A DNA stretch of 64,000 bases from Octopus vulgaris. Taxonomy: Eukaryota. How positions within the stretch are numbered: position 1 is the first letter of the stretch; the number at the start of each line of letters is the position of its first letter. Where the stretch lies: the NCBI GenBank assembly GCA_951406725.2, contig OX597815.1, forward strand, positions 101,990,001 through 102,054,000. Direction: 5' to 3'. The notes under the pieces are model-generated. The model worked only from the letters and a program-made list of their open reading frames with translations, ran no database searches and was not told the DNA's origin. The position numbers and the translations under genes are program-made. Of the stretch, positions 1 through 64,000 are shown piece after piece.

Positions 1-800
1 AGGACTAAATAATTATTGACACTCTGTAAAGTCCAGGCGATGCCCACAATGAAGCATTGATTCTACACCTACAGCAGTACTGATGCTGCAGACTCAGATA
101 TCCCAGACTGCAGACTCAGATATCCCAGACTGCAGACTCAGATATTCCAGACTGCTGACTCAGATATTCCAGAATGCAGACTCAGATATCCCAGACTGCA
201 GACTCAGATATTCCAGACTGCTGACTCAGATATCCCAGACTGCAGACTCAGATATCCCAGACTGCTGACTCAGATATTCCAGATAGCTGACTCAGATATC
301 CCAGACTGCAGACTCAGATATCCCAGACTGCTGACTCAGATATCCCAGACTGCAGACTCAGATATCCCAGACTGCAGACTCAGATATCCCAGACTGCAGA
401 CTCAGATATCCCAGACTGCAGACTCAGATATCCCAGGCTGCAAACTCAGATATCCCAGGCTACATGCCTGATTCAAAAACAGTTTCTTAATGACATACTC
501 CATCTTCTGGCCCGCAGGCGCACCGTCCTATCGCTTTGCTTGTTCTACCACTACTATAATAGTCAGTCTCTACTCTTAGGAGCTTGAGTTCAAGCCAACT
601 CCTCTCAGCATTTCTGACCTAGTTGTTTCACCTATTCATGTCACCTTTGTTTTGTTAATATCATTTCGCAGAAATCGTACAATCAACCACTCCCAAATCA
701 TCCTTCCGAGAACGCGCTCCTTCTAGAATTCCCTCCCAGCTCATGTGTTTTGCACAGGGCTTGACTTGCTATGGTTCAAGAGGGACGTGAATGCCTTCAT
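1..800 (+). mobile_element. Decayed 3' end of a non-LTR retrotransposon ORF2 (CR1/L2/Jockey-group), interrupted by a minisatellite
   Basis: Manual translation gives LHLLARRRTVLSLCLFYHYYN (~498-560) and RT...LPRTRSF*NSLPAHVF...DLLWFKRDVN (~677-792), resembling the post-RT C-terminus of these LINEs. Confidence 0.65.
86..460 (+). repeat. 22-bp minisatellite, ~17 copies (CTGCAGACTCAGATATCCCAGA)
   Basis: Directly visible head-to-tail repeat with CTGCA/CTGCT and ATCCC/ATTCC variants. Confidence 0.95.
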
Positions 801-930
801 TGTCACATATCTGTGAGGTGGCGATTACTATGGTTACTATCACTTTCTTCAGGTACAGCAATACGCACACTTACACACACACACACATACACGTGAGCGT
901 ATAATATATTGTATATATATATATACATAT

Positions 931-1286
<356 letters not shown>

Positions 1287-1378
1287 AATCATAATTATTA
1301 CGTCTTAGAGGTTTTTATTCCCATGCTGGCCACTTGATGAGTTCGATATATAAATAACGATCCTTATTTATATAAATT

Positions 1379-1411
<33 letters not shown>

Positions 1412-1929
1412 GAATGTTTCTATATTCATATGAATGCGCGCGTATGTTAGTCTATATATAATAAGTGTAGGTGGTATACGCGTGGGTATATATTTACAAA
1501 AAAGAAGTTTGAAAACGCCACTATATAAGATAAATTTTTAATTTCTTAGAAATTTTACGTTTCAGTTCTCTCTCTCTCTCTCTCTCTGTATATATATATA
1601 TATATATATACATAAAAACGCGCGCGCGCATTCATATGAATATAGAAACATTCATGTGTGTCTATACATACACACACATATATAGCATACATACATGTAT
1701 ATCTGCGTGATCATGCATACATGCATACATACATACATACATACATACATACATACATACATACATACATAACTTTCTCGTATTCATACATACCTGCATA
1801 CATTTATAATACACGAAAGCATACGGACTGATATAAATATAAAAAATTATAAATGATACGTAGATGTATGCAAAACAAGCAAACAGATAGACAGACGTGT
1901 GTATATATATATATATATATTAATACTTT

Positions 1930-2375
1930 ATCTAGTTCGGCTTAACAGCCCTTCTTGTCTTGTTATTCTCCTTGTCCTGTCTTTTACTGTTTATATTTTG
2001 TACTGTCGTTACTGTCCTGTTTTTGTTACCATTTTTACCCCTCCGCAAAAAGATCTCAAATTTTATTTAATTTGCTTTTTGCGGGAAGGAAAGTTTCTAT
2101 CGAAGATGCGTATCGCCTTCACTTTCGAAACGCAGAGTTAATGAAGCCATGGCGACTGAAGAAGGGGAATTTTCCTTGTGTTATTTGTCCTGTACTCTAT
2201 TTTTTCGTTGTTTAAGAAAAATGTCCAGTTCCTTGGTTTTGTGTTTATGTTTTAGTTTCTCATTGTGTTCGACGTTTTTTGGTGTCCTGTACCCATATAT
2301 GCGTGTATATATACATGTAGAGGTAGGTACGTACATATATGTATGTATATATGCATATGTTTTATTTATTAATTC

Positions 2376-2380
<5 letters not shown>
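1930..2380 (+). mobile_element. Repeat carrying a rearranged hammerhead (subfamily A); homologous to 52640-53199 and 57900-58375
   Basis: Shares CTGTCCTGTTTTTGTT...CCCTCC, an upstream hairpin and the HHR layout with the 53-kb copies. Confidence 0.6.
2107..2169 (+). ncRNA. Non-circularly permuted hammerhead ribozyme candidate, intact core
   Basis: UGCG-UA^-UCGCC-uucacuuuc-GAAA-CGCA-(16 nt)-GGCGA-CUGAAGA-A-GGGG. Stem III UGCGU/ACGCA and stem I UCGCC/GGCGA are perfect; stem II is weak (one G-C plus G.U). Confidence 0.7.
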
Positions 2381-2406
<26 letters not shown>

Positions 2407-2559
2407 TTTTCTTCAGACAAAATTTATGTATTATCTCAAAAAACTAAAATCACTTAAAAATCTTATAATTTTTAATTTAAAGATATCCATCTTCCTTCAT
2501 GTGTGTGTGTGTGTGTGTGTTTGTGTGTGTGTGCGTGCACGTGTGTGTCTTTTTTTTTC

Positions 2560-2750
2560 TTACTTGTCTCAGTCATTTGACTGGCATGCCGGGGCACCGG
2601 CTTGGAGGATTTTAGTTGAGTACTTATTTTTAAAAAAAACCTGATACTTATTCCATCGGTCTTTTTGCTGAATCGCTAGTTTAACGGGGAGCGTAAACGA
2701 ACCAAAACAGGTTATCAAGCATTATTAACAGGTGGTGGGGACAAGCAAAA
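2560..2750 (-). mobile_element. 3' tail segment of SINE family 2
   Basis: Reverse complement resembles 44406-44590. Confidence 0.6.
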
Positions 2751-2784
2751 GTAAAAGACACCCTACACACACAAATATAAGTAA

Positions 2785-2904
<120 letters not shown>

Positions 2905-2905
2905 G

Positions 2906-2954
<49 letters not shown>

Positions 2955-2984
2955 GAAAATATACGAAATAAAAAAAACGATTAC

Positions 2985-3059
2985 CTATGTACCAATTGGT
3001 TTCACTTGTTAATATTTACGTATATGGACACGCAAACATCTGCAAGATCATCAGCATAG
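2985..3059 (-). ncRNA. Type I hammerhead ribozyme with long stem II
   Basis: Minus: CUAUG-CUGAUGA-U-CUUG...CAAG-U-GAAA-CCAAUUGG-UA^-CAUAG. Stem I is 5 bp perfect, stem III is the palindrome ACCAAUUGGU, stem II has ~17 pairs including G.U. Confidence 0.8.
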
Positions 3060-3138
3060 TCTGTCGTTTATAAAACACAATTTCCATAACTAGATACAGA
3101 ACGCTTAACCGAAATCCAGTATGTATTAAGTTCTACAA

Positions 3139-3215
<77 letters not shown>

Positions 3216-3242
3216 CGCTGGTGATCTTTTCTATAGTTTGAA

Positions 3243-3321
3243 CCTCCGACGAAGCTATGTGGTGATACACATGCACTCATCTATGAGTGTACTGCATTTA
3301 TAACAGAAACATCTGTAAGCT
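3243..3321 (+). ncRNA. Degenerate hammerhead motif
   Basis: CCGACGA-A-GCUAUG...(inner hairpin GCACUCAU/AUGAGUGU)...UAUAAC-A-GAAA-CAucUG-UA; stem I is largely broken. Confidence 0.4.
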
Positions 3322-3394
3322 AATAAGCTTCATTACACCATTTCTTGTTCCTTCTTCTTTTATTTAATTTCTTATATGTATATGCAATATGCGG

Positions 3395-3425
<31 letters not shown>

Positions 3426-4910
3426 TTTAAGCATTTGTACATCTAACTATCTATCTATCTATCTCTCCCCCCTCTCTCTCTATATATAGATATATATGTG
3501 TATATATAAATATACAAACAATGCATGCATATATTCTTACATACATGCATATTAACATACAATATATATGGATGCATGCATACATATATAAAATTGAATT
3601 AATGCTGAAGCAGTATAGAAGTATCCCCACTGATTTGATGAGCTCAATTTTTTACATATCATTAAACAACATTATATTAATGCTTCAATATAATATCTAT
3701 AAATAGAATGGTTTACTATATTTATAAATTGGCTAAAAATGTAAACAGAAAAACTTTCAAATATTTCATAATTACACACCTACGTTTAATACCTTATCAC
3801 CAAATCAGACCCCCCACCACAAAAAAAAAAAACCCAACAACAACGAGTCTTTATTGATATCAAGCGCTTGCAGCAAATAAGAGCACACTTCCATCCTCTC
3901 TATTCAGAACTGTGTGTTACTTGCTGAGCTACCTCCTTTGCACACACACTTTATTTTCCGCTTTTTAAATCAAGATTTTGAGTTAAGATACGAAGATATT
4001 TTCAAAACATTGGTATTTTAATCCACTGTACTAGTGCATGAACATTTCTTTAAAGCAAAGTGCAATGTATGTCCTAATCCATATTTTTATACAATTTTAT
4101 GCTCTTTTTTCTTTATGTTGTAAAATATAATAAAACTTTTAAAACTTTAAAACGCTGATAATGTCCACTAATGTTGAACTTTTTATTAATTGTGACATGG
4201 TTTGAGAAAAGTATGAAATAGCTTATGTAGAATTTAAACGGAATTTAAGTGCTAATTATAGATAATCGTAGCTGTCCCTTCAGATTCATCACCCCTTCAT
4301 CTCTTTTAAGCGCATACTTACATGACCTCACACATACATGCGTAATTATATGCAGATGACATTCTTTACACTTCCTTTCAGATACTTCTAAACGACAATA
4401 GCCTCGAGGAAGCTCTGCTCACTATTTGAGAGAGTTTCCCAAAGTGCTGCACAGTGAGATCGAAACAGTAATCACGAATTTCTTAACTGCATGGTTAAGT
4501 CTGTCTCTAATTCTGTTGTGTTTTTTTTTTGTACTTTTTCACTTATAGTTTTAAACCCTCCCATGATATTTCTGTTAAAGTTCTGTAATCTAATTGGTTA
4601 AGTTTGCGGAGTGCATTTCAGTACTAAAAGATATTGCAATGTTATATATTTCACAAAATTATTATCATTTATATATACCACATACTAGTTTAGATAAATA
4701 CAGTAAATTGCTTACCTTCCAGTGATAAGATGTGAGCATCAACGGATGGGAGAAACAGTCGATTGTATTGTACCTTAAAAGATGAAAAGCAGAGTTGACC
4801 TCGGCAGGATTTCAACTCGGAATATGAATAAAGGCATTTTGGTTGACGCTCTAGCAATTCTAAAAATCAACTGCTCTTTATCACAATACGAAATGGTATA
4901 TAAATATTGA

Positions 4911-5825
4911 GGATCTTTGTGGCTTTCGTAACTGTTTATAATTTTGTTCTAATTGTTTTCAAATTTGGTATATGGATTAAGTTTTGTATACTAATTATGA
5001 AAATGAAATTCATTTTCCCTATAAATCCATAATTAAAAAGTTATTAGCCTTTGAAATTTGCAACATTTGGGTATTGTAGCCAATCAGAAGCGAGTATTTT
5101 ACATCTCACCGTGGCGAAGAACTCTGTTTTCATAGTAACCAAAGATGCTGCGCATGCACACAAGGAGTGTAACCACCAAATTGAGAATACCCATGGAAAC
5201 AAACGCTAATGTGTGACACACTGTTCTATGGTTGACTCTTATCTTTGTGAATTTATATGGAGGAGATATGAGAACGATAATTTATTTTATATAATCCTAG
5301 TGTGTATTGCAAACTTTCGTTCTTGAATTTCATAAATTAATAAAGGTGTTTTAAGCAATGTCTTGGCTGTTATTTCTAGCAACTCCTGTTGGTTTGCTAG
5401 TAGCTTTTAAATATTTAATTTACACGCGAATGTTTTTCAGTTTTCACGGTTTACCTTGCTCGTGTATATTTGAATATTTTGACTGTTTTTTCTAGCAACT
5501 CATGCTGGTTTGTTCGTAGCTTTTTAATATTTAACTTACTCTCGAATGTTTTCATGTTTTCAGTTTACTATAGCTAGTTTAATGTTTTGACATGCCGATG
5601 ACCCCACCCACTAATGATGGAAAAGGCAACAAACGCGCTGTTTTCTGATTGGCTGAAAATTCTGAAAATATCAAACTTTGAACACCTGTAACATTTTTGC
5701 AAAATTTTTCTGGTATAAATAAATAACAAATTCGGATTCAGCGTCAAAAATTACATCTATATGATACATAAAATCTTTTTAAAGATATTTGTAAACTGTG
5801 ACTGTGACGAAAACCACAAAGATCC
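4911..5825. mobile_element. Non-autonomous DNA transposon (MITE-like)
   Basis: Terminal inverted repeats GGATCTTTGTGGCTTTCGT / ACGAAAACCACAAAGATCC; internal ~115-bp diverged direct duplication at ~5360-5570. Confidence 0.65.
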
Positions 5826-5831
5826 AATAAT

Positions 5832-6395
5832 GATTTCAAATTCAGGCACAAAGCCAGTAATTTCGGGGAGAGGGTATAAGACCTCAACACTCAACTGATA
5901 TTTATTTTTATCAACTCCGAAGAGATGAAAGTCAAAGTCGACTTTGGCGAAATTTGAACTCAGATGGGCGAAATACCTATTTCTTTACTACCCACAAGGG
6001 ACTAAACACAGAGAGGACAAACAAGGACAGACAAACGAATTATGTCAATTATATTGACCCCAGTGCGTGTGTAACTGGTACTTATTTAATCGACCCCGAA
6101 AGGATGAAAGGCAAAGTCGACTTCGGCGGAATTTGAACTCAGAACGTAAAGGCAGACGAAATACCTATTTCTTTACTACCCACAAGGGGCTAAACACAGA
6201 GAGGACAAACAAGGACAGACAAACGGATTAAGTCGATTATATTGACCCCAGTGCGTAACTGGTACTTATTTAATCGACCCCGAAAGGATGAAAGGCAAAG
6301 TCGACCTCGGCGGAATTTGAACTCAGAACGTAACGGTAGACGAAATACCGCTAAACATTTCGCCCGGCGTGCTAACATGTCTGCCAGTTCGACGC
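5832..6395 (-). mobile_element. Cluster of three partial tRNA-derived SINEs (family 1)
   Basis: Reverse complements of GAGTTCAAATTCCGCCGAGGTCGACTTTGCCTTTCATCC, the B-box-containing body repeated across the window. Confidence 0.85.
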
Positions 6396-7699
6396 CTAAT
6401 TGGTATATAAATAACAACGTACGTTACTTTATAATGGCTTAAAGAAAGAAATTCAATCTGAAGCTGCCTCTTACTTTGCCTCTACATTTCTTTTTCGTAT
6501 CCATCTGTCATTCACTTCAGTTTCTATGTAATTCGAACGTCTTCTAATAGGATATTGAAAAGACGTTCTTTTAACCTATTTCCTATCGCTCCTTGCATTC
6601 AGTTTTTAATCCTGTCATTTGATAGGGTCTTAAACAATTTACTCCAGTATATAATGCCAATCCTGCGTTACCTTCCTCCAAAAGTCGTTCAGGTGTGAAT
6701 GTACTTTGACGTTTTTTCTGTTTTCAATACATCAAGCTCTTTCCACTCCTCTACTACCATCGTTTCCTCCACTTCCAGTTTTATAATAAGATATTTAAGA
6801 CACAGCACCTGTTACGATTGCCCGTTGTTAGGCTGGTGCATTGTCATCGCTTTCGCTTCCTTTTTACCTTCTTATACTCCTTCTTTCATTATATATTTAA
6901 GAAATATATATATTTATAGCCTTACTATTTTCTTTCTTTTCTTGCCTATCATTCATTCTTTTCTTCATTCATTGTCTTTTTTTCATACTTTTTCATTCTT
7001 GTCTTTTTCAGTCTCACTTTCTTTCTTTCACTTCCTTTATCTATCTTTCAGTCTTTCCTACCAACAATTATTCATTAGTTTGCAAAATTATTCTTTTTAA
7101 AGCTGTTTTCATTTACTTCTACTTTTTTATCGTTTTCTTTTTGCTCTTTTTTTTATATCTTTCTCCTTTTACTTTCATTTACCTTTGTATATTTTTCTTC
7201 TCTTAACAAATTCTAAAAAGAACCCAAGTGACAGTGTTACACCGGATGTCGTCGAGGGAGTTCAACTTGCACGTGCGGAGTTTCAGATTTTTAACTCGTT
7301 GACACCTCTAAATGTCATACTTTCTTCGTTACATACTTTGGAACAATGATTTCAGAAGTTCAATAGATACTAACACAACCAAAGAACGCACTCACACTCG
7401 TTAAGTAAGGCTGACTGGTATTTTGATTCGCTGACCGCAGATGTATGAATAACACTGTCAGCAGGTAACTTTAAAAATTACGATAGAGAAACAGTTAGGT
7501 CTACATAAAAATTCATCGTAAAACGTTGACTGACAAAACGATTGCTCGAAGTGGCAGTTGCTCAAACAAAAGCATACACCTACATGGAGACGGTGAATGC
7601 CAACGCTATTATAAGATGTCAGTGGTAAAAATCGTTATTTAGATGAGCATTTAGATTGTCACACACAAACGAGCCACAAGAGAAAAGACATTAATTAAC

Positions 7700-8600
7700 A
7701 ACAGATATTCCAACAAACTGGTAAACTGAACTGTACATGAATACAGATACAAATACAATACAATAAATTCATCAAAGAGTACATACAATGAAAATACACA
7801 AATTACACATAAAATTTATTATGTGAATGACAACTATCTAACAAATGAATACATAATCAAAAGTCTCAAAAAACGAAATACAAAACATACCTAACTATAG
7901 ACTAAAACTAATAACATACAGCAAAATCATCTAAGCCCTCCCCAAAAAAAAAAATCAATAGCACAATACAAGCTTGTAAACCTGAGGACAAGCCACTAAT
8001 AACAAACGTAAACTACATTGCCCAATGAACAAAATAAAACAATTTTACCTTCAAACTGAAAGTTGTAAATTTCAGGATTTCATCTATTATATTGGTCATT
8101 ATAGTATAACACTCTCTCGTGGGTTCACTATGCATTTACAACAAGGAGTAATCGCAAAACACTAATATTGAGCACAAAACAGAGCTAGAAAAATATTAGT
8201 GAACAGTTCATACTGTATAAAATTCCTCACAAAAAAGAAAAATACGATTAATCATGGAAACAATACCCATATTACAACATGATTCTAAAATAACTCGCAA
8301 ACTACAGATACGTGGAAGAAAAAAAGAACTAACACGTGACTGCTGACATGCAAGCCTAACGGTCAAAATTTTCTGGTGGTAGAGTCTACATAAATTCAAC
8401 CAACATAACTGAAGCAATACAGAAGCGAAATCTACTTCATATTCTGAAGATGAGGTTATGAGAGTCAGGAAGCATAAACTGTAGATCTAGTAACGTCGCT
8501 GACCCAAACAAACTACAAAAAATAAGCAAAAAATAAAAAACAAAAAAGTTTACGAAAATACGATATAATCTGTCGTAAAAAAGAGAGAACTGGAACATAG
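7700..8600 (+). mobile_element. Decayed Penelope-like element: GIY-YIG endonuclease remnant plus terminal region
   Basis: IGHYSITLSRGFTMHLQQGVIAKH at ~8090-8161 resembles the YIGxTxxTLSxRLTMH block of Penelope-like endonucleases. Confidence 0.6.
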
Positions 8601-8625
8601 TGATACTTTTAAGTGAATATATATA

Positions 8626-8712
<87 letters not shown>

Positions 8713-9302
8713 CATATAAGAAATTAAAAAAGGAAAATACGCACACTTAAATGGTTTTAATATACTTTTTTAATATATCGACCGGTTTCGCTATCTCTAT
8801 TCATGATATTATGATTAATTTATTTGAATATATATTTTTTCTTAAGAAGAAATTTGGACCATGTGTGTGATGAAATTCACGAGTGAATTGTCGATTGAAT
8901 TGACCCCAGTACTTATTTTCAAAGCTAAGTAGTTGTTCTCTCGCTTTCTTTTGCCGAGCCGCTAGATTACGAGCATGTAAGGACGAAATACCAATACCGG
9001 TAGTAAACCGGTACTGGAGGACAAACACAAACACACAAAGACACACACACGCAAATACACACATACACACACGTATATACATACACATATATATCATCTT
9101 TTACTTGATTCAGTCATATAAGTGTGTGTGTATGCCTGTGTATGCATGTGTGTATGTATATGTGTATGTGTGTGTGTGTGTGTGGAGACGACAGGCTTCT
9201 TTCAGTTTCCTTCTATCAAACAAACCTTTGCACACAGCCACGCTAGTATGTATGTATGCATGCATGTATGTATGTATGTATGTATGTATGTATGTATGTA
9301 TG

Positions 9303-9333
<31 letters not shown>

Positions 9334-9829
9334 GGAAAGTTGCATATATCAAGAGCGAAGAATGTTCAAACAAATTAAGTATTATCGACAAGAAGATATT
9401 TTTAGGAGCAAAAAATTCCTCGTTTCCAATTGTTACATTCTGGGAAATTCTTTCTCTTCTCATTTTATAAGTCATCATTTATAGTTTAGGGTGGGTAAAT
9501 TGCGAATGAAACAAGGGTATTAAGTCGCTTGATAACGTACCTGTTGGTTTGTAGTAAATTTAAATGAGTTCTGTAAATTTCACATATGGCTTAGTTCGAC
9601 AAGTAAGTTCCAGTTCAATAAAAAAAGAAATGTTAAAAGTTAATTAAGTGAAGAAAGTTAAATAGTAAAATAAAGAGTTGCACTTATTCACAAATTTTGC
9701 ATCCATGAATACTCTTCGCTCTTGATATACATACATTCATACATACATACATACATACATACATACATACATACATACATACATACATACATACATACAT
9801 ACATACATACATACATACATACATACTAA

Positions 9830-9976
9830 CGTGGCCGCGTGATAACAAGTTTGCTTCCTAACCACATGGTTCGAGATTCAGTCCTACTGTGTGACACCTT
9901 GGGCAACTGTCCTCTACTATAGCCTCGAGCCGACCAAAGCTTTGTTTGGTAGACGGAAACAAAAGGAAGCCCGTCG
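9830..9976 (+). mobile_element. tRNA-derived SINE family 2, head
   Basis: Similar to 43783-43943; further copies at ~19715-19850 (-) and ~46258-46410 (+). Confidence 0.75.
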
Positions 9977-10859
9977 TCTCCACATACACGCATACATGTT
10001 TTATTGTACAGTTAAGAATTTATCAGTTTGTTTATATGTATCGAACATTTAAATATATCCATGGCTAGAATAATTTTTTCAGAATCACCCCTTTCTCTGT
10101 TGCTGCGAGGCCACATCTCTTGCTACACGACCTGTAAATGAACCTTCATTTAACATTATAGCTTACAGCCTTTTCTTTTAAAGGCGGATATAAATCGAGA
10201 GCCTTGCTCGTATTAATATGGTTGAAAAATGAAGTATGAATAAATTTTTTTGCGATGCAGCTCTTGTCGTGCCAGTATAGCTCTTCAGATTTTTGCTAAA
10301 TTTCGGTTCTGTTGAATTCGTTTATACCTCGTATATGTTGCTATTTGTATTACAGCGAACACTTACAGCCGTTTCTATGTGAGCTATACCCCTCAGTTGT
10401 CAGTTTATGGGATAAAACTTGCCTCAAATTAATAGTGCGGCTAAAAATTATCTTAAGTTTATGCTTTTTTCATCTGTCACCTTTATCTGTAACTAATTAG
10501 GAAGTCTTATCTACGAAATTTTCAAAGGTTTTAAGTTATATTTGTTTTAATATTTGGAAAGTATAGGATGGAAACCAAATAAAAGTACGAAGACTTTCCG
10601 TTTTTGCGGGGGTGTTGCAATATGTAATATTATTTGCTTTCACACTTACTCTCTAAGTGTTATGTTAAACACAGCTAAACCTCTGCGAAGTCTAACAGAT
10701 AAGCACTTCCCCACTAGCCATAGATATAGAAAACTTCAACAAACGTAACTTTAAAATGAGTTTTATCTCGACTGCAACCTCTAAAAGTGCTTGTCCATGT
10801 AAAAAAAAGTATGTTTACTGAATGAATCGTATAATGCAGAATCATCATAAATCAACTAG

Positions 10860-11078
10860 CAGTCCGTCGGTTACGACGACGAGGAAGATTCAGCTGACAT
10901 ATAGAGTGACAAGGCTGGCCTTTTGAAATACAGGCAGTACTCCGTTTTTGCCATCTGAGTGGACTGGAGCAACGTGAAATAAAATGTCTTGCTCAAGGAC
11001 ACAACACGCCACCGAGTATTGAACTCACGACCTTACGATTGTGAGTCGAATAACGTAACCACTAAGCCATGCGCATTC
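10860..11078 (-). mobile_element. tRNA-derived SINE
   Basis: Minus strand starts GCGCATGGCTTAGTGGTTA (A-box-like) and contains GAGTTCAATACTC (B-box-like). Confidence 0.7.
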
Positions 11079-11259
11079 ACTATGTTAGGCATAGGTTAAA
11101 TCGATAATCCTGCAACTTGGCAATGAATTGATGTGTCACATTGATATGAGAGAAGGGATATTAAAATAAGCAATTATTCCACTTCTTTGTTGATGAAAAA
11201 AGATTTTTTTCTTTTAATCTTACAAATATTTGAAAATTCTACATCTGAGACTTATAAAC

Positions 11260-11329
<70 letters not shown>

Positions 11330-11499
11330 GTCTGTCTGTCTGTCTGTCTGTCTGTCAATCTTTCTATCTAGCGATTGATCGAGCTAGCTTTAAGTGGTCT
11401 GCAAAAACGCAAAAAAATCCATTAAAAATGCAATGAATAATTAAAGGAAGAAAAGAGACAATAGAGAAGGGATAAGATTTAACAAGTACTGTATTTGTT

Positions 11500-12440
11500 T
11501 AACGCTTCATAAAACAGGGTTGCCTGTATTTCGGCATTTCGACTCCACCGACCATTCAAATCGCCACTTTTTCACCCCGGATTTCCTGCCACTCACCTCC
11601 AAGGGTAACTTATACATCCTTCAGTCTGAATTCTCCACCTCAATCCTTATTACTTCTTCCCCCCCCCCCACCTGCTCCATAACTATACATCCCCCTGCAT
11701 TGTTTCTCTCTTCCCTTTTTTCACGCCACTCCCATGCACTCTACTCACGCCCTTTCATACTACCCACATGTCACCCCACACAATCTTCACCTCTACGCAC
11801 ACACCTTTTATACACTTCTCAGCGATTTCACATACACACTCTCTTTCCTTCTATCACTTTCGCTATACCTTCATATCTCTCTCACAAACATACACATCGG
11901 GTCTCTTGCACAATATCCTCCTCTTAATGCACCTACATATGAGAACTCGTTCACACGCACGTACACCTACACACCGTGTTATTGACACACGCTTACCCAC
12001 ACTAATTTACACTTTGCACACACATAGCTCACTTTACACACACATGCACACACGTTATCATTCACCTTGCCTTTTTGACATAGACATACATAGCCTTCAC
12101 ACACACATAAGCCAGAACTCACACTTTTGCCCCATCTTTCTACACTTACGCACGCACACATACGGAAATAAATACACCAACACAAGAATGCACACACATA
12201 CTGGCTTTCACACACACACACACACATGTACTTTCACGCACACATTTTTGCTCCTGCCGCTTCTCCCGCTTTGCTTGACAACTGTTTCGCACTTTCCCTG
12301 TTGCTCGCTTTTTGGCATGCTAACACATGCGCACATATACGTCTGCACTACCTTCTCCTTCTTACCTATTATTACTCTACTTTCTTTTGTCTCTAGAGAT
12401 TTCTTTTTCCTCCTCCCGCTTTTTTCTACAATCTAAGTCA
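11500..12440 (+). mobile_element. Probable Penelope-like remnant (endonuclease C-terminus plus pyrimidine/CA-rich tail)
   Basis: LPVFRHFDSTDHS resembles the PVAxHFNSxxHS block of Penelope-like endonucleases. Confidence 0.45.
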
Positions 12441-12711
12441 CAATTTCATCACCATTTCATGCAATTTCATGCAATTTCATGCAACTGTAGATTCACCATA
12501 ACAATAATTTCTTGATGCTTTAACTCGGGTAACGTCATATATGTTAACTAATATACAAACCCATACACACACACACATACGCACATATTAATGTATGCAA
12601 GTTTGTATGCATGTACTGTGATGCATATATGTGTGCGTATATATACACGTATGCATGTATATATGCATACATATTTTTGTGTGATAGGTAGAGAGAGAGA
12701 GAGAGAGAGAG

Positions 12712-12834
<123 letters not shown>

Positions 12835-14864
12835 GAGTGAGAATGTATATTTCATGAAAAGCAGAACAATGACAAAATAATTGCTAAATTATAGGTCTAG
12901 AGTTCTCTTACTGTGCCTAAAATTGAAGAAAAAATTATCAACAAAAAACAGAAGAGATGCATAAGTTGAAGAAAATACAATCAACACATCACGCTGAAAT
13001 GAAAATGTTATTCAAAATATAAGAAATGCAAGAATTCGTGAATATTGTTTAACAACTGAACATACCATAAGAGAAATATTTATCTGACAGTCTCTTTTAA
13101 GGTATATTCAGTAACTACTGTGCCTAATCGAAGACAATCACCACTAGACGTTTGTAATTTAATTAGCAGCCTAAGGAATCCCAGTTATAAATATTTAAAA
13201 GACAACAGATCTTGCAACTGTCTACTTGTTCAAGGGCTGCACTTTTACGCGTTTTTAGCCAAGTCTTTGATTAAGAACGTATAAATATTGATAGTAATAA
13301 GCATCTTACCAGAGGAAAATCTCGAAAATGTTTCTATTTGGTTCGAAAATGATCAGAGACATTAGATTTGAGAATCAGAATAGTGAACGGTGCGTCCCTC
13401 AAATTGTGACTTCTTTAGATCAGATAATCAGAATTAGCAATGCTTACGCTTTTAGATAATGAAGAAGCTTAGAAAGGAGGAGAACGATTATAATATCAGT
13501 TGTCTATACGAAACATTAATCAAAGATGTTATAACATACCAACACTAAATGAATCGGCAAAGATCTTTAGGAAAAACTACGGGATAGAATGCCACGGGGT
13601 TTATGCCACGATTCTACGTTCTGCATTGAAATCCCACTGATATCAACTTTACCTTTCATCCTCTCGGAATTTGATTTTTAAAAAAAGTGCCTATGCAGGG
13701 CGGTAGATGAGGAAAATTATTAGAGGTTCGGACGAGATGCATTGTGATACCTGTTCCAGCTCTTTGAAGTTAGACAGCCACGCATGAGACGATATTAGTT
13801 CCAAGCTGTATCATCACGGGTCAGCGGTTGTTTCCTCAGATTAACATTGGTGGTGTATAGGGTGGAGACCTGCGTGCATGAACAACCGAGAAATTTCCTT
13901 TTAAAAAATTGCCCAGGCCTGCATGAATGTGTAGACATGCATGGTCATTATCGACCGAGGGAAGTTCTACAATCTTGTCAAAATGAATCACTGTATCAAT
14001 TTGGAGAATACTGACAGTAACCAAGACAGAACATTAATTCTGAACTGATTAAAAGTAATTGATGCGCGACTATTAATAGGTTGCGATATGTTGCCCAAAC
14101 ATCAGGAAAAGATTAAAATAGCTCTGTTCTGTACGGTGAAAAATGATTTCAGCAATGTGTTGTCGACTCTTATTTTCATTTTGGGGTAAATAATTTGAAT
14201 TATGTGGGATATCAAACAAGATATACTAGAGTTGAACAGTATCAAAAGAATTACAAATCGTTAAATTTTGGGATATAATGACTCATGGTATTTGTTTTGT
14301 CTCTGTGTTCTGGGTTCAAATCCTACAGATATCAACTTTGTCTTTCATCCTTGTGGAAGTTGGAAAAAAGTATCAATCCAGGGCATTGGATTGGAGGAAT
14401 TGCTAGCGTCGGGAGTGAGGCATTGAGGTATTTGTTCCGACCTTTAGCGTTCTGTATCAGCGGCAACGCTTTGTTGTCTGTAATACAGAATCTGATGTAG
14501 GGTATATAGTTATTTTCCTATCAATATTTCAAGGATCTGGACGCTAGCGAAACACTATATATATGGTAAGAAGATTTAGAGAATCAGATGTATTCATGAC
14601 TAAGGCATACAATCTTGGAGATATGATATTTCTTGGACTACTCCTTTTGGCAGGCAAGAGTATTTAAGATAAAATTGACAGTCTTGTGAAATTATATCCT
14701 GGAAAATAATATTTTTCGGAAATGATAAGATGTGTTGTTATTCTATCCAATTTCGGAAACAAAGAATAATCCATTTTATCATTATGATAACCTTAGACGA
14801 ATATACATTTTATTACCCAGGCAAAACCCATATTCTATATACTGAGCTAACACTTAATGAAATA

Positions 14865-15235
14865 TTTATATATAAAAGTGAAGTTGTGTGTCTGTCTTCT
14901 ACGATTTAGATTCCTAACTACCACCACATTTTGCTGTGCAGTGTAACCAAAAGCGGGTATCTTATATTCGTGATTCATATCGAGCCCTTCTGGGTATTAG
15001 CGCGCGTCTACGATGAGTCTACGATTAAAAAAAAAAATTACCATAATTTTTTCCCATTTTTAATGCATTTTTTTGCTATTATATAACTCTCTAAAAATGT
15101 ATTATTAAATCTCAGAACGTAAAAAGCTACAGTAACACCCCCCCTTTGTGGTTAGCCATATTGAGATGGCTATTATATAGTTATTATATAGTTATTTCCC
15201 TTACAGACCCGAGCAACGCCGGGCGATACTGCTAG
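14865..15235 (+). mobile_element. Non-autonomous Helitron
   Basis: 5' T(T)TATATATAAAA start, 3' hairpin CCCG..CGGG followed by CTAG and then T. Confidence 0.75.
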
Positions 15236-17978
15236 TAATTTATAAATGTACAGTTCACGGTTACTGTGGCAACCTAAATTCTCAATGCTGTAAAATAAAT
15301 GTTGTAAAGCCTTTCCTGTGGAGTTCAAAGTATACATACAAAAGTAAACACCGACAAATATGTAATATATAGAAGACCACTGTTCAAAAACAACTCTGAA
15401 ATTTATCGAAATACATTTGACTGCAGATACGTTGTTTCTTACATCAAATCTCACTTTTAAATTTAGATGTCACATCAATAGAGAAGAATGTTTTTCAATG
15501 AAATCAGTTAACTAGATCCTCAAATATACATAAATATATAAAGCTACGGTTGCGTGATTGCTCAATTTGAAGAATTTGATAATGATTGAGGAAATGTTCA
15601 CACTGAAATCTCTCAATACTTAAATATTTGATATATTAGCGATCCTAAAGGAATGTAGTGGACTTTAGAATACAGCATGTAAGACACATCAAATGCAATT
15701 GTACAGATGGTAATTCATACGTAATGTATACAGAGCGTGTACTTCACTGAAGGAAATAAGAGATGAATACAAGAAGCTGCTAATCGGAAAAAAATACTCA
15801 CTTGATACGAGTTTCTGTTTGAATTAACAAGGGGTGTATGCACGAAGCTTGAACTTTTCATCGATTTCGTTTCATTATGATTTAACAGGAAACCTACACT
15901 GTGGAAAGCAAAATATCCCGACTCCAGGAGAAAAAAATTGAAATGTTTGCTGAACTGTAATCGTTAATGTCTAAAACAATGAAATTCAAAGAAATTTTCG
16001 AAAAAAAAAAACTTAATCTGAAATTTCGCCAAACAATGTAGTATATAGGACACCTCAGTCTGGTACCATTGTATAAGCGTGGAACATATGTATGAAAACT
16101 GAGGATCTTGTTTTTAGTATGGGTCTATGAGGTGGCACACTAGGTAGTACTGAGCTATTGGCTGTAGGAGCTCAAATTATCTAAAGAAGTTAAATACGAA
16201 TGACACACTATTTTGGAAGCCAACATTCTCTAATATGGGACTTCTGCCTAATACCAAATGGGATTTCAAGAGATTTGAATCATACACCAAGTTAGTATTC
16301 TGGAGATACATGCAATAATTAAATCTTGCAGGAAATGGTAAGATGCATTTTGGACTTGACTTCTTGAAATTGGCGGTGGAATTCAAGAAAATCATGTGAT
16401 CAACATTCCTTATATGACTGTATCGGGTGCGGCGTGTACATTTACCAACTATTTAAATATAATAATTTACCGATTATTCAAACATAAGAATGTTTCAATT
16501 TATGTAACATTCTTATTCGCAAAAATAGTATCAAATGTTTAACGCTTCCTAACATTTATTTGCTTTTCTTCACCCGTAATTAAACAAAGAAACTAAAACA
16601 AAACGCGAATAAATTATAACATTGAAAATGGCTGGTATAAATAATTGTAAGGCGATAAAACAGTTGAATGCTTGCAGAAAACCGTTTTTAATGTGTGGAA
16701 AATGTTTGAAGTGGTGCAAATAGCTTCACCAAGAAGAAATTGTTCATTTTGTACCAGAAGCCATCATTTAAGCCATCAATAAGAGGGTGAAGAGAAATAC
16801 AAAAGGGAGCATGCACTTCAGTTGCAAAAATATTAAGGGCTATGAGGAACGCAAGAGGTGGTTATTTTAAATTGTAAATATATACAAAATATCGTCAATA
16901 AGTATAATAGTCAACCAGTAAATTTCCATTAAACAAAACCTAAAACTTTTTATTTCATGATAAAATGAATAATGACCAAATATATGTGCTGCACCCGGAC
17001 ATGGATATGCAATCGGAGAAATATACGAATAATTCATCCGTCATTCATATATTTCTCCAGGAGGACATCTAGTCATCGGAAGAAGCGCAAGGACTTTTGT
17101 TTAAATAGAATAAGAACTGCATTCCGTCAAGCAGAACATCTCGTCCGTGACTATCTGAAATATATGCTAAATCTATAGATATTATAAGTGAAGAATCAAT
17201 ACATGAAATTTCGATCAAGATAATCCAAACAACTATTAACTAAAATACACTAATAATCGTATTACAAATCGCATTCCAAAATACAGAAGTGCTCACGCAT
17301 AATTATGAGGATTCGACAATAAATTCCCTATCGTGTTCTTGATTGAACAATCTTTATCAAGATGACCCCTACCCAGAAATGGAGTAAAGACTACATAATA
17401 ATACGTCCTTGATTTTTGAATTTAGGGGTTGGACATTTAAATAGTAGCTGTGTGGTCATCTTATCACTTTACGGACTTTATTTGAACGCATACACATTCG
17501 CAAGAACAAAAACAAAGAATGCATTGACCAGTAAATAAATGCATTTGTCTCTTTACAAAAAGGAAACAATTATCGGATATTCTAACAGTTTCAATGACGG
17601 CAAATCAATTGTAGGGTCAATAATTTTATGACTGGAATAATAAAATATTCCACGGGAGCGGTAAGAATATTTCATTTCTTCCATAGGTAAGTTCATCAAT
17701 GGGTAGTTGCATGTCGGTCCAATGAGAATCAGGAAATTAGCGGTCTTGCTTAGGAGGGTAAATGAAAGCACAAGGAAATCAGGTCTCATTATAAAAGATG
17801 TAATCAAGGAATTGCTACATTAAATCTTCTCATTTATAATTTGCGTTTCAATGATATACTCTGTACTCAAATAAGCAATACTTATGACAGGTACTACACT
17901 TATATATAGATATATACATACACACGTGTGTGCGTGTGCGTGTGTAAAATATGAGTAACAGTAGAGGTACAGGTGTCA

Positions 17979-18065
17979 ATACATTACGGCTGTTTCTAAC
18001 GATTCCTTTATTTGATTAATGAAAATATTACATCAGTGTAAAGAAACCGTTTTCGTCAGATGAAT
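17979..18065 (-). ncRNA. Type I hammerhead, inverted partner copy
   Basis: Same core; one mismatch each in stems I and III. Confidence 0.6.
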
Positions 18066-18225
18066 TAATGAACTTCAAAATAAAGGACACTCGAAATGAT
18101 TTAACATAGTTTAATATCCAATTCTGTCAACTGAAATAGTTGTAGAATCACTGAAAATGGTTTTGATCCGTAGATTTTAAACTATATTAAATCATTTCGA
18201 TTGGCCTTTATTTTGAAGTTCATGA

Positions 18226-18312
18226 ATTCATCTGACGAAAACGGTTTCTTTAGAATAGTGTAATGTTTTCATTAATCAATTAAAGGAGTCGTTAGAAACG
18301 GCCGTAATGGAT
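18226..18312 (+). ncRNA. Type I hammerhead ribozyme
   Basis: AUUCAU-CUGACGA-A-AACGGUUUCUUUA...UAAAGGAGUCGUU-A-GAAA-CGGCCG-UA^-AUGGAU; 13-bp stem II, palindromic stem III. Confidence 0.75.
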
Positions 18313-20051
18313 TGGCACCTGTACCTCAACTGTAACTCATTTATATTTCATTCACCTGTCTCGGAATCTACCCTTCGTAAATATTATGGACCGTATATTT
18401 AATATAATGTACGTGTCTGAATAGTTCAAGAACGGATTTTTTCACTTAGCTGGGTCTAATCGTATACATACACTGCAAGAATATCATTCGGCCGGTACTT
18501 ATGCTGGAGTGGGGTGTAGATAATATTTTATTATAGGAGGCTTAGAACAGTGGAAAGCAAGGAGAGGTTATAATATAAATTAAGGATAAAAAAATAGAGA
18601 ATAAATAAAGCAAAAGTAAGGGTTAATAAAAATAAAGCGTACAAGCCAATGAGGCATAGGGTCGGGGTTTATGATTCGCTAGCTAAGGCTAAAGGACAAA
18701 GTGAGGTGAGGAGAGGTACACAGGATTTAGGGGTATTAAATGAGATTTACAATCTGTTATAGAAATTACAATAAAAGGAATTTTAATTTTATTCGAGGTA
18801 GCAATCTATATAAATGTTTAAGGAATAAAATTATATTAAGTAAACGGTTCAGTAGACGGATACGCGAAAGAAAAGATTAGGTATAGAGCATAGAGAATAA
18901 ATATAAAAGGTAAAAATATATCTAAAAACATAATAGTAAAAAGGATGGGAATGTTCATTGGATATAGGTCAATATTTGGCTTTGAAAAGAACGGTACCTT
19001 GACGTAATTCAGGGTGACTCGTGAATGGATTGACATCAACAATTTTTTGTACTTAAGAAACTTAATGACGTATGGAATTTATGTGAATATTTTTATGGAG
19101 AGGTAAAAAATTTTCCACATAACTTCCATATAACACATTAACTTTCTTTAGTAAAATGAATCATTATTGAGGATAATCTATTTACCCCTGAATGATAAGT
19201 TATCGTTTCTTTGCTGAAACTATTAATCTGTTCCTAATAAACAATCCCACCCTTTCTATTTCGTATATTCTTTTACATTTCTGTATTAAATTTTATTTGT
19301 TTTCACCACTCCCTACTAAACCTTTACTTTCAACCTGCCGTCTGCTGGTCTGTATACTTCAAAAATTTCTTGATTATTACCGATATATCGGATCTTTTCA
19401 CTTTGACCGGCAGATTTTTAAAATAATTTCTTTGTAACTAAGCGCTTTAAACTTCGTATACTGGTAGAATGTGTTACATAAAACATCTTTTTCTCTTGGC
19501 TTTCTTGAGAAAATTGTATAGTTTGTAAGCTATTTCTTGTTTAATTTCTTGCATTTCGGCAATTTCAACCAAACAATGACGTCTATTGAGGTGAATACAA
19601 TTTCTGCCGTAGTTTGTCAACAACATTCTGCGGTGTCCAGTCAGTTTGTCACTGTTATTTATGAGAAAAAAGATACCCTTCTCCCCACCCCTAACCCTAA
19701 CCCCAATAAGGCGGGCTTCTTTTGGCTTTCGTCTACCAAATCCACTTACAAGGCTCTGGTCAAATCGAGGCCATTGTAGTAGACATTTGACCAAGATGCC
19801 ATGGTGTGCGACTGAACATGGAACCATGTTGTTGGGAAGTAAATCTTTCGTCAAATACACTTTATATACAAATGTATAAAAGCAGTTTCAAGTTAAGCAT
19901 ATACGTAGGCAGTAACATGAATAGAGAACAAGGACAAGACAAAATAGAAAAACTCCCAAGAGCACGAGCGAACACATGCACACATTTGAATGCACGTATA
20001 AGCGAACATATGCATACATACCTACATGCATACACACATGCATATATATAT

Positions 20052-20162
<111 letters not shown>

Positions 20163-20203
20163 GTATGTATGTATATGTATATGTATATATATATATATGT
20201 ATG

Positions 20204-20297
<94 letters not shown>

Positions 20298-20647
20298 CAT
20301 ATACATATGCATATACATATACATATAAATATACATGTAAGTATTAATTCCTTTGTAGAATCTATTTTCAGAACACAACTACCACTACGCTTGTGTTGAA
20401 GGTTTTATCCATTTTCCAGTCTTTCAAACGAAGATCAATACGTTACACCGTTAACCAATATATTCCTTTGTTATCCATCGCTAAAGAATAAGTGCTTGTT
20501 TGATATTTAATTTTTTTTTCTTCTCTGTGCTCTTTATAAATGTCCCATTCTCTGCAATCGTTCGAAGATCGGCAAACGGAATGAAAGAATAACGGCTTTT
20601 AAATTTCAGTTTTCAATAAATTTCATCTCTCTTTCCCCCTCTCTCTG

Positions 20648-20742
<95 letters not shown>

Positions 20743-21177
20743 AAGTATGTATATATACACAGACATAAATATACATTCATACAGGCATGTGAATATGCGT
20801 GTATTTATATGTGTGCGAGTGTGTATGTGTACATGTGTGTATATATATATATGTGTGTGTGTATGTATATATGTATGTATTTATGTATGTATGAATGAAT
20901 GTATATCTGTATGAGTGTATGTATGTATGTATGTATGTATGTATGTATGTATGTATGTATGTATGTATGTATGTATGTATGTATGTATGTATGTATACGT
21001 ATATAGTAATCCGCACCGTTATTTGTGGGATCACTAAAAAAAACACTGCATCCAGTGAGAAATAAATATCGCTTGATATACAGAGGATTTAAAAGCGAGC
21101 AATTATTAGTTTCATGTTTCTGAAAATACAATGGTCGGAAATTAATAGCAGCTTGCTTTTAAAATCTCTCTCCACCT

Positions 21178-21218
<41 letters not shown>

Positions 21219-21299
21219 CATACATACATACATACATACATACATACCTACCTACATACATACATACATACATAAATACATACATACATACATACATAC

Positions 21300-21339
<40 letters not shown>

Positions 21340-21341
<2 letters not shown>

Positions 21342-21630
21342 CCGCCGCCGTGACCGACCAGGCTATCAGATATTGCTACACATCGCTGGTCACAATGCGC
21401 TTCGCATTGTTTTAGCCTTTAAATGACGCCACCCCGCTGGCTAAGCGAGCAGGCCAGCAGAAGAAAGAGTGAGAGAAAGTTGTGGCGAAAGATTACAGCA
21501 GGGATCGCCACCACCCCACTGCCGGAGCCTCGTGGTGCTTTAGGTGTTTTCACTCAATAAATACTCACAACGCCCGGTCTGGGAATCGAAACCGCGAGTC
21601 CGCTGCCCTAACAACTGGGCCATTGCGCCT

Positions 21631-21632
<2 letters not shown>
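21340..21632 (-). mobile_element. tRNA-derived SINE (family 3)
   Basis: Minus head GGAGGCGCAATGGCCCAGTTGTTAGG with B-box-like TTCGATTCCC. Confidence 0.75.
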
Positions 21633-21705
<73 letters not shown>

Positions 21706-23175
21706 CATACATGCATACATGTCCACGAGCCAAATCCACTTACATAGACATACATATATTTATGTGTGCGTGTATGAGTATGTTTGTGTATCCGAGAGAG
21801 AGTGAGTGTTTGTATATATCTGGCAGTGAGTCAATAATTCAGGGTTGGTGCCCGGCATACAGAAAACCCATAGGGATTGATACATCCCTTAACTCTCGTT
21901 AATGGATACATCTTGGGTAAGACTACTCTGATATAAATCCGTGGTATATAGAATGAGACTTCCGTCACCTGCAGTTGTCCATGACACTCTCACACTTTGG
22001 AATCTGTCATCTTTATTGACGCTCGTGTCTCTGTGTCATATGGTTTATCTCTGTATAATACATGTGGAGTGAAGGTCTATCTCTTGTTGGAAAACCTTAT
22101 AGGACCTAAAATTCTGCTCAACCGCTGCTTACACTTTGGTCAGTTTTTGGTTTTCCTAGTCACAAATGGAGCGACAACTTCTGTCTGTCAGTCTGTCTGC
22201 TTCTGCCTTTGTCTTACACACACACACACACACACACACATGTAGATGTATATTCGTCTATATGTGCCCGTGTTTGCATGTGTAAAGGAGTGTGCATGAC
22301 TGTGGTGTGTGTGTGTGTGTGTGTGTGTGTGTTGTGTATGTATGTGGTTGCTCAGTTTAGCACAATAAGTTTCTTAAATCTATCGTTATATCTAGTACTT
22401 CACAGTGTCATCTTCGAAATATAATTGTGATAGTGGCGCATTGTAGTTAAGCGTTAAACAATTTTAGATCCGCAAGTGATGAATTTTTATCTGCTAAAAT
22501 CCGGGTCGGCACACTTTTTTAGAGGGTAGGTGGAATTAGAAACATTTTTATGTTTTGCGGACCAAGGCAAATAAAAAAAAATGAACCTATGATCATACAA
22601 GTTTATGGAAACAGCTTGTTTTTTAATTACTTTAATATATTTATTTATTTATTATAAACGTTTAGTATAGAATGACATGAATGTTTTCCATCAGTGATAT
22701 AAAGAATAGTGAAAGGAGCAGGCGTTTCCTAAGACACGGCCCGTTTAATTACGTTAATAAAAATATTTCCTTTGGTAAGTCACAGCAGGTTCATAAATTC
22801 AACGCAGAATAATGTATATGAACGAATTAGAACATTGAAAATAACACAGTACTACAGCTATATATCAGCATCAAGTGAACAGTACGATAGACGAAAATGA
22901 ACAACTGCCACAACTGGGGGTAGTATATCTCATTAAAGACAAATGTTTTAGTATCAATATTTAAAGTCAAAGAAAAACACTTTTTAAAAAAATTTTGCAA
23001 CAGATTAGATAAATGTGTGATATCATGCATATAAAAATCTTTTTTCGGTGGTCGGGCAGTTATCGACAAAAGTTTTTTCTGGAAAATGGGGTAATACTCA
23101 GGTTTCTAGCACTTTAGACAGCTATACAATATCCTAGCATACAAGAGGAAGTGTTTGCTGAGCAGCCAAGAAAAG

Positions 23176-24150
23176 CAATGTTTCCCAACCAGGGGCCATG
23201 GCAAAGTTCAGTCGCGCGACAGTAAAATATGGGCTACAGGCTCAATGAAGTGGCTCACACAACTCCAAATCTCTTTCTTCCTAAAAGTCTGTTATGTCTG
23301 TGATTCATTAAAATTTACTCACACACATACATACAACGCAATTTCTATATCTTAATTTCCATTATGACAGAAAATGAATATTTATCATTGATGAATAATG
23401 TACCAAGTTGGCATTAGAAAGTCCTGTGTGGATTAAATATTATGTTACTGCTTTGAAGTCTATACATCCAGTACCAATCTCTAAGGGTAATTGCCTGCGT
23501 CGCTTCGTTGAACATTAGGAGAGTGTTGTAATGTTTCTGAATGGTAAGTAGTTTGGAGAAGAAATTCTAGTTACCAAATGTGACATATTCTACCTTTCAG
23601 ATAAATTTTCTGAACCAGCAATTACTAGGTAAAAATACAATTACTTTCATTTTCAAAAAGGCAACTAATGCTTTCCTTGCCACTATTGAGGAGGAACTGC
23701 AAGAGGATGATATGTTAGTGAACACTTAGCACTTGAAGAAATTACTCAGTGATATGGAAATTAGATTCAAAGATGTCCTGGAAATGAACATTCTAAGCTG
23801 AGTGGTAAAGACTCCTGGGATAAAATGCTTCTGATTTTAGACAGCATACTATATGAAAGCCATGTTAAGCGACCGAGTAATCAAACTGCTCGAACCAACT
23901 TTAATCAATAATGACGGATGAGTAGTAAAATTGCTATGAAATTCCCATTGTGCTGGCAGGAAGTAAAATTATATTTCATTGTCTTTCCTAAATCTTACCT
24001 AGTTGAGTCAGGTTTTAGCCGAATGTGATTTCTACCATCAAAAGCTCGCATTCGCTGAAAAATTGTAAGCTCAAGTGATATTCGTTTCTGTCTAACAACT
24101 ATGGATTTTGATATTGCAAAATTGTGAAACTGCGTAAGCCACACGGATTT
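23176..24150 (+). mobile_element. Decayed hAT (Charlie/Buster-like) transposon
   Basis: Start CAATGTTTCCCAACC; C-terminal dimerisation-like block KFPLCWQEVKLYFIVFPKSYLVESGFS at ~23939-24020. Confidence 0.7.
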
Positions 24151-24734
24151 TACTGAATAAATTCTGTAAAATGGTAATATAATGCTTATTACTTCTTGTT
24201 TTTTTTTTTTTTTTTGGTTCTTGTTACAGGAATTTAGTTTTGTGCTCAAAAAGCGATTGTTATTTAGAAATTATTAATTTTCAGGATGTCAGTAAAGTTT
24301 TTTTTATGTTATATCAGAAAAAAATGTATGATTATAACTGCTTGTTTTATTGAAGCCACAAAATGTGTAATTAACAGACACTGAGACTTTTATTGAGTTT
24401 ATTACGTTAATACCAGAAAACAAATCACCTTTAACAAAATTTCTTTCAATGTTTATTATCACAAATTTTTGTGCAAATATTTTCATTACAAGGTATCAAT
24501 TTTAAAACATTCAAAGAAATAAATTTTGTAATAAAAAAATTATTTAAAACAATATTTAAAATTTCGTTTATTTGAGAAATTTTACCAATTTTATTTTTAT
24601 TACAGGTTTCATGTCTTTCAATAGTGACCTGTTTTTACTATTAACCATTTATTACAACCTTGAAGTACTTTTTCATTAACAATGTCTTGAAGCCATAGAA
24701 AAATTTAATTTTCCAAGTGAGCGGGGAATTTATA

Positions 24735-25947
24735 CAGGGTGTTCCAAAAGTGCATACACTTAAATAGCAGATAACTTAATTTACATTTCTTTTTAGATTT
24801 AACCCATTACAAATAATGAAGGAAGAGTATAAACTTTGAACGAAGGAAATTTATCATAAAGTGTAACTAGAAGTTTGAAAACTCAGTTAAAGAGCAAAGA
24901 CAGTTTATAAGGGTGTTGAAACAGATCCACCAACGAAACTTACTATCACACAATTTAAAGATCAGTATAAAACAAATGGAACAATTCAGAATATCCAAAA
25001 GAAATGTACCGGAAGACCGCAGGGCTCCCAAAAACAGAAAAATGAGTACAAGAAATGTGTTGTCAGAATTCAGAAAATCTGTATGACAAGCGAGTCTTGA
25101 GATAGGAATTTCAAAATCAAGCACCCATCGTATTTTGAAACACTGTAATCGTAAAAATATATATTTCAAGAATAGTCCATGCTTTTAATGTAAATGATGC
25201 GGACCGAAGATTGGAGTTTTGCAAATGGTACTTGTCAAGATGTATAGAAAATGTGCGCTTTTCAACAAATGTCGTTTGGAGTGATGAAATTATATTTAAA
25301 ATAAATGGCTTAGTTAACCACCCCAGCTATATCTATGGGGATCTGAGAACACTCATATTACAGGGACAATTGTATTAACTTATCTTCAAAAGGATTAATT
25401 GGACCATTCTTTTTAAGGCTACTGTGATTAGTCCCGTGTACTCGAACTTGCTACGGCAATCTGGCATACAAAGCATTCAAGAGGACTTCAAAGATGTAGA
25501 GTTTAACTTACTGCAAGACAGGACACTTCAACAATACCCTAATAATACAAGAATCTACCTTGGGGAAATTTTACCAGGCTGGTGGCTTGGATGAAGAGGT
25601 TCAGTAGAATACCTACTGCATTAATCGAACCTTGTACCACTAAACGTTTTATGGTGAGACTTACAAGAGAAATGGATGGCGAATTAATAGCTGCCATTGA
25701 ACGAGAATGAGCACAAATACCGAACTAAATATTTCCTGATGCTTATATTTCCAATGCTTCACCTTATCAACAATGTGTGAAGCAGGTCGCTCAGCAGTTT
25801 GAAAATGGACATTCATACAAAAAAAATTAAATTCTGTCTTTAGGTTCTATCAAAATTTTGAAAATGAAATTATTTAATAAATGCAAACTCTGCTTCTATA
25901 ATCATTCAATGTGTGTATAATTTTTTTGATGGGAAGAACACCCTCTG
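24735..25947 (+). mobile_element. Heavily decayed Tc1/mariner-superfamily transposon
   Basis: TA-CAGGGTGTTC ... GAACACCCT(CT)G-TA ends; residual VVWSDE and LQD motifs and a decayed SPDLxPLD-like region. Confidence 0.65.
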
Positions 25948-26061
25948 TATATCTGATCTTCAGTTACATGATCAGCAATATAAACTGCGAAGTCAGTGGT
26001 ATAACATCTGTATTTATGTTTGTATGTATCTGTAAAAGAAGCTTCACAACATTCTTTATGC

Positions 26062-26120
<59 letters not shown>

Positions 26121-26154
26121 TAATAATAATAATGAGGATAATAACAACAACAAC

Positions 26155-26230
<76 letters not shown>

Positions 26231-26241
26231 GCAATAATAAT
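26062..26241 (+). repeat. (TAA)n microsatellite; further tracts at 26654-26727 and 29532-29645
   Basis: Directly visible. Confidence 0.95.
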
Positions 26242-26242
26242 A

Positions 26243-26653
26243 GGCGTACCACCGAAAGCCTGATCATTGCTGCATAAGACCAGACTCTTGCTATCAATTC
26301 AGTGAAGTATAACATCTATAAAACTTCTGACACACAAAAATACAGCCTCTTTGAAAAGAGTGTGGAAAATGTGACCCACTTGGTAAGAGGATGTGAGAGC
26401 CTTGCATAAAAAAAAAATTCAAAGCGCCGCCACGATAAAGTGGTGATCGGAGCATTGGGCTTTAATGCCATTGAAACTTCAAAACTTCTTAAGGCAGCTG
26501 GAAATCCTATGCAAGATTGACGTCTTGCAAAAAGCAGCATTATTGGACACAGCGCACATCTTGAGGAAAGTGTTATTTGTCTCAGGTCCTTGTTGTGACT
26601 TGACAGATGACAGAAGACTCCGGTACATTTTTAATTACACTGTATTACGAAGG
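26243..26653 (+). mobile_element. Old internally deleted 3' fragment of a Dong/R4-type LINE
   Basis: TESLIIAA*DQTL, ENVTHLVRGC, RRHDKV and LQKAALLDTAHILRKVL motifs; flanked by (TAA)n. Confidence 0.75.
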
Positions 26654-26668
26654 AATAATAATAATAAT

Positions 26669-26727
<59 letters not shown>

Positions 26728-27415
26728 GCACAAAGGACCCGCCGGTACGAGAAACGCCAACGTCTTTTGAACAAAACAAACAGTTCAACTCCAACCCCAA
26801 AAAGTTCTACCAAGAACTTGGCAAAAATAAAATAGAAATCACTGCAGCACTAACGGCAGAAGAAGTAGAAGAATTCTGGAGAGAAATATGGTCGGCGAAC
26901 GAACAACCAAAAGAAATATTAACCAAAATAGATATTAAAACAACAAACTCAGCATCTGAGCAACTTTGGACCCCATAACAACTAAAGAGGTCACCCAGGC
27001 ACTGCAAAGACTAAGCAACTGGAAGGCACCAGGGCATGAAAAGATCCCCAACTTCTAGTTGAAATATCTAACAGGAATGCACAAAAAGCTGGCTGAAAAC
27101 TTTAACAACATACTGACTGAGCCAGAGACAATGCTTGAATGGCTCACGAAGGGGAAAACCATCTTAATTCCCAAATCAAATGAGACAGCAAAACCATAAA
27201 ACTACAGACCTATAACCTGTCTCCCTACAATGTACAAAGCATTTACTGCAGTAATATCACAAAGATTGAACAAGCACCTGGACGAAAACAACCTGTTTCA
27301 GAAGAGCAGAAAGGATGCCGCAAATGCTCATATGGCTGTAAAGATCAATTAATGATCAATAAAGCCATAACTGAAGACAGCCACAGAAAGAAGAAAGGCC
27401 TCAGTATGGCCTGGA

Positions 27416-28705
27416 TTGATTACAAAACGGCGTTTGATAGGATCCCCACACATGGATCCTCAAACCTTAGCCATTAATAAAGTTGCACCAACAATTATAA
27501 AATACATAGGACACTCTATGAATAAATGGCAGACAGTGCTACAGCTCCAAACAAAAGAGGGACTTGTGAAAACCAAAGCCATCCCCATTAGAAGAGGAAT
27601 ATTCCAGGGAGACACGCTCTCTCCACTCCTTTTCTGCTTGGCACTGTCACCTCTATCGGATATGCTAAACAGAACTGGATGCGGATATAAATGTTACGGC
27701 AAAAAGATCAGCCACCTTTTATATATGGATGACCTAAAACTATACGCCACAAATGACAAACAGCTGGAAACATTACTAAAGACAGTTCATGGATTTACCA
27801 AAGAAATAGATATGAAATTTGGATTGGAGAAATGCGCCAAAGTAACCCTGAAAAGAGGCAAACTAGTTAAGAGTAGCAACATCACACTAGATAAAACCAA
27901 TGAAATAAGAGAATTAGACCAAAGCCAAACTTACAAATACTTAGGAATCCATGAACTAGATAAGACACAACACACACAAATGAAAGAGAAAATAAAAAAA
28001 GAATATTATAGACGAGTTAGATCAATACTGAAAACAGAGCTCAATGCTAAAAACAAGATAATAGGTATCAACACTTTAGCCGTCCCAGTTATAAGTTACA
28101 GCTACAATATCCTTAACTGGACACGAAATAGACTGACCAAAATAGATAGGAAAACAAGAAAAATAATGACAGGATCTAGGATGCATCACCCAAAATCTGA
28201 CATAGAAAGACTATATATACAACGTATAGATGGTGGTAGAGGCCTTATACAGCTGGAAAACTATTATAAAATAACCACCAGAGGACTGCAAAAATATCTA
28301 CTTCAGAATGAAGGAAAACTGATACAAATAGCGGCAAAACACGAGCAAAACAAAAAACTGTTCTCAGTATTTAAGGAAGCTGACAAATACAAACAAGAAA
28401 TCATACCACCTAACAAATATGAAGAAGAAGAAGAAGAAGAAGAAGAAGAAGAAGAAGAAGAAGAAGAAGAAGAAGAAGAAGAAGAAGAAGAAGAAGAAGA
28501 AGAAGAAGAAGAAGAAGAAGAAGAAGAAGAAGAAGAAGAAGAAGAAGAAGAAGAAGAAGAAGAAGAAGAAGAAGAAGAAGAAGAAGAAGAAGAAGAAGAA
28601 ACAACAAAAGCTATAAAACAAATGAAATCCAAACTAAAAATAGAACAGCAACGAACCATGATAAAACGATGCAAGAAAACGCCTTCATGGCAAATACTGG
28701 ACTAA
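27416..28705 (+). pseudogene. Largest open segment of the Dong/R4 reverse transcriptase
   Basis: 429-aa ORF with RT motifs; frameshifted at both ends. Confidence 0.9.
28421..28600 (+). repeat. (GAA)60, in frame as poly-Glu within the LINE ORF
   Basis: 180-bp uninterrupted tract. Confidence 0.95.
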
Positions 28706-29550
28706 ACTAAATGCAAAAGAAATAGACAAAGAAAAATCCCAGCAATGGTTGAGAAGCTCAGGACTCAAAGCAGAGACAGAAGGATTTTTAATTGCAGCAC
28801 AAGACCAAAGCCTCCCCACCAGAAATTACGAAAAACACGCAATGAAAAGAAATATAACAAGTAACTGCAGAATATGTGGAGATGGACAAGAAACAATAAA
28901 TCATATTATCTCTGGCTGCCCAGTCCTGGCTAAGAAGGAATATATTCACAGACATGACAGATTTGGGACCTATATACACTGGAAGCTATGCCAACATTAT
29001 GAAATAACAACAGAAAAAAGATGGTATAGGCACACACCAGAAAAAGTCACAGAAAACGAGAAAGCAACCATACTCTGGGATATGCCAATACACACAGATA
29101 GAGAAATTAATGCCAACAGACCAGATATAGTTGTCAGAGATCCTGAAGAAAAAAATGCTTTCTAATTGATGTATCAATACCGGCTGATGACAACGTGTCT
29201 CTAAAAGAAATGGAGAAACTCTCAAAATACAAAGATCTGGAAATAGAGGTAACCAGAATGTGGAATCTAAAAACAGAAACAATTCTTATCATAATAGGTG
29301 CATTAGGCATGATAAAAAAATATTCAGACAAATACATAACAAAAACACCAGGACTTACAAACACATATAACATACAGAAAAGTGCATTACTATGCACTGC
29401 ACACATCCTACGCAGAACACTTTCCATACAGTAACCATCAGAGCACCACAACAAATCACAGCACATACCCAAGGAACACAGAGCTGCGCTCGGTAGTGAA
29501 GTGAAAGCACGCTATAAAAAATATACTACTGAATAATAATAATAATAATA

Positions 29551-29642
<92 letters not shown>

Positions 29643-29648
<6 letters not shown>

Positions 29649-30139
29649 GAAAACAGATGGGCGAGGCACATGCCAAAAAAGGTCACAGAATATGAGAAAG
29701 CAACCATACTCTAGGATATGTCAATACACATAGAATTTAAGGCCAATAGGCCGGATATATTTGTCAGAGATCACCAAGGAAAACGTTTTCTAATCGATGA
29801 CAATGTTTCTCTAATAGAAACAGAAAAACTTTCAAAATACAAAGATTTGGAAATAGAGGTAATTCGAATATGGAGTCTAAAAGCAGAAACAACTCCTCTC
29901 ATAGTAGGCGCATTAGGTATGACAAAAAATATTCAGATAAATACATAACAAAAACACCAGGACTAATAAGTATATATAACATACAGAAAATATCACTACT
30001 AGGCACTGCACACATCCTACGTAATCGCTTTCAATAGAGTAAAAGTAAGTGCATCACAACAAACCACAGCACATACCCAAGGCACACAGAGTTGCGCTCG
30101 GTAGTGCAGTGAAAGCACATGATAAGAATAAGACTACTG
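29643..30139 (+). mobile_element. Second 5'-truncated Dong/R4 copy (RLE end and 3' UTR)
   Basis: Diverged copy of ~29003-29531, ending in TACTG-(AAT)n. Confidence 0.88.
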
Positions 30140-30488
30140 AATAATAATAATAAAAATAATGATAATAATTATTGTAAAACATAGAGATTATGAAACAGCC
30201 TTTATCCCAAGGATGTCAAGTGGTTAAATAATTTAATTACTATCTTACCTTCTCACTTTTATGGTTAATTTTCTTCATGAAAAAAATTCATACATCGGAT
30301 TTGAAATTTAGCTGCATGGGACTCTGCCTTATACCCCTGCGTAATCTTATTGGATTTCTCAGTAGTCTGTTAGCCAAGTCCATTAGAGGAGCTTCCTCTG
30401 AAAGCCACATGATTCTATGAAACCATATATCAGACTACAAACACAAACAAATATATATACACATAAATGCAAGCATACATGCATATAC

Positions 30489-30550
<62 letters not shown>

Positions 30551-30859
30551 GTTGGTAAATGGAATAAGTATAAAAATGAATCTTTTCAATCTTTTCAATT
30601 TAACTAAATTCTATATGCAGATGAAGATTGCTCTACATTTTAAAACTGATGTTATACTTGCATTGTTTAATTAAATGGAGTCGCACGAAATGATTGTACT
30701 GCTTTACCTTTGGATATCCTTGTTGCTTATTTTGATTATAATCACCCCATTTTGAATTATATGGATGATACCATACCAAATTCTGGTGCCTTTAACTTAA
30801 GTACCATATTCAACTGAATCTAAATTTTTACTGAACTTATATATATATATATTTATTTA

Positions 30860-30890
<31 letters not shown>

Positions 30891-30910
30891 GTATGCATAC
30901 ATGCATGCAT

Positions 30911-30953
<43 letters not shown>

Positions 30954-31253
30954 TATCAATAAGACATTTTAACGGAATGTGATGACTGCGTATATGATGA
31001 AGGGAACACTAGTAATTTTTTTTTTAAACCGTTAGTAGATATAACGTCAAAGGTAGTTTATAGAAAGAAAAGGAGGATGAAGAAAGAAATTTGCAGAAAA
31101 CTAATAGTAGAGAGATATAGAGCGATAGCTGAATAGGAATAAAGCTTAAAGGCATGGTAGTGGAAATGTAAAAAGTCAGTCAAAGGTCGAATTTTATAGA
31201 ATAGTAGAAATCGCTTACAGGAACTAAAGATATGTATATGTATGTATATACTA

Positions 31254-31396
<143 letters not shown>

Positions 31397-31623
31397 AAGG
31401 TGGAAAATACTAAAATATAAAAAAACATTTTAGTATCGGTTTCGCTCATTGAGACGTTTTCAATTCTCAGTATGGAAAACAAATTTGGGAAAAATAAAAT
31501 TTTGGGAAAATTAAATGAAAAGTTTTTTAAAAGAATATTTGCATAGTATTCAAAAAGAAGGGCATTTTCCTTGTTTCTGCCTGTCTCTGTTTCTCTCGTT
31601 TACTCTTGTAGGGTCAAGGTAGT

Positions 31624-31656
<33 letters not shown>

Positions 31657-31759
31657 ATGTATGTATGTATGTATGTATGTATGTACTTGGTTCTGGCTCC
31701 TCTGTACACTCTAATCCAGTACAAACCATCATAGAGAGTGATGTTAAGGGGATCTGCCA

Positions 31760-32560
31760 GCTATACAGGAGTAAATCCTGGAACAGCACAGTAAGGTTGG
31801 GAATATAGTGTATAGCTTACGATGAACTGAGAGACGGTGCAGAATCATGTCAACTACTTATATTGGAGAGACAGCGCGCAGCATAGGGGAGCGTATACAT
31901 GAACACTGGTGAGAGCTCAAAGAAGAGAGATGCTCATCAGGGCTCTACCAACATGCTCAAGCAGAACATAGAGGCTCGGTTAATAGCAAAGAGGTTAAGG
32001 TATTAACAATACATAGAACTGGTATGACGCTTAGACAGATCACAGAGGCTACACACATAGCACTAGACACCGAGCCTCAACAGAAGACAGGAATGGAACA
32101 ATAAACACTCACCATCACTCCACTCAGTATGACGACTAAAGACAGAAGGGAGAAAAAAACTCAGATACAGTGTAATGCACACATACAACAGACAAATATG
32201 CACACACCTATGATAAATATAATTGATAGAGATAAAAAAAAAATTGTATAAAGGGCACGGAAATCAACGACATAGAAAAAGAACCCATGTAGGGGCTGAG
32301 GAGAGGGTCATAGTGCTATTAAGAACAATGACACACACACACACGCACACACATACACACAGACGCAAACGCATGTGCATATTAGGGTACATATCATTGA
32401 AGAACTAAATGGAATAAGTGGAGGAAGAGCACACACGAACCGGAAAGTGTTGCTGAAGAGGTCAAAGATGTGTGACGAAAGATTTCCCAAAAATGAACAT
32501 GAGTTTGGATAAGAACAGTAATAAACGAATGAAGAAAGAATATAAAGTGCATGTGTTTAT
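31760..32560 (+). mobile_element. Penelope-like element remnant with GIY-YIG endonuclease
   Basis: NIVYSLR*TERRCRIMSTTYIGETARSIGERIHEHW* from ~31802, then RQITEATHI and LNRRQEW. Confidence 0.85.
32450..32490 (+). ncRNA. Minimal hammerhead motif downstream of the GIY-YIG remnant
   Basis: UUG-CUGAAGA-G-GUCA aagaugug UGAC-GAAA-GAUU-UC-cCAA; stem I is imperfect. Confidence 0.55.
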
Positions 32561-32640
32561 TTGGAAAAAAAAAATGAGCGTCCCGAAATACAACAAAGTG
32601 TTTCCAGACACGGTTTCACATCAGGAATCTTGCATCACAA

Positions 32641-32768
<128 letters not shown>

Positions 32769-32789
32769 CTTTGATACGTTTCGGACAGA

Positions 32790-33250
32790 ATTGGTCCAAG
32801 TCGTGTCTAACTGAGATAGTTCCACCTGGCGTAGTCATTCAAATAAGGAATCCGACAACATGGCCCACTCGAGTAGAGAGTTATTGTTTACGGAGACATA
32901 TCCGGGTGTATGAAGTTTATTCAGGATTTCTTGAAGGAATTTCTCGAAACACTTCTTGAACTTTATGGGGTCTGTTTCTGCTTTAATGCGTTTTGGTGTA
33001 ATGTTAATGAGAGCGGGGCCAATTGAGGTGAAATAATTGTGCAATATTGTTGTTATAATATGCGAGTGGGGTTTATGTTGTGGGGGATAGCACGGGGCCC
33101 AAGTCTTGGGTGTATCTTAAAGGTGATGCCAACACCATTTGGGCAATGCTGATGGAATATTTTCCACATTATGTAGGTGATGTAGCGCTCACGGCGCGTT
33201 GGAGAGAATAAGGCTTGAGCTTTTCTAGTCGACCCCAATAGTCAAGGCCT
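32790..33250 (-). mobile_element. 3' fragment of a CR1/L2-group LINE
   Basis: RRERYITYIMWKI, HPRLG and GPALINITPKRI...FKKCFEKFL blocks. Confidence 0.75.
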
Positions 33251-34089
33251 GTCATGGTCATCTATCATATCTGTGTATGCATTTATGTGTGTCTGTGTAT
33301 AAATATATATATGTGTATATAGATATATAATATATATACATAAACACGTATGCATACATATATATATATGCATACATACATACACAAACGCGCGCGCATA
33401 CGCAAACAGTTTTATAAACAGGTGCAAAGCTAAAAATGTCACCTGTTGCATAGATGGAATCTCAAAACATCGAATGACAGCAAAATCAGTAAGTGTCATG
33501 TATGACACCGCACGCAGTAAAGAGTTATAGTATTTTAACTGGCATGAATGAGTGTGTGAGGGTACGATCATATTTTCAGGGTAAATGTGACACCAAGCAA
33601 GTTTACCTGCTTTCCTCAACTGACAAGAAACATACTTTATCCTTCCCTCCTTTCTTAAAATTGCTGATTCATGTAAACTGTTCTATGCTAACGTAAAACC
33701 ACTCTCTTAGTTTCTGTTGTTCCGTTTATTTAAGATACTGTTTGAAATCTCGCACCTGGGTAAACTCATTTTTCCTCAATAAAAAGGTTTCCATTTCTTC
33801 TTTCTTACTTTTTTTTGTTTTGCTTAAGTCATTGGACTGCGTCAATGCTGGAGCATCACTTTGAAGGCTTTAGTCGAACAAATCGAGCCATCTGCTTATT
33901 TTTCCTAATTTTTCCATTGTTTTTATCTTCCCCCTTTGACGGACTGCTTAAATTCAAGTATGTAAACAATTCAATACCGATTATAATATATATATTATCC
34001 GAAATGTACAGTATTATGTATCCATCACAGCTGATCTTATCAATCAGTTTCACACACGTAATACAATGGAGTGTTAGGTAACAATCCGA

Positions 34090-34179
34090 TTATATAACCT
34101 TATGCTCATCAGAGTTAGCCGATATGGAAAGGAATTCCCTTCCATATCGGCTAACTCTGATGAGCATAAAGTTATATAA
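34090..34179. repeat. Near-perfect 90-bp palindrome centred on GGAATTCC, with CTGATGA in each arm
   Basis: Directly visible, about two mismatches; abuts the LINE 3' end. Confidence 0.9.
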
Positions 34180-36420
34180 CCCTGACGTGAGGTACGCTCA
34201 TCTGGAACCCTTAACAGGAGAAGGTCTAGTTTTATTATGAAGACACCTACATCCACGCCATGCAGGTTTCTCAAACATTTTGGAAAGGAATTGAAGAATT
34301 GTGGGTACTTGAAACCCAAGTTGTTACGGTATCAGGTCTTGTATTTTGATGTAGATGGTGAGATCTTTGGCACTCTGCAGTGGTGCCCCGTCATGCTATT
34401 TGCGTAACTTTCAATGCCAAAGTTTATTACAAGATCTTCCAAGATTTCCCGGTGTATATCACTGCATATCTTTCCCTCCTTCGTTCTAGGGAGAAGAATA
34501 TTAACTCTTTCAGCTTTTCCCAGTGGCTGATACGTTGCATTGAGACGGTTTTCTTTGTGTAGCTTCGTTGGATTGCTTCGAGTTCCACCGTTAATTTTAT
34601 ACTGTGTATTGACCTTAGGAAGGAGCAGTAGTCCAAGCGGCTGAGGACGTACATTCTCCAAAGAACCATCATAGTTTTCATTTCTCTCGTTCTGAAAGCT
34701 CGGAGGATCCATCCAGCTACCCGTCTGCATATTATTACCAAATTAGCAATATGCACCTGGAAAGATGCATCATTACTCATGTCAACGTCCAGGTCACGCA
34801 CTGATTTTGATTCAGGGATTGCAATTCCTCCTGAGCCAGTGTATCCTGTCTGCATGTCGTTCAGCTTTGTGTGTTGGTAGCGCAGGGCTTGGAATTTTCC
34901 TGTGTTAAACTGCATGTTATTGTCCTCAGATGTGTAATATTTCCAGGGTTCTGAATTGTCTGAGAGACTTTTGTGTCGTCTGCATAGCTAGCATGGGTGG
35001 CTAGCTGAGCAGCTGAGGGTATGTCTGAGAGGGCCATTATAAATAGCATTGGCCCTAGGACAGTGCCCTGTGGAACACTACTTACTATTTGTGTTTCCTT
35101 TGAGGTGGCTCCATTGGCCACCACTGTCTGATACCTATTTTTTAGAAAGTCGTGTAGCCAGCCACTCCAAGTTTTCAGACTATGCCGAGGTCACGCAATT
35201 TATGGCATATCATACCATTGTCGGCTTTATCAAAGGCTTTTGCAAAGACGAGATATATCACATTCACACTTGAGTAGTTTAGCAGCTGCTTTACACCCAG
35301 TCATACTGTTGTAAGAGCTGTGTCAGGCAGCTTCTACCTGGTCGTAAACCATGCTGAGTGTCCGTTATCAAGTCATTCTCTTCAAAGAACGCGATTAGTT
35401 TCTTGCAGACTATGCGTCCCATGACTTTGCTGATGTGTATGGTCAGAGAGATATAAATTTTAACATCTGCTTTGCTTCTACTTTTGTGGATAGGCAGTTT
35501 TCCTTCATTCAATTTACCTGAGAACTTACCACTTGCAAGAAAGCTCTGGAAAAGAAGCTGCAGTGGTTTTGCAAAGGGTCGTTTACACGATTTGAGAAGG
35601 ATTGCTGGGAATCCATCAGGACCGACAGCTGAGTTTGTGTCTACCTCATCTATGGCCAGTGTTACATCTTTAATGTCGAAGTAATCAAATTTCGCCTCTA
35701 TGGTCAGGTAAAGTGGCAAAATCTCTACTGGTTTTTTCAGTTGCCTGCGTCCCAGAGGACTCGTGAACACACTTTGGAACTGTTCGTTCAATATTTCATT
35801 TATCTTCATTGGGTTTCCTGTGTGGGAGGCATCTTTTTGAAAGAGGAGCCCTACATTGTACCGTACTGAGTCTGTTTCCTTGGTAAAGTTAAAGAAAGCT
35901 TTAGGGTTTGACTTAATATTTTCTATAACCCACGCTTCCTTATCTGCTCTCTCTTTTTCGGGAGATTGATGCAGACTTTTCTCAATTTCCACCAGCGCTC
36001 TCTTCAGGCGGGATTTTTCATAACTTTTGATGTGTTTGTTCAGGCGGTTCGTAATCTTTGTTCGTCATCTCTTAAGAATTTTGTTTTTGTGTATGTTTGC
36101 CTTGTGTTCTGGGACAGACTCTTCACACATGGCTTATGTTATTGCTATGAAATGTTTGTGGTTCATGTCAATGTCTGGTGTGCGGAGACATTTAGGCCAA
36201 TCCTGTCCGAGAATCGACCCCCATTTAGCTTTGTGAAAGTTGAGACTAGAAAGATTTCGAGTGCTTCGTATAGGCTGTTCGTCTTCAGGGGTTTTTGGTT
36301 CATACATAATCAGATCTATTGTGTTGTGATTCGAGACTAGTGTCGGTGACACTTTTTTTTGCAAGGGTGAAAGTGGTAGTGGTAACAAGAACAGGACAGT
36401 AAGAACAAAACAGGTAAGCT
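34180..36420 (-). mobile_element. CR1/L2-group LINE ORF2 remnant (end of APE + RT), pseudogenised
   Basis: SNHN, NFHKAKW, GPDGFP, QHGLRPGRSCLTQLL, VPQGTVLGPMLF, YADDTK and SLERRRERY across frameshifted ORFs. Confidence 0.9.
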
Positions 36421-36508
36421 GGTTTGGTCTTGGTGAAGATAGTAGTCGGAAAGATGGCTACCCTCTGATCACGTATCAACGACGAGAGAGTCTCGGAGGA
36501 GAGGAGTA

Positions 36509-36543
<35 letters not shown>

Positions 36544-36749
36544 GATAAATCTCAGAGCGAGTTATAAACAGTAGCGGTAACACATCGTGACGCATATTTG
36601 CCATTTGAATATGGCTAACCCCTAAGGGTGGATGCTACTGTAGTTTGTAGCCCCAGGAAGATACCTCCTCCAGCTGGCTATAGACACACTATCTATGCCC
36701 TATCAGTATTTGTGAAGAGAAGTCATCCTTCCATCTTCAACTTATGATA

Positions 36750-36794
36750 CACACGGACTCGAGTTTCAAGGTGTTTACCTATCATCAGCGTGTG
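36750..36794 (-). ncRNA. Type I hammerhead ribozyme, identical inverted copy
   Basis: Exact reverse complement of 36861-36905. Confidence 0.85.
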
Positions 36795-36860
36795 ACAATC
36801 ATTGTTGTCGACAATCATAGTTGTGAGGGAAACTGAATTCTCGTCGACAACTATGATTTT

Positions 36861-36905
36861 CACACGCTGATGATAGGTAAACACCTTGAAACTCGAGTCC
36901 GTGTG
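36861..36905 (+). ncRNA. Type I hammerhead ribozyme
   Basis: CACACG-CUGAUGA-U-AGGU aaac ACCU-U-GAAA-CUCGAG-UC^-CGUGUG; all stems perfect, GUC cleavage triplet. Confidence 0.85.
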
Positions 36906-37067
36906 TATCATAAGTTGAAGACGGGAAGGATAACTTTCCTTCACAAATCCTGATCCGGCACATATAGTGTGTCTATAGCCAGCTGGAGGAGGTATCTTCC
37001 TGGGGCTACAAACTACAGTAGCATCCACCCTTAGGGCTAGCCATATTCAAATGGCAAATATGCGTCA

Positions 37068-37173
<106 letters not shown>

Positions 37174-37454
37174 GATAGATATTTGAAACTTATAAACATC
37201 TAATTATTAAAGTCGAAAAATTATCAGAAGAGCCATTTCTTTTCAGTTTTTCAAATATACAGTACTGTACCAAGGATCTTCTATTTCTTATTCTGGCATA
37301 TATATATACGCATAGTTTCACACACACACGCACACATGTATATACATATATGTAAGATTACACACACACGCACACACACACATATATATGTACACGTATA
37401 CGTATACATTACATACTTGGACATATGCATATGTATATATATACATAATAATGT

Positions 37455-37489
<35 letters not shown>

Positions 37490-38061
37490 GAGAGAGAGAG
37501 AGAATGAGAAAGAAAGCGTTATATAATGAATTTATACACTCACACACACATACACACACACACACCATCAAAAACAAAATAATCAATGTACTGTGTAACA
37601 TATACAACAACTAATACACACGTGTACATATATACCGCATTATACATATGCACTGTACCAGCCGCTGTATGTGGCATACACTCACTGTTCATTTCAATTC
37701 GTTCTTTATATTTATCTTATTGTGGTTCAAGTTATTCTTTGAAATATATTTGGGTATTTATGTAGGCCAGGTGGAGTTACTCAGTTCACTAAACAATACA
37801 CCGAATATATATATATGTGTGTGCGTGTGTGTGTATGTGTCTGTGTGCATGCGCCTGTGTGCATGTGTGTGTGTGTGTGTGTGTGCGTGCGTGCGTGCAT
37901 GTGTGTGCATGTGTGTGTGTGCGCGCGCGCGTGTGTAAGTATATTTAGCTTAGAGTGCTCAAAACAATCCAACTTGTAGAAAGGTGAGATTGTAAGATCG
38001 AAACACATGAAGTTATCGTTATGTGCGGATCGAATTTACTCGTAATATGAAGGAATACTAA

Positions 38062-38250
38062 GGCGACGTGCTGAAAGAAACGTTAGAACACCGGGCAAAA
38101 TACTAAAAACAGCATTTCGTCCGTCTTTACGCTCTGAGTTCAAATTCCGCCGAGGTCGACTTTGTCTCTTAGCCTACCGGAGTCGATAAAATAAGTAACC
38201 GACTTAACCCCTCCCCCGAAATTGCTGGCCTTGTACCGAAATTTGAAAGC
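38062..38250 (+). mobile_element. SINE family 1; other copies at ~39125-39290(-), 44832-45040(-), 45090-45270(+), 51098-51320(+)
   Basis: GAGTTCAAATTCCGCCGAGGTCGAC body. Confidence 0.8.
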
Positions 38251-39304
38251 AATATGAAGGAGTACTGATACAATGTTCCCTGCAGAACACATCACGCAAA
38301 ATATTAAACTTTTAAATCTTCACCTTTGTTTTGAACTTAGTTAATTGTAAGTCCATGTTTGAATGCTCTGTATGTAAAGTTGCGCCTACTAGTTTCAAGC
38401 CCAGTAAAAGGTATATAATCAGTTTTAAATACTTCTAATTTTTCAATTCTAGCTATGGAGATTTGATTCTTTGCTAGAAACACACTCTTTATTTTCTCTC
38501 TACAGGAAAGATTGAAATATTAAAAGAAGAAAGGTAATGTGCATATAGAAAGTATAATACGTACACATACATACTTTCACCAGCATACATTAAAGAGTTT
38601 ATGTCGATATCAAACAAATCTGAGTTCAATAATTCATAGAGTAGGCAAGGCTAGTTATTTCATCAGGACCGATAATTCTGAAATACAGTGCTTATATGTA
38701 CGAGAATATTTGAGGTTATTAATCCATGTCTTTCTCTCGATGATGTAGTCTAGTTGAGTAAGGTTGCCATGTGACGGCAATATATCCATAACTTCACAGT
38801 TCTAAACGCTTTGAGTAGTAGAAGCAACAAGGCTGTGCTGTTCCATTCACTGGGATTTATAAACATATTACAACCATTTCTACTACTGTTGCTCAACGCA
38901 GAGTAGGTTTTTATAGCCACTGCAATTGTGGTGAACAATAGGCTGCATTAGATGTATTTTGGAGACTTTTTGGCAGAAACACACAACACGAAACTGAAGA
39001 TCTACTAAAGCTAATAAGGGATAGATTCCTGGCACAGTGTTATAAATGAGACCGTTTGGGAAAAAGATAAGTGAAATGTGTAAAATATAATTAACTAATA
39101 ATAAATAGCGACAGAAGCAATATTGGTTTCAAATTTTGTCACAAGGTCAGGAATATCGTGGGAAGGGCTAAGTCGATTAAATCGACCCCAGTTCCGAAAG
39201 GATGAGCGGCAGAGTTAACGGCGATGGAATTTGAACTCAGAATGTAAAGGCGGACGAAATGCTTAGCGGCAATTCCGCCAGCTCGCCGCATTCGACAGAA
39301 GCAA

Positions 39305-40020
39305 TATTAATATCAAAAGGTAATATTTATCAACACTGAAATGTGGATGTTGTTTCAGAACATAGAATACTGCAACAGCTACCATGAGAAAATCTCTCAT
39401 ATGGCTTTGTGGTGCATATAAGCACTGTTATTTACATCGCTAGCAGGAGACATTCAACGCCATCGTCACCGCCAGGAATATCAGAACGTGGTTTCGGCCT
39501 CCCTTGGCTTTGTCAAGGGTAGACACTTGACCGATGGAAATGGTAGCGATTACTCCGCTAGTGAAATAAATAAACTCACAGTGCCCAATCAGACACTGGT
39601 GTCGCAAATAGCTAGTGAGTTTATTAAAAAATAATTAAAAGCAACAGAAGCAGTATTGATACCAAAAGTAATATTAATCATCACTCAAAGGTGGATGTTG
39701 TGTTAGACCACAGATAGTTACTATGAGATAGTTACTTCGATAGTTACTATGAGAAAACCTCTCATGGTTTTGTGGAGCACCATTTCCAGCGGCCAGGCAT
39801 CTACTATTGACAAGGCGAAGGAAGGTTGAAATAACACGATCTGATAGTTTTGTCGGTGGCGATGGCGGTGATTGTCTCCCGCTAGTGATGTAAACAAGAG
39901 GGCTTATATGAACCGCAAAAAAAAAACAAGAAAAAACATTTGACATATTTTCTCATGGTAACTCTCACAGTATTCTGTATTCTAACACAACAATCACTTT
40001 TAAGTGGAGATAAATATAAT
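39305..40020. mobile_element. Two old MITE-like copies in opposite orientation
   Basis: ~39335-39545 is the diverged reverse complement of ~39778-40015; ~39660-39780 directly repeats ~39305-39415. Confidence 0.55.
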
Positions 40021-43000
40021 TAACTAAAGCTTATTAAGTCCCTTCAATTAATATTTTTGTGAATCACGAACTTTTCTGCTATTACAAAGTTAAGGCGGTG
40101 TTAGTTGCCAAATCTTCCTTAGAATAAGCTGCAGTCGTGTCCATTCGATGACAATGAGAACTGGAATGATGTTGAACAGAATATCTGGCAAACAATTCCA
40201 ACACAGACACAGGTATTGTGACGTATAGCCAGCTGGAAATGATGTTTCCTGGGGTTAAACAACATTAATTATCGTCCTTATCAGTACAGCCACATTATGT
40301 TGGCAAATAGCCTTTACTTTAAAGAACTGTTACTGAATATCTCCTTTTGTGAGATTTAGAAATAATGAATCCAACCCACTTTTGCTACTGTCTATTTCAA
40401 TAAACTCAAATTCATGTTCAAAATCTTTTACACGCACGCACACATACATAGCTTCATCTATACATCCATCCATCCATCCGTCCATCCGTCCATCCACCCA
40501 TCCCTCCTTCCATCCATTCTTTTATTAGTATCATTAAGATGATTTTGGTCATAATGATGCAACACCTTTTAGATTATAGTAGAATACAATAGAGATCTTA
40601 TTGAGTGGTACATATCTTGTTGATCTCTGAACGTTGAAAAGTAAAGTGGACCCAGGAAGGAGTTGAACTTAGTTCATAAAAAGACGCAGCTAAATACATA
40701 AGTAAACAACTTCCATGTATGTGTGTGTTTTTGTGTGTATGCGAGCGCGTAGTCATATCCGTACATACGCTCATACACACACACACACACATATGTATAC
40801 TTTGAACATATGTCTTCGTAGTGGAGCAGGTGTCTACATTACGGACGTTATATGTTTTTGTTACTTTTCGCGCCAGAATATATGTAACGACATGTGTTTT
40901 TGTTTTTTTCCTTTCTATGGGTGTGTTCATAAAGAATACATTGATTTATAAAGAACAAACAAGAGCGCAGCTATTCTTATGCACGTATGTACTCAGTGAG
41001 CAGATCAAAGTGTTTACAAATGATTATATACCTTTTACCGGACTTGAAACTATTAGGTGCAACTTTGCATACAATGTATTCAAACATGAACTTACAAACA
41101 ACAAAGTTCAAAAACTCAACAGTTGCAGAACATATTTATCAGTGCGTTCTATTATATGTCCTCTTTTAGCATTCTTTTCTTACTCATCTACTTCTCTTTC
41201 ATACATTTTCTTTAAAGATACGTTTTTACATATTGATTATCTGTCAATTTTCAAGCAAATGACAGCATCTGTGTAAGGTTTCCCGGTCTGTAATGCATTT
41301 CAAGTAAGAGGGGAAATAATCTACGAAATACGATGTTTGCGATTTACCTTCGACAATATGAATTTCATTTAATGGCAAATATTTTAATGTATCTGCGGTA
41401 TCATGGCCGCATCTTTCTGTATCCATTGAAGTTTGTCTCATATACTTTGAATTTTATATGAAAATTAATACTTTCGATTATGTTTCGATTATGGGTTTTC
41501 AGGTTGTTTAAGAGAGCTTTTTATGTACTTATTGTATTATAATATAAATGGCCGAATACTCTACATGTATACTTGTAGGTCATATTTATAATTTTAACTG
41601 ACTGAATTAGCGCAGTACTATGCAATAACTATTGTCCTTCGAATTTCAGGTCCGCTGGTTTTCAAACCTGTGTGATTAACTGTCTTGAAAGCAGCACTAT
41701 AAATAAGAGAGATATCGGCAAGGCTATAGAAACTACATAAAGACATGCAGAAAAGGCTGCATTAGTAGAACGCAGCAGTTGATTTCCATGTACGTCAGAG
41801 TACATTTTAACGTTACAAGTTAGTTAACAACGCGCATGCCCAACATTCACTTCCACAAATCATGTAAACAATTCTAGAGTCCAAGACAATGAGACGATAT
41901 AATATATTGATTAAACTGAATTTAAAAGTTTTTAAAATCTTATTTTAAACTAAAGTCTGTCTACACTGAAGTGATGAGAAAATATATCTGATTGAATGAA
42001 CAATGAATAACAAAGAAAATCTCGAAAAAGTACGAAATAAAGTCATCTGAAATAAATATATTTATGAATGGTAATGCATAAGAATACAGTTAAGGAATAT
42101 CCCTCCCATACTATGTAACGTCAAGCAGGAAAACATTCAGAGTTAATTTGACCCTCATCTTTGAAGTTGAGTACCTTATAATCTGTATATATTTTGTAGT
42201 TGCTCAATCGAATACGACGCGGCTTTTTTTCTGTAAACAAGAAACATCTCTATCTTGTTGCTGAAAAAAAATTAAAATACTGAAAATCCATGACTTATCA
42301 ACTGATATGTTTACCAAAATTTTACATGAATCTAAATCCTAATACATTCTACAAGATTTGCAAGTGATTTTTGTTATAAACAGTCACTTACTGTCAGGAG
42401 AGAAAATTACTCTGAAATATGTGTACTTCCTTCATAAAAAAACATTTCGAGAACTGCTAAGACGAGAAAAAGATTTGAATAGAATTTTCTTGCAAAAGAA
42501 TGAATGACAATATGTTTCTTTCAAATTGGATTAATCCGATAAAAAACAAATGAAAATCTTGAACAGCACACATCAACATTAGATAAAGCAGAAATGAAAC
42601 TAGAAATCAACTAGATGAAAAAGTAAAAAAATAGAATTAAACCAAAAAATAAAGTAGAGACTGGAAAATATTTATATCTAACATAAACCACAAAGTAAAG
42701 AAATGAAACATTTTATTCCAAGCAACAACATGACAATCTAACAATGGCGATACTACATTCCGTACGACCATAACATCTAGGCAGGAAGCAAACTCCATCC
42801 AAAGTCAGTCATCAAATAGCATATAAAAATGCAGAATAAAAAAATATATATATAGACCGTGATATATTCTACATCCATCTGTCAAACGCTAGAGCCGTAA
42901 TTAGCTTTGCAAAATTTCAAAAGCCTCTGGGACTAAAGGAATCCCAAATATATACTTGAAGCATCTAATCCTTGGAGCAATTAGTGCACACATCAAGATA

Positions 43001-43782
43001 TTCATCTACTCACGCCAACGCTAGCGAAATAAATTCTATGGATCTGAAAAGGTAGAAATATAACAATTATATAACCTTTAAAAACCTCAAAAGAATTAAC
43101 ATCACGTCAATGCATGACTTTCTCTACCCTCTCACAAAAGTTTTAGATGAAATCAATCTTGATATTACCGATGCAGGTACTGCTCTTTTCAGTAAACAAC
43201 ATATACCGCTACAACATCCATTATTAATTACACTGTCGCAAAACATAAACACACTGAGAATGAATAATAAATTCAACAAAAGAAAAGACTGTACACGAAT
43301 ATTTCTAAGTAACATCAACACCAGATTTCAACTTTCTTCGTACAATGATGATGGATCTCGCATCAGTTTCGGCGATAAGTTTTCTTGTTATATGAATCTG
43401 ACTGCTCATTGAAAACTATAACCATGAACATTATCCCTCACCTGCTACAACAGATAAGCAGAAAATATATCTACGCAAAAATAACAGCTCCAAGCAATGT
43501 GCTTCGAATAAAAGCTCCAAACAATGTGTTTCGAAGCACAGTACTAGAAATTAGTAAAGATGCATAATAGCTGTCGCATTCCAATTAAATCCATCTTGCC
43601 CGCATTTTTATGGTTACCGCCGGATTAGACGTCTTATTCAAGTTAACTATGCTGCAGCTCATGCTAAACCATTGCATGTTGACTCTACCATTTGGTTTCT
43701 ACGAGGCAAAGATCAGTATAAGTAGAGAGATAGATATAAAAATTACACATATATACACATATACACAAAATTACACATTTAT

Positions 43783-44598
43783 AGGCGTAGGAGTGGCTGT
43801 GTGGTAAGTAGCTTGCTTACGAACCACATCGTCCCGGGTTCAGTCCCACTGCGTGGCACCTTGGGTAAGTGTCTTCTACTATAGCCTCGGGCCGACCAAA
43901 GCCTTGTGAGTGGATTTGGTAGACGGAAATTGAAAGAAGCCCATATATATATATATATATATAGTTAATCCAAACAAGAAAACAAAAAAAAAACAACAAC
44001 GCGAGGACGTGGAACAAATATAGTATTATTGGACGCTCAGGAAAGAAGGGAAGAAGGAGAGATTAACGTTTCGAGCGGAGCTCTTCGTCGGAAACATAGG
44101 AGAAGGAAAGATCCAGAGAAGGGAAGACAGAGGAAAAAAATCGCCAACGGTACACACGAGGTCACATTTTGAAAGACCGGAAGGAGAAAGGGTGAAGAAA
44201 GATGTTTTCAAAGACAGAAGAGTTTTCGAAGACAGAAGAGTAGTATGGTCAAAGACAGCGGAATGTAGGAGGGGGAATGTGTGTGTAAGTGTGGATGTGT
44301 GCGTGCGTGGAGGTCTGCGTGTGCGTGTGTGTGTGTCTGTGTGCAATGATGACACGTGTTTGTGCGTGTGTGTGTGTATGTGCGTGTTTGTGTGTCTGTG
44401 TTTGTCCCCCTAACATCGCTTGACAACCGATGCTGGTGTGTTTACGTCCCCGTAACTTAGCAGTTCGGCAAAAAAGAGACTGATAGAATTAGTACTAGGC
44501 TTACAAAGAATAATTCCTGGGTCGATTTGATTGACTAAAGGCGGTGCTCCAGCATGGCCACAGTCACATAACTGAAACAAGTAAAAGAGTAAAAGAGT
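43783..44598 (+). mobile_element. Full SINE family 2 with a Penelope-like hammerhead fragment nested in its internal microsatellite
   Basis: Head 43783-43943, insert ~43964-44400, tail 44406-44598; an uninterrupted copy lies at ~46258-46750. Confidence 0.8.
44061..44095 (-). ncRNA. Minimal hammerhead motif, second copy of 1127-1161
   Basis: Same core and stem II; one stem I mismatch. Confidence 0.55.
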
Positions 44599-45423
44599 AT
44601 ATGATAAATCTGACTGGCAGGAACTCAACAACCACGACAAATAGCAACAGCACAATCAGCAACAACCAAATCCACTGAGGAAGAGCCAAAGAGAAAGGTC
44701 ACTAGCTGTATGATCGACTTGCAAGCAACTTCAAGCTTAATCTCACTCTTACCGCATACTAACTGTTTATAAAATGAAATAAAATGGACGTCAGTGGAAA
44801 TAAGATTTGGAGCCTACAATATATAATTAATGGTTTCAAATTTTTGCACAAGACCAAAATGTTTGGGCGAAGGGCCCGGTTGATTACATCGACCTCACTG
44901 CTCTATTGGTACTTATTTTTATCGACCCCGAAACGATGAAAGCAAAGTCGACCGCAGCAGAATTTGAACTCAAAACGTAAAGACGGACGAAATGCCGCTA
45001 AGCATTTTCTCGATACGGTAACGATTTTCTACCAGCTAGCCAACTTGCAAATGTCTAATATTCAAAAAAGCAGACCTTAGGTAACTATGCCGGGCAAAAT
45101 GTTTTGCAGCATTTTATCCGTCTTTACGTTCTGAGTTCAATTTTCACTGAGGTCAACTTGGCTTTTCAGCTGTTCGGGGTCGATAAAATAAGTACCAGTT
45201 GAACACTGGGGTTGATTTAATCGATTTACCCTCTCCTCCTAAATTTCAGGCTTTGTGTCAAAATTTGAAGCCAGCATTAAAAGTAGACCTAATTTCTCCT
45301 CTTAAAACAGAGAGAAGAGTGAGAAGATTGGGAGAAGTGAAAGCAGAACGAATGTTTGAAAAGGGAAGTGCAAGGTGTTCGAGAGATATAACATACATAC
45401 ATGCATACATACATATATACATA

Positions 45424-45467
<44 letters not shown>

Positions 45468-45692
45468 AGACATCCACACACACATCCACACACACACATC
45501 CACACACATACACACACACACATATATATATAGTATTGGAGACAGTGTATCTTCTAGCAGAGAGCAGCAGGAAATATAAATTATACGTTATATAAGGGAG
45601 ACATAAAGTAAAAGTTCGGGAAGAGATTAAATAGCATGTTCCAAGTATAGAAAGGTGTTGATACTGATGATCACAATGATGATGATGACGAC

Positions 45693-45751
<59 letters not shown>

Positions 45752-46984
45752 CGCTTGTGAAGCGTCTGTAAAAATTATTGATATTTTATAGGAAATATTT
45801 GGTAGGAAATATTCTTAGGCATAAAGAGCCTTTTTTAAAAATTTTCTTTTCTTTTTGCTTTTTTATTTTTTGCCAGTCGCAGTCAGTGTTATAGAGTTCG
45901 TAGCTCTATACGGGAAAGATTGCCTCTAGAAGATGGCTGACATTCTTCTTTTTACTGCTTTTTTTTTCTTTCTTTTCTAAAACAAAAATAAAAATGAGAA
46001 TCTGAATTTAAGAAACCCAAATTAAAGCTGAGTTGACTCGGAATAAAGATTTATGATTTGAAACGACAAGAAATATATCTTTATTAAAAACTATGACAAC
46101 AACTACAACAAAATTGCAAACATAACCGGAACACCTATCAAAAATGGACGCTATAATACTCACCAATCTAGGGATGAACTTTATGGAATGTAAGCAGTTT
46201 AAAATGTCGTTGAAGATATAAATCAATTTGCCATTTTGATCTTTTTTTTAAATATACGTATGGTTATGTGGTAAAAATATCTTGTTTCCCAACCAGACGG
46301 TTTCGAGGTTTCGAGTTCGGTCCCACTCGTCGAACTTTAAGGCAAGAGTCTTCTACTACAGCCCCGGGCTGACCAAAGCCTTGTGAGTAGAAACTAAAGG
46401 AAGCCCATGGTGTATATATATATATATATATATGCGCGCGCGTATGTGTATGTATATAAGTATGTGTGTCTATATGCTTCTATGTATGTATGTATGTATG
46501 TATGTATGTATGTATGTATGTATGCATGCATGCATGCATGTATGTATGTATGAATACACGAGTGTGTATCTTTGTATTTTTTTGCTCCTACCATCGCTTG
46601 ACAACCGACGTTGTTTTGTATGCGCACAAATGACTTAGCATTTTAGCAAATGAGAAGATAGGTACTACAATACTCAGGTCGATTTGCACGACTAAACCCA
46701 GTGAAGCGATGCCCCAGCATGGCCACAGTCTAATGACTGAAACAAGTAAATGATAAAAAAATAAACGTTAAAAAGTGCATCCCATACTTTATTTTTACTG
46801 GTGACCTATTTTGGAAAAAATATAAATGTATTCGCGCTTTGTATCCGTAAAACAAACCTAAGAAAAATTATATAGAAAGGAAGTATTTTAGCCGATGATT
46901 TAAAAATAATTAAACCACAAAAAATAATTATTTACTTCTCTATTTGATGAGTGAAGAATAAATAGCAATATTTAGGATTTCTAA

Positions 46985-47855
46985 GGCGGTGAGCTGGCAG
47001 AATCGATAGTAGGCCGGGCAAAATGCTTAGCAGTATTTCGTCTGTCTTTACGTTCTGAGTTCAAATTCCGCCGAGGTCGACTTTGCCTTTCAGCCTTTCG
47101 GGGTCGATTAAATAAGTACCAGTTACGCACTGGGATCGATATAATCGACTTAATCCGTTTGTCTGTCCTTGTTTGTCCTCTCTGTGTTTAGCCTCTTGTG
47201 GGTAGTAAAGAAATAAGAATCGATAGTAGGCCGGGCAAAATGCTTAGCGACATTTCGTCCGTCTTCGCGTTCTGAGTTCAAATTCCGCAAAGGTTGACTT
47301 TGCCTTTCATCTGCTCGAGGTCGATAAAATAAGTAGCAAATGAGTCCTGGGGTCGACGTAATCGACTTTTCTCCTTCCCTCGAAATTGGTGGCCTTGTGC
47401 CAAAATTTGAAACCAATATTTAGGCTTTCTAAGGCGCGAGTTGGCAGAATCGTTAGCGCGCCGGACAAAATGCTTAGCGGCATTAGGTCCGTCTTTATGC
47501 TTTGAGTTCTAATTCCGCCGAGGTCTACCTTTCATCTTTTTTGGAGTCGATAAAATAAGTATTAATTGAGTACTAGGGTCGATGTAATCGACTTACCCTC
47601 TTCCCCAAATTGCTGCCCTTGTGCAAAATATTTGAAATCATATTTAGGTTTTTTCAGGCGGCGAGTTGACAGAATTGTTAGTACGGTGGGCAAAATGCCT
47701 ATCGGCATTTCGTCTGAATTCAAATTCCGCCGTGGTTGACTTTGCCTTTAATTATTTCGGGGTTGATAAAATAAGTACCAGTTGAGCACTGGGGGTCTTT
47801 GTAATCTACTTGCCTCCTCCTTAGAACTTGAGGGCACTGTGCCAAAATTTGAAAC
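46985..47855 (+). mobile_element. Head-to-tail array of about four family 1 SINEs
   Basis: Repeated GGCGG..GAG.TGGCAGAATCG heads, B boxes and CCAAAATTTGAAACCA tails. Confidence 0.85.
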
Positions 47856-48305
47856 CAGCATGTAAGATATCTGTTTGTATTTTTTGAAATTTTAGAAATA
47901 TTTTGCATCATTACCTCCATCTTGCAGCATACTAATGTCCCTTCGTTGGGTAGCTAGCTGCATCTTGCGGCATACCAATGTCCCATCGTGGGGTAGCTAC
48001 CTGCATTTTGCACTACAATAATTTACTGCATTTATATCGTTTGAAAATCATGGGATTAAAATGTAAGAGACAAGAGGTGGAAGACAGAGAGGGGAGAGAA
48101 GAAAGAGAAAAAGAGAGGGAAGAAGTAAGAGTGAGAGAGGGAAGGAGAAAGAGAGAGAAAGAAAAAGAGAGAGAAAGAGAAAGTTAATGAATGAGTGAAC
48201 TGAGACGGTAGAGAGAACGAGAGAGTAGAGAGAGGCGAAGAATAGAAATAGGGAGTGAATGTGGTGTATGAGAGAGAGAGAGGGAAAGAGAAGGAGACAG
48301 TGAGG

Positions 48306-48381
<76 letters not shown>

Positions 48382-48753
48382 GGGAGAGAGAGAGAATGTG
48401 TATGGAACGAAATAGAGAAGAATTCTTCTATGCAATTCATTGTTAAAATCATTTATGCTGATTAGAAAATGGTTTGCCATATTAATTTTAACCCTCAGAT
48501 AAATTTCTGCCTGTTTTGTTAGAGGACGTTTTGCTACTCTTTGGACGCGATAGCTAATATGTGTGAGTTTGTGAGTACTGTGAAATGAAGAAGAAGTGAT
48601 GATGATGATGATGAGGAGGAGGAGGATGAAAACAGAGACAGAAAAAGGGAAACAGTGAGAGAATGAGAGAGAGGAGAAGTGAAAGAGAGAGAAAGTGGAA
48701 GAGAAAGAGGCAGAGACAATAACGAGGTGAAAGAAACAATGGATGAGAGAGAG

Positions 48754-48803
<50 letters not shown>

Positions 48804-49234
48804 AGTGATAATGAAACAATTAGTGACAAACATATATAATCAGTGTATGTATGTATGTATGTGTGTATGTATGTATGTATGTATGTGTGTATGTATGTAT
48901 GTATGTATGTATGTATGTATGTATGTATGTGTGTATGTATGTATGTATGTATGTATGTATGTATGTATGTATGTATGTATGTATGCATGCATGTATGTGA
49001 AAGAAACAGAGACGGAAACAGAAAGAGAACGGCAGAGATATGTGATGTAAAGAAGAATCAGGAAGAATTAAGATAAATCGCAACTTGAATAAAGTATAAA
49101 AGATACAGTGAGAGTAAAGACAAAAAGAATGATAGACAAGAGTCCTTCTTCTCCGAGAACTAGAGTGAACATGACAGAAAAAGAATGAGTGAGACTACGA
49201 AGAGAGAAAAGAATTTTCAGAGAAGTTGAAGGAA

Positions 49235-49291
<57 letters not shown>

Positions 49292-50039
49292 GCGGGGAGA
49301 GCGTGTGTGAAAGAGTAAGAGTGAGAAGAGAAAGCATAGAACAGAGTGAGAGTGTGTGAGGAAGTGAACGACAGAGAGATAGTATGAGAAAAATCAGAGA
49401 TATAAAGGGTGTAAAAGGAGAGAAAGCACTAACAGAAGAGGTGAGAGAAAAAGGGATGAGGACAAAAAGATGACTGTTAAAGTGAGTGAGGATAAGTGGG
49501 AGAGGGAAATAGATAGAAATATTACAGAGAAAGTGTATAGGTGTAGGTGTAAGGAGTATGAAGGATTTATTTATTCATCTACTTTTTTGTTTCGGGGCTT
49601 TCCTTTTTCAGAACAAAGACTCAGGCAAAGTTACTGAATCTAGAAATTCAAAATATCTATTCCCCCTCTTCTTGTTCTCTCTCTTGCTCCTCCTCCTCCT
49701 TTCTCTCCACCTTTTTCTTCTCCTCACTCTTGCTCTTCTTCTTTATCTTTTAATTGCTTCGTTTATCTATACTTATTTTTCTTTGTTTAAAGAGGAATTC
49801 TTTCTTTCAAGAGCCACACTAAAACTCCGTTTGCCTCTTTACTGGCAAACAACGCAAAGCAAGTGTGTTTGTAGTTGTAATGTGGTTGGATTTTATTAAT
49901 AGGAGGCTGATGTATAGATTACAAAAAAAAATAATAATAATAATAATAAAATAAAAAAAGGTGGGTGGGTTAAGGATTTCTGAAATCATGATTAATAATA
50001 TCCATCCTACCCTGACCGCTTTTGCTTTTCTTTTCTAAC

Positions 50040-50230
50040 CCCATCTACGATGGCGCGTGTCGGCCGTTGGCAGACAAGCCGCCATGTTCCCACCATCGGT
50101 CACGTGTCCTCGATCCGCTATTGTTACTGCACTAGAGACACTAGAGGGAGAAAAGAAGAAGAAATAAACCTCGTAAAAAAAAACGGAAGTATGCCGATGG
50201 AGACTTCGTTTAGCCGTAACACCTGAAACG
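50040..50230. promoter_or_regulatory. Candidate CpG-rich promoter or enhancer island
   Basis: Sequence not repeated in the window, CpG-rich, with GCCGCCATGTT (YY1-like), CACGTG (E-box) and CGGAAGT (ETS-like). Motif evidence only. Confidence 0.35.
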
Positions 50231-50859
50231 AACCAAAACAATGGAAACAGCCAGAAACCTGGATAAATTCATACTTCAGCATCCATCATGTCGCTAATGG
50301 TTGCTCTATTTCTGATTACTTCCTGTTTTCATGATAGTTTGAAAAATAAAAAGAAAAAGTAACAAGACAAAAAGAAAAAAATTAGATAAATCAGAGAATG
50401 TGTGTATGTGTCTACATGTTTACGCGGTCTGCGGGCAGTTAACATACATTTATGGGCGTGCGTCAGATTTTCGTTTCGTTGAGCTTGGGTCGTTTTGCTT
50501 GTTTGTTTAGTTGTTTGTTTATGCTTTTATTGTTATTTTCTTCATGTATTATTTTCTATTCTTTACGTCTTTACTTTGACTGTTATATTTTTCGATCTTC
50601 TCAATTGTGTGAATCTGAGTCAGTCTGTCTGTCAGTCGGACTGTCTGTCGGCCTGCCTGTCTGTCTGTCTCTGTCTCTCTCTCTTTCTTTTTTACTACAC
50701 ACACACACATGTAACATGTATACATACATATATATGTGTGTTTATAAATAAGTATGTGTATACATATATATATGTATATATGTATATATACATATATATA
50801 CGTATATATATATTCATGTATATATATACATATATACATGCATACACACACACACACAT

Positions 50860-50910
<51 letters not shown>

Positions 50911-50993
50911 CATATACATATGTGTGTGTATGTGTATGTGAGTATAATATATATAAATTAGAGAAAAGCCACTATTATGTAATTCAAACATGG

Positions 50994-51051
<58 letters not shown>

Positions 51052-51579
51052 TATCTGTACATATATACACATATATGTACATATATACATATATAGTGGT
51101 GGCGAACTGACAGATACGTTAGCGCGCCGGACGAAATGCTTAGCGGGATTTCGTCTGTCGTTACGTTCTGAGTTCAAATTCCGCCGAGGTCGCCTTTCAT
51201 CATTTCGGGGTCGATAAATAAAGTACCAAATCGCACTGGGGTCGATGTAATCGACTTAATCCGTTTGTCTGTCCTTGTTTGTCTCCTCTATGTTTAGCCC
51301 CTTGTGGGCAATAAAGAAATATATACATATATATCTTTATATATGTATACATTTATGTGTCTGTGTCTGTGTTTCTCCCCTCATCATAACTTGACAACAG
51401 ATGTTGGCGTGTTTACATCACCGTAACTTGGCAGTTCAGCAAAAGGGAACGATAGAATAAGTACTTGGCTTACAAAGAATAAGTTCTGGGGTCGATTTCT
51501 TTGACTAAAAATCCGTTAAAATGGTGCTCCAACACAGTTGCAATCAAATCCTGAAACAATTATGAGAAAAATAAATATG

Positions 51580-51643
<64 letters not shown>

Positions 51644-51899
51644 TAATAATAATAATATATTCGCGTAAGCGCAAATGTTCGTACCTACACATGCGCGCCC
51701 ACACACACACGTGCGTGCGCCTAAAAGTATACATTCATCCACCCTCGCTTGAAAACGTACACATCCTCACTCTCATCATTCGCCAAATGTATATGTATAA
51801 ACATACAAATCCACACATACACACGGTCAATAACGGTCAATCAGACAGTAATTTTCCTTTGTATAACGGTCATTTTTCATAGCATTTTTCCGATGGCTG

Positions 51900-51960
51900 G
51901 ATAACTGAAGAGATGGCGGCGTGGATTTCCACCTCGGCATCCGAAACTCGGAGTTTTATC
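51900..51960 (+). ncRNA. Type I hammerhead; copies at 53271-53331, 54654-54714, 56088-56148
   Basis: GAUAA-CUGAAGA-GAUG...GUGG auuu CCAC...CAUC-C-GAAA-CUCgGAG-UU^-UUAUC. Confidence 0.75.
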
Positions 51961-51995
51961 ATGGCTACCGAATAATTGTCACATATTACATTTTC

Positions 51996-52036
<41 letters not shown>

Positions 52037-52385
52037 CGAGCAAAACGCTCCCCGTCCAATGGACGGTGCTGAGTTGTCAAACATTTACACCAAATTTTCT
52101 CAAAACAACTTGTCCGACCGTCCCATAAGGCTCCCCTTTGAGAAACACTGATTTAACCTAAATTTGAGACACCAGCAAAAGATGGATTTCGACTGATGTA
52201 GTTGCGCGTACAAATGCACGTTCACACGGCTTTATCGATCGCATTCTCGCCTGGAATCGATTTTTGTAATTTTTTCAATACCGTCAGTATCAACATATTA
52301 AATTTGAGCGCAGTCGGATGGAGGATGCCCGAGATCTTAGAAGACACACACACAGAGACCGACAGAACGGATTTTATATAATAGA
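52037..52385 (-). mobile_element. Non-autonomous Helitron-like element, one per tandem unit
   Basis: Minus strand starts TCTATTATATAAAA and ends with hairpin CCGTCCATTGGACGG then CTCG (CTAG variant). Confidence 0.65.
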
Positions 52386-52405
52386 TATATATATGAATAT
52401 ATATA

Positions 52406-52475
<70 letters not shown>

Positions 52476-52513
52476 TATATGAATATATATATATATGAAT
52501 ATATATATATGTT

Positions 52514-52558
<45 letters not shown>

Positions 52559-52568
52559 TGTATGTATG

Positions 52569-52604
<36 letters not shown>

Positions 52605-53110
52605 CATATGCACTCATATATACACACACATATTTATATATTATTTAGTATTGTTATTTAACTGAACACCGCGCATCCATTTTCAAGTAAGTTTATCTTC
52701 ACCTTTTTCATGTCGCTCTACTCTACACTGTTTTCTTCCTCCATCCATCTCTAATTCCCTTTTTCTTGTCCTCCTCTTTCACTGTTTTCTATCTGTGTGT
52801 CTCTCTCTCCCTTTTTCTCTTTTTCTCTCTCTCTCTCTCGTTGCTCGTCCATCTTTCTTTTCCTCACGTGACCATCTTTCTTTTCTTTCATGGATTTTTA
52901 AAGAACTGGACGTTATTTTTCTCTCTCTTCTATCGTTTCTCTTTTCAAAGAAAATATTTATTTCCCCTTCGTTATGTTCTAAAGACCCTCCATGTTTGTT
53001 TTCGTTCGGTTACGTTGTATGTCTCCACTGTCCTGTTTTTGTTCCCAACTTTGACCCTCCAAAAATCCTAAATTATATTTTAGAATTTATGGGAGCAACT
53101 GTTTTGAAGA

Positions 53111-53178
53111 CTCATATTGTCGTTAAATGCTCGAAATGAGGTGTAGATAGACAGCCGACAACTGATAAAGGGTAGTTT
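53111..53178 (+). ncRNA. Non-circularly permuted hammerhead (subfamily B, G8A core); copies at 54494-54561 and 55928-55995
   Basis: CUCA-UA^-UUGUCG-uu-AAAUGCUC-GAAA-UGAG-(15 nt)-CGACAA-CUGAUAA-A-GGGUA(g)UUU. Confidence 0.65.
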
Positions 53179-53366
53179 CTCTGTGTTTACTTGTACTATA
53201 ATAACGGTCAATCAGACAGTAATTTTCCATTGTATAACGGTCATTTTTCATAGCATTTTTCCGATGGCTGGATAACTGAAGAGATGGCGGCGTGGATTTC
53301 CACCTCGGCATCCGAAACTCGGAGTTTTATCATGGCTACCGAATAATTGTCACATATTACATTTTC

Positions 53367-53424
<58 letters not shown>

Positions 53425-53792
53425 GAGCAAAACGCTCCCCGTCCAATGGACGGTGCTGAGTTGTCAAACATTTACACCAAATTTTCTCAAAACAACTTGT
53501 CCGACCGTCCCATAAGGCTCCCCTTTGAGAAACACTGATTTAACCTAAATTTGAGACACCAGCAAAAGATGGATTTCGACTGATGTAGTTGCGCGTACAA
53601 ATGCACGTTCACACGGCTTTATCGATCGCATTCTCGCCTGGAATCGATTTTTGTAATTTTTTCAATACCGTCAGTATCAACATATTAAATTTGAGCGCAG
53701 TCGGATGGAGGATGCCCGAGATCTTAGAAGACACACACACAGAGACCGACAGAACGGATTTTATATAATAGATATATATATGAATATATATA

Positions 53793-53860
<68 letters not shown>

Positions 53861-53896
53861 TATGAATATATATATATATGAATATATATATATGTT

Positions 53897-53941
<45 letters not shown>

Positions 53942-53951
53942 TGTATGTATG

Positions 53952-53983
<32 letters not shown>

Positions 53984-54749
53984 CCCATATGCACTCATAT
54001 ATACACACACATATTTATATATTATTTAGTATTGTTATTTAACTGAACACCGCGCATCCATTTTCAAGTAAGTTTATCTTCACCTTTTTCATGTCGCTCT
54101 ACTCTACACTGTTTTCTTCCTCCATCCATCTCTAATTCCCTTTTTCTTGTCCTCCTCTTTCACTGTTTTCTATCTGTGTGTCTCTCTCTCCCCTTTTTCT
54201 CTTTTTCTCTCTCTCTCTCTCGTTGCTCGTCCATCTTTCTTTTCCTCACGTGACCATCTTTCTTTTCTTTCATGGATTTTTAAAGAACTGGACGTTATTT
54301 TTTCTCTCTCTTCTATCGTTTCTCTTTTCAAAGAAAATATTTATTTCCCCTTCGTTATGTTCTAAAGACCCTCCATGTTTGTTTTCGTTCGGTTACGTTG
54401 TATGTCTCCACTGTCCTGTTTTTGTTCCCAACTTTGACCCTCCAAAAATCCTAAATTATATTTTAGAATTTATGGGAGCAACTGTTTTGAAGACTCATAT
54501 TGTCGTTAAATGCTCGAAATGAGGTGTAGATAGACAGCCGACAACTGATAAAGGGTAGTTTCTCTGTGTTTACTTGTACTATAATAACGGTCAATCAGAC
54601 AGTAATTTTCCATTGTATAACGGTCATTTTTCATAGCATTTTTCCGATGGCTGGATAACTGAAGAGATGGCGGCGTGGATTTCCACCTCGGCATCCGAAA
54701 CTCGGAGTTTTATCATGGCTACCGAATAATTGTCACATATTACATTTTC

Positions 54750-54807
<58 letters not shown>

Positions 54808-55208
54808 GAGCAAAACGCTCCCCGTCCAATGGACGGTGCTGAGTTGTCAAACATTTACACCAAATTTTCTCAAAACAACTTGTCCGACCGTCCCATAAGG
54901 CTCCCCTTTGAGAAACACTGATTTAACCTAAATTTGAGACACCAGCAAAAGATGGATTTCGACTGATGTAGTTGCGCGTACAAATGCACGTTCACACGGC
55001 TTTATCGATCGAATTCTCGCCTGGAATCGATTTTTGTAATTTTTTCAAACCTCATACAGGCCTGATACCGTCAGTATCAACATATTAAATTTGAGCGCAA
55101 TCGGATGGAGGATGCCCGAGATCTTAGAAGACACACACACAGAGACCGACAGAACGGATTTTATATAATAGATATATATATGAATATATATATATATGAA
55201 TATATATA

Positions 55209-55290
<82 letters not shown>

Positions 55291-55332
55291 TAGATATATG
55301 AATATATATATATATGAATATATATATATGTT

Positions 55333-55381
<49 letters not shown>

Positions 55382-56256
55382 TGTATGTATGTATGTATAT
55401 ATATATATATATATATACCCATATGCACTCATATATACACACACATATTTATATATTATTTAGTATTGTTATTTAACTGAACACCGCGCATCCATTTTCA
55501 AGTAAGTTTATCTTCACCTTTTTCATGTCGCTCTACTCTACACTGTTTTCTTCCTCCATCCATCTCTAATTCCCGTTTTCTTCTCCTCCTCTTTCACTGT
55601 TTTCTATCTGTGTGTCTCTCTCTCCCCTTTTTCTCTTTTTCTCTCTCTCTCTCTCGTTGCTCGTCCATCTTTCTTTTCCTCACGTGACCATCTTTCTTTT
55701 CTTTCATGGATTTTTAAAGAACTGGACGTTATTTTTTCTCTCTCTTCTATCGTTTCTCTTTTCAAAGAAAATATTTATTTCCCCTTCGTTATGTTCTAAA
55801 GACCCTCCATGTTTGTTTTCGTTCGGTTACGTTGTATGTCTCCACTGTCCTGTTTTTGTTCCCAACTTTGACCCTCCAAAAATCCTAAATTATATTTTAG
55901 AATTTATGGGAGCAACTGTTTTGAAGACTCATATTGTCGTTAAATGCTCGAAATGAGGTGTAGATAGACAGCCGACAACTGATAAAGGGTAGTTTCTCTG
56001 TGTTTACTTGTACTATAATAACGGTCAATCAGACAGTAATTTCTCTTTGTATAACGGTCATTTTTCATAGCATTTTCCCGATGGCCGGATAACTGAAGAG
56101 ATGGCGGCGTGGATTTCCACCTCGGCATCTGAAACACGGAGTTTTATCATAATTGTCACATATTACATTTACAGATAAATTCCTATATTTACATAAAATC
56201 GAGGTCTCTTTCTTTCATTTGTTGTCTTACCATTTTTATCAATATATATATATATA

Positions 56257-57862
56257 CAGTTGCGGCCAAAATGTTCAGAACGGCATTGTTTTCGTCAGAA
56301 AAGTAGATATAATTTTTTATCAAAGTTGTTTTATGTTTTATAATTTTCACAGACAATAAATACGATATTATTTGTTATTGCCTGAGATTTTGGTGTAATT
56401 TGAGAGGATTAATACAAAAGTTATGGATGATTTAGTGATTTACTGCAAAACCCATGGCGGCCAAAACGATCAGAACGGTTGCTTTTACTCCATGTTTTAG
56501 TATATTTAATCGGCGAACTCTAATGTTTTGAATTTGTTTACGTGACGGTTCGTTTACTAAACATTAGTGTACTTTGTTAATATAATGCCACTTACTCTGT
56601 TACCAATTCGTCAGCAGATTATTAAGCTTCGAAGGAAGGATAATTTAAGTATTGGATCTATTGCAAAGATTGTTAACAAGTCAAAAAGTGTTGTACACGG
56701 TATTCTTAAGGTCTACGATGATTGTGGTTCGTGTTAAGCAAGAAAGTTTACAGGTAGGCCAAGAAAAACGACCTAGAGAGAAGATCGTGCTATGGTAAAG
56801 TTGGTTAAAAAGGACAGATTTAAAACTGCTGCTGCTGTTTCTCGGAAAATGAGCATTGTATTGAAGAAAACTTTATCTCGAAAAACTGTGTCTCGTTGTT
56901 TAGTTGAACATGACCTACAAGCAAGAGCACCTGCAGTGAGACCACTGATCAGCTCCAAGAATAAAAAGTGTCGTCTTACCTTTGCAACCGAACATGTGTT
57001 GTGGTCTCAAGAAAAATGGCAAACGGTGCATTTCAGTGATGAATCTAAGTTGATGCTATTTGGCTCAGATGAGAAAAGGTACGTTCGTAGAAAAGTAGGT
57101 GAAAAATTGTTGCCTAAATGCCTTAAGACTAGTGTTAAATTCGGTGGAGGAAGTGTCATGGTTTGGGGAATGATATCTGGAGATGGTGTGGGCCCTTTGG
57201 TGCGATTACATGGAAAGTTAAATGCAGGAGTTTATAAACAACTTGTAAAAGATCATGTCTTGCCTGTGCTGAGAAATTCAACTTAGCGACCACCCATATT
57301 CATGCAGGACAATGCCACATGTCACAAGGCTAAGGTGGTCATGAACTTCCTCAAGGCTGAAAAGGTTATTGTTATGGATTGGCCAGCTCAAAGCCCAGAT
57401 CTCAATCCTATTGAAAATGTTTGGAATATTCTAGGAGAACGTTCGAAAGCCAGAAATCCTAAAACAACTGAGCAATTATGGAATGCCTTTCAGGAAGAAT
57501 GGAATAAGATCACCCAGCAAGAAATTGAAAATTTAATTTCCTCATGCAGTCGAAGATGTCAGAGTGTGATTGAAGCTAAAGGGCTTCACACTAAATATTA
57601 AATAATTCCAGCATTCTCTGTCATTTTTGATTTTTTTCATTTTTTCATCCGTTCTGATCATTTTGGCCGCCATGGGTTTTGCAGTAAATCACTAAATCAT
57701 CCATAACTTTAGTATTATCCTCTCAAATTACACCAAAATATCAGACAATAACAATTAATATTGTATTTATTGTGAAAATTATAGAATATAAAACAACTTT
57801 GATAAAAACTTGTACCTACTTTTCTGACGAAAACAATGCCGTTCTGAACATTTTGGCCGCAA

Positions 57863-57865
<3 letters not shown>
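56257..57865 (+). mobile_element. Full-length Tc1 transposon (DD34E) with ~220-bp IR/DR-type ends, inserted in (TA)n
   Basis: TA-CAGTTGCGGCCAAAATGTTCAGAACG ... CGTTCTGAACATTTTGGCCGCAACTG-TA; inner repeats at ~56457-56478 and ~57649-57671. Confidence 0.95.
56585..57601 (+). pseudogene. Tc1 transposase, single frame with three premature stops
   Basis: GRPRK, FSDESK, QDNA and SPDLNPIE with 34 residues between the second D and E; stops near 56735, 56774 and at 57284. Confidence 0.93.
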
Positions 57866-57899
<34 letters not shown>

Positions 57900-57903
<4 letters not shown>

Positions 57904-58375
57904 TAAATGGGTAAAGGACGTCACCAACTGCGTAAACAACACGAAAAACGTAGACAAACGAGTTAAATACGTAAACAAATAGAGAAAAATGGAAAACAGA
58001 ACACGTGAACACAGAGGAACTACCCTTCATCAGTTGTCAGCTGTCTATCTGCTTCTCATTTCGAGCATTCAACGACAATATGAATCTTCAAAGACAGTTA
58101 CTCCCATGAATACTAAAATAGAATTTAGGATTTTTGGAGGGTCAAAGTTGGGAACAAAAACATTAGGAAAAGAGAGTTGGACGATGGTCACGTGTGAAAA
58201 GCGAGATAGGGTAGAAAGTGAGAGAGAGAGAGAAAGCACTGAAAGAGGGTGAGGAGGAAAAGGGAATTAGAGAAGGATGGAGGAAGAAAACAGTAAAAAG
58301 TAGAGTCGCATCGAAAAGGTGAAGATAAACTTACTTGAAAATGGATGCGTGGCGTTCAGCTAAATAATAATAAAC
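57900..58375 (-). mobile_element. Diverged copy of the subfamily B rearranged-hammerhead element, with its 3' tail
   Basis: Reverse complement aligns with 52640-53195. Confidence 0.8.
58017..58084 (-). ncRNA. Non-circularly permuted hammerhead ribozyme candidate, intact core (best copy)
   Basis: Minus: UUCA-UA^-UUGUCG-uu-GAAUGCUC-GAAA-UGAG-(15 nt)-UGACAA-CUGAUGA-A-GGGUA(g)UUC. Confidence 0.75.
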
Positions 58376-58473
58376 ATAGATGATATATAGATATGTATAT
58401 ATAGATATGTATATAGGTATGTATGTATGTATGTATGTATGTATGTATGTATGTATGTATCTATCTATCTATC

Positions 58474-58534
<61 letters not shown>

Positions 58535-58940
58535 GTATATGTGTGTGTGTATGTACATATATATATATACATATATATATACATATATATATACATATAT
58601 ATTTAAACATATATATATATACATACATATATACATACAAACACACGTATATCTATATAAATGAATTTTCTCCCTCTCCTTCAAGCGTTTTCTGTTTAAA
58701 TTCTTAACGAGTGCACCTGCGTGTGTGTATGTGTATGTACGTCTTCTATTTAAATTTATAATATCAATATACATGTCTATATGGAAATAAATCTGATCTT
58801 AATTCAGAATAATACTGCATTTATTTTCCTTTTTAACCCTCCATGTTTTTAGATTTTGTTTCAGTAACTGGGCAAGGCAACACAGCTAAATATACCCAGC
58901 ATTCTCCATGATGATAATAGTTAAGGGTATTTTTCAATAT

Positions 58941-59001
<61 letters not shown>

Positions 59002-59099
59002 CGCACTCACACATGCACACACACACACATCTTTCATGCTATGCTGTTTCAGTCATTAGACTTCGGCCATCCTGAATATTAAATTGATCAAGGAATCTC

Positions 59100-60230
59100 C
59101 TAGATTTAGTCAGAATTGCTAATACAGTGGTCTATCCAGCAAGCTGGAAAGTGTGTTTCAAAGCAGCGACCCGCTGGCTGCACTTCTTTTCAGCATTCTT
59201 CATATTCCAGCTATTGAAATAGAACACGCGTTATAACCTTGCAAACCATATCGAATTCTATGACATATTCTTTCACGTTTTGGCATGGATTTTTGTCATC
59301 AGTACATTGGATTTCATTAGCACTCCTAGGATTTTCAATCAATGTCTCAACAGTGATTGCAACGAAAGAAAATAACTCGTCTATCCGCTTTTACTTTTTG
59401 TCTTCATATTCATGCTCGAAGTGTATTCCTATAAAATTTCTAAACTTGTCCCTTTCTGCAAAAGTAAAAGGTAATTGGTCAGTGTTTATCATATTCCGCG
59501 TCGCCTGAGTGATTTTCTTACATTCAGCTAACCATGCTTTTGTTAGGGTTTGTTAGGATTTTAGTTGGTAATAATATTTTTGTTGAACATTCTTGCATTG
59601 ATTGCAGATGGGCATCTATGTCGTAAGTTTTTATGCAAATTTATTGTTGCTCTCTCACAGAACTTACATTATTCTGTGATTTTGCTGACAGTTCTTGTGA
59701 ATATAACTCCACACATTAGATGTGGCCGGCTTGACAGGATTTTTTCTTGTGGCTGTTGTTGCTACTTTCAGGTGTGGGGCGGATCTGGCTGTCACTTGAC
59801 ACCTTCATTTGGACCGGGAAAGATGGGGAGCCTTCATTTGTTTGATGGTTTAGGCTAAAAGATCGTGTGGTGAAACAGATTGAAAGGGCTGAAGACAAAC
59901 ACCTTCCTTTTTGGTCAACCCCACACCAACTTTTTCAAGTTTGGCTTGAAAAGCAATGTGATGCTGGAGAAGTAGGTGCTGCTTTCCAGAAAATTTATTG
60001 AAAGGTGGATGAAAATGGCAAGGGTGGTCCAAGTGAACGTGTTTACACTTAGTATGCGACTATAGACTGCGGGAGAAGGAAGGATAGGGAGAGGGCACTT
60101 GCCCTTGTGGTCAGAATTACAGTGGTTTTCTGAGATTTCCACGAGCAGTCCTTGAAGGTTTTCCCATTTTAGGGAATTATTTTTTGCTTGAAGATTTTCT
60201 TTGTTTCTGGATTTTAATGTTTGCGCATTT
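59100..60230 (-). mobile_element. Possible decayed 5' part of a LINE (Cys/His-rich ORF1 and start of APE)
   Basis: CHFHPP and SFVAITVETL-like blocks only; many stops. Confidence 0.35.
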
Positions 60231-61392
60231 TATGTAACACTTTATGTATCGTCCTATACCATATTCGATCTTTTTATGAAGCCTTAGTGATTGATAAAGA
60301 AACCTCTTCCGTCTTATCTGCCGCCGCCTCCTCCTCTTCCTCCTCTGGCTCCTTCACCACCAACTCCTCCTCTGGCTCCTCTGCCACCTCCTCCTCCTCC
60401 TCCTCCTCCTCCTCTTCCTCCATATATTAATGACGCCTTAATATATACATTTGTAACGATAAACGCACATACGACAAGACTACCATTCATCAGATGTCTG
60501 AAACTATGAAATTGATAGTAAGAATAAAACAGCAAGATCACCCGAGACTACAAATTCTGCATGTCTCAAGAGAAAATATCCTCTGAAATGAACATGGCAC
60601 AACATAATTAGTTTTAGTGTGGTATTTTCACTAAAATTGTTCTACAAATATTTATATAAATTATAAGTTTGGGGGTTCTTGCGGCATGATTCTAAAGAGT
60701 GACACACGGTATAAAGTGGCGTGTCTTTTGCTGCGGAATATTCTGTTTCGAGAACTGTATTTCTCTCTGGCCGTGTAAAACGACACGATCCCTCTGTTAC
60801 CAGTTGTTGCGTACTGTTGAATATAAAACTTATACTTTGGTAGTTGGTATCAAAAGGTTCTGCAGTTACTCAGACTGCTGATTATGAGATCCTGAGTTTT
60901 AATAAAGATTATGAAAAATGGTTGTTGATTTATCCCACAAATGTCGTAACCTCGTGTCCATGTGGGATGTGTATTCGGCGAATGATGTAGTAAGATATTA
61001 ATCAACAGTGCACCTACAATACAATTTCAATTCCCAGTTCAAATGAAGCGTCTTTAAAAAGATATATAATGATATATATTTTTAAAGACTCTCGATGAAG
61101 ATATGATTTTGTTACAATGTCATTAATCTAAGTAGAGACTTCAAACTTGAAATATTCAAAGCCACAGTCGAACAAACGAGTAAGTTTCTATATGGTCGCT
61201 TCACTTGATAGAAATAGATAAATTTTCCACGAACCACAGCTTACCATCTTCAGAAAATAGGATGATTCAGTGAAGAAAATATGTGAGGGTTACATATTCT
61301 ATGAATATGAACTGCTTCAAGATCTACCTAGAGTAAACAACAACAACAGCACCAACAGCAACAACAACAACAACAACACCACCACCACCACC

Positions 61393-61424
<32 letters not shown>

Positions 61425-62532
61425 CAGCGTTATCTATCCAGAATATCGAACCGAATTTTATACCAGCACAGTTTAGATGCTAAGTTTAACTGAATCACAA
61501 AATCCTGCGGCATAAAAAAATATTTTCAACGGATAAATATCTGTTTTCTCTGCACCAACTGAACAGAACTACAGTAATAAAACATAGCGGTTATTTGCAA
61601 AGTCATTTAATCATTGGCACCATTAACAAAATGTTGGAAAGAAGTATGTTTAATTACAAAGTAATCAAACTGATTACAGTGCTGTAATCAATGTTTAGAT
61701 CTTATTAAGATTTATAATTGCGAAAACAAACAGCCGTTGGAAATAACCACGATAAAGTTGTTGATAGGTAATAGTTGTTTAATAGGTGTTTTGCTATTCT
61801 TTAATTGAGTGTGAAAATTTAGATGTGTATCAGCTTAATCTAAGTAGCTTCGAATTTTGATGAAAGTTATATTTTCTTTTATAGAATAGATTTTGCTCGT
61901 TTTCTGTGATTCAGTTAATACATACCTAAGCTGGAGAATTATTGAGGTTTTCTCATGTTAATTTACATGCATTGATTGAGCCTAATTTATGTTCACTCAT
62001 TCCAAGCGCATTCTCGTGGATGTGATGTCACTCGTGTCAATCAGAAGTAACAAATGGGACATGCTGGAGGTCAGGGTAGCTTTTACAGCATGAAATGAAT
62101 TGAAAGTTTTGTTCATAAGAGAATTTGAATAGAGCTCTGCAAGCTAACGAAACTCCTCTTAGCCATAATGTGATGGTGATACTAAAGTGTACGACTGCCC
62201 GTCAGTTTTGGTGATGAGTATTTCACGTTTCGATTAACTGAATATCTATTCAAAGAGTAGACACTAAGTGGCTGAGTATTCCACAGACATATATCCTTAG
62301 CATATTCCTCAAACAGAATCAGCGTGGCACAATGTGTATACGTGTGTATGTTTATGTATTTATATAAGTATAAACAGATATATATTTATACAAACACATA
62401 CTATTGCGGTATCTATTTATATGATCTCAGATTTTGCGTGCTACAGGTACCATATAATCCAGCGCAACGTCTCTTATGTCCGAATAGTTAGCGATTAAAT
62501 CAGTCTTATCCCACAGTTTACTGGATGACGGA

Positions 62533-62853
62533 GGTTTGCCTTTCATCCTTTCAGGGTCGATTAAATAAGTACCAGTTACGCACTGGAGTCGATATAATCG
62601 ACTTAATCCGTTTGTCTGTCCTTGTTTGTCCTCTCTGTGTTTAGCTCCTTGTGGGTAGTAAAGAAATAGGTATTTCGTCTGCCGCTACGTTCTGAGTTCA
62701 AATTCCGCCGAGGTCGACTTTGCCTTTCATCCTTTCAGGGTCGATTAAATAAGTACCAGTTACGCACTGGAGTCGATATAATCGACTTAATCCGTTTGTC
62801 TGTCCTTGTTTGTCCTCTCTGTATTTAGCCCCTTGTGGGTAGTAAAGAAATAG
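62533..62853 (+). mobile_element. Tandem dimer of 5'-truncated family 1 SINEs
   Basis: Two near-identical copies joined at AAAGAAATAGGTATTTCG. Confidence 0.85.
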
Positions 62854-63729
62854 GTATATGAGCACCCTGCAAGATTAAAAATGAACTTGCTAAAGTAAGG
62901 AAGAGCTTCTCACCGAGAAGATGGTTACAATCTATATCTTGAAAGGAGACGGGTGCCGTCAAGTTATTTGTCTCTTGAAACGCTCATCGCAGGGCATCTA
63001 TAGCTTCACTACACAATGGGGTTTGGACGGGTGGTAATCATTTACATTTAAATAAACAGAGACGTTTAATATTTTACAGTCGTTATGGCAATCCTTTCAA
63101 ACATTTTCATTGGCTTTCCGATTCAAACACCAGTAATGAAATACAAGCTGGACATTTTTGTCTGCCGAAGTCGATTAATTTAACGACTCGGCAATAGGAT
63201 TGACTTTTATTTATAAAGTTGAAATATTACCAGAACGCCGCATTCATTTGACTATAGTGTGGCTATATGTTTATTTAAGTTATATTATACCAGCAACTGT
63301 TCACTCATGCACATTTACGAAGTAAAACTTACATTAATTCTAAATCACGTCTAGAGCTGTCTCTTGACAAAACTAAAATACTATTAATCTTTGGTTAATA
63401 TTATTTGTCCTCAATACATGAGTATTTCTAGTTAGCTTTCTAATGCTCCGAGAGCTAAGTTAACATCATTGACCTAACTAAATTACTTCTGCATTTTATT
63501 TTGTATTTTTGAAGACAAAACAGATTCGATCTTCCATCCACTAAGTCCTTTTCCATTTCACTTCTACGACTATAGTGTCGGTGTTCCAAGTGCATTCTCA
63601 TGTACCTTAGCAGGATTCCTTCTCATCCAATTGCCTCCTTTTTTCTATTTTTTTTCCAAATTAATCACAAAATGCTTTGCCATATATCCAACTTTGAACA
63701 TGGTTATCCGTAACTTAAAGCTATAAAGT

Positions 63730-63826
63730 GTTCCCTGATGATCTATTCTGGCTGAGCATCTAAATGCATTTGGAACACCTATTGCAGGGTTCTAAACAAC
63801 CATAATGGTGAAACCTGCGTAAGAAC
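63730..63826 (+). ncRNA. Degenerate type I hammerhead with long stem II
   Basis: GUUCc-CUGAUGA-U-CUAUU...AAUGG-U-GAAA-CcugcG-UA^-aGAAC. Confidence 0.5.
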
Positions 63827-64000
63827 TATAATATAAACTTGTGTTTCTTCTTTTTTCTCGTACATTTACTTCGTACTTCATAACTAGTCATACCACACAG
63901 TACAGAAGTTACGTAACAAGTGTAGACGAAGTAGGCTGGATTATGATAATTTACGTGGAGCTATATACATAACAGTAGTCGTTGTGTATCTATTTCTACA

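Follow-up and report, generated by a model that had tools for sequence, protein, structure and literature searches.

We consider it probable that a large and old family of Penelope-like repeats in the octopus genome, devoid of open reading frames (ORFs) and similar to retrozymes, carries a doubly pseudoknotted hammerhead ribozyme of type SGC that is predicted to cut. As judged from the compensatory changes described below, the S-G-C structure is real and under selection. The octopus genome harbors approximately 10,000 copies, in at least 10 subfamilies, of this non-circularly permuted hammerhead, and descriptor searches confined to types I-III miss whole hammerhead families.

The hammerhead motif of the window and its second subfamily

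At positions 2107-2167 of the window (the whole 64-kb stretch of DNA analyzed), the three blocks of a hammerhead follow one another in the 5'-to-3' order S (cleavage site), G (GAAA) and C (CUGANGA), the non-circular order of the type SGC hammerhead (Eckert et al. 2023, PMC10085705). The core elements CUGANGA, GAAA and UH are intact in this copy, which belongs to subfamily A, and, as elsewhere in the family, a base is left unpaired between A9 and G10.1 (A2163 in this copy; Table 1). The cut is predicted to fall after H17 (A2112). Position numbers, like the role accorded to G8, are those in general use for hammerheads. The first-pass annotation had reported the stems UGCG/CGCA (III) and UCGCC/GGCGA (I) in this copy, and CUCA/UGAG and UUGUC/GACAA, respectively, in a distantly related repeat, subfamily B; all four are present in the sequence as claimed.

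Table 1. Positions of the ribozyme elements and repeat copies in the window
Feature	Position	Strand	Description	Basis
Subfamily A repeat copy, 5'-truncated	1921..2402	+	bounded by (TA)n at either end	88-98% identical to 29 other loci (blastn)
P4 5' strand, extension of stem III	2093..2097	+	pairs with 2143-2147	
GA, internal loop between P4 and stem III	2102..2103	+	partner 2140-2141: GA in the family, AA in the window copy	
Block S	2107..2117	+	stem III 5' strand, U16.1, H17 = A2112, stem I 5' strand	sequence, pair counts
Stem III 5' strand UGCG	2107..2110	+	followed by U2111, A2112	
Stem I 5' strand UCGCC	2113..2117	+		
Stem I-stem II linker	2118..2122	+	~3-6 nt across subfamilies	alignment
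Block G	2123..2134	+	stem II 3' strand 2123-2126, GAAA 2127-2130, stem III 3' strand CGCA 2131-2134	
P4 3' strand	2143..2147	+	G2146 private, leaves a G·U pair	
Block C	2151..2167	+	stem I 3' strand GGCGA 2151-2155, CUGAAGA 2156-2162, unpaired A2163, stem II 5' strand GGGG 2164-2167	
Subfamily B ribozyme, tandem copy 1	53111..53173	+	G8→A, probably inactive	
Subfamily B ribozyme, tandem copy 2	54494..54556	+	G8→A	
Subfamily B ribozyme, tandem copy 3	55928..55990	+	G8→A	
Subfamily B ribozyme, separate insertion	58022..58084	-	CUGAUGA intact	

The window copy departs from the commonest subfamily A core, which is identical in 11 of 30 loci, at positions 2123, 2139, 2140 and 2146, and at these four positions nearly all contig depth in 4 public runs has the letters of the commonest core. 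The weakness of stem II that had been noted for this copy is genuine but is in part private decay: with the C that the commonest core has at 2123, the duplex energy changes from +0.5 to -2.2 kcal/mol, which is weak even so. At the gathering score, Rfam gave no matches within the 64-kb window, and nested folding gave z values near 0 for 6 copies; neither method can represent crossing stems.

Subfamilies A and B are homologous and collinear; in local matches, one of them spanning ~390 nt at 66%, they are 65-80% alike. Because they align end to end around the ribozyme, the differences between their stems are substitutions at homologous positions: 3 of the 4 stem III pairs and 2 of the 5 stem I pairs changed on both sides, and none was broken. 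The notion that the core is kept in the second subfamily holds for the copy at 58 kb and for most other B copies, but the three tandem B copies read CUGAUAA. Among loci found by homology and inspected by eye, the core is intact in 27 of 30 for subfamily A and in 21 of 27 non-window loci for subfamily B. The tandem B copies lie in a local DNA-level tandem duplication (51820-56160; units of 1383 and 1434 nt), which bears the B copy with G8→A together with unrelated repeat pieces. Other repeats in the window include fragments of a Tc1/mariner-like DNA transposon at 56260-57000 and 57750-57870, recognized by eye, and a 188-nt SINE-like repeat in 2.5 tandem copies at 5893-6349.

Covariation of the stems and a fourth helix

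A search of the 2.8-Gb genome with the pattern of block G followed by block C returned 10,307 matches, compared to 151 for the reversed control, the pattern also picking up unrelated repeats (5 of 72 distinct rows). Since the core and two stem II pairs were set by this pattern, the invariance of the core in rows selected with it would be circular as evidence. When the pattern was relaxed to omit the extra A, the 6,928 matches (4,214 for the control) were mostly noise, with a few older SGC-like families (L280, L284). In L280, L284, L272 and L277, U or G follows CUGANGA, and the stems are partly decayed. In a metagenome scan, 0 of the 80 loci scored (of 84) reached a stem score of 9/9 and 2 reached 8/9, which is the chance level.

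Of the first 100 places listed, 70 were used and gave 72 distinct rows, from which 5 (an ordinary type I element) and 26 (5' flank truncated or deleted) were excluded. The alignment of 46 rows, chosen by eye, consisted of the 41 rows kept, three window copies, L002 and L035. Across the three stems, 92.7% of the cells were paired, compared to 78.5% after shuffling, and 138 cells differed on both sides, compared to 51.7, figures to be read with the shared ancestry of the subfamilies in mind, which makes the cells non-independent and inflates the shuffle controls; with slid partners, pairing did not exceed 53.7%. H17 was A in 21 rows, C in 18, U in 7 and never G. We further compared the majority letters of 11 groups, namely, 10 subfamilies grouped by eye and the Naiad type described below. 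In stem III, 43 of 44 cells pair (permutation mean, 29.9) and in stem I, 54 of 55 (permutation mean, 44.7), and none of 20,000 permutations of whole 3' strands among the 11 groups matched the observed pairing of the two stems. For stems I and III, the two-sided changes in the subfamily table number 11 or more, alongside one U·U, one G·U and one non-pairing majority state.

These results uphold the earlier proposal that double substitutions preserving the helices reflect selection on the structure, and the genome-wide collection of copies and comparison of subfamilies that had been suggested as a check came out in its favor for stems I and III. A rival explanation, complementarity arising by chance within a repeat of high copy number, with covariation that is only apparent and stems from shared ancestry, could draw on the relatedness behind the shuffle controls and on the selection of rows by eye. 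Nevertheless, we regard it as highly improbable and largely refuted by the two-sided changes with their single non-pairing majority state, by the slid controls, by the full 9/9 stem score, attained at 0.5% of random sites versus 24 of the 72 pattern rows, and by the Naiad type, which has the same layout in different letters.

Stem II is short and rich in G·U pairs in all groups. Among the 11 group majorities, 42 of 44 cells are paired (20 Watson-Crick; permutation mean, 38.5; P=0.018), with the two core-proximal pairs fixed by the pattern in most rows. Most subfamilies have the pairs G-C, G·U, G·U, G-C, whereas B and H have G-C, G·U, G-C, U·G. In A, the stem has 4 bp, two or three of them G·U, and the Naiad type has a stem II of 2 bp. 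The first-pass annotation had made its case depend on a stem II in the subfamily A consensus; the stem is present in the A majority, albeit weak. In 8 of 10 subfamilies, G8 and A9 could instead be sequestered in a perfect alternative pairing of 5 bp. As an alternative register of stem II (G8-C, A9-U), it was rejected, being broken in B and H, and is retained as no more than a possible off state.

Furthermore, there is a fourth, covarying helix, P4, which prolongs stem III past a GA/GA internal loop and is formed by the 5' flank together with the linker that separates stems III and I. Cognate P4 duplexes average -7.4 kcal/mol, compared to -4.7 kcal/mol for non-cognate ones, the cognate partner being the better one in all 7 groups and in 38 of 46 rows (47 of 53 rows when the Naiad rows are included). 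The GA of the internal loop is found in 40 of 46 rows on the 5' strand and in 35 of 46 on the 3' strand. This loop may form tandem sheared pairs or a kink, for which kink-turns offer a comparison, and the geometry of the hammerhead suggests that P4 kinks so that the chain returns to stem I. P4 would be a new means of stabilizing a hammerhead core. Two other helices were considered and rejected: the helix 'I' of Eckert et al., which joins the outer ends of stems I and II (-4.4 versus -3.8 kcal/mol; 25 of 46 rows), is clear only in B, and an outer helix P0 (2086-2095 with 2168-2177, spotted by eye in A) is not family-specific (24 of 46 rows) and is weak in Naiad.

5' ends of copies at the predicted cut

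To collect the 5' ends of subfamily A copies, we used a motif that lies 100 nt 3' of the site; out of 833 matches, 90 of the 100 listed first furnished 93 copies, of which 84 were retained after dropping tandem partners, one strand duplicate and two internal deletions. Fourteen 5' ends fell at +0 to +20, compared to 4.2 expected (scan P=10/2000). In a second table, 17 of 67 ends lay at 0 to +14 and 6 at -15 to -1, 4 of the latter being, as judged by eye, TA-microhomology calls or an internal deletion. Genome-wide, we counted (TA)4 junctions alone, on the reverse strand alone, because the listing for the other strand has overlapping duplicates. In the A group, 93 of 815 anchors just 3' of the cut had such a junction versus 5 of 502 just 5' of it (Fisher P=5e-15), and in B, 46 of 671 versus 1 of 302 (P=5e-7), the 5' and 3' anchors sampling slightly different mixes of subfamilies. 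An interval 30 nt further 3' contained 11 junctions, a raw count without denominator.

Thus, in two families of unlike sequence, the rate of 5' ends falls 10- to 20-fold from one side of the predicted bond to the other, and this pile-up 3' of the bond is an indication of cleavage in vivo. Among the B, F and Naiad-type copies, several start at the cut itself, within the TA ambiguity, whereas in the A group the majority of 5' ends are at +5 to +9. Junctions with (TA)n could be favored in A3 by a TAT at +6; the absence of TA from this interval in B argues against microhomology as the cause of the pile-up. About 80% of the copies that reach the site (57 of 71) read through it.

Self-cleavage of the predicted ribozyme is likely in our estimation, against which have to be set the weak stem II, the alternative pairing of G8 and A9, the position of most A ends, the extent of read-through and the findings on the Anolis PLE, for which the accessible text of Frangieh 2024 describes cleavage as protein-assisted and unneeded for insertion in vitro, with no reads ending at the site. 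Alternatively, the fold could be a non-cutting signal for binding or packaging by the reverse transcriptase (RT) protein, or a vestige, with ends piling up through RT stalling or template switching. The clustering of most ends 5-9 nt inside the cut would suit this explanation, as would the poor stem II with its competing pairing and the dispensability of cleavage in Anolis. However, a stall is expected at +43 to +63, the 3' edge of the helices, which is precisely where the end hazard is lowest (0.0012 per nt versus 0.010), and neither the step at the predicted bond in two families of different sequence, nor the exclusion of G from H17, nor the intact cores of the A and B loci found by homology fits a non-cutting element. 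We therefore judge this alternative quite unlikely.

For cleavage, the following course of events can be proposed. The transcript would fold the usual hammerhead core, with the short linker keeping stems I and II together and with P4, connected to stem III via the GA/GA loop, guiding the chain, as it leaves stem III, back to stem I. The RNA would be cleaved after H17 (A2112), the cutting being perhaps partial or reversible, and a Penelope-type RT/endonuclease acting in trans would copy it from ~230-290 nt downstream. On cut RNA, the RT would run off near the cut, giving copies that start at +0 to +20, and on uncut tandem or re-ligated circular RNA, it would read through, giving longer and more-than-unit copies. 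The step in 5' ends at the predicted bond represents in vivo evidence bearing on the role of hammerheads in Penelope-like elements.

The repeat element and its relatives

The subfamily A unit is 794 nt long, arranged head to tail in the tandem locus L025, and its longest ATG-initiated ORF has 98 codons' worth of residues (98 aa); the A4 unit, of 836 nt, is collinear with it at 70% identity. These ORF-less head-to-tail units of 794-836 nt with one hammerhead apiece are organized like non-LTR retrozymes, from which they differ in that the hammerhead is S-G-C rather than type I. Copies are 5'-truncated and located in (TA)n, as partial tandems or with an inverted neighbor (L025, L018, L188, L239), and 5' truncation, partial tandems, inverted copies and a microsatellite target form the pattern of Penelope-like elements (PLEs), as characterized in the accessible text of Craig et al. 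2021 (PMC8557442). The median identity between pairs of copies amounts to 94% for A and 83% for B, and the family is present in contigs of public runs labeled as four organisms.

Tandem units of 650-840 nt raise the question of whether the blocks work between two strands, in a domain-swapped dimer, or across tandem units, with S and C of one unit and G of the next. The junction would then be conventional, and the S-G-C order would merely block monomer cleavage, as in the dimeric Penelope hammerheads; metazoan PLE hammerheads act as dimers and have low activity (Cervera and de la Peña 2014, PMC4209133, accessible text). The weakness of stem II is compatible with such an arrangement, and so is the failure of nested folding to give the structure, although pseudoknots make that expected. 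Against it speak the tight, conserved spacing of the blocks, a stem III of full 5 bp with no conserved palindrome, a I-II linker like that of monomeric SGC ribozymes, the local closure by P4 and the fact that most copies are single, and we hold it to be unlikely.

The comparisons that follow draw on the accessible text of the papers cited. The topology is already known as type SGC; the octopus setting and the variant are new as far as Eckert et al. 2023 (PMC10085705) can be followed there. HRIMA-1 and its variants, described in that paper, share with the octopus family the S-G-C order, three crossing stems, CUGANGA/GAAA/UH and a short I-II linker (typically 3 nt in SGC ribozymes versus ~3-6 nt in octopus), and SGC ribozymes cleave in vitro at 0.007-0.19 per min. 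However, they came from metatranscriptome contigs with hairpin ribozymes and from a wider search, and the octopus family is set apart by the base left unpaired at 9/10.1, by a stem II rich in G·U and by P4. They also require the helix joining stems I and II, and because this helix is unsupported in octopus, the family has the same topology as the HRIMA-1/Eckert SGC variant motifs without being a member. The search of Eckert et al. covered all of RefSeq 85; the accessible text names no octopus, mollusc or cephalopod, and keyword searches of the supplement gave no octopus, mollusc or animal, although alignment rows labeled by accession alone would escape them. In the literature covered, we met with no SGC hammerhead reported from an animal or a transposon, most subscription papers lying outside that coverage.

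The minimal type I hammerheads of Penelope elements (PMC4209133) resemble the octopus motif in the unpaired 9/10.1 base, in G10.1-C11.1, in the many variable families per genome and in their location in Penelope-like repeats; they differ in having C-G-S order, a long stem II, a minimal palindromic stem III and dimeric action, compared to S-G-C order, a complete stem III and a short stem II in octopus. Animal non-LTR retrozymes (Li et al. 2026, bioRxiv 10.64898/2026.07.22.740005) likewise consist of ORF-less head-to-tail units with single hammerheads and are linked to PLEs, but their hammerheads are type I and occur in tandem arrays, whereas the SGC copies are mostly dispersed, 5'-truncated and single. 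Naiad PLEs (PMC8557442) share the (TA)n target, partial tandems and inverted 5'-truncated copies; unlike them, subfamilies A and B are ORF-less.

A non-circularly permuted RNA fold was reported in 2023, and the accessible text leaves the manner in which such a permutation can evolve open (PMC10085705). As a tentative scenario, the permutation may have arisen in cephalopod PLEs from the hammerhead that they already had, unpaired 9/10.1 base included, and separately from the environmental SGC RNAs. Its stabilization would have been achieved by a novel means, an extension of stem III that folds back to stem I by way of a kink at tandem G·A pairs. The monomer would be cut in vivo and would drive a circular-RNA retrozyme family of 10,000 copies, the cut being recorded in the genomic 5' ends.

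Naiads were described as lacking canonical hammerheads, with eight 'half cores' flagged ('HHR_half_core'), including Naiad_Ovul and Naiad_Esco (Craig et al. 2021, PMC8557442, accessible text). We inspected by eye the last ~600 bases of 17 of the 54 published consensus sequences, the names being assigned by file order. The two octopus Naiad ends (Obim, Ovul) have the S-G-C layout with P4, the Esco end has stems I, III and P4 but a stem II without pairing, and four nematode and spider half-core ends have the ordinary C-G order with long loops; the layout was not evident in the remaining ends among these 17. In the octopus genome, the Naiad-type SGC motif has 300 matches, compared to 0 for the control, and the 3' end of this family matches, by eye, the published octopus Naiad ends. 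In one locus (L266), decayed RT motifs, recognized by eye, lie upstream of the Naiad-type ribozyme on the same strand (RVT_1 E=0.12, below the Pfam cut-off), the fetched copies all stopping short of the N-terminal endonuclease. Thus, in octopus, the S-G-C layout explains why Naiads appeared to be without hammerheads. Two oyster Naiad 3' UTRs (the ends before Naiad_Sglo and Naiad_Tgra) contain a conserved GC-rich stretch of ~70 nt without a hammerhead core, which could be another structured RNA.

Outside the ribozyme, no similarity was detected between subfamilies A and B and the Naiad 3' UTR. A 9-nt word is common to the tail of the A/B unit (L025) and the Naiad-type 3' end (L132), possibly a priming signal and possibly chance. 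Since none of 241 contexts contained a contiguous ORF, and Naiads have one with an N-terminal GIY-YIG and RT, subfamilies A and B are not classed as Naiad. A canonical PLE ORF upstream of one A copy (L011) was rejected as the source, the copy being located in its (TA)n tail and not contiguous with it. The SGC motif was absent from the 30 GIY-YIG loci examined of 150 scored, so that no mobilizing element was found there. A candidate for mobilizing the SGC repeat is a young Penelope-like family. Many members of this family (e.g., L392, L397, L404) have intact 781-aa frames, and its 3' end has, by eye, an apparent minimal type I hammerhead with U3/A8 replacing C3/G8. A U3/A8 hammerhead variant is known from Schistosoma.

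The window also contains two ordinary Penelope-type type I hammerheads, at 1127-1160 and 44061-44094 (both on the minus strand). Both have a C at position 4 and share the unpaired A, and in the 3' strand of stem II and GAAA they are identical to subfamily B, a lead for the origin of SGC. The occurrence of SGC hammerheads beside ordinary Penelope-type hammerheads with the same unpaired base makes this origin amenable to phylogenetic study. Loci L064, L104, L119, L127 and L128 represent a further abundant element with a type I hammerhead, which has the unpaired A and a stem II of 5 bp.

Follow-up and report, generated by a model that had tools for sequence, protein, structure and literature searches.

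A predicted type-SGC hammerhead ribozyme in non-autonomous Penelope-like repeats of the octopus genome

On the minus strand of a 64,000-nt stretch of the Octopus vulgaris genome (contig OX597815.1, positions 101,990,001 to 102,054,000; hereafter the window), the core bases of the hammerhead ribozyme and its stems I, II and III can be read at 58084-58022 in the block order S-G-C. The feature is real, and very probably a type-SGC hammerhead ribozyme, with predicted cleavage, which non-autonomous Penelope-like retroelements carry some 190 nt before their 3' end. What the data show is its sequence and copy number, its covariation, the build of the host element and a step in the truncation points; catalysis, folding order and biological role are inferred. 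The A-C-B strand order recognised in a sequence-only reading of this DNA, which had mentioned earlier reports of non-circular permutations, is indeed that of the published type SGC (PMC10085705, in the sections considered here), so the topology itself is already known. What does appear to be new is its host and scale, together with the peripheral fold and the connection to Naiad elements.

Re-reading the minus strand gave the same letters in the same strand order as that earlier reading, and confirmed the pairing of the three stems around a full core. Block S (58084-58073) comprises the 5' strand of stem III (UUCAU, 58084-58080), A17 at 58079 and the 3' strand of stem I (UUGUCG, 58078-58073). 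Here U16.1-A17 place the predicted cut after A58079, at 58079/58078, the N-U-H triplet being AUA. In block G (58067-58055), a strand available to stem II or to a further helix, X, precedes GAAA (58062-58059), the eight bases directly before which (58070-58063) read GAAUGCUC; the 3' strand of stem III, AUGAG, occupies 58059-58055. A 15-nt linker (58054-58040) then supplies one strand of an internal loop (AAGCA in the window copy, GAGUA in most copies) and the 3' strand of another helix, IIIb, which ends one base before stem I. Block C (58039-58022) consists of the 5' strand of stem I (UGACAA, 58039-58034), CUGAUGA (58033-58027), an extra A at 58026 and the 5' strand of stem II, the bases after the extra A (58025-58017) being GGGUAGUUC. 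Stem III thus has 5 bp (UUCAU/AUGAG), stem I 6 bp (UUGUCG/UGACAA) and stem II 4-5 bp (GGGU/GCUC), and all of CUGAnGA, GAAA, U-H, G10.1-C11.1 and A15.1-U16.1 are present. The 8-bp bulged stem II first proposed does exist in the window copy, but across subfamilies only its first 2-4 pairs recur. Two upstream strands complete the picture: the 5' strand of IIIb (58097-58092, partner 58046-58041) and strand U of helix X (58103-58099), complementary to the strand before GAAA. The sequence-only reading had missed both helices, as well as a second subfamily in the window and the Naiad link.

A descriptor covering all six block orders found no SGC match in 30 shuffles of the window and nothing as strong as the 6/4/5 bp seen here, the yield being two weaker matches in other orders; a pattern with block G before block C had two matches in the window, against none in 100 shuffles. 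Rfam gave no hammerhead match at the gathering score and only chance matches to snoRNAs and lncRNAs (E 2.6-9.5). Nor does the nested minimum-free-energy fold (z +1.15) contain the motif, which is what pseudoknotting would lead one to expect. When full motifs are folded without crossing pairs, structures other than SGC are favoured.

The motif belongs to a subfamily 1 copy of a repeat (58373-57895, minus strand) that keeps both ends, has an internal deletion and is flanked by microsatellite. Its 3' terminus (57919-57895), common to the whole superfamily, runs into (TA)n and has 5,976 exact matches genome-wide; a 29-mer from the repeat has 205 exact copies, and a first look at the 2.8-Gb genome gave 4,060 candidates, of which 40 were scored. 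The full unit is ~750-870 nt long (~750 nt in subfamily 1), has no recognisable coding frame and places the motif ~190 nt from its 3' end. Its 5' ends vary, i.e. are truncated, while the 3' end is fixed, and among 124 loci 109 have one strict motif within about 3 kb, 8 are tandem and 7 inverted, with a tandem unit spacing of 836-876 nt (three loci). The fixed 3' end, 5' truncation, tandem and inverted copies and microsatellite target are those of Penelope-like insertions, as described in the parts of PMC8557442 used here, and all are present. Judged by sequence, then, the host is a non-autonomous, non-coding Penelope-like repeat superfamily that inserts at (TA)n. The first description of it as a dispersed, probably Penelope-derived repeat is borne out as to dispersal and Penelope-like hallmarks, but neither an ORF (none was seen downstream of the 5' end in 30 loci) nor a partner element came to light. 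No autonomous element with the same termini was found among the Penelope-like fragments adjoining copies (L004, L064, L088 and L163), which lie there because of the common (TA)n target. A young element with reverse transcriptase (RT) and GIY-YIG domains was considered as the mobiliser and rejected, its 3' end being different. In its own right, this element (L248, 1521-3779, and relatives) has a 753-aa RT plus GIY-YIG frame, the GIY-YIG score lying under the Pfam cut-off; over the query, 150 scored copies show 97-100% identity. In its 3' UTR, GAAA comes after a hairpin but a standard CUGAnGA is missing, so that this is possibly a variant core.

The window contains further copies of the superfamily. 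A 5'-truncated copy of subfamily 2 (1920-2302, plus strand) has its own SGC motif at 2107-2167; this subfamily is young, its best copies being 95-98% alike, and its stems differ from those of subfamily 1 by compensatory changes. A 3'-truncated subfamily 1 copy (52649-53197, plus strand) lies inside a local tandem duplication, with second and third duplicates at 54030-54580 and 55464-56014 (both plus strand); its core reads CUGAUAA and, G8 being lost, it is probably dead. The duplication itself (52300-56200) is a 1.38-1.43 kb segment present three times, each with such a 3'-truncated element that has lost G8. Between it and our motif lies a Tc1/mariner element (56250-57870), recognisable by its terminal inverted repeats and what is left of a transposase (PF01498); the (TA)n at the right end of this element is where the SGC copy is located.

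The sequence-only reading had proposed searching the genome in A-C-B order and examining covariation across genomic copies, and both were done here. The G-before-C pattern has 11,810 matches genome-wide versus 420 for a reversed control. Most of the 100 matches listed look by eye like family members, and 40 loci chosen for diversity from these 100 include at least ten subfamilies. A metagenome scan with the family pattern gave no matches. The spacing from GAAA to CUGA is 27-30 nt in 82 of 83 matches, although the pattern allowed ~20-50, and that from the cut to GAAA is 12-16 nt in all 83. By descriptor the family loci are SGC (73 matches), the seven CGS matches being other repeats, and no family locus conforms to a circularly permuted type (CGS, GSC or SCG) within one copy. 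Among copies chosen for their overall similarity, 23/30 of subfamily 2 and 14 of the 25 parsed ones of subfamily 1 (from 29 loci) have both core and stems intact. The predicted cut triplets of other subfamilies are GUC, GUA, GUU and AUC.

Covariation was assessed in a plain MAFFT alignment of 24 hand-picked, related rows spanning the subfamilies, with the structure read from row 1 (three rows have a stray A owing to the pattern that found them). At a mean column identity of 62%, the core bases are invariant in 24/24 rows, an invariance partly built in, since core patterns had served to find most of the rows. Of the 332 cells in stems I-III, 96.7% are paired, a share reached by none of 500 shuffles, and controls with slid partners attain at most 59.5%. 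Changes on both sides affect 9 of the 14 pairs (stem I 4/5, stem III 4/5, stem II 1/4), stem II being the weakest.

Stem III is followed by an internal loop, with 4-6 nt on each strand, which is kept at one place in every subfamily inspected; beyond it the linker pairs with upstream sequence to form helix IIIb, of up to 9-10 bp. Its strands vary by subfamily (CUGUCU/AGACAG, CUAGUUCGAC/GUUGAAUUAG, CUAGCAUGAC/GUCUGCUAG); in the MAFFT register, where subfamily 1 rows are one column out, 76.5% of its cells pair and 6/10 pairs have two-sided changes. Its 3' strand meets stem I with 0-4 unpaired bases between them. A kink-turn reading of the loop strands GAAGA/GAGUA in the window's superfamily was abandoned, since subfamily 3 has GAAGU and pairs better in another register. 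Several subfamilies keep GAA/AGUA, which we take to be a straight motif of the loop-E type.

In helix X, the five bases just upstream of IIIb pair with the strand before GAAA, in the versions GAGCA/UGCUC and GAAGG/CCUUC, with a third version, read by eye, in the Naiad form. Pairing is 95.8% and three of the five pairs show two-sided change; these changes come from about five related rows and so represent one or two events. The pair-count measure is not significant (193/500 shuffles), and per-sequence shuffles, whose search window missed the Naiad strand, are mostly not significant either. With mostly Watson-Crick pairs, helix X exceeds in strength stem II, which is weak and G-U rich (duplex energies -5.9 to +1.7 kcal/mol), and the two compete for the same bases. 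Helix X might lengthen a 2-bp stem II and so close, together with stem I and IIIb, a second three-way junction; alternatively, it would act as a brake that forms ahead of the transcription of block C. In nested folds of the nascent RNA helix X forms early, and in four of six examples the fold is the local III-IIIb hairpin. In the SGC class the flanks of stems I and II are joined by a helix; here the stem I flank is taken by IIIb, and candidate substitutes are helix X and a purine/pyrimidine helix.

Naiads are described, in the sections of PMC8557442 considered here, as having no canonical hammerheads; eight "half cores" are given, one of them from octopus, and in these the other half lies at a distance of 35-50 nt, to one side or the other. 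By eye, the 3' ends of two octopus Naiad consensus sequences read S-G-C, and a motif derived from the published octopus Naiad sequences, a second SGC form, has 860 matches in the genome. At least eight Naiad-type genomic copies pass the descriptor with stems of 6, 2 and 5 bp, and in 8 of 12 loci the Naiad-type 3' region follows Naiad-like RT remnants. This motif shares with the window's superfamily the spacings (13 nt from cut to GAAA, 27 nt from GAAA to CUGA) and an extended stem III; according to the same parts of PMC8557442, Naiads also have (TA)n targets and tandem plus inverted structures. The Naiad form differs, however, in its 3' terminus, its 2-bp stem II and its weak overall similarity (best profile E 0.015). 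The superfamily itself is not Naiad: it has no ORF, a different terminus and was never seen joined to a Naiad ORF. The internal loop of the Naiad form resembles, by eye, the box C/D kink-turn consensus, and for this form alone the kink-turn reading is retained as a lead. No clean SGC is visible by eye in the 3' region of the squid Naiad (Naiad_Esco). In several other Naiad 3' regions (PMC8557442 supplement, parts 17-19), GAAAC stands some 40-50 nt before CCCCUGACGA, and by eye these are candidate permuted hammerheads. On the minus strand of L259, near 3000, there is a divergent member, again with G before C, whose core is CUGAGGA followed by an extra U (profile E 2e-5); it may stand between the window's superfamily and the Naiad form. 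The SGC motif may supply the ribozyme that had seemed to be missing from Naiad elements. A wider proposal, to which we lean rather less than evenly, is that SGC is the normal ribozyme of Naiads and of a large non-autonomous cephalopod superfamily: each published half core would belong to a full SGC ribozyme, stem I, stem II plus X and III-IIIb would form a hitherto undescribed, cage-like fold with a second three-way junction, closure would be by a hinge within the monomer or by a swap of strands between copies, and the template RNA would be cut in vivo.

Cutting of templates at the scissile bond should leave copies that end at it. With each locus counted once, on the reverse strand and in CCUUC-type subfamilies only, (TA)n-joined 5' ends number 247 (control 9) at the 10 positions just 3' of the predicted cut and 71 (control 0) at ~31 positions upstream; this genome-wide count covers the cut-proximal 10 positions and the upstream side. 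The second pattern includes an additional filter, which 35/39 full copies satisfy, and the per-base ratio is accordingly ~9. A TA/TAT microhomology just before CCUUC inflates the count 3' of the cut. Some copies, such as L261, L262 and L197, start at the predicted cut itself. At 27 distinct end-anchored loci, two 5' ends lie at -2..+16, seven at +17..+45 and eight further 3', with two at -42..-3 and eight beyond. The pattern is thus a step, and not a spike, at the predicted cut, and we regard this step in truncation points as a suggestive, indirect sign of cleavage. Three RNA runs from another species gave a depth of at most 7 on the subfamily 2 core, at which coverage no joints and no end pile-ups were seen; one contig set was also compared with a subfamily 2 copy.

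How might such an element work? The transcript would first fold the S-G hairpin, made of stem III, the purine-rich internal loop and helix IIIb; block C would next dock onto the hairpin loop, which would create the standard core along with stems I and II, and cutting after N-U-H would follow. IIIb, running straight into stem I, would take the place of the usual clamp between stems I and II. The cut could trim tandem or read-through transcripts and define the 5' end of the templates that a Penelope-type RT copies into (TA)n. The SGC topology does cleave in vitro (PMC10085705, sections considered here). For the Anolis element, the portions of PMC11167929 used here describe a hammerhead whose cleavage is protein-assisted and which is dispensable for insertion in vitro, and this limits the functional claims that can be made for the octopus repeats.

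Since stem III, the loop and IIIb amount to ~20 stacked pairs ending at the tip of stem I, either a monomer has to bend sharply within the internal loop or two copies have to exchange C blocks. Within the ribozyme reading, then, as an alternative to the loop-bent monomer, the core could be formed between two copies, each of the two RNAs or tandem units keeping its own S-G hairpin, with III and IIIb as one straight helix, and lending its block C to the other; the SGC order would then be a switch that permits cutting in multimers only. We put the chance of this domain-swapped arrangement not far short of even. Geometry speaks for it, as IIIb abuts stem I with 0-4 unpaired bases and a monomer would have to fold the stacked pairs back; so does the GAA/AGUA of several subfamilies, read as a straight motif of the loop-E type. 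Tandem units spaced by 836-876 nt exist at three loci, and metazoan Penelope-type hammerheads have been proposed to act as dimers (PMC4209133, in the parts drawn on). On the other hand, the internal loop is kept and that of the Naiad form looks, by eye, kink-turn-like, which suggests a hinge; 109 of 124 loci have a single copy within about 3 kb; and the same sections of PMC10085705 treat as single molecules some SGC ribozymes whose G-to-C link has zero length.

It seems unlikely that what is conserved is an RNA structure, or a ribozyme blocked by helix X, which hardly cleaves itself, if at all, and serves instead in the binding of RT or at the ends of templates. The strength of the mostly Watson-Crick helix X relative to stem II, the mere 2 bp of stem II in the Naiad form and the need of the Anolis hammerhead for a protein (PMC11167929, as used above) would fit this, but the catalytic bases and N-U-H were kept while the stems turned over between subfamilies, and 5' ends fall off upstream of the scissile bond. 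We consider it very unlikely that S and C of one tandem unit meet the G of the next in a long-range canonical (type III) fold with a long loop, the local SGC never forming. Tandem units do exist and the stems cannot tell which copy gives a strand; against this, the local III-IIIb hairpin, the predicted nascent fold in four of six cases, would hold G to the S of the same copy, solitary copies are in the majority, and the S-to-G distance is 12-16 nt in 83/83 matches, like the short I-II link of published SGC ribozymes. Finally, a chance arrangement in one passively amplified repeat, conceivable in so far as repeat copies are non-independent and short stems easily arise, can practically be dismissed, being contradicted already by the covariation, with compensatory changes between at least ten subfamilies, and by the Naiad form, which has the same block order although its flanks show hardly any similarity (best E 0.015).

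In the sections of PMC10085705 considered here, Eckert et al. (2023) describe type-SGC motifs (HRIMA-1, SGC variant) that have, as here, the S-G-C order, a full core, crossing stems, a short link between stems I and II and an optional extra base after CUGAnGA. Those came from metatranscriptomes, as proposed virus-like circular RNAs, whereas here there are thousands of copies in an animal genome. The extra base is A in the window superfamily but U in the published SGC and in the Naiad form, and the published clamp, in which a helix links the stem I flank to the stem II flank, contrasts with the IIIb-extended stem III plus helix X found here. The same sections mention a known-organism genome as source for a single GCS candidate and for no SGC, and the word "octopus" does not occur in the part of the supplement searched. 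As quoted there, the SGC descriptors demand CUGAUGAG or CUGAUGAUG, so that the CUGAnGA-A-G cores reported here could not be matched. No report of SGC ribozymes in animal genomes was found among open-licence papers and preprints. The Penelope-like hammerheads of Cervera and De la Peña (2014; PMC4209133, in part) likewise lie near the end of a repeated element, mostly in solitary truncated copies, with inverted pairs, often an unpaired base before stem II and possible action as dimers; they are, however, minimal type I (CGS) motifs with little or no helix III, unlike the long stem III and non-circular order here. Metazoan retrozymes, as presented in the parts of PMC7229834 used, are also non-autonomous, non-coding and hammerhead-bearing, with tandem arrangement possible, but their hammerheads are classical type I, as against the SGC order here.

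If our reading is correct, non-circular RNA permutations would no longer be a curiosity of environmental RNA, since an animal genome would hold one in high copy number and in a known genetic context, and there is a testable reason why Naiads seem to be without hammerheads. One-line changes of descriptor (SGC order, extra A or U, 2-bp stem II) could be applied to all Penelope-like consensus sequences, and the many natural variants lend themselves to structural work on how a pseudoknotted hammerhead closes. The truncation step would be, suggestively, a rare genomic trace of a role for the hammerhead in Penelope-like elements.

Other repeats of the same genome also carry hammerhead-like sequences. 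At 36740-36910 of the window there is an inverted pair of minimal type I motifs, one per strand, each with CUGAUGA, an extra U and a palindromic stem III, at the end of another Penelope-like element. The end of another (TA)n-inserting repeat (1040-1247, minus strand) has, by eye, a degenerate type I hammerhead-like motif whose core starts CCGACGA. At other loci (L151, L154, L158, L161-L171, L175, L178 and L180) a different abundant repeat is inserted in (AAT)n and has what by eye is a conventional type I hammerhead, with CUGAUGA, an extra A, a hairpin and GAAAC. RT remnants of a non-LTR retrotransposon, with a 444-aa frame, occupy 27370-29160 of the window.
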